NCBI GenBank assembly: GCA_964437715.1
Contig: CAYTHY010000001.1
Location: forward strand, 9,474 to 41,784
Length of the DNA stretch: 32,311 bases
Direction: 5' to 3'
Source of the DNA: an uncultured Candidatus Saccharibacteria bacterium
GTDB taxonomy: Bacteria > Patescibacteriota > Minisyncoccia > Phycocordibacterales > UBA9973
Made by a program: the position numbers and the translations under genes
Shown: one piece after another, positions 1-32,311 of the stretch
Layout of the letters: each line of letters starts with the position of its first letter
How positions within the stretch are numbered: the first letter of the stretch is position 1
Notes under the pieces: model-generated
The model's database searches: none
The model's input: the letters and a program-made list of their open reading frames with translations, nothing else
Told to the model about the DNA's origin: nothing

Positions 1-93
1 AATAGTTGTTTATAATGGAAATATTTGTTTAGGTGGGGGAGTTATAGAATAAAAATGATTTTTGTCTATTCTCATAGAAATCCATAGTAAAAC

Positions 94-122
94 TTGACTA
101 AATAGAAAATGTGTGATAATAT
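94..122 (+). promoter_or_regulatory. sigma70-like promoter, TTGACT-N17-TAATAT with TG extended -10
   Basis: TTGACT at 94-99, TGa at 114-116, TAATAT at 117-122. It lies about 65 nt upstream of the ATG at 188. Confidence 0.55.
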
Positions 123-187
123 TTCAACAAAGGTAAGAACGGTTGTTCTTTTAAAATACACCTAATAATTTTTCAAAATCAAGAAAA

Positions 188-403
188 ATGAAAAAAAATA
201 TAAAAAAAATAGATAGAATACTTTTAAATATTCTGTTTATTGACGCAATCGGACTAATTATACTTCTGGTTGTGTATTTCATCCTTACTGGAAGAGCCTT
301 AGATGGGAGTTGGGGGCATACTTATTTCCCAGCGTCTATTTTTTTGGTTTTTCTTTGTATCGCTGTTTTGGTGATAATAAAAAAAATGAAAAAGAAAAAA
401 TGA
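188..403 (+). CDS. small hypothetical membrane protein (two hydrophobic helices, Lys-rich ends)
   Basis: 71-aa ORF downstream of a strong promoter. Two hydrophobic stretches (ILLNILFIDAIGLIILLVVYFIL and IFLVFLCIAVLVII). No recognisable family. Confidence 0.45.
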   Translation: MKKNIKKIDRILLNILFIDAIGLIILLVVYFILTGRALDGSWGHTYFPASIFLVFLCIAVLVIIKKMKKKK

Positions 404-425
404 AAAAGAAAAAATGAAAAAGAAG
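386..425. repeat. 14-bp direct tandem repeat ATGAAAAAGAAAAA, about 2.9 copies, spanning the stop codon of the 188..403 ORF
   Basis: Copies read directly at 386-399, 400-413 and a partial copy at 414-425. The TGA stop at 401-403 lies inside copy 2. Confidence 0.9.
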
Positions 426-454
426 CTTAAATTATTATGGTTTGAGCTTTTTTG
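423..454 (+). terminator. weak candidate intrinsic terminator
   Basis: AAGCTT (423-428) pairs with GAGCTT (444-449), including one G-U pair, around a 15-nt loop. A T-run follows at 448-453. Confidence 0.25.
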
Positions 455-500
455 TTATCTGGCTTTTAGTATATAATAAAAATTTAAATATATATCACTT

Positions 501-516
501 TTACACACCTGTGTAA
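501..516. repeat. palindrome TTACACA-CC-TGTGTAA
   Basis: 7-bp perfect arms with a 2-nt spacer. The spacer is too short for an RNA hairpin loop, so a dimeric protein-binding site is more likely. Confidence 0.6.
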
Positions 517-535
517 AATACTATATTCTTTTTAC

Positions 536-556
536 CCCCTAGGTCAGACCTAGGGG
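536..556. repeat. GC-rich perfect palindrome CCCCTAGGTC-A-GACCTAGGGG (hairpin-capable)
   Basis: 10-bp arms at 536-545 and 547-556. As RNA this gives an 8-bp stem with a 5-nt loop. No immediate U-tract on either strand. Confidence 0.7.
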
Positions 557-619
557 AAAACTTTGTATGTTTCTTTTTTTTATTTTGTCTATTTTGTTTT
601 TTAGTATAATATATAAGAT

Positions 620-2263
620 ATGACATCCAATGAAATTCGTGAAAAGTTTTTAAAATTTTTTAAAGAAAGAGGACATAAAATAATTCCCTCTTCTTCTCTA
701 ATTCCTGACGATCCATCGGTTCTTTTTACTACAGCGGGAATGCAACAATTTAAACCTTATTATACAAAACCAGAATTAGCCGAAGAAAAATTTAAATCAA
801 AAAATGTCGTTACTGTTCAAAAATGTATTAGAACAGGGGATATAGATGAAGTTGGAGATAATACCCATCTTACATTTTTTGAAATGCTTGGAAATTTTTC
901 TTTTGGTGGATATGGTAGGAAAGAAGCTATAGAATATGCATATGAATTTATTACTAAAGAAATGAAATTAGAAATTTCTTATGTCAGTGTTTATAAAGGT
1001 AATGAAAACTTACCAGCTGACGAAAAATCATTAAATTACTGGGAAGAATTAGGAATAAAAGATATAAGAAAAGAAGGTGAAGATGTTTTTTGGGGTCCTA
1101 CTGGAGATTCTGGTCCATGTGGTCCAACAACTGAAATTTATTGTAAAAATATATTAGGTGAAGATGTAGAGATTTGGAATATTGTTTTTAATGAATATTT
1201 ATGTGATGGGTCTCGTGAAGAATTGGATAAAGGAATAGCAAAATTAACAAAATTACCAATGTTAGGAATTGATACAGGAATGGGATTAGAAAGATTAGTT
1301 TCAATAATTCAAAAAAAAGAAAGTGTTTATGATACAGATATTTTTTCTGGCGAAAAAAGTAAAAGAGAAAGAATTGTTATTGATCATATTCGTGCATCAT
1401 TATTTATTATCTCAGATGGAATAAAACCAGCTAATACAGGAGCGGGATATATCCTTAGAAGGCTTATAAGAAGAGCTGTTAAATTTTCTAATAAAAGATC
1501 ATTACAAATTATTATAGATAATTATAAAAATTTCTATGATGGTATCTATAAATTGGACGATAAGGGAATCATAAAAGAAGAAGAATATAAATTCAAGAAA
1601 ACATTAGAAAAAGGTTTGAAAGAATTTGAGAAAGGAATTGATCCATTTATTTTATTCACTACTTATGGTTTTCCTATTGAGCTAACTCAAGAATTAGCTA
1701 AAGAAAAAGGAATGAAGATAGATTTAAAAGATTTTAAAGAAAAAATGAAAGAGCACCAAAAACTTTCTCAAACATCTTCAGCTGGAATGTTTAAAGGAGG
1801 ATTAACAAATCATGATAAAAACACTATTAAACTTCATACTGCTCACCATTTGTTATTAGCAGGACTTCAAGCTGTTGTTGATTCAAACATAAAACAAAAA
1901 GGTAGTAATATAAACGAGAAACGTTTACGAATAGATTTCCTTTGTGACCATAAACTAACAGATGAAGAAAAAGAAGGAGTTGAAAATTGGGTAAATGATA
2001 AAATAAAAAAAGATCTTAGTATAATGAAAAAAGAAATGTCTCTAAAAGAAGCAGAAAAAATTGGAGCAGAAATGGAATTTGCTAAAAAATATCCAGAGAT
2101 AGTATCTGTTTATTTGATAGAGGATAATGATGGAAATATATATTCAAAAGAATTCTGTGGAGGTCCTCATATTGATAACACTAGGGAATTAGGTCATTTT
2201 AAAATTATAAAAGAAGAAGCTGTGGCTTCTGGTATTCGTAGAATTAAGGCGATATTAGAATAA
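620..2263 (+). CDS. alaS: alanine--tRNA ligase, domain-reduced (547 aa)
   Basis: N-terminal class II AlaRS pattern (SNEIREKFLKFFKERGHKIIPSSSLIP, FTTAGMQQFKPYY, GNFSFGGY). Editing-site motifs HTAHH and CGGPH are present. The protein ends right after the GIRRIKA segment. Confidence 0.9.
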   Translation: MTSNEIREKFLKFFKERGHKIIPSSSLIPDDPSVLFTTAGMQQFKPYYTKPELAEEKFKSKNVVTVQKCIRTGDIDEVGDNTHLTFFEMLGNFSFGGYGRKEAIEYAYEFITKEMKLEISYVSVYKGNENLPADEKSLNYWEELGIKDIRKEGEDVFWGPTGDSGPCGPTTEIYCKNILGEDVEIWNIVFNEYLCDGSREELDKGIAKLTKLPMLGIDTGMGLERLVSIIQKKESVYDTDIFSGEKSKRERIVIDHIRASLFIISDGIKPANTGAGYILRRLIRRAVKFSNKRSLQIIIDNYKNFYDGIYKLDDKGIIKEEEYKFKKTLEKGLKEFEKGIDPFILFTTYGFPIELTQELAKEKGMKIDLKDFKEKMKEHQKLSQTSSAGMFKGGLTNHDKNTIKLHTAHHLLLAGLQAVVDSNIKQKGSNINEKRLRIDFLCDHKLTDEEKEGVENWVNDKIKKDLSIMKKEMSLKEAEKIGAEMEFAKKYPEIVSVYLIEDNDGNIYSKEFCGGPHIDNTRELGHFKIIKEEAVASGIRRIKAILE

Positions 2264-2314
2264 TCATATTTTTTCTTATACTTTTTTAAAATCCTGTAGT
2301 ATAATACAAGTATA

Positions 2315-3508
2315 ATGGGATTTTTATTTGAAGGAAAAAAGAATAAGGAAACTGTCGCTATTTTTGATATTGGTTCTGGTAGTGTTGGAGGAGCTGTTAT
2401 TAACATTCCCAATGATACTAAAGAAACACCATGTATTATAGATTCTGTCCGTACTGAAATAAACTATAATGAAAATAAAATTGACTCAAGCTTATTCACA
2501 AGGAGTATGCTTAGAGCTCTTAGCTTAACAATTAATAAACTTTTTAAAATTAATTCTACTCTTCCAGATAGAATAGTTTGTGTAGTTACTTCACCTTGGT
2601 ATTCATCAGAAACTAAAATTGTAAAAATAAAAAAAGAGAGTTCTTTTATTTTTACTAAGAAAATAGCAGAAGATTTAATTAAAAAAGAAATAAAAAAGAC
2701 TATGATAACTCATAGTAAAAAAAATAATACCATTTACAATAAACTTGAAATTATAGAACATTTTATTATGAAAGTGTCTCTCAATGGATATCAAGTAGAA
2801 TCTCCATTAGGTTCAAAAACGAAATCAGTTGAAATTAGTATGATTACGTCTTTTTCTCAGAAATTTTTCCTAGATAAAATACGTAAAGTCATTTTAAAAA
2901 CATACCATGAAATACCAATCTCTTTTTCTTCTTTTATCTCTGATTATTATTTCTCTATTCGTAATAAATATATTAGTCCTGATTCCTATCTATTACTTAA
3001 TATTAGAGGAGAAATTACTGAAGTTGGAATTGTCTCTAAGGGAACTCTAAAAGATACTTTATCTTTTCCTTTTGGTAAAAAAACATTTTTAAAATATATT
3101 AGCAGCAAGTTAGAAATAGAATTGCGAGACGCTAAAGAACTCTTTAATTTATATAGTTCGGGTTATTTATCAAAAGAAAAAGAAGAAGAAGTAGCTCCTC
3201 TTTTTAAATCAGCAGAATCTTCCTGGAGTGAATCTTTTCGAGAATGTATTAAAAATCTTCCTTACACTTTAGCTCTTCCAGATACAATATTTTTAATTGC
3301 TAACTTCGATATAATAGATTATTTTTCTAGTGTTATTAATAATGAAAAGTTTATTCAAGCGATGACTATTAAACATAAATGTAAAGTTATTCCAATAAGA
3401 GGGTCTGAATTTTTAAATATTTGTAAATATAACGAAAAGATAATTCACGACCCATTTTTAATGATTGAATCGGTCTCAATAATCAAAAAAAATAAACAAT
3501 ATGAATAG
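2315..3508 (+). CDS. divergent actin-fold (ASKHA; FtsA/PilM-like) protein
   Basis: Phosphate-1-like motif VAIFDIGSGSVGGAV near the N-terminus. A degenerate second motif LLLNIRGEITEVGIV is followed by FPFGKKTF. No closer family is recognisable by eye. Confidence 0.45.
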   Translation: MGFLFEGKKNKETVAIFDIGSGSVGGAVINIPNDTKETPCIIDSVRTEINYNENKIDSSLFTRSMLRALSLTINKLFKINSTLPDRIVCVVTSPWYSSETKIVKIKKESSFIFTKKIAEDLIKKEIKKTMITHSKKNNTIYNKLEIIEHFIMKVSLNGYQVESPLGSKTKSVEISMITSFSQKFFLDKIRKVILKTYHEIPISFSSFISDYYFSIRNKYISPDSYLLLNIRGEITEVGIVSKGTLKDTLSFPFGKKTFLKYISSKLEIELRDAKELFNLYSSGYLSKEKEEEVAPLFKSAESSWSESFRECIKNLPYTLALPDTIFLIANFDIIDYFSSVINNEKFIQAMTIKHKCKVIPIRGSEFLNICKYNEKIIHDPFLMIESVSIIKKNKQYE

Positions 3509-4793
3509 AAAAATAATTGAAGATATAAAAGTTAAGAAAAGAATTAAACTCGATTATCAACATTCTGATAGTATTGTTGTTAAAAGAGTAACCAAGAGAA
3601 AAAAAACTACAACTAGAAAAATATCAAGAAATCCTAAATTAATAAATAAGAAAAAAAATTTTAGTATTTATATTCTTATTTTGTTTTTTTTATCTATTCT
3701 AATTGGAGTAGGTTTCTGGGGTTCTATCTTTTTTAGAAATACCAATATTAATATAGTCAAAAAACAGCAATCTTTTTTCTTGAATAAAAAGTTATTTAAA
3801 GCTTCTAAAAATTTAAAAGCTGAAATTCCTTTTGAGGTGATGATCGTAGCTGGTAATAAGTCAGAGAAGATATCTCTTTCAGAGTCAAAAAAAATTTCAC
3901 AGAAAGCTAGGGGAAAAATTATTATTTACAATAAAAACAGCAAGAAAAAAGAATTCTTACCGGCTGATACTTATTTATCTGATGAAAATGGTAAAGTTTA
4001 TTTAACGGATGAATCTGTTCACATACCTGGTTTTACTTTAATTAAAAATAAAATTATTCCAGGTAAAATAACTGTTAATATTACTTCATTTTTACCTGGT
4101 AAGGTTTACAATGGAGATCCTACTGATTTTTATATTAATGCTTTCAGGGGGACGAGTAAGTATAAAAAAATTTATGGTAAAGCAAAGACTGCTCTTGTTG
4201 GAGGTGCTCAAGGTTTATATTATTCATTAAGTAAAAACGATGAGGGAAAATTAAATAACAATAGTATTTTAAAAGATCAACTTACCAAAAAAGCAAGTTT
4301 ACTTATTCCTAAAGATTATATTTTTTATCCACAAGCTTCAAATTTTTCATATAAGATAGATAATAAAAATATTTTATCAATTACGCCGACTGCTGATGTT
4401 GCAGTTTCAGGAACCCTTTCTGTCGTTTTGTTAAGAAAATCAGAATTAAATAATGTTATTTTAAAAACCTTATTAGCAAAAACTCCAGTTAAAGAATTAA
4501 AAACTATTCAGATAACAGGACTGAATAAATTATCATTTGAATTTAGTGATAAAAACCAAGAAATTAATAAAGATTTAAAATTATTATCTTTTACTTTAAG
4601 TGGTAAATTAAATTTGACTTGGAATCCAGATTTAATTCAATTGAAGAAAAATTTATTAGGAATTTCCAAAAAAGAACTCCCTATAATTTTTAAAGACTAT
4701 GTTGGTATAAAAGATGCTAGTGTAAAAATATTTCCTCCATGGCAATTAACATTACCATTAGATCCTTCAAAAATAAAAATTAATGTTTTATAA
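3501..4793 (+). CDS. bitopic membrane protein, basic cytoplasmic N-terminus plus large extracytoplasmic domain, hypothetical
   Basis: Overlaps the upstream ORF by 8 nt. Lys/Arg-rich first 55 residues, a single TM helix (IYILILFFLSILIGVGFWGSIFF), then about 350 aa of beta-rich-looking sequence. Confidence 0.6.
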   Translation: MNRKIIEDIKVKKRIKLDYQHSDSIVVKRVTKRKKTTTRKISRNPKLINKKKNFSIYILILFFLSILIGVGFWGSIFFRNTNINIVKKQQSFFLNKKLFKASKNLKAEIPFEVMIVAGNKSEKISLSESKKISQKARGKIIIYNKNSKKKEFLPADTYLSDENGKVYLTDESVHIPGFTLIKNKIIPGKITVNITSFLPGKVYNGDPTDFYINAFRGTSKYKKIYGKAKTALVGGAQGLYYSLSKNDEGKLNNNSILKDQLTKKASLLIPKDYIFYPQASNFSYKIDNKNILSITPTADVAVSGTLSVVLLRKSELNNVILKTLLAKTPVKELKTIQITGLNKLSFEFSDKNQEINKDLKLLSFTLSGKLNLTWNPDLIQLKKNLLGISKKELPIIFKDYVGIKDASVKIFPPWQLTLPLDPSKIKINVL

Positions 4794-4795
4794 AA

Positions 4796-4824
4796 TTGAC
4801 GATTAATTATTTTTTTGTTATTAT
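4796..4824 (+). promoter_or_regulatory. sigma70-like promoter TTGACG-N17-TATTAT for infA and the downstream cluster
   Basis: TTGACG at 4796-4801 and TATTAT at 4819-4824. Only 11 nt separate the -10 box from the infA ATG. Confidence 0.6.
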
Positions 4825-4835
4825 AAAAAGTATAA

Positions 4836-5045
4836 ATGATTCAAAACGACAATAACACGATGGGCACAGTAGTAGAAGCTCTCCCCAATACACTCTTTCG
4901 GGTAGATATTGGCAATGATAAGATTATCATTGCTTATCTTTCTGGTAAGATGAGGATACATAGAATTAAAGTATTAATTGGAGATAGGGTGGAAGTTATT
5001 TTAGATCCATATGGTGGAAAGGGTAGAATTATTAGAAGAAATTAA
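4836..5045 (+). CDS. infA: translation initiation factor IF-1
   Basis: GTVVEALPNTLFRVDIGNDKIIIAYLSGKMRIHRIKVLIGDRVEV matches the IF-1 S1-fold pattern. The size is about 70 aa. Confidence 0.95.
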   Translation: MIQNDNNTMGTVVEALPNTLFRVDIGNDKIIIAYLSGKMRIHRIKVLIGDRVEVILDPYGGKGRIIRRN

Positions 5046-5065
5046 TTATTATTTCATTGGAAAAC

Positions 5066-5096
5066 TTGCATTTATTTTTAAATAGTGTAATATAAT
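5066..5096 (+). promoter_or_regulatory. candidate internal promoter TTGCAT-N16-TAATAT (overlapping a TATAAT)
   Basis: TTGCAT at 5066-5071, TAATAT at 5088-5093 and TATAAT at 5091-5096. It lies about 65 nt upstream of rpmJ. Confidence 0.45.
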
Positions 5097-5161
5097 TCGG
5101 TAGTGTTTTAGATAAAATAAAGGGGTAGAAGCCCTATATTTTTCTTTCACGTTATAATAAA

Positions 5162-5272
5162 ATGAAGAAAAGAACAGCTGTTAAAAAAATTTGTACTAAT
5201 TGTAAAATAGTAAAACGAAAACGCCATCTTCGTGTTATTTGTTCTAATCCTAAACACAAACAAAGACAATAA
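5162..5272 (+). CDS. rpmJ: 50S ribosomal protein L36 (not in the supplied ORF track)
   Basis: Hand translation gives [36 protein letters not shown] with a TAA stop. It shows the CxxC...C...H zinc-ribbon pattern and the canonical position between infA and rpsM. Confidence 0.9.
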
Positions 5273-5276
5273 AATT

Positions 5277-5657
5277 ATGAGAATATTAGGTATAACCATC
5301 CCAAATAATAAACATTTAGATATTGCATTAACCAGCCTTTATGGTATTGGAATTTCACGAGCTCAAAAAATATTAGAAGAGGCTAAGATAGATTCTAATC
5401 TTAAGGGTGATAAATTAACGCCAGAACAAGAAAATACTATTCGTAAAATTATTGAAGCAATGACGATTGAAGGTTCCTTAAAGCGTGAAATTTCATCTAA
5501 TATAAAAAGATTAAAAGATATTAAAACATATAGAGGAATTCGTCATTCTCGTCGTTTACCAGTAAGGGGGCAAAGGACTAAAACAAATTCTCGTACAGTT
5601 CGTGGAAATGTTCGTAGAACTATGAGTAGTGGTAAACGAAAAGCTGAAAAAACTTAG
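5277..5657 (+). CDS. rpsM: 30S ribosomal protein S13
   Basis: MRILGITIPNNKHLDIALTSLYGIGISRAQKIL is a typical S13 N-terminus. The track ORF start at 5232 overlaps rpmJ and is rejected in favour of the in-frame ATG at 5277. Confidence 0.92.
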   Translation: MRILGITIPNNKHLDIALTSLYGIGISRAQKILEEAKIDSNLKGDKLTPEQENTIRKIIEAMTIEGSLKREISSNIKRLKDIKTYRGIRHSRRLPVRGQRTKTNSRTVRGNVRRTMSSGKRKAEKT

Positions 5658-5695
5658 AATTTATACTTGGAAATTGTAGCTTTAATTAATAAAAT

Positions 5696-6148
5696 ATGGG
5701 AAAAATAAAAATAGTAACAAAAAAAGAGGAAATTGATCCATTACCTAAAAGTGATGCTGTTAAAAGTACTCCCAAGAAAAAAGGTAAAGCTTCTAAAAAG
5801 AAATTTGTTTCAGGAACATTACACATTGAAGCTACCTTTAATAATACGAAGGTTTCTCTTTCTGATAAAAAAGGTAACACTCTCTTTTGGACTTCATCAG
5901 GAGCACTTGGTTTTAAAGGAGCAAAAAAGGGAACTCCATTTGCTGCTTCAAAAGCTGGGTCAACTATAGGTGAAAAAGCTAAAATGATTGGAATTAAAGA
6001 AGTTGATGTAAAAGTTAGTGGGGTTGGTAGTGGTCGCGAACCAACAATTAGAGCTTTTATGGCGTATGATATTGAAATTTCAGAGATACATGATGTAACT
6101 CCTGTACCACATAACGGGCCAAAACCTAAAAAGCCACGAAGAGTATAA
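5696..6148 (+). CDS. rpsK: 30S ribosomal protein S11 (with a roughly 30-aa Lys-rich N-terminal extension)
   Basis: GTLHIEATFNNTKVSLSDKKGN...SSGALGFKGAKKGTPFAA...VKVSGVGSGRE...DVTPVPHNG matches the S11 pattern. Confidence 0.93.
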   Translation: MGKIKIVTKKEEIDPLPKSDAVKSTPKKKGKASKKKFVSGTLHIEATFNNTKVSLSDKKGNTLFWTSSGALGFKGAKKGTPFAASKAGSTIGEKAKMIGIKEVDVKVSGVGSGREPTIRAFMAYDIEISEIHDVTPVPHNGPKPKKPRRV

Positions 6149-6183
6149 ATTAAAATAATTTTTTATCTTATAAAATATAAAAT

Positions 6184-6792
6184 ATGAAAGCAGTTAAAAA
6201 ATATAAAATGTGTCGTCGCCTAGGATCTGGAGTGTTTGAAAAATGTCAAACACCCAAGTTTATTTTATCTGAAGCTCGTCACGCGAAAGCCTTAAAAGGA
6301 AGAAGACCAAGACGACCATCTAACTACGCTTTGCAGTTCAGAGAAAAACAGAAAGTTCGTTTTATGTATGGAATAAGTGAAAAACAACTGTCAAATTATA
6401 TAAAAGAAGCAGTTAAACATAAAGGAGAGCCCACGAATGAATACCTTTTTGAATTACTTGAATCTCGTTTAGACAATATAGTTTATAGAATTGGTCTTGC
6501 TCATACTCGTCGATTATCTAGACAAATGGTTTCCCATGGTCACATAATTGTAAATGGCACTAAAACTAAAGTTGCTTCACGACGTGTTAAAGTTGGAGAT
6601 AATATTGCTGTTCGTGCTGGAAGTTCCAAAAACCAATTATTCAGTGATATTGCTAAGAAAATGGAAGAATATACAATACCGAATTGGTTAAAATTTAGTA
6701 CGAATACTCTTTCTGGTTCAGTTCAAGGTAAACCAAAAGGAGAGGAAGGTTTTTTTGATCTTAATACAGTGCTTGAATTTTATAGTCGTTAA
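6184..6792 (+). CDS. rpsD: 30S ribosomal protein S4
   Basis: SNYALQFREKQKVRFMYGISEKQ and LESRLDNIVYRIGLAHTRRLSRQMVSHGHIIVNG (S4 RNA-binding domain). Canonical position before rpoA. Confidence 0.93.
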   Translation: MKAVKKYKMCRRLGSGVFEKCQTPKFILSEARHAKALKGRRPRRPSNYALQFREKQKVRFMYGISEKQLSNYIKEAVKHKGEPTNEYLFELLESRLDNIVYRIGLAHTRRLSRQMVSHGHIIVNGTKTKVASRRVKVGDNIAVRAGSSKNQLFSDIAKKMEEYTIPNWLKFSTNTLSGSVQGKPKGEEGFFDLNTVLEFYSR

Positions 6793-6855
6793 TATTATTA
6801 TGCATTGGTTTTTTTAATAAGTAATTTTTAAGCTTTTAGCTTTCTAATATATTAT

Positions 6856-7833
6856 ATGTCTGATTTAAATATTATATTACCTTCAAAGTTATCTATCGTT
6901 GAAGAAAAAGGGACAAAAGGTGTTTACGAGATTGATGGTCTTTATCCAGGGTATGGACATACTCTAGGTAATTCACTTCGTCGAATTATTTTATCTTCTC
7001 TTGTTGGTTCAGCTATTACTTCTTTTAAAATTGACGGCGTTGACCATGAGTTTTCAGTAATTGATGGAGTTAAAGAAGATGTTATCACTATTTTATTAAA
7101 TTTAAAACAAATTCGTTTTCGTTTATTAACAGACGAACCGCAAGTGATAAAACTTTCAGTTAAAGGACCACAAAAGGTTACAGCTTCTGATATTGAAGCT
7201 ACTGGTCAAGTTGAAATTTTGAATAAAGATTTATATATAGCTGAAGTTACTAGTAAAACTACACTTTCTATAGAAATGACCGTTGAGAGAGGTTTAGGTT
7301 TTGTATCTAAGGATATGCATCAAAAAACTAAAACAGAAGTTGGAGTTATCGCTATCGATGCTATTTTTACACCTATTAGACGAGTTTCTTATGAAATTGA
7401 AAATATGCGTGTAGGAGATAAAACAAATCACAATAGACTAAGAATGACAATTGAAACGGATGGGACTCTAACTCCTCACGAAGCCCTCGAACAAGCTATA
7501 ACAATTATGGTAGAGCAATTACAAGCAATTGCTGGTTTTGTTATTGCTCCTAAAATAAATGATAATAAACTTGAAAAAAATGAAGAAACAGAAATGAAAG
7601 AGGAAGAAAAGAAAAAAGAAGAAAGTAAGTTTACTGATATATTAAAAACTAGAATTGAAACATTGAATCTTTCAACCCGAACACTTAATGCCTTAATTGG
7701 AGCTAATATCAGAACTATCGGAGGTATTGCTCGTAAGAAAAAAGAGGATTTATTAGAGATTGAAGGGATAGGTAATAAGGGAATTCAAGAAATTAAAGAT
7801 ATCTTAGAGAAATCTGGGCTTTCCTTAAAATAA
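6856..7833 (+). CDS. rpoA: DNA-directed RNA polymerase subunit alpha
   Basis: GYGHTLGNSLRRILLSS-like motif (GYGHTLGNSLRRIILSSL). The C-terminal domain carries LNLSTRTLNAL and a helix-hairpin-helix. Position is between rpsD and rplQ. Confidence 0.95.
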   Translation: MSDLNIILPSKLSIVEEKGTKGVYEIDGLYPGYGHTLGNSLRRIILSSLVGSAITSFKIDGVDHEFSVIDGVKEDVITILLNLKQIRFRLLTDEPQVIKLSVKGPQKVTASDIEATGQVEILNKDLYIAEVTSKTTLSIEMTVERGLGFVSKDMHQKTKTEVGVIAIDAIFTPIRRVSYEIENMRVGDKTNHNRLRMTIETDGTLTPHEALEQAITIMVEQLQAIAGFVIAPKINDNKLEKNEETEMKEEEKKKEESKFTDILKTRIETLNLSTRTLNALIGANIRTIGGIARKKKEDLLEIEGIGNKGIQEIKDILEKSGLSLK

Positions 7834-7866
7834 TTAGCTTGTTATTAGATAATAATTTATTTAGAT

Positions 7867-8220
7867 ATGAGACATCACAATAATGTAAGAAAATTTGGAA
7901 GAAAGAAAAATGGAAGGAATGCTCTTTTAAAAGGTTTAGCTTTGGCTCTTATAGCACATGGTAAAATTGAAACTACAGAAGCTAAAGCTAAAGAGCTTAG
8001 ACCGATGATTGAAAAATTAATAACAAAAGCTAATGTTGGAACTCTTTCTTCTCGTCGCTTAGTTATTTCTCGTTTATATAATCTTAAAAAAGAATCCAGC
8101 AAGTTAATTGATGATATTGCTCCAAAATACAAAGATCGTACTGGGGGTTATACACGCATTACTAAATTGCCTCGTCGAGCAGGAGATGCTAGTAAAATGG
8201 CTATAATTGAGTTTATTTAA
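7867..8220 (+). CDS. rplQ: 50S ribosomal protein L17
   Basis: MRHHNNVRKFGRKKNGRNALLKGLA...TTEAKAKELRP...GGYTRI matches the L17 pattern. Confidence 0.93.
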   Translation: MRHHNNVRKFGRKKNGRNALLKGLALALIAHGKIETTEAKAKELRPMIEKLITKANVGTLSSRRLVISRLYNLKKESSKLIDDIAPKYKDRTGGYTRITKLPRRAGDASKMAIIEFI

Positions 8221-8223
8221 TTT

Positions 8224-8574
8224 ATGACTAAAAGATATACAATAGATGCTACTGATAAGATTTTAGGCCGTGTTGCCTCTTCTGTAGCTAAAATATTAAT
8301 GGGTAAGACAGAAGCAGATTATGTGGCTAATAAAGTAGCTGATGTTTTTGTTACTATTGAAAATGTTTCAAAAACAAAAATGAGTGAGAAAAGAAAATCA
8401 GAAACTTTGCATACTCATTATACAGGTTATCCTGGAGGATTAAGATCAGAAACAAATGCAAAAATTATTGATAAAAAAGGATGGGCAGAATTATATAGGT
8501 TAGCTATTCGTGGAATGCTTCCAAATAATAAATTAAGACCTTTAATGATGAAAAGATTAATAATTAAAGAATAA
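8224..8574 (+). CDS. rplM: 50S ribosomal protein L13 (short, 116 aa)
   Basis: IDATDKILGRVASSVAKILMGK...YTGYPGGLR...AIRGMLPNNKL matches the L13 pattern. It is followed by rpsI, as in the conserved rplM-rpsI pair. Confidence 0.9.
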   Translation: MTKRYTIDATDKILGRVASSVAKILMGKTEADYVANKVADVFVTIENVSKTKMSEKRKSETLHTHYTGYPGGLRSETNAKIIDKKGWAELYRLAIRGMLPNNKLRPLMMKRLIIKE

Positions 8575-8579
8575 TATTT

Positions 8580-8990
8580 ATGGCAGAAAAGAAATCAAAA
8601 AAAGAATATATTAGAGCTGTTGGTCGTCGAAAAACGGCTACAGCTGTTGTTAAACTTTATAAAGCAACTAAAACTTCATATTTAATTAATGGAAAAGAAT
8701 TAGATATATATTTTCCAACAGCTGAGTTAAAGAAAATAATCACTGGAGCTTTTGAAACAGCTAATTCATCTCAAAAATTTGAAGTAGTTATAACGACAAA
8801 GGGAAGTGGAATCCATTCTCAGTCTGAAGCTTGTCGTCATGGTATTGCTAGGTGTTTAATAATTTTTGATGAAGAACTTCGTGATACCTTAAAGAAAGCT
8901 AAAATGCTTAAGCGTGATCCTCGTAGAAAAGAACGAAAAAAATTCGGACTCAAAAAAGCCCGCAAAGCCCCACAATGGAGTAAACGATAA
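8580..8990 (+). CDS. rpsI: 30S ribosomal protein S9
   Basis: AVGRRKTATAVVKL...GSGIHSQSEACRHGIARCL...RDPRRKERKKFGLKKARKAPQWSKR matches the S9 pattern. Confidence 0.93.
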   Translation: MAEKKSKKEYIRAVGRRKTATAVVKLYKATKTSYLINGKELDIYFPTAELKKIITGAFETANSSQKFEVVITTKGSGIHSQSEACRHGIARCLIIFDEELRDTLKKAKMLKRDPRRKERKKFGLKKARKAPQWSKR

Positions 8991-8998
8991 ATAAAAAA

Positions 8999-9035
8999 CC
9001 ACCCCATAGGTCTTGCTTATGGGGTGGTTTTTTAT
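8999..9035 (+). terminator. rho-independent terminator after rpsI
   Basis: CCACCCCATA (8999-9008) pairs with TATGGGGTGG (9018-9027). A run of 6 T follows at 9028-9033. Confidence 0.85.
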
Positions 9036-9036
9036 T

Positions 9037-9064
9037 TTGCAAAAAATTTTATTTTCTGTATACT
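9037..9064 (+). promoter_or_regulatory. candidate grpE promoter TTGCAA-N16-TATACT
   Basis: TTGCAA at 9037-9042 and TATACT at 9059-9064, 9 nt upstream of the grpE ATG. Confidence 0.5.
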
Positions 9065-9073
9065 GGAAAAGTT

Positions 9074-9721
9074 ATGAAAAATAAGAAAAAAGATATAGAT
9101 GCTTCTCAAAATGATTCTCTCGATTCGGAGATTATTAATGATGTTGATTTTGTTGAGAGTACAGAAGAGGGAGAAGATTTGAGTAATAAAGATAAAATAA
9201 AAAAACTTCGCAATGATTTAAAACTTTGTCGTCAAGAAAAAGAAAATTATTTAGTTGGTTGGCAAAGAGCTAAGGCTGATTATGTTAATCTTCAAAAAGA
9301 ATTAGAGCAAATTAGAAATAGTAGCTCTCTATTAGCTAAGGAAAATATGATAATTAATTTATTACCGGTCCTTGATAGTTTCAGTATGGCTTTTAATAAT
9401 AAAGATGCTTGGCAGAAAGTTGGTAAAGAATGGAGAACAGGTATTGAACATATTTATCAACAGTTTTTAAATGGTCTTTCAGCTTCTGGAATAGAGAAAA
9501 TAGAAACGATAGATGTACCATTTAATCCGCAAATTCATCATTCAATAAAAATAATAAATACAAAAGAAAAAGAAAAAGATCATACTGTCGCTGAAATTCT
9601 ACAAGTAGGATATGAAATAAAAAATCCAGCTAACTTATCAGAAATAGGGCGAGTAATTCGTCCAGCTAGTGTTAATATTTATGAATATAAACCTACCTCT
9701 AATTCTCTAAAAAAAGAGTAA
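9074..9721 (+). CDS. grpE: nucleotide exchange factor GrpE
   Basis: Acidic N-terminus, a coiled-coil segment with WQRAKADYVNLQKE, LLPVLDSF, and a C-terminal beta domain ending in RVIRPASV. Confidence 0.88.
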   Translation: MKNKKKDIDASQNDSLDSEIINDVDFVESTEEGEDLSNKDKIKKLRNDLKLCRQEKENYLVGWQRAKADYVNLQKELEQIRNSSSLLAKENMIINLLPVLDSFSMAFNNKDAWQKVGKEWRTGIEHIYQQFLNGLSASGIEKIETIDVPFNPQIHHSIKIINTKEKEKDHTVAEILQVGYEIKNPANLSEIGRVIRPASVNIYEYKPTSNSLKKE

Positions 9722-9738
9722 AATAAAATCTTACTTTT

Positions 9739-10311
9739 TTAAAGTTTTATTCCACAGATAGAAAAAAATTCTTTTTCAGTTTTTTCATCTATTTTATCTG
9801 TCACTAAAATCATCATTTCGGTAGATAAATTTAAATCTTTTTTTATATTCATAAATAAATGTTCAAAGGGGTACATTGAAATCCAAACAGAATTTTTAGC
9901 ACAAAAAAATCCAGCTTTTTTTAATAAATACCGCAAAGCTTCTCTTTCACTTTTTCTTTCTTCGGGAAGATCAAGTAAAATTACTCGCCAAAAACCATCC
10001 CATTTAGTTGAGACTAAGCTTAAATCAGATTCTAAAATTATGTTATTAAGTTTTTGTTTACCGTTTTCAGTTAAACGAAAATACCGGCTACGCTCAGAAT
10101 TAAGAGATTCAATAAGTCCACCACTAAGAAGATTATTAACAGAACGGGTAATTGCGTAATTTAATTTTTGCTTATCAACCGTATTAGCTCGATTTTTATC
10201 CTTATAATAAGTAGTATCTTTAATATCTTCTTTGATAGATTTCATTGAAATAGCCTTTTTTTGAGATATAGTTTTTAAAATAGCCTTTTGAATTGATGGT
10301 TTTTTTGTCAT
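9739..10311 (-). CDS. PaaX-like transcriptional regulator (N-terminal winged helix plus PaaX_C / Cas2-like C-terminal domain)
   Basis: The N-terminal half looks like a wHTH (ILKTISQKKAISMKSIKEDI ... LLSGGLIESLNSERSRYFRLTENGKQKL). The C-terminal half starts with the WDGxW..(I/L)..D.PE..R..R motif (WDGFWRVILLDLPEERKSEREALRYLLKKAGF) typical of PaaX C-domains. Confidence 0.65.
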   Translation of the reverse strand: MTKKPSIQKAILKTISQKKAISMKSIKEDIKDTTYYKDKNRANTVDKQKLNYAITRSVNNLLSGGLIESLNSERSRYFRLTENGKQKLNNIILESDLSLVSTKWDGFWRVILLDLPEERKSEREALRYLLKKAGFFCAKNSVWISMYPFEHLFMNIKKDLNLSTEMMILVTDKIDEKTEKEFFSICGIKL

Positions 10312-10343
10312 ATTAATTATTATAATACTATTATATGCTTTTT

Positions 10344-10373
10344 ACAAGTATTTAGTGCTCGCGAAATACTTGT
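10344..10373. promoter_or_regulatory. perfect inverted repeat ACAAGTATTT-N10-AAATACTTGT, candidate operator
   Basis: Arms at 10344-10353 and 10364-10373. The right arm overlaps the -35 of the dnaK promoter. The site is 33 nt from the divergent regulator start codon. Confidence 0.6.
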
Positions 10374-10398
10374 CAAAAATAACATATAGGTATATAAT
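10370..10398 (+). promoter_or_regulatory. dnaK promoter TTGTCA-N17-TATAAT
   Basis: TTGTCA at 10370-10375 and TATAAT at 10393-10398, exactly 17 nt apart. This implies a leader of about 95 nt for dnaK. Confidence 0.6.
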
Positions 10399-10405
10399 AA
10401 CCTTC

Positions 10406-10422
10406 AGATATTTTAAATATCT
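10406..10422. promoter_or_regulatory. palindrome AGATATTT-T-AAATATCT at the predicted dnaK transcription start
   Basis: 8-bp perfect arms at 10406-10413 and 10415-10422. Confidence 0.4.
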
Positions 10423-10457
10423 AAATAAATAATTTATTAATCATTATAATTAATTTA

Positions 10458-10489
10458 TAACTCATTGAAGAATAAATTAAAATGAGTTA
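10458..10489 (+). promoter_or_regulatory. AU-rich stem-loop just upstream of the dnaK start codon
   Basis: TAACTCATT (10458-10466) pairs with AATGAGTTA (10481-10489) around a 14-nt loop. The stem ends 8 nt before the ATG at 10498. Confidence 0.4.
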
Positions 10490-10497
10490 GAAAAAAT

Positions 10498-12405
10498 ATG
10501 TCAAAAATAATTGGAATAGATTTAGGAACAACAAATAGTGCTGTTGCTATTATAGAAGGTGGACAACCTAAAATTGTTGAAAATGTTGAAGGAGCAAGGA
10601 CTACTCCTTCTGTTGTAGCTATTACTAAAAAAGGAGATAGGATGGTAGGACTCTTAGCTAAGCGTCAGGCTGTTACTAACCCAGAGAATACCGTTTATGG
10701 TATTAAGCGTTTTATTGGTCATCTTTATAACGATCCAGAAATTCAAAAAGATGAAAAAACAATTCCATATAAAATAAGAAAAGGAGAAAATGGTGGAGTT
10801 GAAGTTAAAATGGGGGATAATTGGTTGCGTCCAGAAAAAATTTCAGCTGAAATTTTAGGTAAAATTAAAGCTGACGTTGAAACAAAGCTTGGTGAAAAAA
10901 TCACAGAAGCAGTTATCACCGTTCCAGCTTATTTCAATGATGCTCAGCGTAAAGCAACAAAAGATGCAGGAATTATTGCTGGACTTGATGTTAAGCGTAT
11001 TATTAACGAACCAACAGCGGCTGCTTTAGCTTATGGTTTTAATACTAAGAAAAATGAAAAGATAGCAGTTTATGATTTTGGTGGAGGAACTTTTGATATT
11101 TCCGTCCTTGAAGTTGGAGATGATGTTATAGAAGTTAAATCTACAGATGGAGATAGTCATATGGGTGGTGAAGATATAGACCAAAAGATTATTAAATGGA
11201 TAGCTGACGAATATAAAAAAGAATCAGGTATTGATGTAACCAAAGATGTTTTAGCTCTTCAAAGACTAAAAGAAGCAGCAGAAAAGACAAAGCACGAACT
11301 TTCAACAACAATGGAATCAGAGATTAATATTCCATTTATAACTTCAGATTCATCTGGTCCTAAACATTTATTACTTAAAATGACTCGGGCTACGTTAGAA
11401 TCATTAGCAGAAGAATATATAACTCGCTCGATTGAAATAACAGAAAGAGCTATTAAAGCTTCTCCTTTTGAAATTTCTGAAATTGATGAAGTTATTTTAG
11501 TTGGAGGACAAACAAGAATGCCTGCAATTAACGAAGCTGTAAAAAAACTATTTGGAAAAGATCCGAACCATTCTATTAATCCAGATGAAGTTGTAGCTCT
11601 AGGAGCTGCTATTCAGGCTGGAGTTCTTCAAGGTGATGTTCGTGATGTTTTACTTCTAGATGTTATTCCTCTTTCTCTTGAAATTGAAACTTTAGGAGGA
11701 GTAGCAACAAAATTAATTGAAAGAAATACAACAATTCCAAGCTCTAAATCTCAAGTATTTTCAACAGCAGCTGATAACCAGACATCGGTAGAAATACATA
11801 TTACCCAAGGAGAAAGACCCATGGCGCAAGACAATAAATCCCTAGGTAGATTTATTTTAGATAACATTCCACCATCTCCAAGAGGTATCCCTCAAATTGA
11901 GGTAACTTTTGATGTTGATGCCAATGGTATCTTAAATGTTAAAGCACAAGATAAAGCTTCTGGTAGGGAACAATCTATTAGAATAGAGGCAAGTTCTGGT
12001 CTTTCTGATCAAGATATTGAGAAAATGAAAAAAGATGCAGAAACACATACGGAAGAAGATAATAAAAAGAAAGAACTAGCAGATGTAAAAAATACAGCTG
12101 AGATGATGATATTTACTGCAGAAAAATCAGTTAAAGATTATGGTGATAAAGTTTCAGCCGAAGTTAAAACAGAAATTGAAAATAAAATATCAGAACTAAA
12201 AAAAGTTAAAGAAGAAAATAGTGTTGAAGCTATAAAAAAAGCTACAGAAGATTTATCCACAGAAATGTCTAAAATTGGTGAAACTATGGCTAAAGAAGAA
12301 AAAAAACCAGAAGAAAATAAAGAAGAAAGTAAAATACCAGAAGAACAAAATTCAGAAATAAAAAATGCAGAAGTTAATGAAACTCCTGATGAAGATAAAA
12401 AATAA
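10498..12405 (+). CDS. dnaK: molecular chaperone DnaK (Hsp70)
   Basis: [31 protein letters not shown], and a full substrate-binding domain and lid. Confidence 0.98.
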
Positions 12406-13490
12406 TGTCCAAGGATTATTACAAAGTACTAGGGATTGATAAAAATGCTTCAAAAGAACAAATTAAAAAAGCTTTTCACGTCTTGGCTCTAAAATATCAC
12501 CCGGATAAAAACAACGGAGATGATAAAAAATTTAAAGAAATAAATGAAGCTTATCAAACCCTTTCTGATGAGAAAAAAAGAGCCAATTACGATCGTTTTG
12601 GTTCGGCTGATATGAATGGTTTTTCTCAAGCAGGACAACAATCTAATTGGGGTGGTTTTGATGGTGCGCAATATGGTTTTTCTCAAGATATGGGTGGATT
12701 TGATATGGGTGATTTAGGAGATATTTTTGGTGATTTTTTTGGAGGAGCTCATAGTAGGAAGAATGCTCGTCGTGGCCGTGATATTTCTACAGAAATTAAA
12801 TTATCTTTTGAAGAATCAATATTTGGAACAACACGAAAAATTAAAATAAATAAACAATCAACCTGTAGTGTTTGCGGAGGAACTGGAGCTAAAAAAAATA
12901 CTAAAATGGAAGTTTGTAAAACCTGTAATGGACAAGGAAAAGTCCGTGAAGTTAAACGTTCTATTTTTGGTAATTTTTCAAGTGTTAAAGTATGTGGATC
13001 TTGTTATGGTTCTGGGAAAACACCATCAGAAAAATGCCCTGAATGTCGTGGAGCCGGTGTTCATAAAAAAGAGGAGGAAATTGATATTAAAATCCCAGCA
13101 GGAATAAATGAAGGAGAGATGGTTCGCTTAAATGGAATGGGAGAAGCTATATTTAGTGGAATCAGTGGAGATCTTTATATTAAAGTAAAAATAGGCAAAC
13201 ATCCAATCTACAAAAGACAAGGGCTTAATTTGACAATGGATTTGTCTATTAAATTAACAGATTCTCTTCTAGGAATGGTTTATAAATTAAAAACATTAGA
13301 AGGAAAAATAATTGAGGTTAAAATACCAGAAGGTATTAAACATAAAGATTTATTAAGAATTAAGGGTAAGGGAGTTCCATCTGGTAATAGTCGTGGTGAT
13401 ATTATTATACAAATATTAGTAGATGTACCATCAAGAATTTCTAGAAAAACAAGAAATTTAATTGAGCAATTAAAAGAAGAAGGTTTATAA
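12405..13490 (+). CDS. dnaJ: molecular chaperone DnaJ
   Basis: J domain with an HPD motif (KYHPDKN), a G/F-rich linker, and four CxxCxGxG zinc-finger repeats. The start overlaps the dnaK stop (TAATG). Confidence 0.96.
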   Translation: MSKDYYKVLGIDKNASKEQIKKAFHVLALKYHPDKNNGDDKKFKEINEAYQTLSDEKKRANYDRFGSADMNGFSQAGQQSNWGGFDGAQYGFSQDMGGFDMGDLGDIFGDFFGGAHSRKNARRGRDISTEIKLSFEESIFGTTRKIKINKQSTCSVCGGTGAKKNTKMEVCKTCNGQGKVREVKRSIFGNFSSVKVCGSCYGSGKTPSEKCPECRGAGVHKKEEEIDIKIPAGINEGEMVRLNGMGEAIFSGISGDLYIKVKIGKHPIYKRQGLNLTMDLSIKLTDSLLGMVYKLKTLEGKIIEVKIPEGIKHKDLLRIKGKGVPSGNSRGDIIIQILVDVPSRISRKTRNLIEQLKEEGL

Positions 13491-13503
13491 GATTTTATAG
13501 ATG

Positions 13504-14883
13504 TTAATTTTTGGATATCTTGGGACCCAACGATGAATCTTCAACTCCATAACCAAGATTATTTATTTTATCTCTTAGTTGATCGCTCTTATCCCAATTT
13601 TTATTCTCTCTAGCTATTTCCCTTTCTTCTACTAATTGCTTTATCCTTAAAGGAATAACATCTTTTTTTAATTGATCAAGACCTAAACCTAAAACTTTAT
13701 CAAAATCTAATAAAGTAGCTTTTTTATTTTCTTTAGATATTTTAGTATCTTTTATCAATTCCCATAAAACTGTTAACGCTTCAGGAGTACCTAAATTCTT
13801 ATCCATATATTTAATTAATTGATTTTTATATTTATCTTCAACCTGACCTATTTCACCTCCTAATTTTAAAAAGATTTTTCTTATACGAATAAGAGCATTC
13901 TGAGCACCAACAACAGCCTCCATTGTAAAGTTAGTTTTAGTTCTATAGTGCGAAGTTAAAAGCCACAAACGAAAGGCAAGAGGGTCAATTCCTTTTTCTA
14001 TCAAATCACGTAAGGTGTAAAAATTGCCAAGAGATTTAGACATTTTTTTTCCATCAACGAGTAAAAATTCATTATGCATAAAATATTTCACGAAAGGTTT
14101 TCCTGTCGCACATTCTGATTGGGCAATTTCATTTTCGTGATGTGGAAAAATATTATCTACTCCACCAGTATGAATATCAAAACTTTGACCAAGTTCTTTC
14201 ATACTCATCGCTGAACATTCTATATGCCAACCAGGTCTTCCTTTAACCAATACTGTTTTTTTATTTAATATTTTCTCTGGTTCCCAAAAAACTTCACCAT
14301 CATTTTTGGACCAAGCTTTCCAAAGAGCGAAATCTTGAGCATTTTCTTTATCATATTCATCTTCTATTAGACGACCTAGCGCATTTTTTTTGAGATCTGA
14401 AATTTTAAAATGAGATAATTTCCCATAATTAGAATCTTTGTGGATATCAAAATAGATTGAACCATCTTTTGTTTTATAAGCGAAACCTTTATCAATCAAA
14501 ATTTCTACAAGTTCAATCATCTCTTTAATATAGCTCGTTGCTTTAGTATATTTATCAGCCGGTATAATATTGAGGCTTTTTATGTCTTCATAAAAAGATT
14601 CAGTATAAAATTTAGTAAAATCTTCTAAGTTTTTATTCTCAACCTGTGAATCGCGAATAGTTTTATCATCGACATCTGTGATATTCATAATGTGTTTAAC
14701 TTTATATTCACGATAAATTAAATATCTTTTCAAAATATCACCAAAAACATAAGCTCGGTAATTACCAATATGAGGATAATTATAAACTGTTGGACCACAA
14801 GTATACAAACCAACCTTAGGTGGATTTAAGGGTTTAAATAATTCTAATTGACGAGATAACGTATTAAATAATTCTAAAGCCAT
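13504..14883 (-). CDS. cysS: cysteine--tRNA ligase
   Basis: Class I motifs HIGN (YPHIGNYRAY) and KMSKS (GKKMSKSLGN), plus the WHIECS zinc-site motif. Confidence 0.95.
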   Translation of the reverse strand: MALELFNTLSRQLELFKPLNPPKVGLYTCGPTVYNYPHIGNYRAYVFGDILKRYLIYREYKVKHIMNITDVDDKTIRDSQVENKNLEDFTKFYTESFYEDIKSLNIIPADKYTKATSYIKEMIELVEILIDKGFAYKTKDGSIYFDIHKDSNYGKLSHFKISDLKKNALGRLIEDEYDKENAQDFALWKAWSKNDGEVFWEPEKILNKKTVLVKGRPGWHIECSAMSMKELGQSFDIHTGGVDNIFPHHENEIAQSECATGKPFVKYFMHNEFLLVDGKKMSKSLGNFYTLRDLIEKGIDPLAFRLWLLTSHYRTKTNFTMEAVVGAQNALIRIRKIFLKLGGEIGQVEDKYKNQLIKYMDKNLGTPEALTVLWELIKDTKISKENKKATLLDFDKVLGLGLDQLKKDVIPLRIKQLVEEREIARENKNWDKSDQLRDKINNLGYGVEDSSLGPKISKN

Positions 14884-14907
14884 ATAGGAATTATTATAAC
14901 CTTAAAC

Positions 14908-14936
14908 TTGCAATTCTCAAAGATTTTGTGTATTAT
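14908..14936 (+). promoter_or_regulatory. rplU promoter TTGCAA-N17-TATTAT
   Basis: TTGCAA at 14908-14913 and TATTAT at 14931-14936, 7 nt before the ATG at 14944. A divergent cysS promoter candidate, TTGAGA (14920-14915) -N16- TATAAT (14898-14893), lies on the minus strand. Confidence 0.5.
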
Positions 14937-14943
14937 ATGGCCT

Positions 14944-15270
14944 ATGGAATTAAAGGAATTTGCAGTAATACAAACAGGGGGAAAACAGTACAAAGTTACT
15001 GTTGGCGATATTTTGAAGATTGAAAAAATAAAAGGAGAGTATACACTTGGCGATAAAATTGTTTTTGATAAAGTTTTACTTGTTGATAACGGAAAGGATA
15101 CGACAATTGGTTCACCTTTTATAGAAGGAGCTAAAGTAGAATCCTTATTTCAAAAAGCTGGAAAACATAAAACAATAAAGGTTGTTAAATATAAAGCCAA
15201 AAGTAGATATTTAAAAAAGAACGGACATCGTCAGCCATTTATTGAAGTCAAAATTTCTGCTATTAAATAA
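14944..15270 (+). CDS. rplU: 50S ribosomal protein L21
   Basis: FAVIQTGGKQYKVTVGD matches the L21 N-terminus. The track start at 14908 (TTG) falls on the promoter -35 box, so the in-frame ATG at 14944 is preferred. Confidence 0.88.
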   Translation: MELKEFAVIQTGGKQYKVTVGDILKIEKIKGEYTLGDKIVFDKVLLVDNGKDTTIGSPFIEGAKVESLFQKAGKHKTIKVVKYKAKSRYLKKNGHRQPFIEVKISAIK

Positions 15271-15305
15271 AAAAAATCTACAAAGTTCATTTGTAGATTT
15301 TTTTT
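15271..15305. terminator. bidirectional rho-independent terminator between rplU and recR
   Basis: ATCTACAAA (15276-15284) pairs with TTTGTAGAT (15290-15298). An A-run at 15271-15275 and a T-run at 15299-15305 flank the stem. Confidence 0.8.
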
Positions 15306-15307
15306 AT

Positions 15308-15922
15308 TTAAGCTCTATTTTGCAAAGCACTTTTAATAGTTTCTGAATCAGAATATTCTAGCTCAGTTCCAGTAGAAAGACCTCGGCCCAAAGAAACAAC
15401 ATTAAGCTTATAAGTTTTCTGAATAGCAGATAAGATTTCTCTTAGATAAAGATCAGTATGTTCACCTTGAGGATTGATAGATAAAGCTAAAATAATTTCT
15501 TTAAGTTTTCCATCTTTAGCTCTTTTTTCAACTATATTTTTTAATTCTTTTATTCTGACAAAATTAGGAGTTTCTTTAGTAACTATTGGTATAAGCCCTC
15601 CTAATATAAAATACATTCCATGATACTTTTGGCTTCTTTTAATACTTTCAAAATCTGCATCCTTCTCAACAATTAAAAGGGAAGTGCTATCTGTATTTGA
15701 ATCTGCACAAACCTCACATATTTTTTTATTTTGCCCATAAAAGAAAAGGAAGCAAGACTGGCATTGTGATATTGAATTTTTAGTTTCAATTATTGTTTTT
15801 CCTAATTCATTAACATAATTAGGATTTTTGCGTAATAGAAAATAAACAAATCGTTTAGCTTGTCTTTCTCCTATTCCAGGAAATTCTTTAAAATATTCAA
15901 TTAATTTATCTATCGGATTCAT
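15308..15922 (-). CDS. recR: recombination protein RecR
   Basis: LIEYFKEFPGIGERQAKRFVYFLL (helix-hairpin-helix), a Cys4 zinc finger (CQSC...CEVC), and a Toprim region. Confidence 0.93.
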   Translation of the reverse strand: MNPIDKLIEYFKEFPGIGERQAKRFVYFLLRKNPNYVNELGKTIIETKNSISQCQSCFLFFYGQNKKICEVCADSNTDSTSLLIVEKDADFESIKRSQKYHGMYFILGGLIPIVTKETPNFVRIKELKNIVEKRAKDGKLKEIILALSINPQGEHTDLYLREILSAIQKTYKLNVVSLGRGLSTGTELEYSDSETIKSALQNRA

Positions 15923-15924
15923 AT

Positions 15925-17316
15925 TTAAAATTGTTCAATATCACTTGAATTCTCAGGTAGAGCTGAAAACTGATTAAGGTTAGATTTTTCAATACTCATA
16001 AAAGTTGTAGTTTTCTCATCAAAGTATAAACTAACTTTACCAACTGGGCCATTACGATGTTTTTCAATTAATATCTCTGCAATATTTGTCTTCTCTGATT
16101 CGTCCTTACCTTTATCTTCACGATGAATAAACATCACAACATCGGCATCTTGTTCAATGGATCCAGAGTCACGCAAATCTGACAATCTAGGGCGTCCTCC
16201 ACGAGATTCAACAGCACGGGAAAGCTGAGATAAAGCTAAAACAGGGACATCAAATTCTTTTGCTAGAGCTTTCAAAGATCTAGATATTTCTGTAACTTGA
16301 TTCACCATACTGTCGTAATTTTTAGAAGTTGACATTAATTGTAAATAATCAACGATAATTAGTCCTAATCCATTTGAAGCTTTAATCCGGCGACAAACTG
16401 AACGCATTCTAACTATCGAATTACCAGCTAAATCATCTACAAAAATCGGAGCCCTCGATAATAAATCTAAAGAATCCCGTATTTTAGAAAATTCATTCTC
16501 AGCTGATAAATTACCAGTTCTAAGATTCCAAGCATTAACTCTTGACTGAGCAGCAAGCATTCGGTCAACCAATTGCTGAGTACTCATTTCCAAAGAAAAA
16601 ATAACTGTTGGAATATCATTTTGTAAAGCTGTTTGCCTGGCGATATCCAAAGCTAAAGTTGTTTTACCCATAGATGGTCGAGCAGCTAAAATGATTAAGT
16701 CAGATTTTTGGAGGCCAGATAAATATTGGTCTAAATCACGGAAGCCAGTCGGAACACCACGCAATTCTCCCTTAATTTCATGTAGTCGCTCTAAACGCTC
16801 CCAGGCTTCAGGTAAGCTATCTTTAAGAGAACTAAAGGTGTGGCCAGCCATATTATCATTTATATTCATCATCCTTTTTTCTGCCTTATCAAGAATCTCA
16901 AAAACATTTTCTACGTCTTCCTTAAATCCTAATTCTGAAATATCTGTTCCGGCTTCAATAATCTTTCTTAAAAGATGTTTTTTATTTACAATTTTTGCAT
17001 AATGTTTAATATTTGTTGAAGCGGGGACTGCGTTAGTTAATTCACTTAGGTAACTTCTTCCGCCAGTTGAGTCAAGTAGACCCTTTTCATCTAATTTTTG
17101 AGAAACAGAAATTAGATCAATTGGATCACCCTTGGCTGAAAGTTCAAACATTGTTTTATAAATTTGAGAATGTTTATTTGCATAGAATGAATCAGGAGTA
17201 ATCATTTCATCTATTTCATTAATCGCTCCTGGTCGCAACATAATTGAACCCAAAATTGCTTTCTCAGAATCTATGCTTTGTGGAGGAACACGGAGATTTG
17301 TTTTTTTGTTTGGCAT
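15925..17316 (-). CDS. dnaB: replicative DNA helicase DnaB
   Basis: PPQSIDSEKAILGSIM N-terminal domain, Walker A ARPSMGKTT, and the IIVDYLQLM and SQLSRAVE motifs. Confidence 0.96.
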   Translation of the reverse strand: MPNKKTNLRVPPQSIDSEKAILGSIMLRPGAINEIDEMITPDSFYANKHSQIYKTMFELSAKGDPIDLISVSQKLDEKGLLDSTGGRSYLSELTNAVPASTNIKHYAKIVNKKHLLRKIIEAGTDISELGFKEDVENVFEILDKAEKRMMNINDNMAGHTFSSLKDSLPEAWERLERLHEIKGELRGVPTGFRDLDQYLSGLQKSDLIILAARPSMGKTTLALDIARQTALQNDIPTVIFSLEMSTQQLVDRMLAAQSRVNAWNLRTGNLSAENEFSKIRDSLDLLSRAPIFVDDLAGNSIVRMRSVCRRIKASNGLGLIIVDYLQLMSTSKNYDSMVNQVTEISRSLKALAKEFDVPVLALSQLSRAVESRGGRPRLSDLRDSGSIEQDADVVMFIHREDKGKDESEKTNIAEILIEKHRNGPVGKVSLYFDEKTTTFMSIEKSNLNQFSALPENSSDIEQF

Positions 17317-17420
17317 AAGTTTTATTGTAGCATAGCTAAAATATCTGGCACTACCCTTTTTTTAATAAATATGTGGGTAAAGTGTGCAAAACTATCTGTA
17401 TTTTGCTATTATATACAGAT

Positions 17421-18398
17421 ATGAAAAGACGCTTACTTTCAGGGATTCAACCTTCAGGGGCTATCCATATAGGTAATTATTTTGGGGCTATTAAGCAATT
17501 TGTAGATTTACAAGATGAATATGATTCATATATCTTTATTGCTGATTTACATGCTATTACAACGATTCAAAATAGAGAAATATTATCTAAAAATATATTA
17601 AATACTGCTATAGATTATCTTGCTTGCGGTCTTAATCCAGAAAAAGTTTGTTTATATAAACAATCAGATGTTCCTGAAGTAACAGAACTTACTTGGTATT
17701 TTAATTGTCTAACTACAATGCCTTATTTGGAAAGAGCCACTGCCTACAAGGATGCAGGAATGAAAACCAAAGAGGTAAATGTTGGACTATTTGATTATCC
17801 AATATTGATGGCTTCTGATATTTTAATACAAGATGCAAATATAGTTCCAGTTGGAAAAGATCAAAAACAACATATTGAATATACTCGCGATATTGCTCAG
17901 AAATTTAATAAAATTTTTGGTGAACTTTTTATTTTACCTGAACCTTTGATTTTAAAAGATGTTGGTATTGTTCCTGGGATTGATGGACGAAAAATGAGTA
18001 AAAGTTATAAAAACACAATTCCACTATTCGCGACAGATGAAGAAATAAGAAAAGTAGTTATGAAGATAGTAACAGATTCTAAAACTCCTGAAGAAAAAAA
18101 AGATCCAGATTCTTGTAATATTTTTGCTCTCCATAAACTTTTTTTAGTAAAAGATGAATTAGAGAAATTAAAAAAACGATATTTGGATGGTGGATTAGGT
18201 TATAAAGAATCTAAGGAAATTTTATTAAAAGAAATTATTTCTTTTATCTCTCCTTTAAGAGAAAAGAGAGAGTTTTATAAAAATAATACTGATGAAGTTA
18301 TGAAGATTTTAAACAAGGGAGGTATTAAAGCTAGAGCTCAGGCTCAAGAAAAAATGAAACTTATTCGTGATAAAATTGGAATAAATACAAAATTATGA
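17421..18398 (+). CDS. trpS: tryptophan--tRNA ligase
   Basis: LSGIQPSGAIHIGNYFGA (HIGH-type motif) and KMSKS (GRKMSKSYKN). The ATG at 17421 gives the canonical N-terminus. The upstream extension from 17373 covers the promoter region. Confidence 0.93.
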   Translation: MKRRLLSGIQPSGAIHIGNYFGAIKQFVDLQDEYDSYIFIADLHAITTIQNREILSKNILNTAIDYLACGLNPEKVCLYKQSDVPEVTELTWYFNCLTTMPYLERATAYKDAGMKTKEVNVGLFDYPILMASDILIQDANIVPVGKDQKQHIEYTRDIAQKFNKIFGELFILPEPLILKDVGIVPGIDGRKMSKSYKNTIPLFATDEEIRKVVMKIVTDSKTPEEKKDPDSCNIFALHKLFLVKDELEKLKKRYLDGGLGYKESKEILLKEIISFISPLREKREFYKNNTDEVMKILNKGGIKARAQAQEKMKLIRDKIGINTKL

Positions 18399-18607
18399 AA
18401 ATAATAGCAATAATTCTTACCATCATTTTTGGAGCAATTTACTATCCCTTGAATTCACTTTATTTAGTGACTCAAAAATGGTATTTACCTATGTGGCATA
18501 AAGATAAATTTATTTACTTTACTTTTGCTCCGTTTTACTGGATATTAGTTGTTCTTGTTACAATAATTTCAGTTCCATACGAAGAAATAGTTAAACATAT
18601 TCATTAA
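18395..18607 (+). CDS. small hypothetical membrane protein
   Basis: 70-aa ORF whose ATG overlaps the trpS stop (ATGA). Two hydrophobic helices. No recognisable family. Confidence 0.4.
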   Translation: MKIIAIILTIIFGAIYYPLNSLYLVTQKWYLPMWHKDKFIYFTFAPFYWILVVLVTIISVPYEEIVKHIH

Positions 18608-18629
18608 TTTATAATTAAAATAATATTTT

Positions 18630-20054
18630 ATGATAAACCGTATTTATATAAAAGATTTAGAAAATTTCATAGGTTCTCCTGTTGCTGTCGCTGGTTGGGT
18701 GAATGTTCGCCGTGATCAAGGTAAACTTGTCTTTTTGGACATAAGGGATATGACTGGTACTATACAGTGTGTTATTCTTCCTAACCACATAAAAGCTATG
18801 GAAGCTGTTAAAGAGATTAGAAATGAATGGGTCTTAAAGATAGAGGGAATAGTTAATAAGCGTCCTGAGAAGAATATAAAAAAAGATGTTTTAAATGGAA
18901 ATATTGAATTAGAAATTACAGAGATAGAAATATTAAATAAAGCGATAACTCCTAATTTTGATATAACATCAGACGGAAAAGAAATAGGCGAAGAGAATAG
19001 ATTAAAATATCGTTATTTAGATTTACGTCGTCCTAGAATGCAAAAAAATATTCGTAAAAGATATAAAATTACAAAATTTGTCCGTGACTTTTTTGATAAA
19101 GAAGGATTTGTAGAAGTAGAAACTCCAATTCTTACAAAATCTACACCTGAAGGAGCCAGAGATTATATCGTCCCATCTCGTTTGAATAATGGAAAATTTT
19201 ATGCACTACCTCAATCTCCTCAACAATATAAACAACTTTTAATGTCATCTGGCATGGAAAAATATTTTCAATTTGCTCGTTGTATGAGAGATGAGGATAC
19301 ACGAGGTGATAGACAACCAGAATTTACCCAACTTGATATAGAAATGTCGTTTATTACAAAAGAAGAAGTTATGGAATTGAACGAAAAATTATTGATTGAA
19401 TTGATAAATAAACTTTATCCAGATAAAAAAATTCAAGAAATTCCTTTTCCTAGAATTACATACAAGGAAGCAATTGAAAAATATAAAACAGACAGACCTG
19501 ATTTAAGAAAAGATAAAAACAATCCTAATTTATTAGCTTTTTGCTGGATAGTAGAATTTCCATTTTTTGAAAAAACTAAAAATTCTGATAACAAAAATAC
19601 AGAAGGAAATTGGACTTTTACTCATAATCCTTTTTCGGAGCCAATTGATAAACATAAAGATTGGTTATTAAATGAAAAAAATATTGGAGAAATAATTACT
19701 ACACAATATGATATTGTTTTAAATGGTAATGAAATTGGAGGTGGAAGTATTCGTGCTCATAATCCTGAAACATTAAAAAAAGTTCTTAACATTATTGGCC
19801 ATAATGATAAGGATATTGACTTGAATTTTTCTCATATGTTACATGCATTAGGTTCTGGGACACCACCACACGGAGGGATAGCTTGGGGTTTTGACCGACT
19901 TGTAATGTTATTAGAAAATGAACCAAATATTCGCGAAGTTATAGCTTTCCCAAAAACAGGTGAAGGAAAAGATTTGATGATGAATTCACCTTCAGAAGTA
20001 TCAGAAAAACAACTTAAAGAATTAGGGATAGAAATAAAAAAAAAGCCAGAATAA
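18630..20054 (+). CDS. aspS: aspartate--tRNA ligase, bacterial-type core without the GAD insertion domain (474 aa)
   Basis: OB-fold N-terminal domain and a class II motif 2 region [57 protein letters not shown] joins directly where the insertion normally sits. Motif 3 is [12 protein letters not shown]. Confidence 0.92.
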
Positions 20055-20066
20055 TATAACATCTAG

Positions 20067-20106
20067 CTTTTTATATTTTTATCTTTTTATATTTTTATAT
20101 TTTTAT
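20067..20106. repeat. 16-bp direct tandem repeat CTTTTTATATTTTTAT, 2 copies plus a half copy
   Basis: Copies at 20067-20082 and 20083-20098, with a partial ATTTTTAT at 20099-20106. Confidence 0.9.
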
Positions 20107-20108
20107 CA

Positions 20109-20132
20109 CTGATTAATTTACTGATTAATTTT
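20109..20132. repeat. 12-bp direct tandem repeat CTGATTAATTT(A/T), 2 copies
   Basis: Copies at 20109-20120 and 20121-20132. Confidence 0.9.
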
Positions 20133-20139
20133 ATTCTTG

Positions 20140-20173
20140 TTGCAATAAATACGCCCCCGCGTATTTATTGCAA
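20140..20173. repeat. perfect 15-bp inverted repeat with CCCC loop (TTGCAATAAATACGC-CCCC-GCGTATTTATTGCAA)
   Basis: Arms at 20140-20154 and 20159-20173. There is no U-tract after the stem on either strand. Confidence 0.85.
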
Positions 20174-20280
20174 AATTACAAAAAAGAATTATAAATAAAT
20201 ATTAATAAATATCTCTTCTATAATTAGAATATTTTATTAAAATTAACCCCACCGGAGAACAAATATGCTAGAATAACTAA

Positions 20281-21051
20281 ATGCTGGAAGAATCTGTTTC
20301 GTTACAATATAAAGTAAAAACGGGGGAGTTTAATGGTCCTCTTGATTTACTACTTTCTCTTATTGAGAAGCGAAAGCTTTTTGTTAATGAAATATCATTA
20401 GCGAAGGTTACAAATGATTATATTGCTTATATTAAATCAATGTCAGATATTTCTACAGAAGAACATATCGCCGATGTTTCTTATTTTATTTTAATAGCAG
20501 CTACTTTAATCTTAATTAAATCAAAGTCCTTATTACCGAACCTAGAATTAACAGAAGACGAAAGTGAAAAAATAAGTAATCTTGAACGACGATTAAATCT
20601 ATATAAAATAATTAAAAATGCTAGCATTAATATCAAAAATGAATTTGGAACAAAAATAATTTTTGGGCCCAATGATCGTCTTTGGGGAGAAGCAATATTT
20701 GTACCAAATGAAATAATAACAGTTTCAAATATTAATCAATCAATTTCAAATGTTTTACTTAAATTACCTAAAATCGAAAAAGAAAAGCCAAAAATAGAAA
20801 TTAAAAAAATGATAAATATTGATGAAGTAATTGAGAGCTTAACCAAACGAATACAAAATGCAATGAACCTATCTTTTAAAGAATTCTCTAAAAGTCATGG
20901 AGCAAGTAATGCAAGAGAAGCTAGAGTACATGTTATAGTTTCTTTTCTGGCTATGTTAGAATTAGTACGAGAAGGAGTTATCAATGTAATTCAGAATACT
21001 TCTTTTGGAGATATAGAGATTAATAAACAAACATTAATAGAAAATCAATAA
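20281..21051 (+). CDS. scpA: segregation and condensation protein A
   Basis: FNGPLDLLLSLIEKRKLFVNEISLAKVTNDYIAYI matches the ScpA N-terminal pattern. It is followed by scpB. Confidence 0.88.
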   Translation: MLEESVSLQYKVKTGEFNGPLDLLLSLIEKRKLFVNEISLAKVTNDYIAYIKSMSDISTEEHIADVSYFILIAATLILIKSKSLLPNLELTEDESEKISNLERRLNLYKIIKNASINIKNEFGTKIIFGPNDRLWGEAIFVPNEIITVSNINQSISNVLLKLPKIEKEKPKIEIKKMINIDEVIESLTKRIQNAMNLSFKEFSKSHGASNAREARVHVIVSFLAMLELVREGVINVIQNTSFGDIEINKQTLIENQ

Positions 21052-21058
21052 TAATTAC

Positions 21059-21607
21059 ATGTCAATTGAATTAGAATCAAAAATAGAGGGCTTATTATTT
21101 TACAAAGGGGAAGATGTTTCAACCAAAGAATTGGCGAAACTCCTTAAGGTAAGTATTGAAGAAATAGATAAAGCTTTAATTAAATTAGAACAAAATCTTA
21201 TAAATAGAGGTATTGTTTTAGTAAAGAAAGATAATTCAGTTGTTCTCGGAATTACTAGTGAATTGAGTTCTTTAATTACTTCTATTCGCAAAGAAGAAAT
21301 TGATAGGGAACTTTCAAAAGCATCCTTAGAAACACTTTCTATTATTTTATATAAGAATGGAATTTCCAGAAGTGAAATTGATTATATTCGTGGAGTAAAT
21401 TCTAGTTTTATACTTCGTAATTTATTGGTTAGAGGTTTGATAGAAAAAGTAGCTAAAAATAAGAATGGCAGAAGAATCATCTATCGTCCTACTTTTGAAA
21501 CTCTTTCATATATGGGTATTTCATCAATTGATCAACTTCCTGATCATCTTTCAGTTTCAAATAAATTAGAAGAGATATTAAATCAAAAAGAAAACGAAAA
21601 TGACTAA
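21059..21607 (+). CDS. scpB: segregation and condensation protein B
   Basis: IEGLLFYKGEDVSTKELAKLL and SLETLSIILYKNGISRSEIDYIRGV match the two winged-helix repeats of ScpB. Confidence 0.85.
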   Translation: MSIELESKIEGLLFYKGEDVSTKELAKLLKVSIEEIDKALIKLEQNLINRGIVLVKKDNSVVLGITSELSSLITSIRKEEIDRELSKASLETLSIILYKNGISRSEIDYIRGVNSSFILRNLLVRGLIEKVAKNKNGRRIIYRPTFETLSYMGISSIDQLPDHLSVSNKLEEILNQKENEND

Positions 21608-22652
21608 CGCAATTAAAATTTTATTACCAGCAATCATAAGCTTTATAATAGGAATATTATTGACTCCAATTGCAACTCATTATTTTTATAAATATAAAAT
21701 GTGGCGCCGATCTTCCCGAAACAATAATGTTTCAAAAGAAGGAGGATTCCAAACAATTCATAATGAAGTAGCTGAGTTATCAACTCCAAGAACAGGTGGA
21801 ATGATTATTTGGATTTCTGTTATTATTACTATTTTCGTAATTTGGATAATAAGTATTATCTTTAAAAACAGCTTAACAGATAAATTATATTTTATTAGTC
21901 GTAATCAAACCCTACTTCCTCTTTTCACTTTAATTGTTGCTTCTCTTATTGGTCTTGGTGATGACTTTTTACAAATTTGGGGTAAGGGTAAGTGGTCCAA
22001 AGATCCAATCATACTTCGTTATATAAAAATTTCTATAATTTTGTTTTTAGGATTAATTATAGGTTGGTGGTTTTTTACAAAACTTGGAATTTCCAATCTT
22101 TACATTCCTTGGTTTGGTTTTGTGAATTTAGGTTATTTTTTCATTCCTTTTTTCATTCTAGTTATGCTTGGTGTTTGGTCTTCTAGTGTTATTGATGGTA
22201 TAGATGGTTTATCAGGTGGAGTATTAGCTTCAATTTTTGCTAGTTATGCCTTGATTGCTTATTTTAATAATCAAATGGATATTGCTGCTTTTTCAGCAGT
22301 TATAACTGGGGGAGTATTAGCTTTTCTCTGGTTTAATATTCCGCCGGCTAGATTTTATATGGGAGAAAATGGAATGATCGGATTAACTGTAACTTTAGCT
22401 GTTCTCGCTTTTATGACTAATACAGTTTTATTATTGCCAGTTATTGCTTTTCCACTTTTCGTAACATCTGCCTCAAATGTTATTCAAATGTCAGCTCGAA
22501 AATATTTTCATATAAAAAAAGTTTTTCTTTATGCACCGTTACATCATCATTTTGAAGCTTTAGGTTGGCCAAAATACAAAGTTACTATGCGTTATTGGAT
22601 AGTTGGTTTAATGACAGCTATAATTGGAGTTGTAATTTCAATTATTAGTTAA
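21600..22652 (+). CDS. mraY: phospho-N-acetylmuramoyl-pentapeptide transferase
   Basis: Polytopic membrane protein with the TPRTGG, GLGDDF, VIDGIDGLSGG and PLHHHFE motifs. The start overlaps the scpB stop by 8 nt. Confidence 0.92.
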   Translation: MTNAIKILLPAIISFIIGILLTPIATHYFYKYKMWRRSSRNNNVSKEGGFQTIHNEVAELSTPRTGGMIIWISVIITIFVIWIISIIFKNSLTDKLYFISRNQTLLPLFTLIVASLIGLGDDFLQIWGKGKWSKDPIILRYIKISIILFLGLIIGWWFFTKLGISNLYIPWFGFVNLGYFFIPFFILVMLGVWSSSVIDGIDGLSGGVLASIFASYALIAYFNNQMDIAAFSAVITGGVLAFLWFNIPPARFYMGENGMIGLTVTLAVLAFMTNTVLLLPVIAFPLFVTSASNVIQMSARKYFHIKKVFLYAPLHHHFEALGWPKYKVTMRYWIVGLMTAIIGVVISIIS

Positions 22653-22661
22653 TTAAAGGAA

Positions 22662-23765
22662 ATGAAGAAAAATAAAATTGATAAAACTTTTTTAGGAATA
22701 GTTATTGCTCTAGTTGCTTTTGGAATAGTAATGTTTACTTCAGCTTCCTTGGGAATTTTAGCTAAAAATGAGACAAAATTTTATGCAGTAATTTTTAATC
22801 AATTTGTTTTTGGGCTTGGAGGTGGTTTGGTTGCTCTTTATTTTGGATCAAGAATACCATATAAATTCTGGAGAAAATATTCTCTAATATTTTTTATATT
22901 TTCCGTAATTATAACTTTACTTGTTTTCATCCCTCATCTTGGGTTTTCTCATGGTGGAGCAAAACGCTGGATTGAGTTTTTAGGGATTTCACTTCAACCT
23001 GTTGAATTTCTAAAAATTGGATTTATTATATATCTTGCAGCTTTATTATCTTCAGCAAAAGATAAAATTCATCAATTCAAATTTAGTTTTTTGCCTTTTC
23101 TTATTTTACTTGGAATAATTTCAGTTATTTTACTTAAACAACCAGATACTAAAAGTATAATTTTGATTGTTATTACAGCCTTAGTAATGTTATTTATTTC
23201 TGGAGTTTCTGTTAAAAAAATTGGAATTTTTCTAATAGCTAGTTTAATAGCTTTTGCTATTCTTGTTTCTTTTAAACCCTATTTAATGAACAGAGTTAAC
23301 TCATTTTTGAATCCAAATAAGAACGGGAGGGGTTCATCATATCAAATCCAACAATCACTGATAGCTGTCGGTTCTGGTGGAACTTTCGGGAGGGGGTTAG
23401 GGCAAAGTATCCAAAAATTTAATTATTTACCAGAACCACAAGGAGATTCAATTTTTGCAGTAATCGGAGAAGAACTAGGCTTTTTGGGTGGTGTATTATT
23501 AATTATTCTTTACCTAACTTTCATTTTTAGAGGATATAGAATTGCCTATTATTCGCCAGATTCGTTTAGTAAATTACTGGTTGCTGGTTTTGTTACAATT
23601 ATCACAGCTCAATCTTTCATGAATATTGCTTCTTCTATTGGAGTATTTCCATTAACTGGAGTTCCTTTGGTTTTTATAAGTCATGGAGGAACATCTCTTT
23701 TGTTATCTTTAGGAATGATAGGAATTATTTTAAATATTTCAAAATTTCAAAAGAAAATTCCTTAA
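22662..23765 (+). CDS. ftsW: SEDS-family peptidoglycan glycosyltransferase FtsW (FtsW/RodA family)
   Basis: Ten-TM SEDS pattern (QPVEFLKI, LQPDTKS-like KQPDTKS, SSYQIQQSLIAVGSGG, LPEPQGDSIFAVIGEELGF). Its position between mraY and murG favours ftsW over rodA. Confidence 0.8.
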   Translation: MKKNKIDKTFLGIVIALVAFGIVMFTSASLGILAKNETKFYAVIFNQFVFGLGGGLVALYFGSRIPYKFWRKYSLIFFIFSVIITLLVFIPHLGFSHGGAKRWIEFLGISLQPVEFLKIGFIIYLAALLSSAKDKIHQFKFSFLPFLILLGIISVILLKQPDTKSIILIVITALVMLFISGVSVKKIGIFLIASLIAFAILVSFKPYLMNRVNSFLNPNKNGRGSSYQIQQSLIAVGSGGTFGRGLGQSIQKFNYLPEPQGDSIFAVIGEELGFLGGVLLIILYLTFIFRGYRIAYYSPDSFSKLLVAGFVTIITAQSFMNIASSIGVFPLTGVPLVFISHGGTSLLLSLGMIGIILNISKFQKKIP

Positions 23766-23794
23766 TTGCTAAATACTAATTAATTTTGTATAAT
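23766..23794 (+). promoter_or_regulatory. sigma70-like promoter TTGCTA-N17-TATAAT
   Basis: TTGCTA at 23766-23771 and TATAAT at 23789-23794, starting 1 nt after the ftsW stop. Confidence 0.6.
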
Positions 23795-23828
23795 TAAAAT
23801 ATTATTATTTTATTAATATAAAATTATT

Positions 23829-24275
23829 ATGAATTTTAATCCATCATTTAGAAAACTAGAAAGTAATAGAGAAGGATGGTTTCCAGTGGAGGGCTCTCAT
23901 TTATTTGTTAAAAGATCAAATGGGCAAATAGAAGGAGATTGGACTGTTTCTCAAATAAATAATGAAATTATCACAGTGTTTAAGCCTAGTTCAGATAATC
24001 CAAAGGATACTATTACCAAAGAATTACCAATTTCAGAATTAAAAAGAATCAACGATAAAGATAGTTTGGATTTTACAGAAGCAGATGATTTCAATAATTT
24101 ATATAAACTAATTAAGTTTCAGGGTGGAATAAATGGTAACTCTCAGAAATATTCACCTGAGATTCTTATAGAAATAATAAAAAAAGTAATAAACAAAGAA
24201 ATTGGAATTAATGTAATTACTAGAACAAATAATTTAAGATTTGCTGTTGAAAAAATATTACAAAATAATCAATAA
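23829..24275 (+). CDS. hypothetical soluble protein (148 aa)
   Basis: Clean ORF with its own promoter. No motif I can recognise. Confidence 0.55.
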   Translation: MNFNPSFRKLESNREGWFPVEGSHLFVKRSNGQIEGDWTVSQINNEIITVFKPSSDNPKDTITKELPISELKRINDKDSLDFTEADDFNNLYKLIKFQGGINGNSQKYSPEILIEIIKKVINKEIGINVITRTNNLRFAVEKILQNNQ

Positions 24276-24492
24276 TATAAAATATTCCTGAATCGTTTTT
24301 TACTGTTTTCTTCTTAAAATTTATATTCATATATAGAAGGAATGTTTAGATAGAGAGTATTATTTAATAACATTTAATAAAAAATGTTATATTTATAAGT
24401 TAAATATACACCCCAAAAAACACGGTGAGATGAATTTTTTTGTTTCTTTCTAATACTAGAAAAATAAAAATAAATAATATATAATTGATTAT

Positions 24493-25623
24493 ATGAAAAT
24501 ATTACTTACAGGAGGAGGTTCAGGTGGGCATTTTTATCCATTAATTGCTATAGCTGAAAAATTAATTGAAATAACTGATGAACAAAAAATTGTTGATTTA
24601 AAACTTTTTTATATGTCTAATTCTCCATATGACAAGAGACTACTTTTTGAAAATGGAATTAAGTTTGTTCAAATTCCTGCTGGTAAGATACGCCGTTATT
24701 CATCAATAAAAAATTTCTTTGATATTTTTTCTACTGGAAGTGGTTTGTTTTTTGGGTTACTCAGTATGTTTTTTATTTTTCCAGATGTAGTTGTTTCCAA
24801 AGGTGGTTATGTTGCATTTCCCGCTGTTTTTGCTGCTAGAATACTTGGAATTCCTGTTGTAATGCATGAATCTGATTCTTATCCTGGTAAAGTTAATCTT
24901 TGGACAGCTAAATTTGCGAAAAGAATTGCAATATCTTGGCCAGAAGCAGCCAATTATTTACCAAAAGAAAAAACAGCTTTAACTGGACAGCCAATTCGTA
25001 AAAGTATTATAAAATTAAATTCAAATGGTGCACAAGAATTTTTTAAGCTTAATGATAAATTACCTATAATTTTAATAATTGGAGGATCACAAGGAGCTAA
25101 AATAATTAATGATGTAATTATTGATATTTTACCTGAACTACTTTCTCATTATCAAATAATCCACCAAACTGGTTTAAGTAATATAGATGATGTAATTTCT
25201 CGTTCTAAATTATTAATGGATGGTAATCATAACATTGTTAATTATCATCCAATTGCGTACTTGAATGATTTAGATACAAAAATGGCAGCGGGAGCAACTA
25301 ATTTAATAATTTCTCGTGCAGGATCGGCTATTTTTGAAATAGCTGCTTGGGGTCTACCTTCAATAATAATCCCAATAACTAATTCGAATGGAGATCACCA
25401 AAGAAAGAATGCTTATAATTATGCAAGGGTTGGAGCTTGTGAAGTTGTTGAGGAAGTAAATTTAACTCCTCATCTTTTATTAGATGAAATTAATAAGATA
25501 TTAACAGATAAAAATAAACTTTCAATAATGAAAGATAAAGCGTTATCTTTTGCTAAACCTAATGCTTCTAGAGAAATTGCCTCGGAAGTAATCGAAATAG
25601 CACTTTCTCACATTAAATCTTAA
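24493..25623 (+). CDS. murG: UDP-N-acetylglucosamine--N-acetylmuramyl-(pentapeptide) pyrophosphoryl-undecaprenol N-acetylglucosamine transferase
   Basis: ILLTGGGSGGHFYPLIA G-loop, IGGSQGA, SRAGSAIFEIAAWGLPSIIIP, and NGDHQRKNA (HQ..NA motif). Confidence 0.93.
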   Translation: MKILLTGGGSGGHFYPLIAIAEKLIEITDEQKIVDLKLFYMSNSPYDKRLLFENGIKFVQIPAGKIRRYSSIKNFFDIFSTGSGLFFGLLSMFFIFPDVVVSKGGYVAFPAVFAARILGIPVVMHESDSYPGKVNLWTAKFAKRIAISWPEAANYLPKEKTALTGQPIRKSIIKLNSNGAQEFFKLNDKLPIILIIGGSQGAKIINDVIIDILPELLSHYQIIHQTGLSNIDDVISRSKLLMDGNHNIVNYHPIAYLNDLDTKMAAGATNLIISRAGSAIFEIAAWGLPSIIIPITNSNGDHQRKNAYNYARVGACEVVEEVNLTPHLLLDEINKILTDKNKLSIMKDKALSFAKPNASREIASEVIEIALSHIKS

Positions 25624-25624
25624 T

Positions 25625-27103
25625 ATGAAAATAAATAGTAAAAAAATTATAACTCGTTTTGCTCCAAGTCCTACGGGTTTTATGCATATTGGGGGTATTA
25701 GAACAGCAATTTATGCTTGGGCCTATGCTAAACAAAATAACGGAACATTTATTTTACGAATAGAAGATACAGATAAACAAAGAGAAGTGAAAGAGGCCAT
25801 ACCGCATATAATAAAGTCTCTTAAGTGGCTTGGGATTACATGGGACGAAGGTCCCGATATTGGAGGACCAAATAAACCATATCTACAATCAGAAAGATTA
25901 AATATCTATAAAAAATATGCACAAATTTTAATAGATAAAGGTTTAGCTTATACTGATATAAACACAAAAGAGGGAATTGAAGTTTTCCGACAAGAAGCGA
26001 TGAAACAAAAGAAACCATTTTTATTTCGTAATCATAGACCCCAAAATCCACCTCTATGGGACGGAACAAAACCACTTCGTTTTAAGGTTACTAATATAAA
26101 AAGATACCATTGGAACGATTTAGTTTTTGGTGATTTATCAGCAGGGGAAGAAGCTCTGGATGATTTTGTTTTAATAAAAAGTGACGGTTATCCAACTTAT
26201 AATTTTGCTCATATTGTTGATGATCTAGAAATGGGTATTACTCATATTATGCGTGGACAAGAATTTATATCTTCTACTCCTAAATATTTGTCTTTATATG
26301 AAGCTTTAGACATTAAACCTCCACTTTTTGTAACCTTACCACCAATAATGGCTGAAAACGGCAAGAAAAAACTGAGCAAAAGAGATGGAGCTAAGGATAT
26401 CTTAGAATATCATGATGAGGGATATTTACCAGAAGCAATGTTTAATTTTTTAATTTTGATAGGTTGGAACCCTGGAACAAATCAAGAAATAATTAAAAGA
26501 GAAGATTTCATAAAAATGTTTGATATCTCAAAAATACAACATAGCGGTGGTAATTTTAATGAAGAAAAATTAGATTGGATAAATAAAGAATATTTGAAAC
26601 TGCTATCTATAAAAGAAAAAAAAGAATATATTGAAAAATTTATTCCTCTTAATATTAAGAATTTACCAAAATATAAAGACAAAACTATTAATAAAATAAT
26701 TCCTATTATTTTTGAAAGAATCTCTAATGGTAAGGAAATTATGGAGATGTCCCAAAATGGCGATTTAACTTATTTTTTCCAAAGACCAACTTTTGAAAAG
26801 GAAGTGCTAATTTTTAAACCAGATAAAATTGATAAAGAAAAAAAATATAAGCAAATTTCTAATTATTTAACTCAAACTATTGTCATTCTTGAAAAAATAG
26901 AAGAAAAAAATTTCACGAAAGAAAATATAAAAAAAATATTATTACCTTATGCCAAGGAAGTTGGGACAGGGGACTTACTTTGGCCAGTTCGTTATGCTTT
27001 ATCAGGAAAAGATAAATCACCTGATCCTTTTGTCTTGATTGAAATATTCGGTAAAAATGAGACTATCGCACGCTTAAATTATGCTATTAAATTACTTCCT
27101 TAA
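25625..27103 (+). CDS. gltX: glutamate--tRNA ligase
   Basis: RFAPSPTGFMHIGGIRTA (HIGH motif), the KLSKR motif, YPTYNFAHIVDD, and a C-terminal anticodon-binding domain. Confidence 0.94.
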   Translation: MKINSKKIITRFAPSPTGFMHIGGIRTAIYAWAYAKQNNGTFILRIEDTDKQREVKEAIPHIIKSLKWLGITWDEGPDIGGPNKPYLQSERLNIYKKYAQILIDKGLAYTDINTKEGIEVFRQEAMKQKKPFLFRNHRPQNPPLWDGTKPLRFKVTNIKRYHWNDLVFGDLSAGEEALDDFVLIKSDGYPTYNFAHIVDDLEMGITHIMRGQEFISSTPKYLSLYEALDIKPPLFVTLPPIMAENGKKKLSKRDGAKDILEYHDEGYLPEAMFNFLILIGWNPGTNQEIIKREDFIKMFDISKIQHSGGNFNEEKLDWINKEYLKLLSIKEKKEYIEKFIPLNIKNLPKYKDKTINKIIPIIFERISNGKEIMEMSQNGDLTYFFQRPTFEKEVLIFKPDKIDKEKKYKQISNYLTQTIVILEKIEEKNFTKENIKKILLPYAKEVGTGDLLWPVRYALSGKDKSPDPFVLIEIFGKNETIARLNYAIKLLP

Positions 27104-27119
27104 ATAAGAAACTATTACT

Positions 27120-28415
27120 ATGAAAAAGGCTTTATTTATAATCATTGTATTGATATGTATAATTTTCGTTATACCAAAAAACAAATCAATTGCTGTAACA
27201 ACTTCTAATATCCGTCAACAAATCAATACTACTAATAATCAAATAGAAACTCTTAATCAGCAGATAAAATTATATCAACAACAGATTTCTAAAACTAGCG
27301 AACAAAAAAACACGCTGACTAGATTAATAAGACGATTGGCTTTAACTAGAAATAAATTAGTCAAAGAAAAAGAAAAAACTCAAAAAAAGATTACAGTAGT
27401 AAACCTTACCATTAAAAATTTAAGTTCAGATATAAACACACAACAAGAAGCAATAGAAAGTTCTAAAAAACTATTAAGTGAGTTAATAGTTACTCTTTAT
27501 ATAAATGACAATACCCCAATAATAGAAAAATTTGTTTTACAAGGGAATTTAGCTAATATCAGTAGTGAATATAATGATATTATTTCTATCAATGAAAAAA
27601 TTAGACAATATTTAAAGAAAGTTAAAATACAAAAGTCTTATTCAATCCTATCTAAAAATGAGAAAGAAATTGAACAAAAAAAATTAAATTCTTTTAATCA
27701 AACTTTATATCTTCAACAAAAAGCCATAGAAATAACAAAAAGTCAGAAAAATAAAATTTTAATTAATACTAAAAATAGGGAATATAATTATAAAAAATTA
27801 TTAGCTGAGCAACAAAAAAAATATAATGCTTTCAAAAAAGACCTTCTAAATTATGAAGCCCAACTTAAATTTATTTTAAATCCTAATTCTTTACCAAAAG
27901 AAGGTTCTGAGGTCTTATCGTGGCCATTAAAAAATATTTTTATAACTCAATTGTTTGGAGTAACTTCAGCTTCTAGGCGTTTATATAGATCAGGTTCACA
28001 TAGTGGAGTTGATTTTAGAGCTTCTATTGGGACAAAAGTAATGGCTATGGCTAGTGGAGTAGTTATTGATACTGGAAATACTGATATTTATTGTAAGAAT
28101 GCTTCTTTTGGTAAATGGGTTTTTATCAAATACGATAATGGCCTATCAAGCACCTTTGGACACCTACTAGTAATTTCAGCTAAAGCTGGTCAAAGAGTAA
28201 AAGCAGGTGATATTGTTGCTCTTTCTGGTAATACAGGACATACAACTGGTCCTCATTTACATGTTAGTGTTTATGCTTCTGGTGGAGTTAGCGTAAGAAA
28301 AGTTCCAAGTCTCACTTGTAGGGGTAAAGACTTTATTATGCCAATTGCTTCAATTAATTCATACCTTAATCCTATGTTATATCTACCTAAAATAGCTAAA
28401 AACAAGATCAAATAA
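27120..28415 (+). CDS. M23-family peptidoglycan metalloendopeptidase with an N-terminal anchor and long coiled coil (EnvC-like architecture)
   Basis: N-terminal hydrophobic segment and about 230 aa of Gln/Lys-rich coiled coil. The LytM domain has intact metal ligands (HSGVDFRA; GNTGHTTGPHLHVSVY). Confidence 0.88.
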   Translation: MKKALFIIIVLICIIFVIPKNKSIAVTTSNIRQQINTTNNQIETLNQQIKLYQQQISKTSEQKNTLTRLIRRLALTRNKLVKEKEKTQKKITVVNLTIKNLSSDINTQQEAIESSKKLLSELIVTLYINDNTPIIEKFVLQGNLANISSEYNDIISINEKIRQYLKKVKIQKSYSILSKNEKEIEQKKLNSFNQTLYLQQKAIEITKSQKNKILINTKNREYNYKKLLAEQQKKYNAFKKDLLNYEAQLKFILNPNSLPKEGSEVLSWPLKNIFITQLFGVTSASRRLYRSGSHSGVDFRASIGTKVMAMASGVVIDTGNTDIYCKNASFGKWVFIKYDNGLSSTFGHLLVISAKAGQRVKAGDIVALSGNTGHTTGPHLHVSVYASGGVSVRKVPSLTCRGKDFIMPIASINSYLNPMLYLPKIAKNKIK

Positions 28416-28454
28416 TGTTTTTTATTTTAATTAGTGTTATAATAATAAAATAGT

Positions 28455-28796
28455 ATGAGTGATCATAAATACCCATCAAGATTACATATTCATTTAGGCG
28501 GATTAATAATAATTATTATTATTGTTTTAGTCTTGTTTAAAGTAGATATTAGGTCAACAATAAATTCTCCACGTTTTCAAAATAATGTTAATTATATTGA
28601 ACAACAAGGAGAAAATATTTGGAACAAATATTTGAAAAAACCATTAACAAATGGATGGAATGGTCTTTTTAATAATTTACTCAATAAGGGAATTGAACAA
28701 ATAAAAAAGAGTAAATTTAATTTATCTGATATCAATAAAATTAACCCAGGTAATATTACTGGCTCCTATAAAAATTCTATAAATACTAATAAATAA
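28455..28796 (+). CDS. hypothetical membrane-anchored protein (113 aa)
   Basis: ORF with one N-terminal TM helix (LGGLIIIIIIVLVLF) and an Asn/Lys-rich tail. No recognisable family. Confidence 0.45.
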   Translation: MSDHKYPSRLHIHLGGLIIIIIIVLVLFKVDIRSTINSPRFQNNVNYIEQQGENIWNKYLKKPLTNGWNGLFNNLLNKGIEQIKKSKFNLSDINKINPGNITGSYKNSINTNK

Positions 28797-28801
28797 TATT
28801 C

Positions 28802-30082
28802 TTACAATAAATTATTATTTATTGTCTTTTCTATAAAAATTTTAGGAGACCCATAATAAAGTTTATTAAATGTCTCTATATTTTTTTTCATATTTAACAG
28901 AGATTTTGATTCTTTGGGAGGAATACTTATACCAGAAAAAGCATGACTAGTTTTACCGTCAATCATTAATTTTATATAAAAATTAAATCTAGGTAAATTA
29001 ATAAAATCTTCTACTTTCATTGGTAAAAATTCTCGTGACAATATTTCTGCATCTTCTGCTCCAACTTCAAATGAAATAATTGTTCCAACATTACCTAAAA
29101 CTGCATCTTTTATATTTTCTGGTAATTGTGCTAAATATTGGTTAGTAATATGCACACCTAATCCATATTTTCGTGACTCACTCAACATACTAATAAAGGT
29201 ATCAGTTGTAAAATTTTGGAACTCATCTACATATAGATAGAAAGGATCACGTTCAGAAGATTCTTTATTAGCTCTTTTTAATATTCCTGCTTGTAATTTA
29301 GATAATATTATTAACCCCAACATATGAGCATTTATTTCTCCAATTTTACCTTTTGATAAATTAACTAACAAAATTTTTTTATTATCCATTAAATTTTCAA
29401 AGTCAAAACTACTTTGGTGTTGTCCTATTATATTACGCATTAGAGTATTATTCATAAATTGCCCAAATTTAGACATAAAGTAATTAAGCATTTCACTTTT
29501 ATGAAAATCTGAAGTTTTAGACATTTGTTTAGTCCAAAATTCTATCACTTGTGGATCAGTAAGATGTTTTCTTTTTTCCATTTCAAAATTATGATCAATA
29601 AACAATTTTGGAATTTCTATAAGACTCCCTCCTTCTGGTCCAGCCATAACAGTAAGAGCGGCATTTCTTAACCAATGTTCAAATTGTGGACCAATAATAC
29701 CTGTCTTTTGAGGATCAAATAACTTATAAAATATTTGGATACATTCATTGACTAAAAAGTCTTTTTCAAGAGGGGAATGAGCTTCAAGTATATTAAGTCC
29801 AAATGGAAAATTTACATCACTTGGATCAAAAAGAATTACATCTTTAAATCTGTTTTCAGGAATATTTTTAAGTAACCAATCTATAGATTCTCCATGCGGA
29901 TCAATAAAACAAACACCTTTCCCATTTTCTATATCTTGTAAACACATATTTTGAAAAATAGTTGATTTACCTACTCCAGTTTTGCCAACCATATACATAT
30001 GACGCAATCTATCGTTTTCAGAATACTTAATGACAGTTGTTTTTCCGTGATATTTATTTATTCCTATAGTTATATTATTCAT
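28802..30082 (-). CDS. soluble FtsK/HerA-superfamily P-loop ATPase, VirD4/TraD (TrwB) coupling-protein-like
   Basis: Walker A MVGKTGVGKST, FIDPHGES, Walker B FYLYVDEFQNF, and SESRKYGLGVHITNQYLAQL (the RKYG..Q signature shared by HerA/TraD-type ATPases). No TM segment. Confidence 0.7.
   Translation of the reverse strand: MNNITIGINKYHGKTTVIKYSENDRLRHMYMVGKTGVGKSTIFQNMCLQDIENGKGVCFIDPHGESIDWLLKNIPENRFKDVILFDPSDVNFPFGLNILEAHSPLEKDFLVNECIQIFYKLFDPQKTGIIGPQFEHWLRNAALTVMAGPEGGSLIEIPKLFIDHNFEMEKRKHLTDPQVIEFWTKQMSKTSDFHKSEMLNYFMSKFGQFMNNTLMRNIIGQHQSSFDFENLMDNKKILLVNLSKGKIGEINAHMLGLIILSKLQAGILKRANKESSERDPFYLYVDEFQNFTTDTFISMLSESRKYGLGVHITNQYLAQLPENIKDAVLGNVGTIISFEVGAEDAEILSREFLPMKVEDFINLPRFNFYIKLMIDGKTSHAFSGISIPPKESKSLLNMKKNIETFNKLYYGSPKIFIEKTINNNLL
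28804..28832 (+). terminator. weak AT-rich hairpin plus T-rich tract, possible terminator of the plus-strand operon embedded in the 3' end of the convergent CDS
   Basis: ACAATAAAT (28804-28812) pairs with ATTTATTGT (28817-28825) around a TATT loop, followed by CTTTTCT. The stem has only one G-C pair. Confidence 0.25.
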
Positions 30083-30086
30083 AAAA

Positions 30087-30341
30087 TTATATATTATTAA
30101 TATTCAATGATTTCTTATTAAAATATTTATTATCAATAGATGTATTTGATTCATCTTCTATCTTCTCTTGAATTTTTAATTCTCGATTAATAATTTTAAG
30201 AAGGATAGCTTTTTGTTTTGTTATTTTATTTGCAATTATATTTTTTATTTCTGAATCTATATAATTTTCTATTGATAAAAGCATTTCATTTTCTATTGAA
30301 AATATTTCATCTATATTTTTTAATTTTTCATCATTGTTCAT
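30087..30341 (-). CDS. small acidic helical protein, hypothetical (84 aa)
   Basis: ORF lying 9 nt downstream of the AAA+ gene and 4 nt upstream of the VirD4-like gene. It is Glu/Asp/Ile/Asn-rich with heptad-like periodicity. Confidence 0.5.
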   Translation of the reverse strand: MNNDEKLKNIDEIFSIENEMLLSIENYIDSEIKNIIANKITKQKAILLKIINRELKIQEKIEDESNTSIDNKYFNKKSLNINNI

Positions 30342-30350
30342 AAAATTATA

Positions 30351-32012
30351 TTAATTATTCAATAAACTTTTAACTAATAACGACTCGCAAGTTTCTTCAA
30401 TAAATCTTTTAACTGGTCGCGCTCCAAACCTCGCATCAACTAGTGGTTTTATTTTTTCTTCAAGTTCTTTTGGGTTTATATCAAACGAAACATTATGTTT
30501 CGTCAATCTTTTTTCAACCTTTCTTATTTCAAGTTTAGCTATTTCTATTAGATTTGGCAATGTTAGTGGGTTAAAGATAAGAATACTATCAAAACGATTA
30601 ATAAATTCCAATCTAAATACTTTGGCTAATTCAGGAATTATTTTTTCCTGAATAAATTTTTCATCCATTATATTTTTTCCTTTATTGAATTCCTCCAGTA
30701 TTACATTTACTCCTATATTAGAAGTTGCCATTATTATGGAATTACAAGCATCCACTGTTTCGTTTTGTCCTGAAGTTAATCTTCCATCGTCTAAAACCTG
30801 AAGGAAGATATCAAAAATCTTTGAATGAGCTTTTTCAATTTCATCTAATAATATTAAACAATGTGGTTCTTCTTGTAGAGCATTAGTTAGGGCACCACCA
30901 CTTTCATAACCGCTATATCCAACAGGAGCTCCTATTAATCTTTGAACTGTGTGATCTTGCCCAAATTCAGACATATCAAATCTTATAAAACTTTCTTTTC
31001 TACCAAACATAATTTCAGAAATTAATTTAGCAGTTTCTGTTTTTCCAACTCCAGATGGCCCTAATATTAGAAATGAACCTAACGGCTTATTGGGATTTCT
31101 TATTCCTAATTTTGCTCTTTGTAAAGTTTTAATTATTTTATCAATAGCTTTATTTTGATTAATAATTTTAGAATTTAAAGTTTGATCTAAATTTTTTAAT
31201 ATTTCCATCTCATTCCCACTAAGTTGCATTTTAGGAATACCTATCTTACTAGAAACAATGTCAGAAATTATCTCATCTGTTAAAACTTTTTTATCCATAG
31301 CTTTAGTAGATACAATTCCTTCATCCATAAGGCTAATAGATGCTTGTGGTAATTTTCCCAAAGTAGGGAAGCGCTCAACATAAGAAACTATTTCCTGCAT
31401 TATTGTTGAAGGAACAATTACTTTATGATTTTTATTAAGTTGTACTAATTTACTTTCTAATATTTTAATCTGTTCAAAATTATTTTGTTTTTTTAAATTA
31501 ACTATTTCAAACATTTTTATAAAAGCTGGATACTCATGTTCTATCCAATTATATTCTTTAGGTTCCATAGTAAGAACCACTTTTATATCTGGATTTTTAA
31601 GAATATCATGATATAAACGAGCTGTATTTTGTAAAAGATTTGAGTTCCCATATACTGTTCTACCTAGATTATCTATGAATAAAACACAAGAGGGTAATTC
31701 TTTCATTATATTCTTGAATAATATTCCTTCTTCACTTCTACTATCAAAATTAAATAAATGCTCATTACCTAATTGAATAAAACTTAGATCTTTATTTTTA
31801 TCGTCTTGGACCATTTTTTTTATCCATCCATAAATAAGGCTAGTTTTTCCGGAACCGTTGGCTCCTACTAAAATAATATTATTATTAATACTTCTATTAA
31901 TAATTCTAGTTAGTCTATTAACTTCTTCTTTTCTTCCAATAATTATTGGAAATTTATTTAAAGCAATTTCTTCTCTTAAATCATTATATTCAGTTTTTCT
32001 AAAATTTTTCAT
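30351..32012 (-). CDS. Clp/Hsp100-family double-ring AAA+ ATPase lacking the N-domain and M-domain, with a degenerate D1
   Basis: D1 carries IIGRKEEVNRLTRIINR, Walker A GANGSGKT, Walker B LFIDN (Glu replaced by Asn) and LPQASISLMDEG. D2 is canonical: GPSGVGKT, GAPVGYSGY, LILLDEIEKAH, LQVLDDGRLT, ATSNIG, EFINRFD and FGARPVKR. Confidence 0.85.
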   Translation of the reverse strand: MKNFRKTEYNDLREEIALNKFPIIIGRKEEVNRLTRIINRSINNNIILVGANGSGKTSLIYGWIKKMVQDDKNKDLSFIQLGNEHLFNFDSRSEEGILFKNIMKELPSCVLFIDNLGRTVYGNSNLLQNTARLYHDILKNPDIKVVLTMEPKEYNWIEHEYPAFIKMFEIVNLKKQNNFEQIKILESKLVQLNKNHKVIVPSTIMQEIVSYVERFPTLGKLPQASISLMDEGIVSTKAMDKKVLTDEIISDIVSSKIGIPKMQLSGNEMEILKNLDQTLNSKIINQNKAIDKIIKTLQRAKLGIRNPNKPLGSFLILGPSGVGKTETAKLISEIMFGRKESFIRFDMSEFGQDHTVQRLIGAPVGYSGYESGGALTNALQEEPHCLILLDEIEKAHSKIFDIFLQVLDDGRLTSGQNETVDACNSIIMATSNIGVNVILEEFNKGKNIMDEKFIQEKIIPELAKVFRLEFINRFDSILIFNPLTLPNLIEIAKLEIRKVEKRLTKHNVSFDINPKELEEKIKPLVDARFGARPVKRFIEETCESLLVKSLLNN

Positions 32013-32020
32013 TTATTTTT

Positions 32021-32311
32021 TTAAGCTGCTATTTTTAATGTTATCCCATTTAAGTTAGTCGGCTTATTTTTACTGGAAATTATTTTTGTTGGATTATTCT
32101 CAAATTCTTCTTGATTTGAAATTGGAAAGTTTTTTCTACTCATTAATTCAACTACTTCTGGTTTTATTACATTTGAAGGAACTCTAAGTATTTGAGATAA
32201 AATATCATGACTTTTTACCCCCACATTTTCTTTTCTCTCTTCTACATTCTCCGATATTTCTTCTTTGGATTGAATTATAACTGGTTCTATCGTTTGCTCT
32301 ACTGTTTTATT
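32021..32311 (-). CDS. hypothetical protein, 3' part only (ORF stays open to the window edge)
   Basis: The reading frame of the 32021..32224 track ORF has no stop codon up to 32311 (checked codon by codon). It ends 8 nt upstream of the AAA+ gene. The GTG at 32224 is probably internal. Confidence 0.5.
   Translation of the reverse strand, partial: NKTVEQTIEPVIIQSKEEISENVEERKENVGVKSHDILSQILRVPSNVIKPEVVELMSRKNFPISNQEEFENNPTKIISSKNKPTNLNGITLKIAA

Follow-up and report, generated by a model that had tools for sequence, protein, structure and literature searches.

The window, by which we mean the whole 32,311-nt stretch of DNA that was analysed, contains ribosomal, chaperone, tRNA-synthetase and cell-wall genes. 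These include grpE (9074-9721, + strand; Pfam GrpE, E 1.9e-29), dnaK (10498-12405, + strand; Pfam HSP70, E 7e-242) and dnaJ (12405-13490, + strand; Pfam DnaJ, DnaJ_CXXCXGXG and DnaJ_C). The dnaK stop overlaps the dnaJ start (12405) and the two genes (10498..13490, + strand) presumably form an operon under the control of the protein described here. That protein, the regulator, has 190 residues with HTH and PaaX_M domains, and is encoded on the - strand (9739..10311) between dnaK and grpE, with which its gene is convergent. The Pfam assignments confirm the order of grpE, divergent reading frame, dnaK and dnaJ given in the original prediction. That prediction also placed the gene in the slot of hrcA, which is incorrect; the canonical hrcA position is upstream of grpE. 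A conserved neighbour, grpE is predicted to have its own promoter (promoter-like TTTGCA-17-TATACT, 9036-9064, + strand), 3' of the rpsI terminator (8998-9034). No paa genes are found in the window or near the regulator. At the far end of the window a Clp-like AAA+ gene (30351-32012) directly follows an open reading frame that runs off the window, and its promoter falls outside; it was set aside as a possible negative control for operator sites.

The regulator comprises an N-terminal winged helix (approximately residues 1-95) and a C-terminal PaaX_M/Cas2-like ferredoxin-fold domain (approximately residues 104-186). The sole significant Pfam family is PF20803 (PaaX_M, the central Cas2-like domain), which matches residues 102-181 with 67.7 bits against a cut-off of 24 (E 9.5e-19). 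A winged helix followed by a PaaX_C-like domain had been predicted; the first element stands, but the second is PaaX_M. PaaX_C gives no match, the chain stopping at residue 190 where that domain would start, and the PaaX equivalog TIGR02277 reaches 34 bits, far short of its cut-off of 264.55. There is no Pfam or NCBIfam match to the HrcA and CtsR families and no Pfam match to MerR. The AF2 model, a monomer, has a pLDDT of 83 and shows H-H-H-wing followed by beta-alpha-beta-beta-alpha-beta-alpha; its PaaX_M region has the beta-alpha-beta-beta-alpha-beta fold with pLDDT ~85-92. In a first model, made with 30 close orthologs, the C-terminal domain had a pLDDT of 64, which rose to 83 with 55 paralog sequences added. 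The closest fold in the PDB is E. coli PaaX (8a39; E 1.8e-5, 189 columns), and a PDB sequence search gave no significant match. Homologs number 2011 at E<=1e-3, the best 120 of the 2011 sharing 59-92% identity. The Cas2-like domain has a mean identity of 85% across orthologs and is about as conserved as DnaK, which in relatives is 74-88% identical to that of the window. Asp114, where strand 1 of this domain ends, is invariant. In databases the orthologs are annotated as 'PaaX' or 'hypothetical protein', and NCBI and JGI name the paralogs 'CRISPR-associated endonuclease Cas2'. The regulator is a distant relative of both PaaX and Cas2.

Between the regulator and dnaK lies a 30-bp palindrome, ACAAGTATTT-AGTGCTCGCG-AAATACTTGT (10344..10373), of the form ACAAGTATTT-N10-AAATACTTGT, here termed the operator. 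It occupies exactly the position predicted and is unique in the 32-kb window, as the sole match at <=3 mismatches (0.02 expected; at least one match in 2 of 100 shuffles) and the sole site found with a 77-site weight matrix at a threshold of 8 bits. The dnaK promoter (10370..10398, + strand) consists of a -35 TTGTCA (10370-10375), a spacer of 17 nt and a -10 TATAAT (10393-10398). It matches the consensus at 11 of 12 positions, is the best promoter-like match in 8900-10600, has a predicted start site near 10405 and, as originally proposed, has 4 bp of its -35 inside the right operator arm. On the opposite strand the regulator promoter (10319..10347, - strand) has a -35 TTGTAA (10347-10342) that overlaps the left arm, N17 and a -10 TATAAT (10324-10319), a 10/12 match. 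A TTGACA (10376-10371) had been assigned to the regulator; this hexamer exists, but the sole -10 with which it can pair, AATACT at N18, falls within the palindrome, and the promoter that is conserved is TTGTAA-N17-TATAAT. Relative to each predicted start site the operator is centred ~46.5 bp upstream, and it shares 1-4 bp with each -35. Since both promoters are near consensus, neither would need an activator.

Across species the operator overlaps the promoters of both the chaperone operon and the regulator, as it would for an autoregulated repressor of a chaperone operon. Among 134 non-redundant loci, a -10 sits 16-18 nt past the right-arm hexamer in 119 (17 nt in 98), with the sequence TATAAT in 72 of these and TATACT in 29; the right-arm -35 hexamer is TTGTCA in 87 of the non-redundant loci. 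The -10 of the regulator can be identified in 106 of the 134, and for 68 of them 5-8 nt separate its end from the ATG. In the window the ATG (10311) is 7 nt past the -10. This spacing implies that the regulator mRNA is leaderless. The dnaK transcript has instead, as read from the sequence, a 5' leader of ~93 nt (10405..10497, + strand), with a palindrome close to the start site (10406-10422) and a hairpin (10459-10488) immediately before the ribosome-binding region. These structures may add a second, post-transcriptional layer of control, which is uncertain. Relatives with a 92% identical regulator protein show one compensatory change in the hairpin, the MFE z-score is only -1.0, and an Rfam search of the window, including this leader, found no known RNA family.

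The synteny is near-universal. In 76 of 80 species-representative Paceibacteria/Nomurabacteria genomes (GTDB) the regulator has an ortholog that is transcribed away from dnaK(-dnaJ) and adjoins grpE, bearing out the linkage to dnaK that the original prediction had raised for relatives; the remaining four loci end at a contig edge. The conserved order is S9-grpE-(regulator, opposite strand)-dnaK-dnaJ. Linkage to dnaK is seen in every readable locus, with orthologs down to ~51% identity, and no metabolic genes are conserved beside the regulator in the 80 genome loci. When metagenome contigs were scanned with a relaxed form of the operator pattern, 119 matches were obtained, of which 83 are at the same gene order and an 84th is beside a paralog. 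Gene order and operator are kept together in ~160 independent loci. Each of the 77 readable regulator-dnaK intergenic regions (76 genome loci and the window) contains an operator-like site, matching at 13-20 of 20 arm positions, so the palindrome is conserved in relatives and is not peculiar to the window. There is one site per 8.5-kb locus (603 kb scanned), and none in shuffles. The family consensus is ACAAGTATTTnGyGnnCrCnAAATACTTGT. Over 134 non-redundant sites the mean relative entropy is 1.32 bits per position within the operator compared with 0.1-0.3 in the flanks, and the core positions G12, G14, C17 and C19 are nearly invariant. In 90 of 134 loci the operator lies 29-34 nt from the regulator ATG; its distance to dnaK ranges from 26 to >1300 nt.

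Within the loci scanned, the operator is restricted to the promoters of dnaK, dnaJ and the regulator. In 1.27 Mb of such loci there are 146 occurrences of its 16-nt core, TTTnGyGnnCrCnAAA, against ~0.36 expected by chance as estimated from base composition. Of these, 143 lie in the regulator-dnaK region, two flank a paralog and one covers the -35 of an unlinked dnaJ (locus L043). Apart from this dnaJ site, which is the one case of its kind, a weight-matrix scan of the window and the 80 genome loci gave dnaK sites only; the separated dnaJ of locus L082 has no operator site. When the L043 J domain was used to search for more unlinked dnaJ genes, the matches were mostly short fragments; three contigs from this search comprised one with the usual linked arrangement and two from higher-GC lineages without the regulator. 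The 35 metagenome matches away from dnaK were rejected as a regulon. They are mostly on higher-GC contigs, about half are inside open reading frames, none is beside a dnaK, dnaJ or grpE homolog, and the flanking reading frames inspected do not encode chaperones; some adjoin unrelated genes, for example a LuxR-type regulator or an antitoxin-like gene. The absence of the palindrome from the grpE promoter, as originally described, was confirmed by mismatch search and weight matrix, and weight-matrix scans found no operator-like site upstream of grpE in the window or in any of the loci. A paralogous clade (31% identity) has its own distinct palindrome within its own promoter, so that autoregulation through palindromes looks like a habit of the family.

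Established heat-shock elements were not found. CIRCE, TTAGCACTC-N9-GAGTGCTAA, has no match at <=3 mismatches in the window or in 200 sequences (1.47 Mb of loci); in the window, HAIR (CTTGAGT-N7-ACTCAAG, <=3 mismatches) and the CtsR box (RGTCAAAnAnRGTCAAA, <=2 mismatches) have none either. The operator itself was considered as a CIRCE and rejected, since its core TTAGCG..CGCTAA agrees with each CIRCE arm in just its outer 5 nt and the spacing differs. Using an approximate B. subtilis HrcA sequence as query, a tblastn search of limited sensitivity gave no match in the 1.47 Mb, all of it from the same genomic neighbourhood and, for the relatives, read as pieces of 4-14 kb, and similarly approximate E. 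coli and B. subtilis groEL/groES queries gave none in these same-neighbourhood loci. Comparative genomics over the ~160 loci supports the central element of the original prediction, a non-HrcA, non-CIRCE regulator with one palindrome over divergent promoters.

We propose that the 190-residue protein is a homodimeric, autoregulated repressor of dnaK-dnaJ that acts through the 30-bp palindrome and is specific to this lineage (probability about 0.72). In each subunit the winged helix would contact DNA and the Cas2-like PaaX_M domain would probably form the dimer; we infer dimerisation from the palindrome together with what is known of PaaX and Cas2. The dimer would bind 10344-10373, between back-to-back near-consensus promoters and over both -35 hexamers. 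Once bound it would hinder RNA polymerase at the dnaK-dnaJ promoter and also at its own leaderless promoter, resulting in negative autoregulation. Release of the dimer from DNA would be expected to raise synthesis of DnaK and DnaJ. The likeliest candidates for the trigger are proteotoxic or heat stress. Either the regulator itself would be heat-labile, or a chaperone needed for its activity would be titrated away, the latter as for HspR-DnaK or HrcA-GroEL. That the best fold match is to PaaX, a repressor with the same winged helix and PaaX_M domain, counts in favour of repression. Three observations count against it: (i) the operator centre and its small overlap (<=4 bp) with the -35 hexamers resemble the placement of an activator; (ii) grpE is predicted to escape operator control, which is unusual for a heat-shock regulon; (iii) the dnaJ site of L043 is a single case and the dnaJ of L082 lacks a site.

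The placement of the operator is one argument for a protein that binds the palindrome yet activates, or dually regulates, dnaK, contacting RNA polymerase near -46.5 in a role like that of sigma-32 in Proteobacteria. Class II-type activators can sit at similar positions, and the conservation of the Cas2-like domain would be in keeping with its touching a partner that is itself conserved, for example RNA polymerase. Activator-dependent promoters, however, usually carry poor -35 boxes and both promoters here are already near consensus (11/12 for dnaK, 10/12 for the regulator). Known PaaX-type and most MarR/PadR-type winged-helix relatives are repressors, and positive autoregulation alongside a chaperone would miss the homeostatic logic of HrcA, HspR and CtsR. 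We regard activation as quite unlikely. Homology to PaaX, which phenylacetyl-CoA releases from DNA, raises a different question, that of the signal. A local regulator of this type might sense a small molecule (acyl-CoA, nucleotide or metabolite) rather than heat or unfolded protein; in that case control of dnaK would follow the state of growth or host association, or be incidental to the common intergenic region. The lack of grpE co-regulation agrees with this and nothing in the analysis ties the system to temperature. Yet PaaX_C is absent, the neighbourhood holds no conserved metabolic genes, conservation within the operator is highest in the arm over the dnaK -35, the unlinked dnaJ has a second site, and linkage to dnaK persists even in the most divergent orthologs. 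A small-molecule signal seems unlikely.

The palindrome could in principle belong to another factor, or be no more than symmetric promoter elements, with the winged-helix gene unrelated to it. On both strands the outer arms do hold promoter-like hexamers, TTGACA-N18-AATACT being one example, but the most conserved block is the G/C-rich core, which is outside any promoter hexamer. Moreover, the site is at a fixed distance from the regulator ATG and not from dnaK, site and regulator gene co-occur in all loci, and paralogs carry palindromes of their own; this explanation is very improbable. A CRISPR Cas2 or another Cas2-type nuclease is close to excluded. Besides the database names of the paralogs and the invariant Asp114, it has in its favour weak matches over residues 105-154 (TIGR01573, E 0.054; PADLOC Cas2, E 0.012-0.014). 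Every Cas2 score is nonetheless below threshold, neither a cas1 domain nor a CRISPR-like repeat array occurs in the window, the Cas2-like part is joined to a winged helix whereas stand-alone Cas2 has ~90-100 residues, and the conserved partner is dnaK and not cas genes.

Repression through the palindrome may be part of a wider arrangement. Tentatively, and as something possible more than probable, Paceibacteria may have swapped the classical regulators of dnaK for a lineage-specific feedback circuit in which a winged helix fused to a Cas2-derived domain is the sensor. The Cas2-derived domain would be a client or co-repressor partner of DnaK/DnaJ, or an intrinsic thermosensor, and chaperone demand would set the occupancy of the palindrome common to dnaK-dnaJ and the leaderless regulator gene. 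If true, this would be the first assignment of transcription factor, operator and regulon for a large uncultured class, and the Cas2 fold would have been put to a new use.

Patescibacteria (CPR) account for much of bacterial diversity; Paceibacteria are ultra-small, uncultured members. The literature searched contains almost nothing on CPR gene regulation, no paper linking a PaaX-like or Cas2-like protein to dnaK, and no discussion of heat-shock regulators in Parcubacteria/Paceibacteria. The protein is most likely a repressor of the DnaK/DnaJ chaperone genes that has not been described before, and the locus offers a testable candidate set of regulator, operator and targets in organisms that cannot be grown. 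It also provides a well-supported predicted leaderless regulator mRNA in Paceibacteria. If the repressor model is correct, an independently evolved family would join the chaperone-operon repressors HrcA, HspR, CtsR and RheA, and the database names 'PaaX', 'hypothetical protein' and 'CRISPR-associated endonuclease Cas2' would need correcting.

The best reading of the sequence data would make the regulator analogous to HrcA, HspR and CtsR yet derived from an unrelated protein family and operator. PaaX, the phenylacetate catabolon repressor, shares the N-terminal winged helix followed by the central Cas2-like PaaX_M domain, but has ~305 residues including PaaX_C, and its operator and target genes are not alike. 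CtsR, the class III heat-shock repressor of Bacillota, is likewise a dimeric winged-helix-type protein; it represses stress and chaperone/protease genes from an operator that overlaps promoter elements. It is intrinsically heat-sensitive. Its box, however, repeats a heptad in direct orientation, the targets are clp genes and there is no sequence similarity to the regulator. The HrcA/CIRCE system, found in Bacillota and many other phyla, resembles the present one in having a dedicated repressor encoded near grpE-dnaK-dnaJ, a long perfect inverted repeat at the chaperone promoter and a very small target set. HrcA, whose activity depends on GroEL, has an unrelated fold; CIRCE has two arms separated by N9 whereas the operator here is a continuous 30-bp palindrome, and hrcA is first in its operon whereas the present gene is divergent from dnaK, with grpE seemingly outside its control. 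HspR/HAIR of Actinomycetota, Helicobacter and Deinococcus also pairs an autoregulated repressor tied to the dnaK operon with an inverted repeat overlapping the promoter. HspR belongs to the MerR family and is co-transcribed downstream of dnaJ, in contrast to the divergent, predicted leaderless gene for a winged helix with a Cas2-like domain. In the HspR system DnaK serves as co-repressor, and for a feedback signal in Paceibacteria this would be the most appealing parallel.

The regulator gene (190 aa; 9739-10311, - strand) separates grpE (9074-9721, +) from dnaK (10498-12405, +), from which it diverges across a 186-bp intergenic region; dnaJ (12405-13490, +) follows, with cysS next on the opposite strand. 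The synteny with dnaK holds in relatives. With one genome scanned for each GTDB species, at least 324 relatives were confirmed, and in 76 of the 80 loci kept the regulator is divergent from dnaK, the contig ending within 500 bp in the other four. Most loci have grpE and rpsI on the other flank of the regulator and dnaJ after dnaK. Their titles name Paceibacteria, Paceibacterota, Nomurabacteria or Minisyncoccia, with some automated bins labelled Saccharibacteria. In contig L124 the whole S9-grpE-regulator-dnaK-dnaJ block is present in two perfect inverted copies that meet at dnaJ (positions 3729-3758 and 10499-10528), probably an assembly artefact.

The palindrome ACAAGTATTT-N10-AAATACTTGT lies exactly where it was first described (10344-10373) and has no second match in 32 kb with up to 3 mismatches allowed (0.02 expected). 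It is conserved in all 77 readable regulator-dnaK intergenic regions, scoring 13-20 of 20 arm positions, and many genomes have the full 30-bp palindrome, such as ACAAGTATTTAGCGG-TCGCTAAATACTTGT. Positions 1-3 (ACA), 8-10 (TTT), G12, G14, C17, C19, 21-23 (AAA) and 28-30 (TGT) are near-invariant. With sequences aligned on the site, positions within the operator average a relative entropy of 1.32 bits each; the CAAAA that follows reaches 1.13, the -10 about 0.6 and the remaining positions 0.1-0.3. In relatives whose regulators are 92% and 76% identical, the operator arms are unchanged and the central 10 bp and leader drift. Scanned with a weight matrix, each 8.5-kb locus (603 kb in all) gives a single site, and shuffled sequence gives none.

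The operator sits between two back-to-back near-consensus promoters and partly overlaps both -35 boxes; each predicted start lies some 46.5 bp from its centre. On the dnaK side the original prediction is borne out: nothing else in the region resembles a sigma-70 promoter as closely as TTGTCA (10370-75)-N17-TATAAT (10393-98). Of 134 non-redundant loci, 87 have TTGTCA as the hexamer that overlaps the operator's right arm, and 119 have TATAAT or TATACT 16-18 nt after that hexamer (98 at 17). The TTGACA (10376-71) assigned to the regulator fared otherwise, as its sole -10 partner, AATACT, lies within the palindrome. The conserved regulator promoter is another, with a -35 abutting or overlapping the left arm (TTGTAA, 10347-42 in the window) and TATAAT (10324-19) about 17 nt on. 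The operator is 29-34 nt from the regulator ATG in 90 of 134 loci. Of the 106 loci where a -10 is found, 68 have it ending 5-8 nt short of the ATG; together these distances imply that the regulator mRNA would be leaderless. The grpE promoter (TTTGCA-N17-TATACT, 9036-9064), directly after the strong intrinsic terminator (8998-9034) that follows rpsI (8580-8990, +), has a -10 ending only 9 nt before the ATG (9074), so the grpE mRNA would likewise be nearly leaderless. The grpE and regulator genes are convergent, their stop codons 17 nt apart with no recognisable terminator between them, and each transcript may run antisense into the other gene. An IS200-type (Y1_Tnp) transposase lies between operator and regulator in two metagenome contigs (L082, 10165-10785; L163, 575-1288), separating the regulator from its promoter region.

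In contrast to the regulator side, the distance from operator to dnaK ATG is variable (26 to >1300 nt). Some genomes carry insertions here: a conserved 88-aa ORF (MIDPQKVDFNQLPKKF...IPSPLQSSDL; weak DUF3467, E 0.006) in loci L001, L005, L014, L021, L023 and L057, which by its position would share regulation with dnaK, or, in L023, L024 and L030, a kinase-like AAA_18 ORF (about 172-178 aa). At the predicted dnaK transcription start of the window a palindrome, AGATATTT-T-AAATATCT (10406-10422), might fold as a hairpin at the mRNA 5' end or serve as a second site for protein binding; L204 and L205 (regulator 92% identical) keep its arms with a changed loop, and L206 (76%) has lost it. A hairpin, AACTCATT / AATGAGTT (10459-10488), directly precedes the dnaK ribosome-binding region and reads ACTCAC / GTGAGT in L204 and L205, one compensatory change. 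A different, CTAG-rich hairpin (TTTCTAGTCACTAGAAACTA...CTAGAACCTA; z-scores down to -7) takes the same place in L027, L022, L054, L034, L016 and L010. An RNA thermometer is one possible role for such a hairpin and a stability element another; the one in the window's dnaK leader has no match in Rfam.

Across 1.27 Mb of loci bearing the regulator or dnaK, the 16-nt core TTTnGyGnnCrCnAAA is found 146 times, against about 0.36 estimated by chance from base composition. The regulator-dnaK region accounts for 143 occurrences; two flank a paralog in L193, and one lies over the -35 of the L043 dnaJ (AATACTTTTTCGTGACCACAAAAAAGGTGT-TGAAAA-N17-TAAAAT), a gene displaced 1.7 kb from dnaK. The grpE promoter has no site by weight matrix, as originally stated. 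A metagenome scan with ACAnnnnTTTnGyGnnCrCnAAAnnnnTGT matched at least 119 stretches; among the 119 listed, 84 are at regulator/dnaK genes (83 orthologous plus L193). The other 35 are on mostly higher-GC contigs, about half of them inside ORFs, or adjoin unrelated genes; no homolog of dnaK, dnaJ or grpE neighbours any of them, and those adjacent ORFs that were inspected are not chaperones. As far as can be seen among the visible promoters, a set that does not include those of groESL, clp and hsp20, the regulon is dnaK(-dnaJ) and the regulator itself. The window also encodes a 553-aa AAA+ protein (AAA_2 and ClpB_D2-small; 30351-32012, -), far shorter than typical ClpB/ClpC, starting 8 nt past an upstream ORF that leaves the window, so that its promoter is out of view; at 2315-4793 and 28802-30341 are sizeable ORFs (397, 430, 426 and 84 aa) with no Pfam match at E<=1e-5.

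A single Pfam family is significant in the regulator, PaaX_M (PF20803; residues 102-181, E 9.5e-19), which in PaaX forms the central, Cas2-like domain; winged-helix matches in the N-terminal half are all sub-threshold. The PaaX_C-like domain originally assigned is absent, the protein stopping where it would begin. The NCBI PaaX equivalog model gives 34 bits against a cut-off of 264.55, so the regulator is related to PaaX and is not PaaX itself; it lacks three of the four features that mark PaaX, and structurally it is a truncated relative. An AF2 model built from 91 orthologs and paralogs (pLDDT 83) has a three-helix winged-helix domain (helix 3, 44-63; wing, 67-80) joined through a long linker helix to a ferredoxin-type domain (beta-alpha-beta-beta-alpha-beta(-alpha)). 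Among PDB folds, E. coli PaaX (8a39; E 1.8e-5, 189 columns) comes closest, followed by RosR, MarR and PadR-type wHTH regulators and by 3kfw and 3l09, uncharacterised or putative regulators that we take to be PaaX-like. The motif ILLDLPEERKSEREALRYLLKKAGF-C-KNSVW resembles the Cas2 signature (h-h-YDI...kRR..v.k.L...G.r.Q.SVF) and is matched weakly by Cas2 models; Asp114 is invariant in orthologs and paralogs.

Database homologs number 2011 at E<=1e-3; the best 120 (59-92% identity, 175-222 aa) all have PF20803, and every organism-named one is from Patescibacteria. Clustered at 50%, a profile search gives 3015 clusters at E<=1e-3 and only 19 at E<=1e-30, which makes the dnaK-linked proteins a tight clade within a large family of ~190-aa wHTH + PaaX_M proteins. 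Within this clade the Cas2-like domain averages 85% identity and never falls below 75%, against 71% for the recognition helix and wing and just 29% for residues 19-48; DnaK from these genomes is 74-88% identical to that of the window. Constraint at this level suggests that the Cas2-like domain would have a role beyond holding a dimer together. The same genomes hold a paralogous wHTH + PaaX_M clade (about 195-218 aa, 27-32% identical, hydrophobic N-terminal segment; L180 3512-4129, L123 4052-4642, L193 1118-1774, L200 6001-6606), often named 'CRISPR-associated endonuclease Cas2' by NCBI and JGI, with unrelated neighbours such as rmuC in the one context checked. Its own promoter holds a different conserved palindrome, ATTACCnAAC...GTTnGGTAAT, and in L193 two palindromes share the TTTTGCGATCGCAAAA core with the dnaK operator. 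Because the paralogs have their own palindrome in their own promoter, the pattern supports palindrome-mediated autoregulation as a putative family property.

We infer, with a probability of about 0.7, that a regulator dimer on the palindrome represses both promoters. Proteotoxic or heat stress would abolish binding and raise DnaK and DnaJ, and the regulator, rising too, would reset the system. An activator of dnaK would act from about -46.5; we regard this as unlikely. A PaaX-style ligand-responsive regulator with no tie to heat is a doubtful but slightly better candidate. That another factor binds the palindrome is improbable. A Cas2 nuclease is the least credible reading.

In the literature searched, to which most subscription journals did not belong, we found no PaaX-like or Cas2-like regulator tied to dnaK and no description of heat-shock regulators of Parcubacteria/Patescibacteria. 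The regulator-operator pair at the Paceibacteria dnaK operon is real and strongly conserved, and apparently undescribed. The locus is non-CIRCE, as predicted: no CIRCE occurs in the window or across 1.47 Mb of related loci, and the window has no HAIR or CtsR box. Were these genomes also to have hrcA and CIRCE at groESL, the dnaK result would be unaffected and the protein would be a second regulator, not a replacement. The pair is a variant of an already-known type of regulation, sharing its logic with HrcA/CIRCE, HspR/HAIR and CtsR, but with a regulator that has none of their domains.

Follow-up and report, generated by a model that had tools for sequence, protein, structure and literature searches.

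A conserved Patescibacteria operon joining a Clp-like AAA+ protein, a soluble coupling-protein-type ATPase and their likely polyanionic client

We describe a strictly conserved four-gene operon of the ultra-small Patescibacteria whose best explanation is a two-motor protein-handling machine encoded together with its own client. We propose, with a probability of roughly 0.45, that a Clp-like AAA+ protein engages the C-terminal tail of a large polyanion and threads it in concert with a soluble coupling-protein-type ATPase and a helical adaptor, possibly into the Patescibacteria type IV secretion system (T4SS). The combination of a Clp-type motor, a membrane-less coupling ATPase and an acidic client was not found described in the literature that we searched, and searches for a Clp-type AAA+ protein paired with a VirD4-type coupling protein likewise returned nothing.

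Results

The window, by which we mean the whole 32,311-nt stretch of DNA analyzed, ends in four minus-strand ORFs separated by 4, 9 and 8 nt, the last frame running off the window. The block consists of three complete genes and the 3' part of a fourth gene in a four-gene operon; genes are numbered from the incomplete one, which is the first of the operon in the loci of relatives. Only 5 nt lie between the block and a convergent plus-strand ORF ending at 28796. The remaining window genes are housekeeping genes (aminoacyl-tRNA synthetases, ribosomal proteins, rpoA, grpE-dnaK-dnaJ, dnaB, recR, scpAB, mraY, ftsW, murG and an M23 peptidase), and no ClpP, VirB component, relaxase or integrase was found in the window. 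The first-pass annotation had described this layout, from the ORF spacing and the convergent gap to the block as the sole non-housekeeping part and the components missing from the window, and the ORF listing and the sequence bear it out. Promoter and terminator scans were neutral on a single transcript (29 promoter-like sites observed versus 28.7 in shuffles), and the operon call is therefore based on spacing and conserved synteny.

We analyzed conservation in 42 genomes, the GTDB species representatives with a coupling ATPase at 62% identity or more to the window protein. The order of a big acidic ORF, the AAA+ gene, a small ORF and the ATPase gene is kept in all 42, in a co-occurrence sample that was seeded with peptide words of the window protein and is thus biased towards relatives; the same order was found in metagenome contigs. 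It had been considered that the AAA+ and P-loop genes might never be neighbors elsewhere, or that a standard conjugative or T4SS locus might lie upstream. The two genes are adjacent in every one of these species, and no such locus was found in the relatives, where gene 1 opens the operon. For the ATPase and the AAA+, identity to the respective window protein rises and falls together (Spearman 0.90, n = 41), and in many pairs of AAA+ and ATPase matches the longest contigs are of equal size. This co-divergence, together with the synteny, supports the four genes as a real unit. Flanking genes are variable, the most frequent flank family occurring in at most 8 of about 40 loci. The operon is present in Nomura-, Kaiser-, Wolfe-, Doudna- and Magasanikbacteria-type lineages, with the window nearest to Candidatus Nomurabacteria, and candidate-phylum-level lineages share about 70% identity in the coupling ATPase. 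The operon appears to be inherited vertically as a module found lineage-wide in Patescibacteria. Berkelbacteria and Saccharimonadales have related ATPases with neither an AAA+ gene nor a gene 1 homologue nearby, which makes the pairing clade-specific and counts against our preferred reading. Clades with a membrane-anchored ATPase lack the AAA+ neighbor, which ties the AAA+ specifically to the soluble form.

Gene 2 (30351..32012, minus strand) encodes a 553-aa Clp-like protein with two AAA+ modules (Pfam AAA_2, 1.2e-53; ClpB_D2-small, 1.3e-9), and ClpA aligns across residues 11-551. The D2 module with its D2-small domain (residues ~246-553; 30351..31277, minus strand) finds its best sequence matches in ClpB, ClpC and Hsp104, scoring 266 bits against ClpB D2. 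It carries Walker A (GPSGVGKTE), a pore loop (GAPVGYSGYESGG), Walker B (LLDEIEKAH), sensor-1 (ATSN) and sensor-2 (GARPVKR), and is a canonical Hsp100-type motor ring that is probably active. The D1 module (residues 1 to ~245; 31278..32012, minus strand) matches ClpB D1 weakly (40 bits), and the whole protein scores 376 against an NCBIfam ClpB cut-off of 1232. Walker A is present in D1 (GANGSGKTS), and the Walker B Glu is substituted (FIDNLG; D-[N/D/S/G]-F-G across the family). In an alignment of 43 family members with E. coli ClpB and ClpA, the conserved pore-loop aromatic, the Arg fingers and sensor-1 were all absent from D1, and the IGL/IGF ClpP-docking loop was absent from D2. The alignment contained no N-domain ahead of D1 and no M-domain, a ~120-residue insertion being missing. 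Judged by these motifs, D1 is a degenerate AAA+ ring, and the stripped-down two-ring Clp/Hsp100 protein named in the first-pass annotation stands. As the docking loop is lacking, the gene 2 protein is unable to dock ClpP and would thread substrates without degrading them, like ClpB and ClpV.

Gene 4 (28802..30082, minus strand) encodes a 426-aa ATPase with Walker A GKTGVGKST (residues 33-41), Walker B YLYVDEF (282-288) and an all-alpha domain at about residues 104-233; its catalytic motifs do not vary among 36 sequences. Pfam matches exceeding the cut-offs were TrwB_AAD_bind (24.8 bits), DUF87 (24.4) and TraG-D_C (24.1). NCBIfam gave weak matches to SXT_TraD, CD1115 VirD4-like and CedD, with a score of 52.8 against an equivalog cut-off of 366. 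The AF2 model reached a pLDDT of 80.6 and a pTM of 0.83, and Foldseek against the PDB placed TrwB, Cagbeta and DotL at the top and HerA and VirB4 next, with Cagbeta-CagZ (8dol) among the best structural matches. Neither an N-terminal hydrophobic segment nor a transmembrane anchor was found. On its sequence and predicted fold, gene 4 encodes a soluble coupling-protein-type (VirD4/TrwB fold) hexameric-pump ATPase with intact catalytic motifs, which has lost the membrane anchor of nearly all its relatives. This agrees with its earlier description as a soluble FtsK/HerA/VirD4-type ATPase and places it in the P-loop VirD4/TrwB/HerA group. Because the ATPase has no membrane segment, its route to a membrane channel lacks an explanation, which weighs against our preferred reading.

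Every group-1 locus has a short ORF of 75-109 aa separating the AAA+ gene from the ATPase gene; here it is gene 3 (30087..30341, minus strand), which encodes an 84-aa single-helix protein. Single-sequence AF2 predicts one helix at residues 3-83 (pLDDT 88.5), with lower confidence at the conserved C-terminal peptide motif (V/I)L/D-x-x-Y-F-x-Q/K-K-x-L. In an alignment of 30 sequences, F74 is invariant and K39 almost so; no consistent Pfam family was found. The protein had been called acidic; with 15 D+E versus 13 K+R it is close to neutral, and the strongly acidic product is that of the partial upstream gene. We regard the gene 3 protein as a candidate adaptor that may link both ATPases.

For gene 1, the window holds the C-terminal 96 codons (32021..32311, minus strand, read from the fragment translation). 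Full-length relatives, for which homologues were taken from loci L005, L006 and L007, are 400-910 aa long, with 17-28% D+E and a net charge of mostly -35 to -140. The D+E fraction of background ORFs of at least 400 aa averages 0.120 with a maximum of 0.184, versus 0.17-0.28 in gene 1 products. An N-domain alignment revealed a conserved globular domain of about 110 aa, which is followed by an acidic, low-complexity, fast-evolving region; the final 40 residues range from neutral to basic, and no Pfam family was matched. The gene 1 protein is a giant, disordered polyanion, largely of low complexity. Five assemblies break within gene 1.

The window protein ends in LNGITLKIAA-COOH (32024..32053, minus strand), and the consensus L-N-G-I-T-[LM]-[KR]-[RI]-A-A is found at the extreme C-terminus. 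Gene 1 products end in A in 34/42 cases and in AA in 26/42, versus 4/612 background ORFs ending in AA (Fisher p = 1.7e-31). About one third end differently (VA, AS, SS and others), which counts against our preferred reading. All four Ala codons occur at both Ala positions and the distance from the gene 1 stop to the next ATG ranges from 3 to 116 nt, indicating constraint at the level of the protein rather than of a ribosome-binding site. ClpX/ClpA read the ssrA tag and further degrons with a C-terminal Ala-Ala, and the gene 1 protein is likely a client of the operon's motors that is marked by an ssrA-like tail.

Discussion

We propose that an AAA+ hexamer recognizes the free Ala-Ala carboxy-terminus of the gene 1 protein, much as ClpX/ClpA recognize the ssrA tag, and that the polyanion would then be threaded C-to-N through the D2 pore. 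As the motor encoded beside gene 1 has no ClpP-docking loop, the client would probably be threaded or remodelled and not degraded. Since no protease takes up the chain, the exit face of the AAA+ may cooperate with a coupling-ATPase hexamer, and the small helical gene 3 protein could be a bridge or regulator of both motors. The coupling ATPase might itself pump or pull the unfolded chain or might deliver it to the type IV secretion channel of Patescibacteria, which is encoded elsewhere and is known to have no coupling protein linked to it. The N-terminal domain of gene 1 would serve as cargo or handle, and the acidic region as a composition-selected, fast-evolving spacer or track. Because the pore loop of D1 lacks conservation, tail recognition on the entry side is not obvious, a further point against this mechanism. 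Coupling proteins receive substrates via C-terminal signals, which in type IV substrates are often basic, and frequently use small adaptor proteins; the coupling ATPase could equally be the reader of the tail instead of the AAA+, which also weighs against this mechanism. The interpretation given in the first-pass annotation is supported in part, its unfolding-and-delivery reading having gained a candidate client in the polyanion with its conserved …AA tail.

Patescibacteria encode 5,713 VirD4-type coupling proteins in 2,918/3,035 genomes, with a role that was left open, and only 148 of them lie near virB4, meaning that most are unlinked orphans (PMC12102498). [quoted passage not shown] Against our preferred reading, the t4cp homologue of S. 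epibionticum was reported to be non-essential for epibiotic growth, although other T4SS genes are essential (PMC12102498).

The operon might instead handle DNA, which we consider improbable. The coupling ATPase would then have retained an ancestral role as a DNA translocase, taking up or transferring DNA in cells auxotrophic for nucleotides; the gene 1 polyanion would be a DNA mimic plugging or regulating it, and the AAA+ would remove or recycle the mimic via its C-terminal tail. The fold of gene 4 is that of TrwB, HerA and VirB4, all of them DNA pumps, its weak match CedD is an archaeal DNA-import ATPase, and the extreme negative charge and composition-selected variable region of gene 1 would be expected of a nucleic-acid mimic. 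DNA import by the Patescibacteria T4SS has been discussed as possible (PMC12102498). However, the operon contains no relaxase, nuclease, ComEC or DNA-binding domain, none of these recurs among the flanking genes, and the conserved N-terminal globular domain of gene 1 would have no obvious reason. The known DNA mimics Ocr and ArdA are compact and structured, unlike the long disordered gene 1 protein with V/I/T/P between its acidic residues.

Less probable still is a role in cytoplasmic proteostasis, with the AAA+ as a minimal ClpB/ClpC replacement (disaggregase or unfoldase), the acidic protein as a solubilizing holdase and the ATPase adjacent through co-regulation or genome compaction, not because the two act jointly. 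The best matches of D2 and the very small, gene-dense genomes of the host group fit this idea. Yet the four-gene synteny outlasts complete flank turnover across deep lineages, the AAA+ neighbor is missing where the ATPase is membrane-anchored, and dnaK-dnaJ-grpE are located elsewhere in the window. Cooperation of ClpB with DnaK requires the M-domain, which gene 2 lacks along with the N-domain and the ClpP loop.

Anti-phage defence, which the first-pass annotation had also raised, is very improbable, whether the operon is likened to HerA-partner systems or to Dodola with its ClpB-like DolB: PADLOC matches are generic (ATPase, mad8 6.2e-14 and HerA models; AAA+ D2, DolB 4e-31 and PDC-M37B 5.1e-33), no effector partner (SIR2, DUF4297, DolA) was found, genes 1 and 3 have no PADLOC match, IMG/VR viral contigs yielded no relative, identity to the best relatives on plasmids does not exceed 35% and their contexts are unrelated, and the module is slow-evolving and appears vertically inherited, its ATPase belonging to a family near-universal in the phylum, being conserved across candidate-phylum-level lineages and co-diverging with the AAA+, unlike patchy, fast-turnover defence islands.

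The two-motor machine with its own client, which we favor, shares features with several known systems. The ATPases of Berkelbacteria and Saccharimonadales (group 2) are 52-59% identical to gene 4 in the ATPase domain and have the Pfam families T4SS-DNA_transf, TrwB_AAD_bind and TraG-D_C in common with it. Unlike gene 4, they are two tandem paralogues (~800 aa; 900-1050 aa) that carry a TM helix at the N-terminus and a further domain of ~350 aa, and they have no AAA+ within 10 kb and no gene 1 or small-protein homologue. VirD4, TrwB, Cagbeta and DotL resemble gene 4 in the RecA-like nucleotide-binding domain, into which an all-alpha domain is inserted, and in the intact Walker A/B and the conserved motifs downstream. 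Gene 4 differs from VirD4-type coupling proteins in having no N-terminal membrane anchor, in its lack of linkage to virB4, to a relaxase or to T4SS genes of any kind and in sharing an operon with a Clp-type AAA+, and it is far more conserved than the coupling proteins of mobile elements.

Gene 2 has the tandem AAA+ modules of class I Hsp100/Clp proteins (ClpB, ClpA, ClpC, ClpV). Its D2 and D2-small are close to those of ClpB, with all catalytic and pore motifs present, and it shares the missing ClpP-docking loop with ClpB and ClpV. In contrast to this class, usually 750-870 aa long, it has no N- or M-domain, and its D1 lacks the Walker B Glu, Arg fingers, sensor-1 and pore Tyr. The gene 1 tail resembles the ssrA tag in its position at the extreme C-terminus, its Ala-Ala end and the hydrophobic residues just ahead, and it is encoded beside a Clp-type motor; the ssrA tag is added by tmRNA, whereas the gene 1 tail is genetically encoded.

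The earlier statement that no described system combines an unfoldase with a translocase was too strong, since ESX/type VII secretion pairs EccA (AAA+) with EccC (FtsK/SpoIIIE-type) and exports small helical Esx substrates. Homology to the operon proteins exists only at the level of the P-loop. EccA has a single AAA+ ring of the CbbX type and carries TPRs, EccC has a membrane anchor and three ATPase domains, and the gene 3 protein is predicted to form one helix and not a WXG100 hairpin. The two systems are nevertheless alike in encoding together a cytosolic AAA+, an ATPase of the FtsK/HerA superfamily, a helical protein of ~100 aa and substrates that are recognized C-terminally.

A four-gene operon with a fixed gene order

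The four minus-strand ORFs at the right end of the window were found as first described, with gaps of 4, 9 and 8 nt between them and a convergent ORF 5 nt away. They encode a 426-aa coupling-type ATPase (gene 4, 28802-30082), an 84-aa small helical protein (gene 3, 30087-30341), a 553-aa Clp-like AAA+ protein (gene 2, 30351-32012) and a large protein (gene 1) whose open frame extends from its stop at 32021 to the window edge. The 84-aa product had been called acidic, yet it is near neutral (15 acidic versus 13 basic residues), and the very acidic product is the partial gene 1. A promoter and terminator scan of this AT-rich DNA gave no discriminating result. The first-pass annotation held up for the remaining genes, which are housekeeping (synthetases, ribosomal proteins, rpoA, grpE-dnaK-dnaJ, dnaB, recR, scpAB and cell-wall genes), and for the lack of a T4SS or relaxase gene in the window. 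Two overlapping plus-strand ORFs of 397 and 430 aa (2315-3508 and 3501-4793), both without a Pfam match at 1e-5, sit between alanyl-tRNA synthetase and the rpsM-rpsK-rpsD-rpoA block. A divergent 190-aa protein with a PaaX_M (Cas2-like) domain (9739-10311, minus strand) lies between grpE and dnaK-dnaJ and possibly regulates these chaperone genes.

Extending the contig past 32311 had been proposed as a way to recover the rest of the operon. In all five assemblies with an identical AAA+ protein the contig ends within gene 1, and the full operon was therefore taken from homologues. The five assemblies are independent (the window, three Logan runs and NCBI GCA_006243245.1) and end within ~70 nt of one another (window 32021-32311; positions 1-345 of the compared loci L001-L004). 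The acidic region of gene 1 apparently disrupts assembly and undergoes rapid turnover through indels.

The gene-4 ATPase has thousands of relatives, and the best 120, all at least 69% identical, span Kaiser-, Wolfe-, Colwell-, Nomura- and other ‘candidate phylum’ lineages. The full operon was present in two metagenome contexts, with a first protein of 843 or 648 aa that had no Pfam match, an AAA+ protein of 553-558 aa, a small protein of 105-106 aa and the ATPase. When one genome per GTDB species was scanned, 376 relatives of gene 4 were obtained, all in records labelled Patescibacteria or similar, and 80 of them were kept. The pairing of AAA+ and P-loop genes pointed out in the first-pass annotation recurs elsewhere: the AAA+ gene lies directly upstream, with a small ORF in between, in 42/42 loci whose ATPase is at least 62% identical to that of the window (group 1). 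An acidic ORF precedes the AAA+ gene in these loci wherever the flank exists, and the identities of ATPase and AAA+ to the window proteins co-vary (Spearman 0.90). The flanks of the operon are not conserved, as no family occurs in more than 8 of ~40 loci and the recurring ones are housekeeping. In one close relative (L005, 383-4405) an N6/N4 methyltransferase, a serine recombinase and a Shedu-like defence gene (product with an SduA_C domain) are located just upstream of the operon, so an island of mobile or defence genes can lie next to the module without including it.

The other 38 of the 80 loci (group 2; Berkelbacteria, Saccharimonadales and others) encode an ATPase 52-59% identical to that of the window. 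Here the ATPase domain makes up the C-terminal half of a ~800-aa TM-anchored protein, with another paralogue (900-1050 aa) encoded behind it, and no AAA+ gene was found within 10 kb in any of the 38 loci. Among the 50%-cluster relatives of gene 4 (5,109 representatives at E <= 1e-30, mostly 700-2000 aa), the ATPase domain mostly starts at ~residue 370-430 or ~1000-1100, and the stand-alone form falls into a handful of clusters. The soluble ATPase thus represents one slow-evolving clade, the one with the AAA+ neighbour.

The group-2 tandem pair (for example L079 8563-14169, L063 8882-14326 and L058 8539-14172, among others) is preceded by a P/E/Q-rich acidic ORF of ~100 aa that often starts with MVERG, and is flanked by what appear on inspection to be a tgt-like ORF and a putative secDF membrane-protein ORF pair. 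Each paralogue carries an uncharacterised domain of ~350 aa between TM helix and ATPase. Neither the upstream acidic ORFs nor the N-terminal regions of the ATPases proved homologous to the group-1 small protein or the gene-1 N-domain, and an apparent likeness of C-terminal motifs between the groups was dropped after a homology test.

Two motors and a small helical protein

Judged by its sequence, the gene-2 product is a class I Hsp100/Clp relative. It matched the Pfam families AAA_2 (1.2e-53) and ClpB_D2-small (1.3e-9), and ClpA aligns with residues 11-551. D2 and D2-small match ClpB, ClpC and Hsp104 strongly. Against E. coli ClpB, the D2 module scored 266 bits and the D1 match was weak (40 bits). 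When 43 family members were aligned with E. coli ClpB and ClpA, all catalytic and pore motifs were present in D2, while Walker A was the sole motif kept in D1. The D1 Walker B reads D-[N/D/S/G]-F-G across the family, with the Glu replaced by N, D, S or G, and the Arg fingers (ClpB R331/R332), sensor-1 and the pore-loop Tyr (KYR) are missing from this module.

Gene 4 scored above the Pfam cut-offs for TrwB_AAD_bind, DUF87 and TraG-D_C, the first two of which cover the P-loop region. Its Walker A (GKTGVGKST) and Walker B (YLYVDEF) are invariant in 36 sequences. The AF2 model (pLDDT 80.6, pTM 0.83) contains a helical block at ~residues 104-233, and its best Foldseek matches were TrwB (1e9s), Cagbeta (8dol) and DotL (6sz9), with E ~1e-7 and TM 0.5-0.64; HerA and VirB4 ranked below these.

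The gene-3 protein was predicted from single sequence to form one long helix (residues 3-83). It has a conserved C-terminal motif, YFxQKxL, with an invariant Phe. Scanned singly against Pfam, neither the gene-3 proteins nor the gene-1 N-domains had a family common to more than one member.

A polyanion with an encoded ssrA-like tail

Full-length gene-1 products measure 400-910 aa (491 to 910 aa among close relatives) and mostly carry a net charge of -35 to -140. Their D+E fraction is 0.17-0.28, whereas background ORFs average 0.120 and reach at most 0.184. No tandem repeats of note were found in gene 1, and by its sequence the acidic region is of low-complexity composition rather than a repeat array. 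Conservation is confined to an N-terminal domain of ~110 aa and the extreme C-terminus. A profile of the N-domain (26-sequence alignment) retrieved nothing at E <= 1e-3 from 5.8 G proteins.

The C-terminal consensus is L-N-G-I-T-[LM]-[KR]-[RI]-A-A-COOH, preceded by ~40 neutral-to-basic residues. In register with the stop codon, 26/42 products end in AA and 34/42 in A, as compared to an AA ending in 4/612 other ORFs of the same loci (p = 1.7e-31). All four Ala codons occur at each of the two positions, and the spacing to the AAA+ start ranges between 3 and 116 nt, so that selection acts on the protein end; a ribosome-binding-site constraint for the AAA+ gene on the terminal GCN-GCN was rejected on the same grounds. 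A C-terminally anchored tail ending in Ala-Ala is a classical determinant for Clp motors, as in the ssrA tag. A tmRNA was detected neither in the window nor in the loci examined.

A possible client and its fate

The Clp-type motor whose gene directly follows the Ala-Ala tail lacks a protease partner, and the tail is encoded in the same operon as a pump-type ATPase. Coupling ATPases normally take secretion substrates via C-terminal signals. On our analysis, the best reading is that the gene-1 polyanion would be the client of the module. The D2 ring of the AAA+ protein would thread it starting at the C-terminus, and the coupling ATPase and the helical gene-3 protein would act downstream of, or alongside, this motor. 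We give this reading, including possible delivery into a T4SS, a rough probability of 0.45.

The gene-1 protein could plausibly be exported via the Patescibacteria T4SS; the lack of a membrane anchor in gene 4 poses a real difficulty for this route. Patescibacteria account for a substantial part of bacterial diversity, and most of them are found attached to other cells; their T4SS is essential in the sole genetically tractable member, and we know of no effector for it. VirD4-type proteins occur in 2,918/3,035 Patescibacteria genomes, where 148/5,713 T4CPs lie near virB4; these coupling proteins are described as unlinked ‘orphans’ with no assigned role (PMC12102498). Which unfoldase serves type IV secretion is recognised as an unsolved question (PMC6362355). 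We speculate, as an unlikely possibility, that the module might be the missing substrate-engagement end of the Patescibacteria T4SS: a Clp-derived unfoldase, either sitting on top of the anchorless coupling ATPase or linked to it by a bridge, would grip the Ala-Ala tail and pass the unfolded polyanion through the channel to the host cell. If true, the AAA+ protein would be the first ATP-driven unfoldase known to be dedicated to a type IV secretion system, and the polyanion the first effector identified for Paceibacteria-type episymbionts. The operon gives the orphan ATPases of the phylum’s largest class three fixed partners and a candidate client, and turns the open question about them into testable biochemistry.

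Among the alternatives, a DNA pump in which gene 1 acts as a DNA mimic is improbable in our view. Plain proteostasis is more doubtful still, because the four-gene synteny is strict and the M-domain is missing from the AAA+ protein. The anti-phage defence module raised in the first-pass annotation on account of HerA-type partners is very improbable, because PADLOC matched the two ATPases only, and generically, with nothing on gene 3 or gene 1, the effector partner of the HerA-partnered (SIR2-HerA, DUF4297-HerA) or Dodola systems (SIR2, DUF4297 or DolA) is absent, the module is vertically inherited as opposed to the patchy mobile spread of defence systems, viral contigs hold no relative, and the relatives on plasmids are remote, with unrelated gene surroundings.

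A mobile-element origin was likewise rejected, given the viral-contig result and plasmid relatives at most 35% identical. The closest non-Patescibacteria relative in the plasmid collection, likewise a stand-alone soluble protein of ~395 aa with 34.6% identity (L089, 7917-9104, Sulfitobacter plasmid NZ_CP081110.1), has transposases and a DUF3768 gene as neighbours and lies outside any T4SS locus.

Comparison with known systems

The operon differs from type VII (ESX) secretion in each component: WXG100 substrates are helix-turn-helix proteins whereas gene 3 is one predicted helix, the EccC-type multi-domain membrane ATPase is not matched, and EccA is a CbbX-type AAA+ protein whereas gene 2 is of the Clp type. 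No operon protein had an FtsK_SpoIIIE or WXG100 Pfam match.

With type IV coupling proteins (VirD4/TrwB), gene 4 shares the P-loop NBD with intact Walker A and B and, in the predicted model, the all-alpha domain inserted in the NBD and the TrwB-like overall fold. It lacks the N-terminal TM anchor by which the hexamer is held at the membrane: the protein opens directly with NBD beta-strands, and a TM segment is present in its group-2 relatives. Linkage to a T4SS (virB4) or relaxase is also absent, and no such family recurred within 7 kb of the operon in ~40 loci.

Gene 2 has the two AAA+ modules and the ClpB-type D2 and D2-small of class I Hsp100/Clp proteins (ClpA/ClpB/ClpC/ClpV) but not their catalytically competent D1. 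Unlike ClpB, it has neither the coiled-coil M-domain in D1 nor the N-terminal Clp_N domain; the alignment begins at ClpB residue 158-166, the ClpB insertion of ~120 residues is missing, and the NCBIfam ClpB model gave 376 against a cut-off of 1232. The IGL/IGF/VGF docking loop of the ClpP partners ClpA, ClpC and ClpX is absent too, with no conserved hydrophobic-Gly-hydrophobic tripeptide opposite ClpA …RKSIGLIHQ… among the 43 family members. Without N-domain, M-domain and IGL/IGF loop, gene 2 would therefore be a threading motor unable to feed ClpP. The gene-1 tail resembles an ssrA-like C-terminal degron in being a free-C-terminus signal with Ala-Ala after hydrophobic residues.

Full-text searches of open-access papers returned no description of a Clp-type AAA+ / VirD4-type pairing in Patescibacteria or CPR. 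Both motors belong to known families, each failing several of its family’s defining features, and their combination with an encoded client appears new. Should secretion play no part, the module would still represent a novel type of AAA+ machine, in which a Clp motor works with a RecA-fold hexameric pump in place of ClpP and a polyanion carries a genetically encoded ssrA-like tail.
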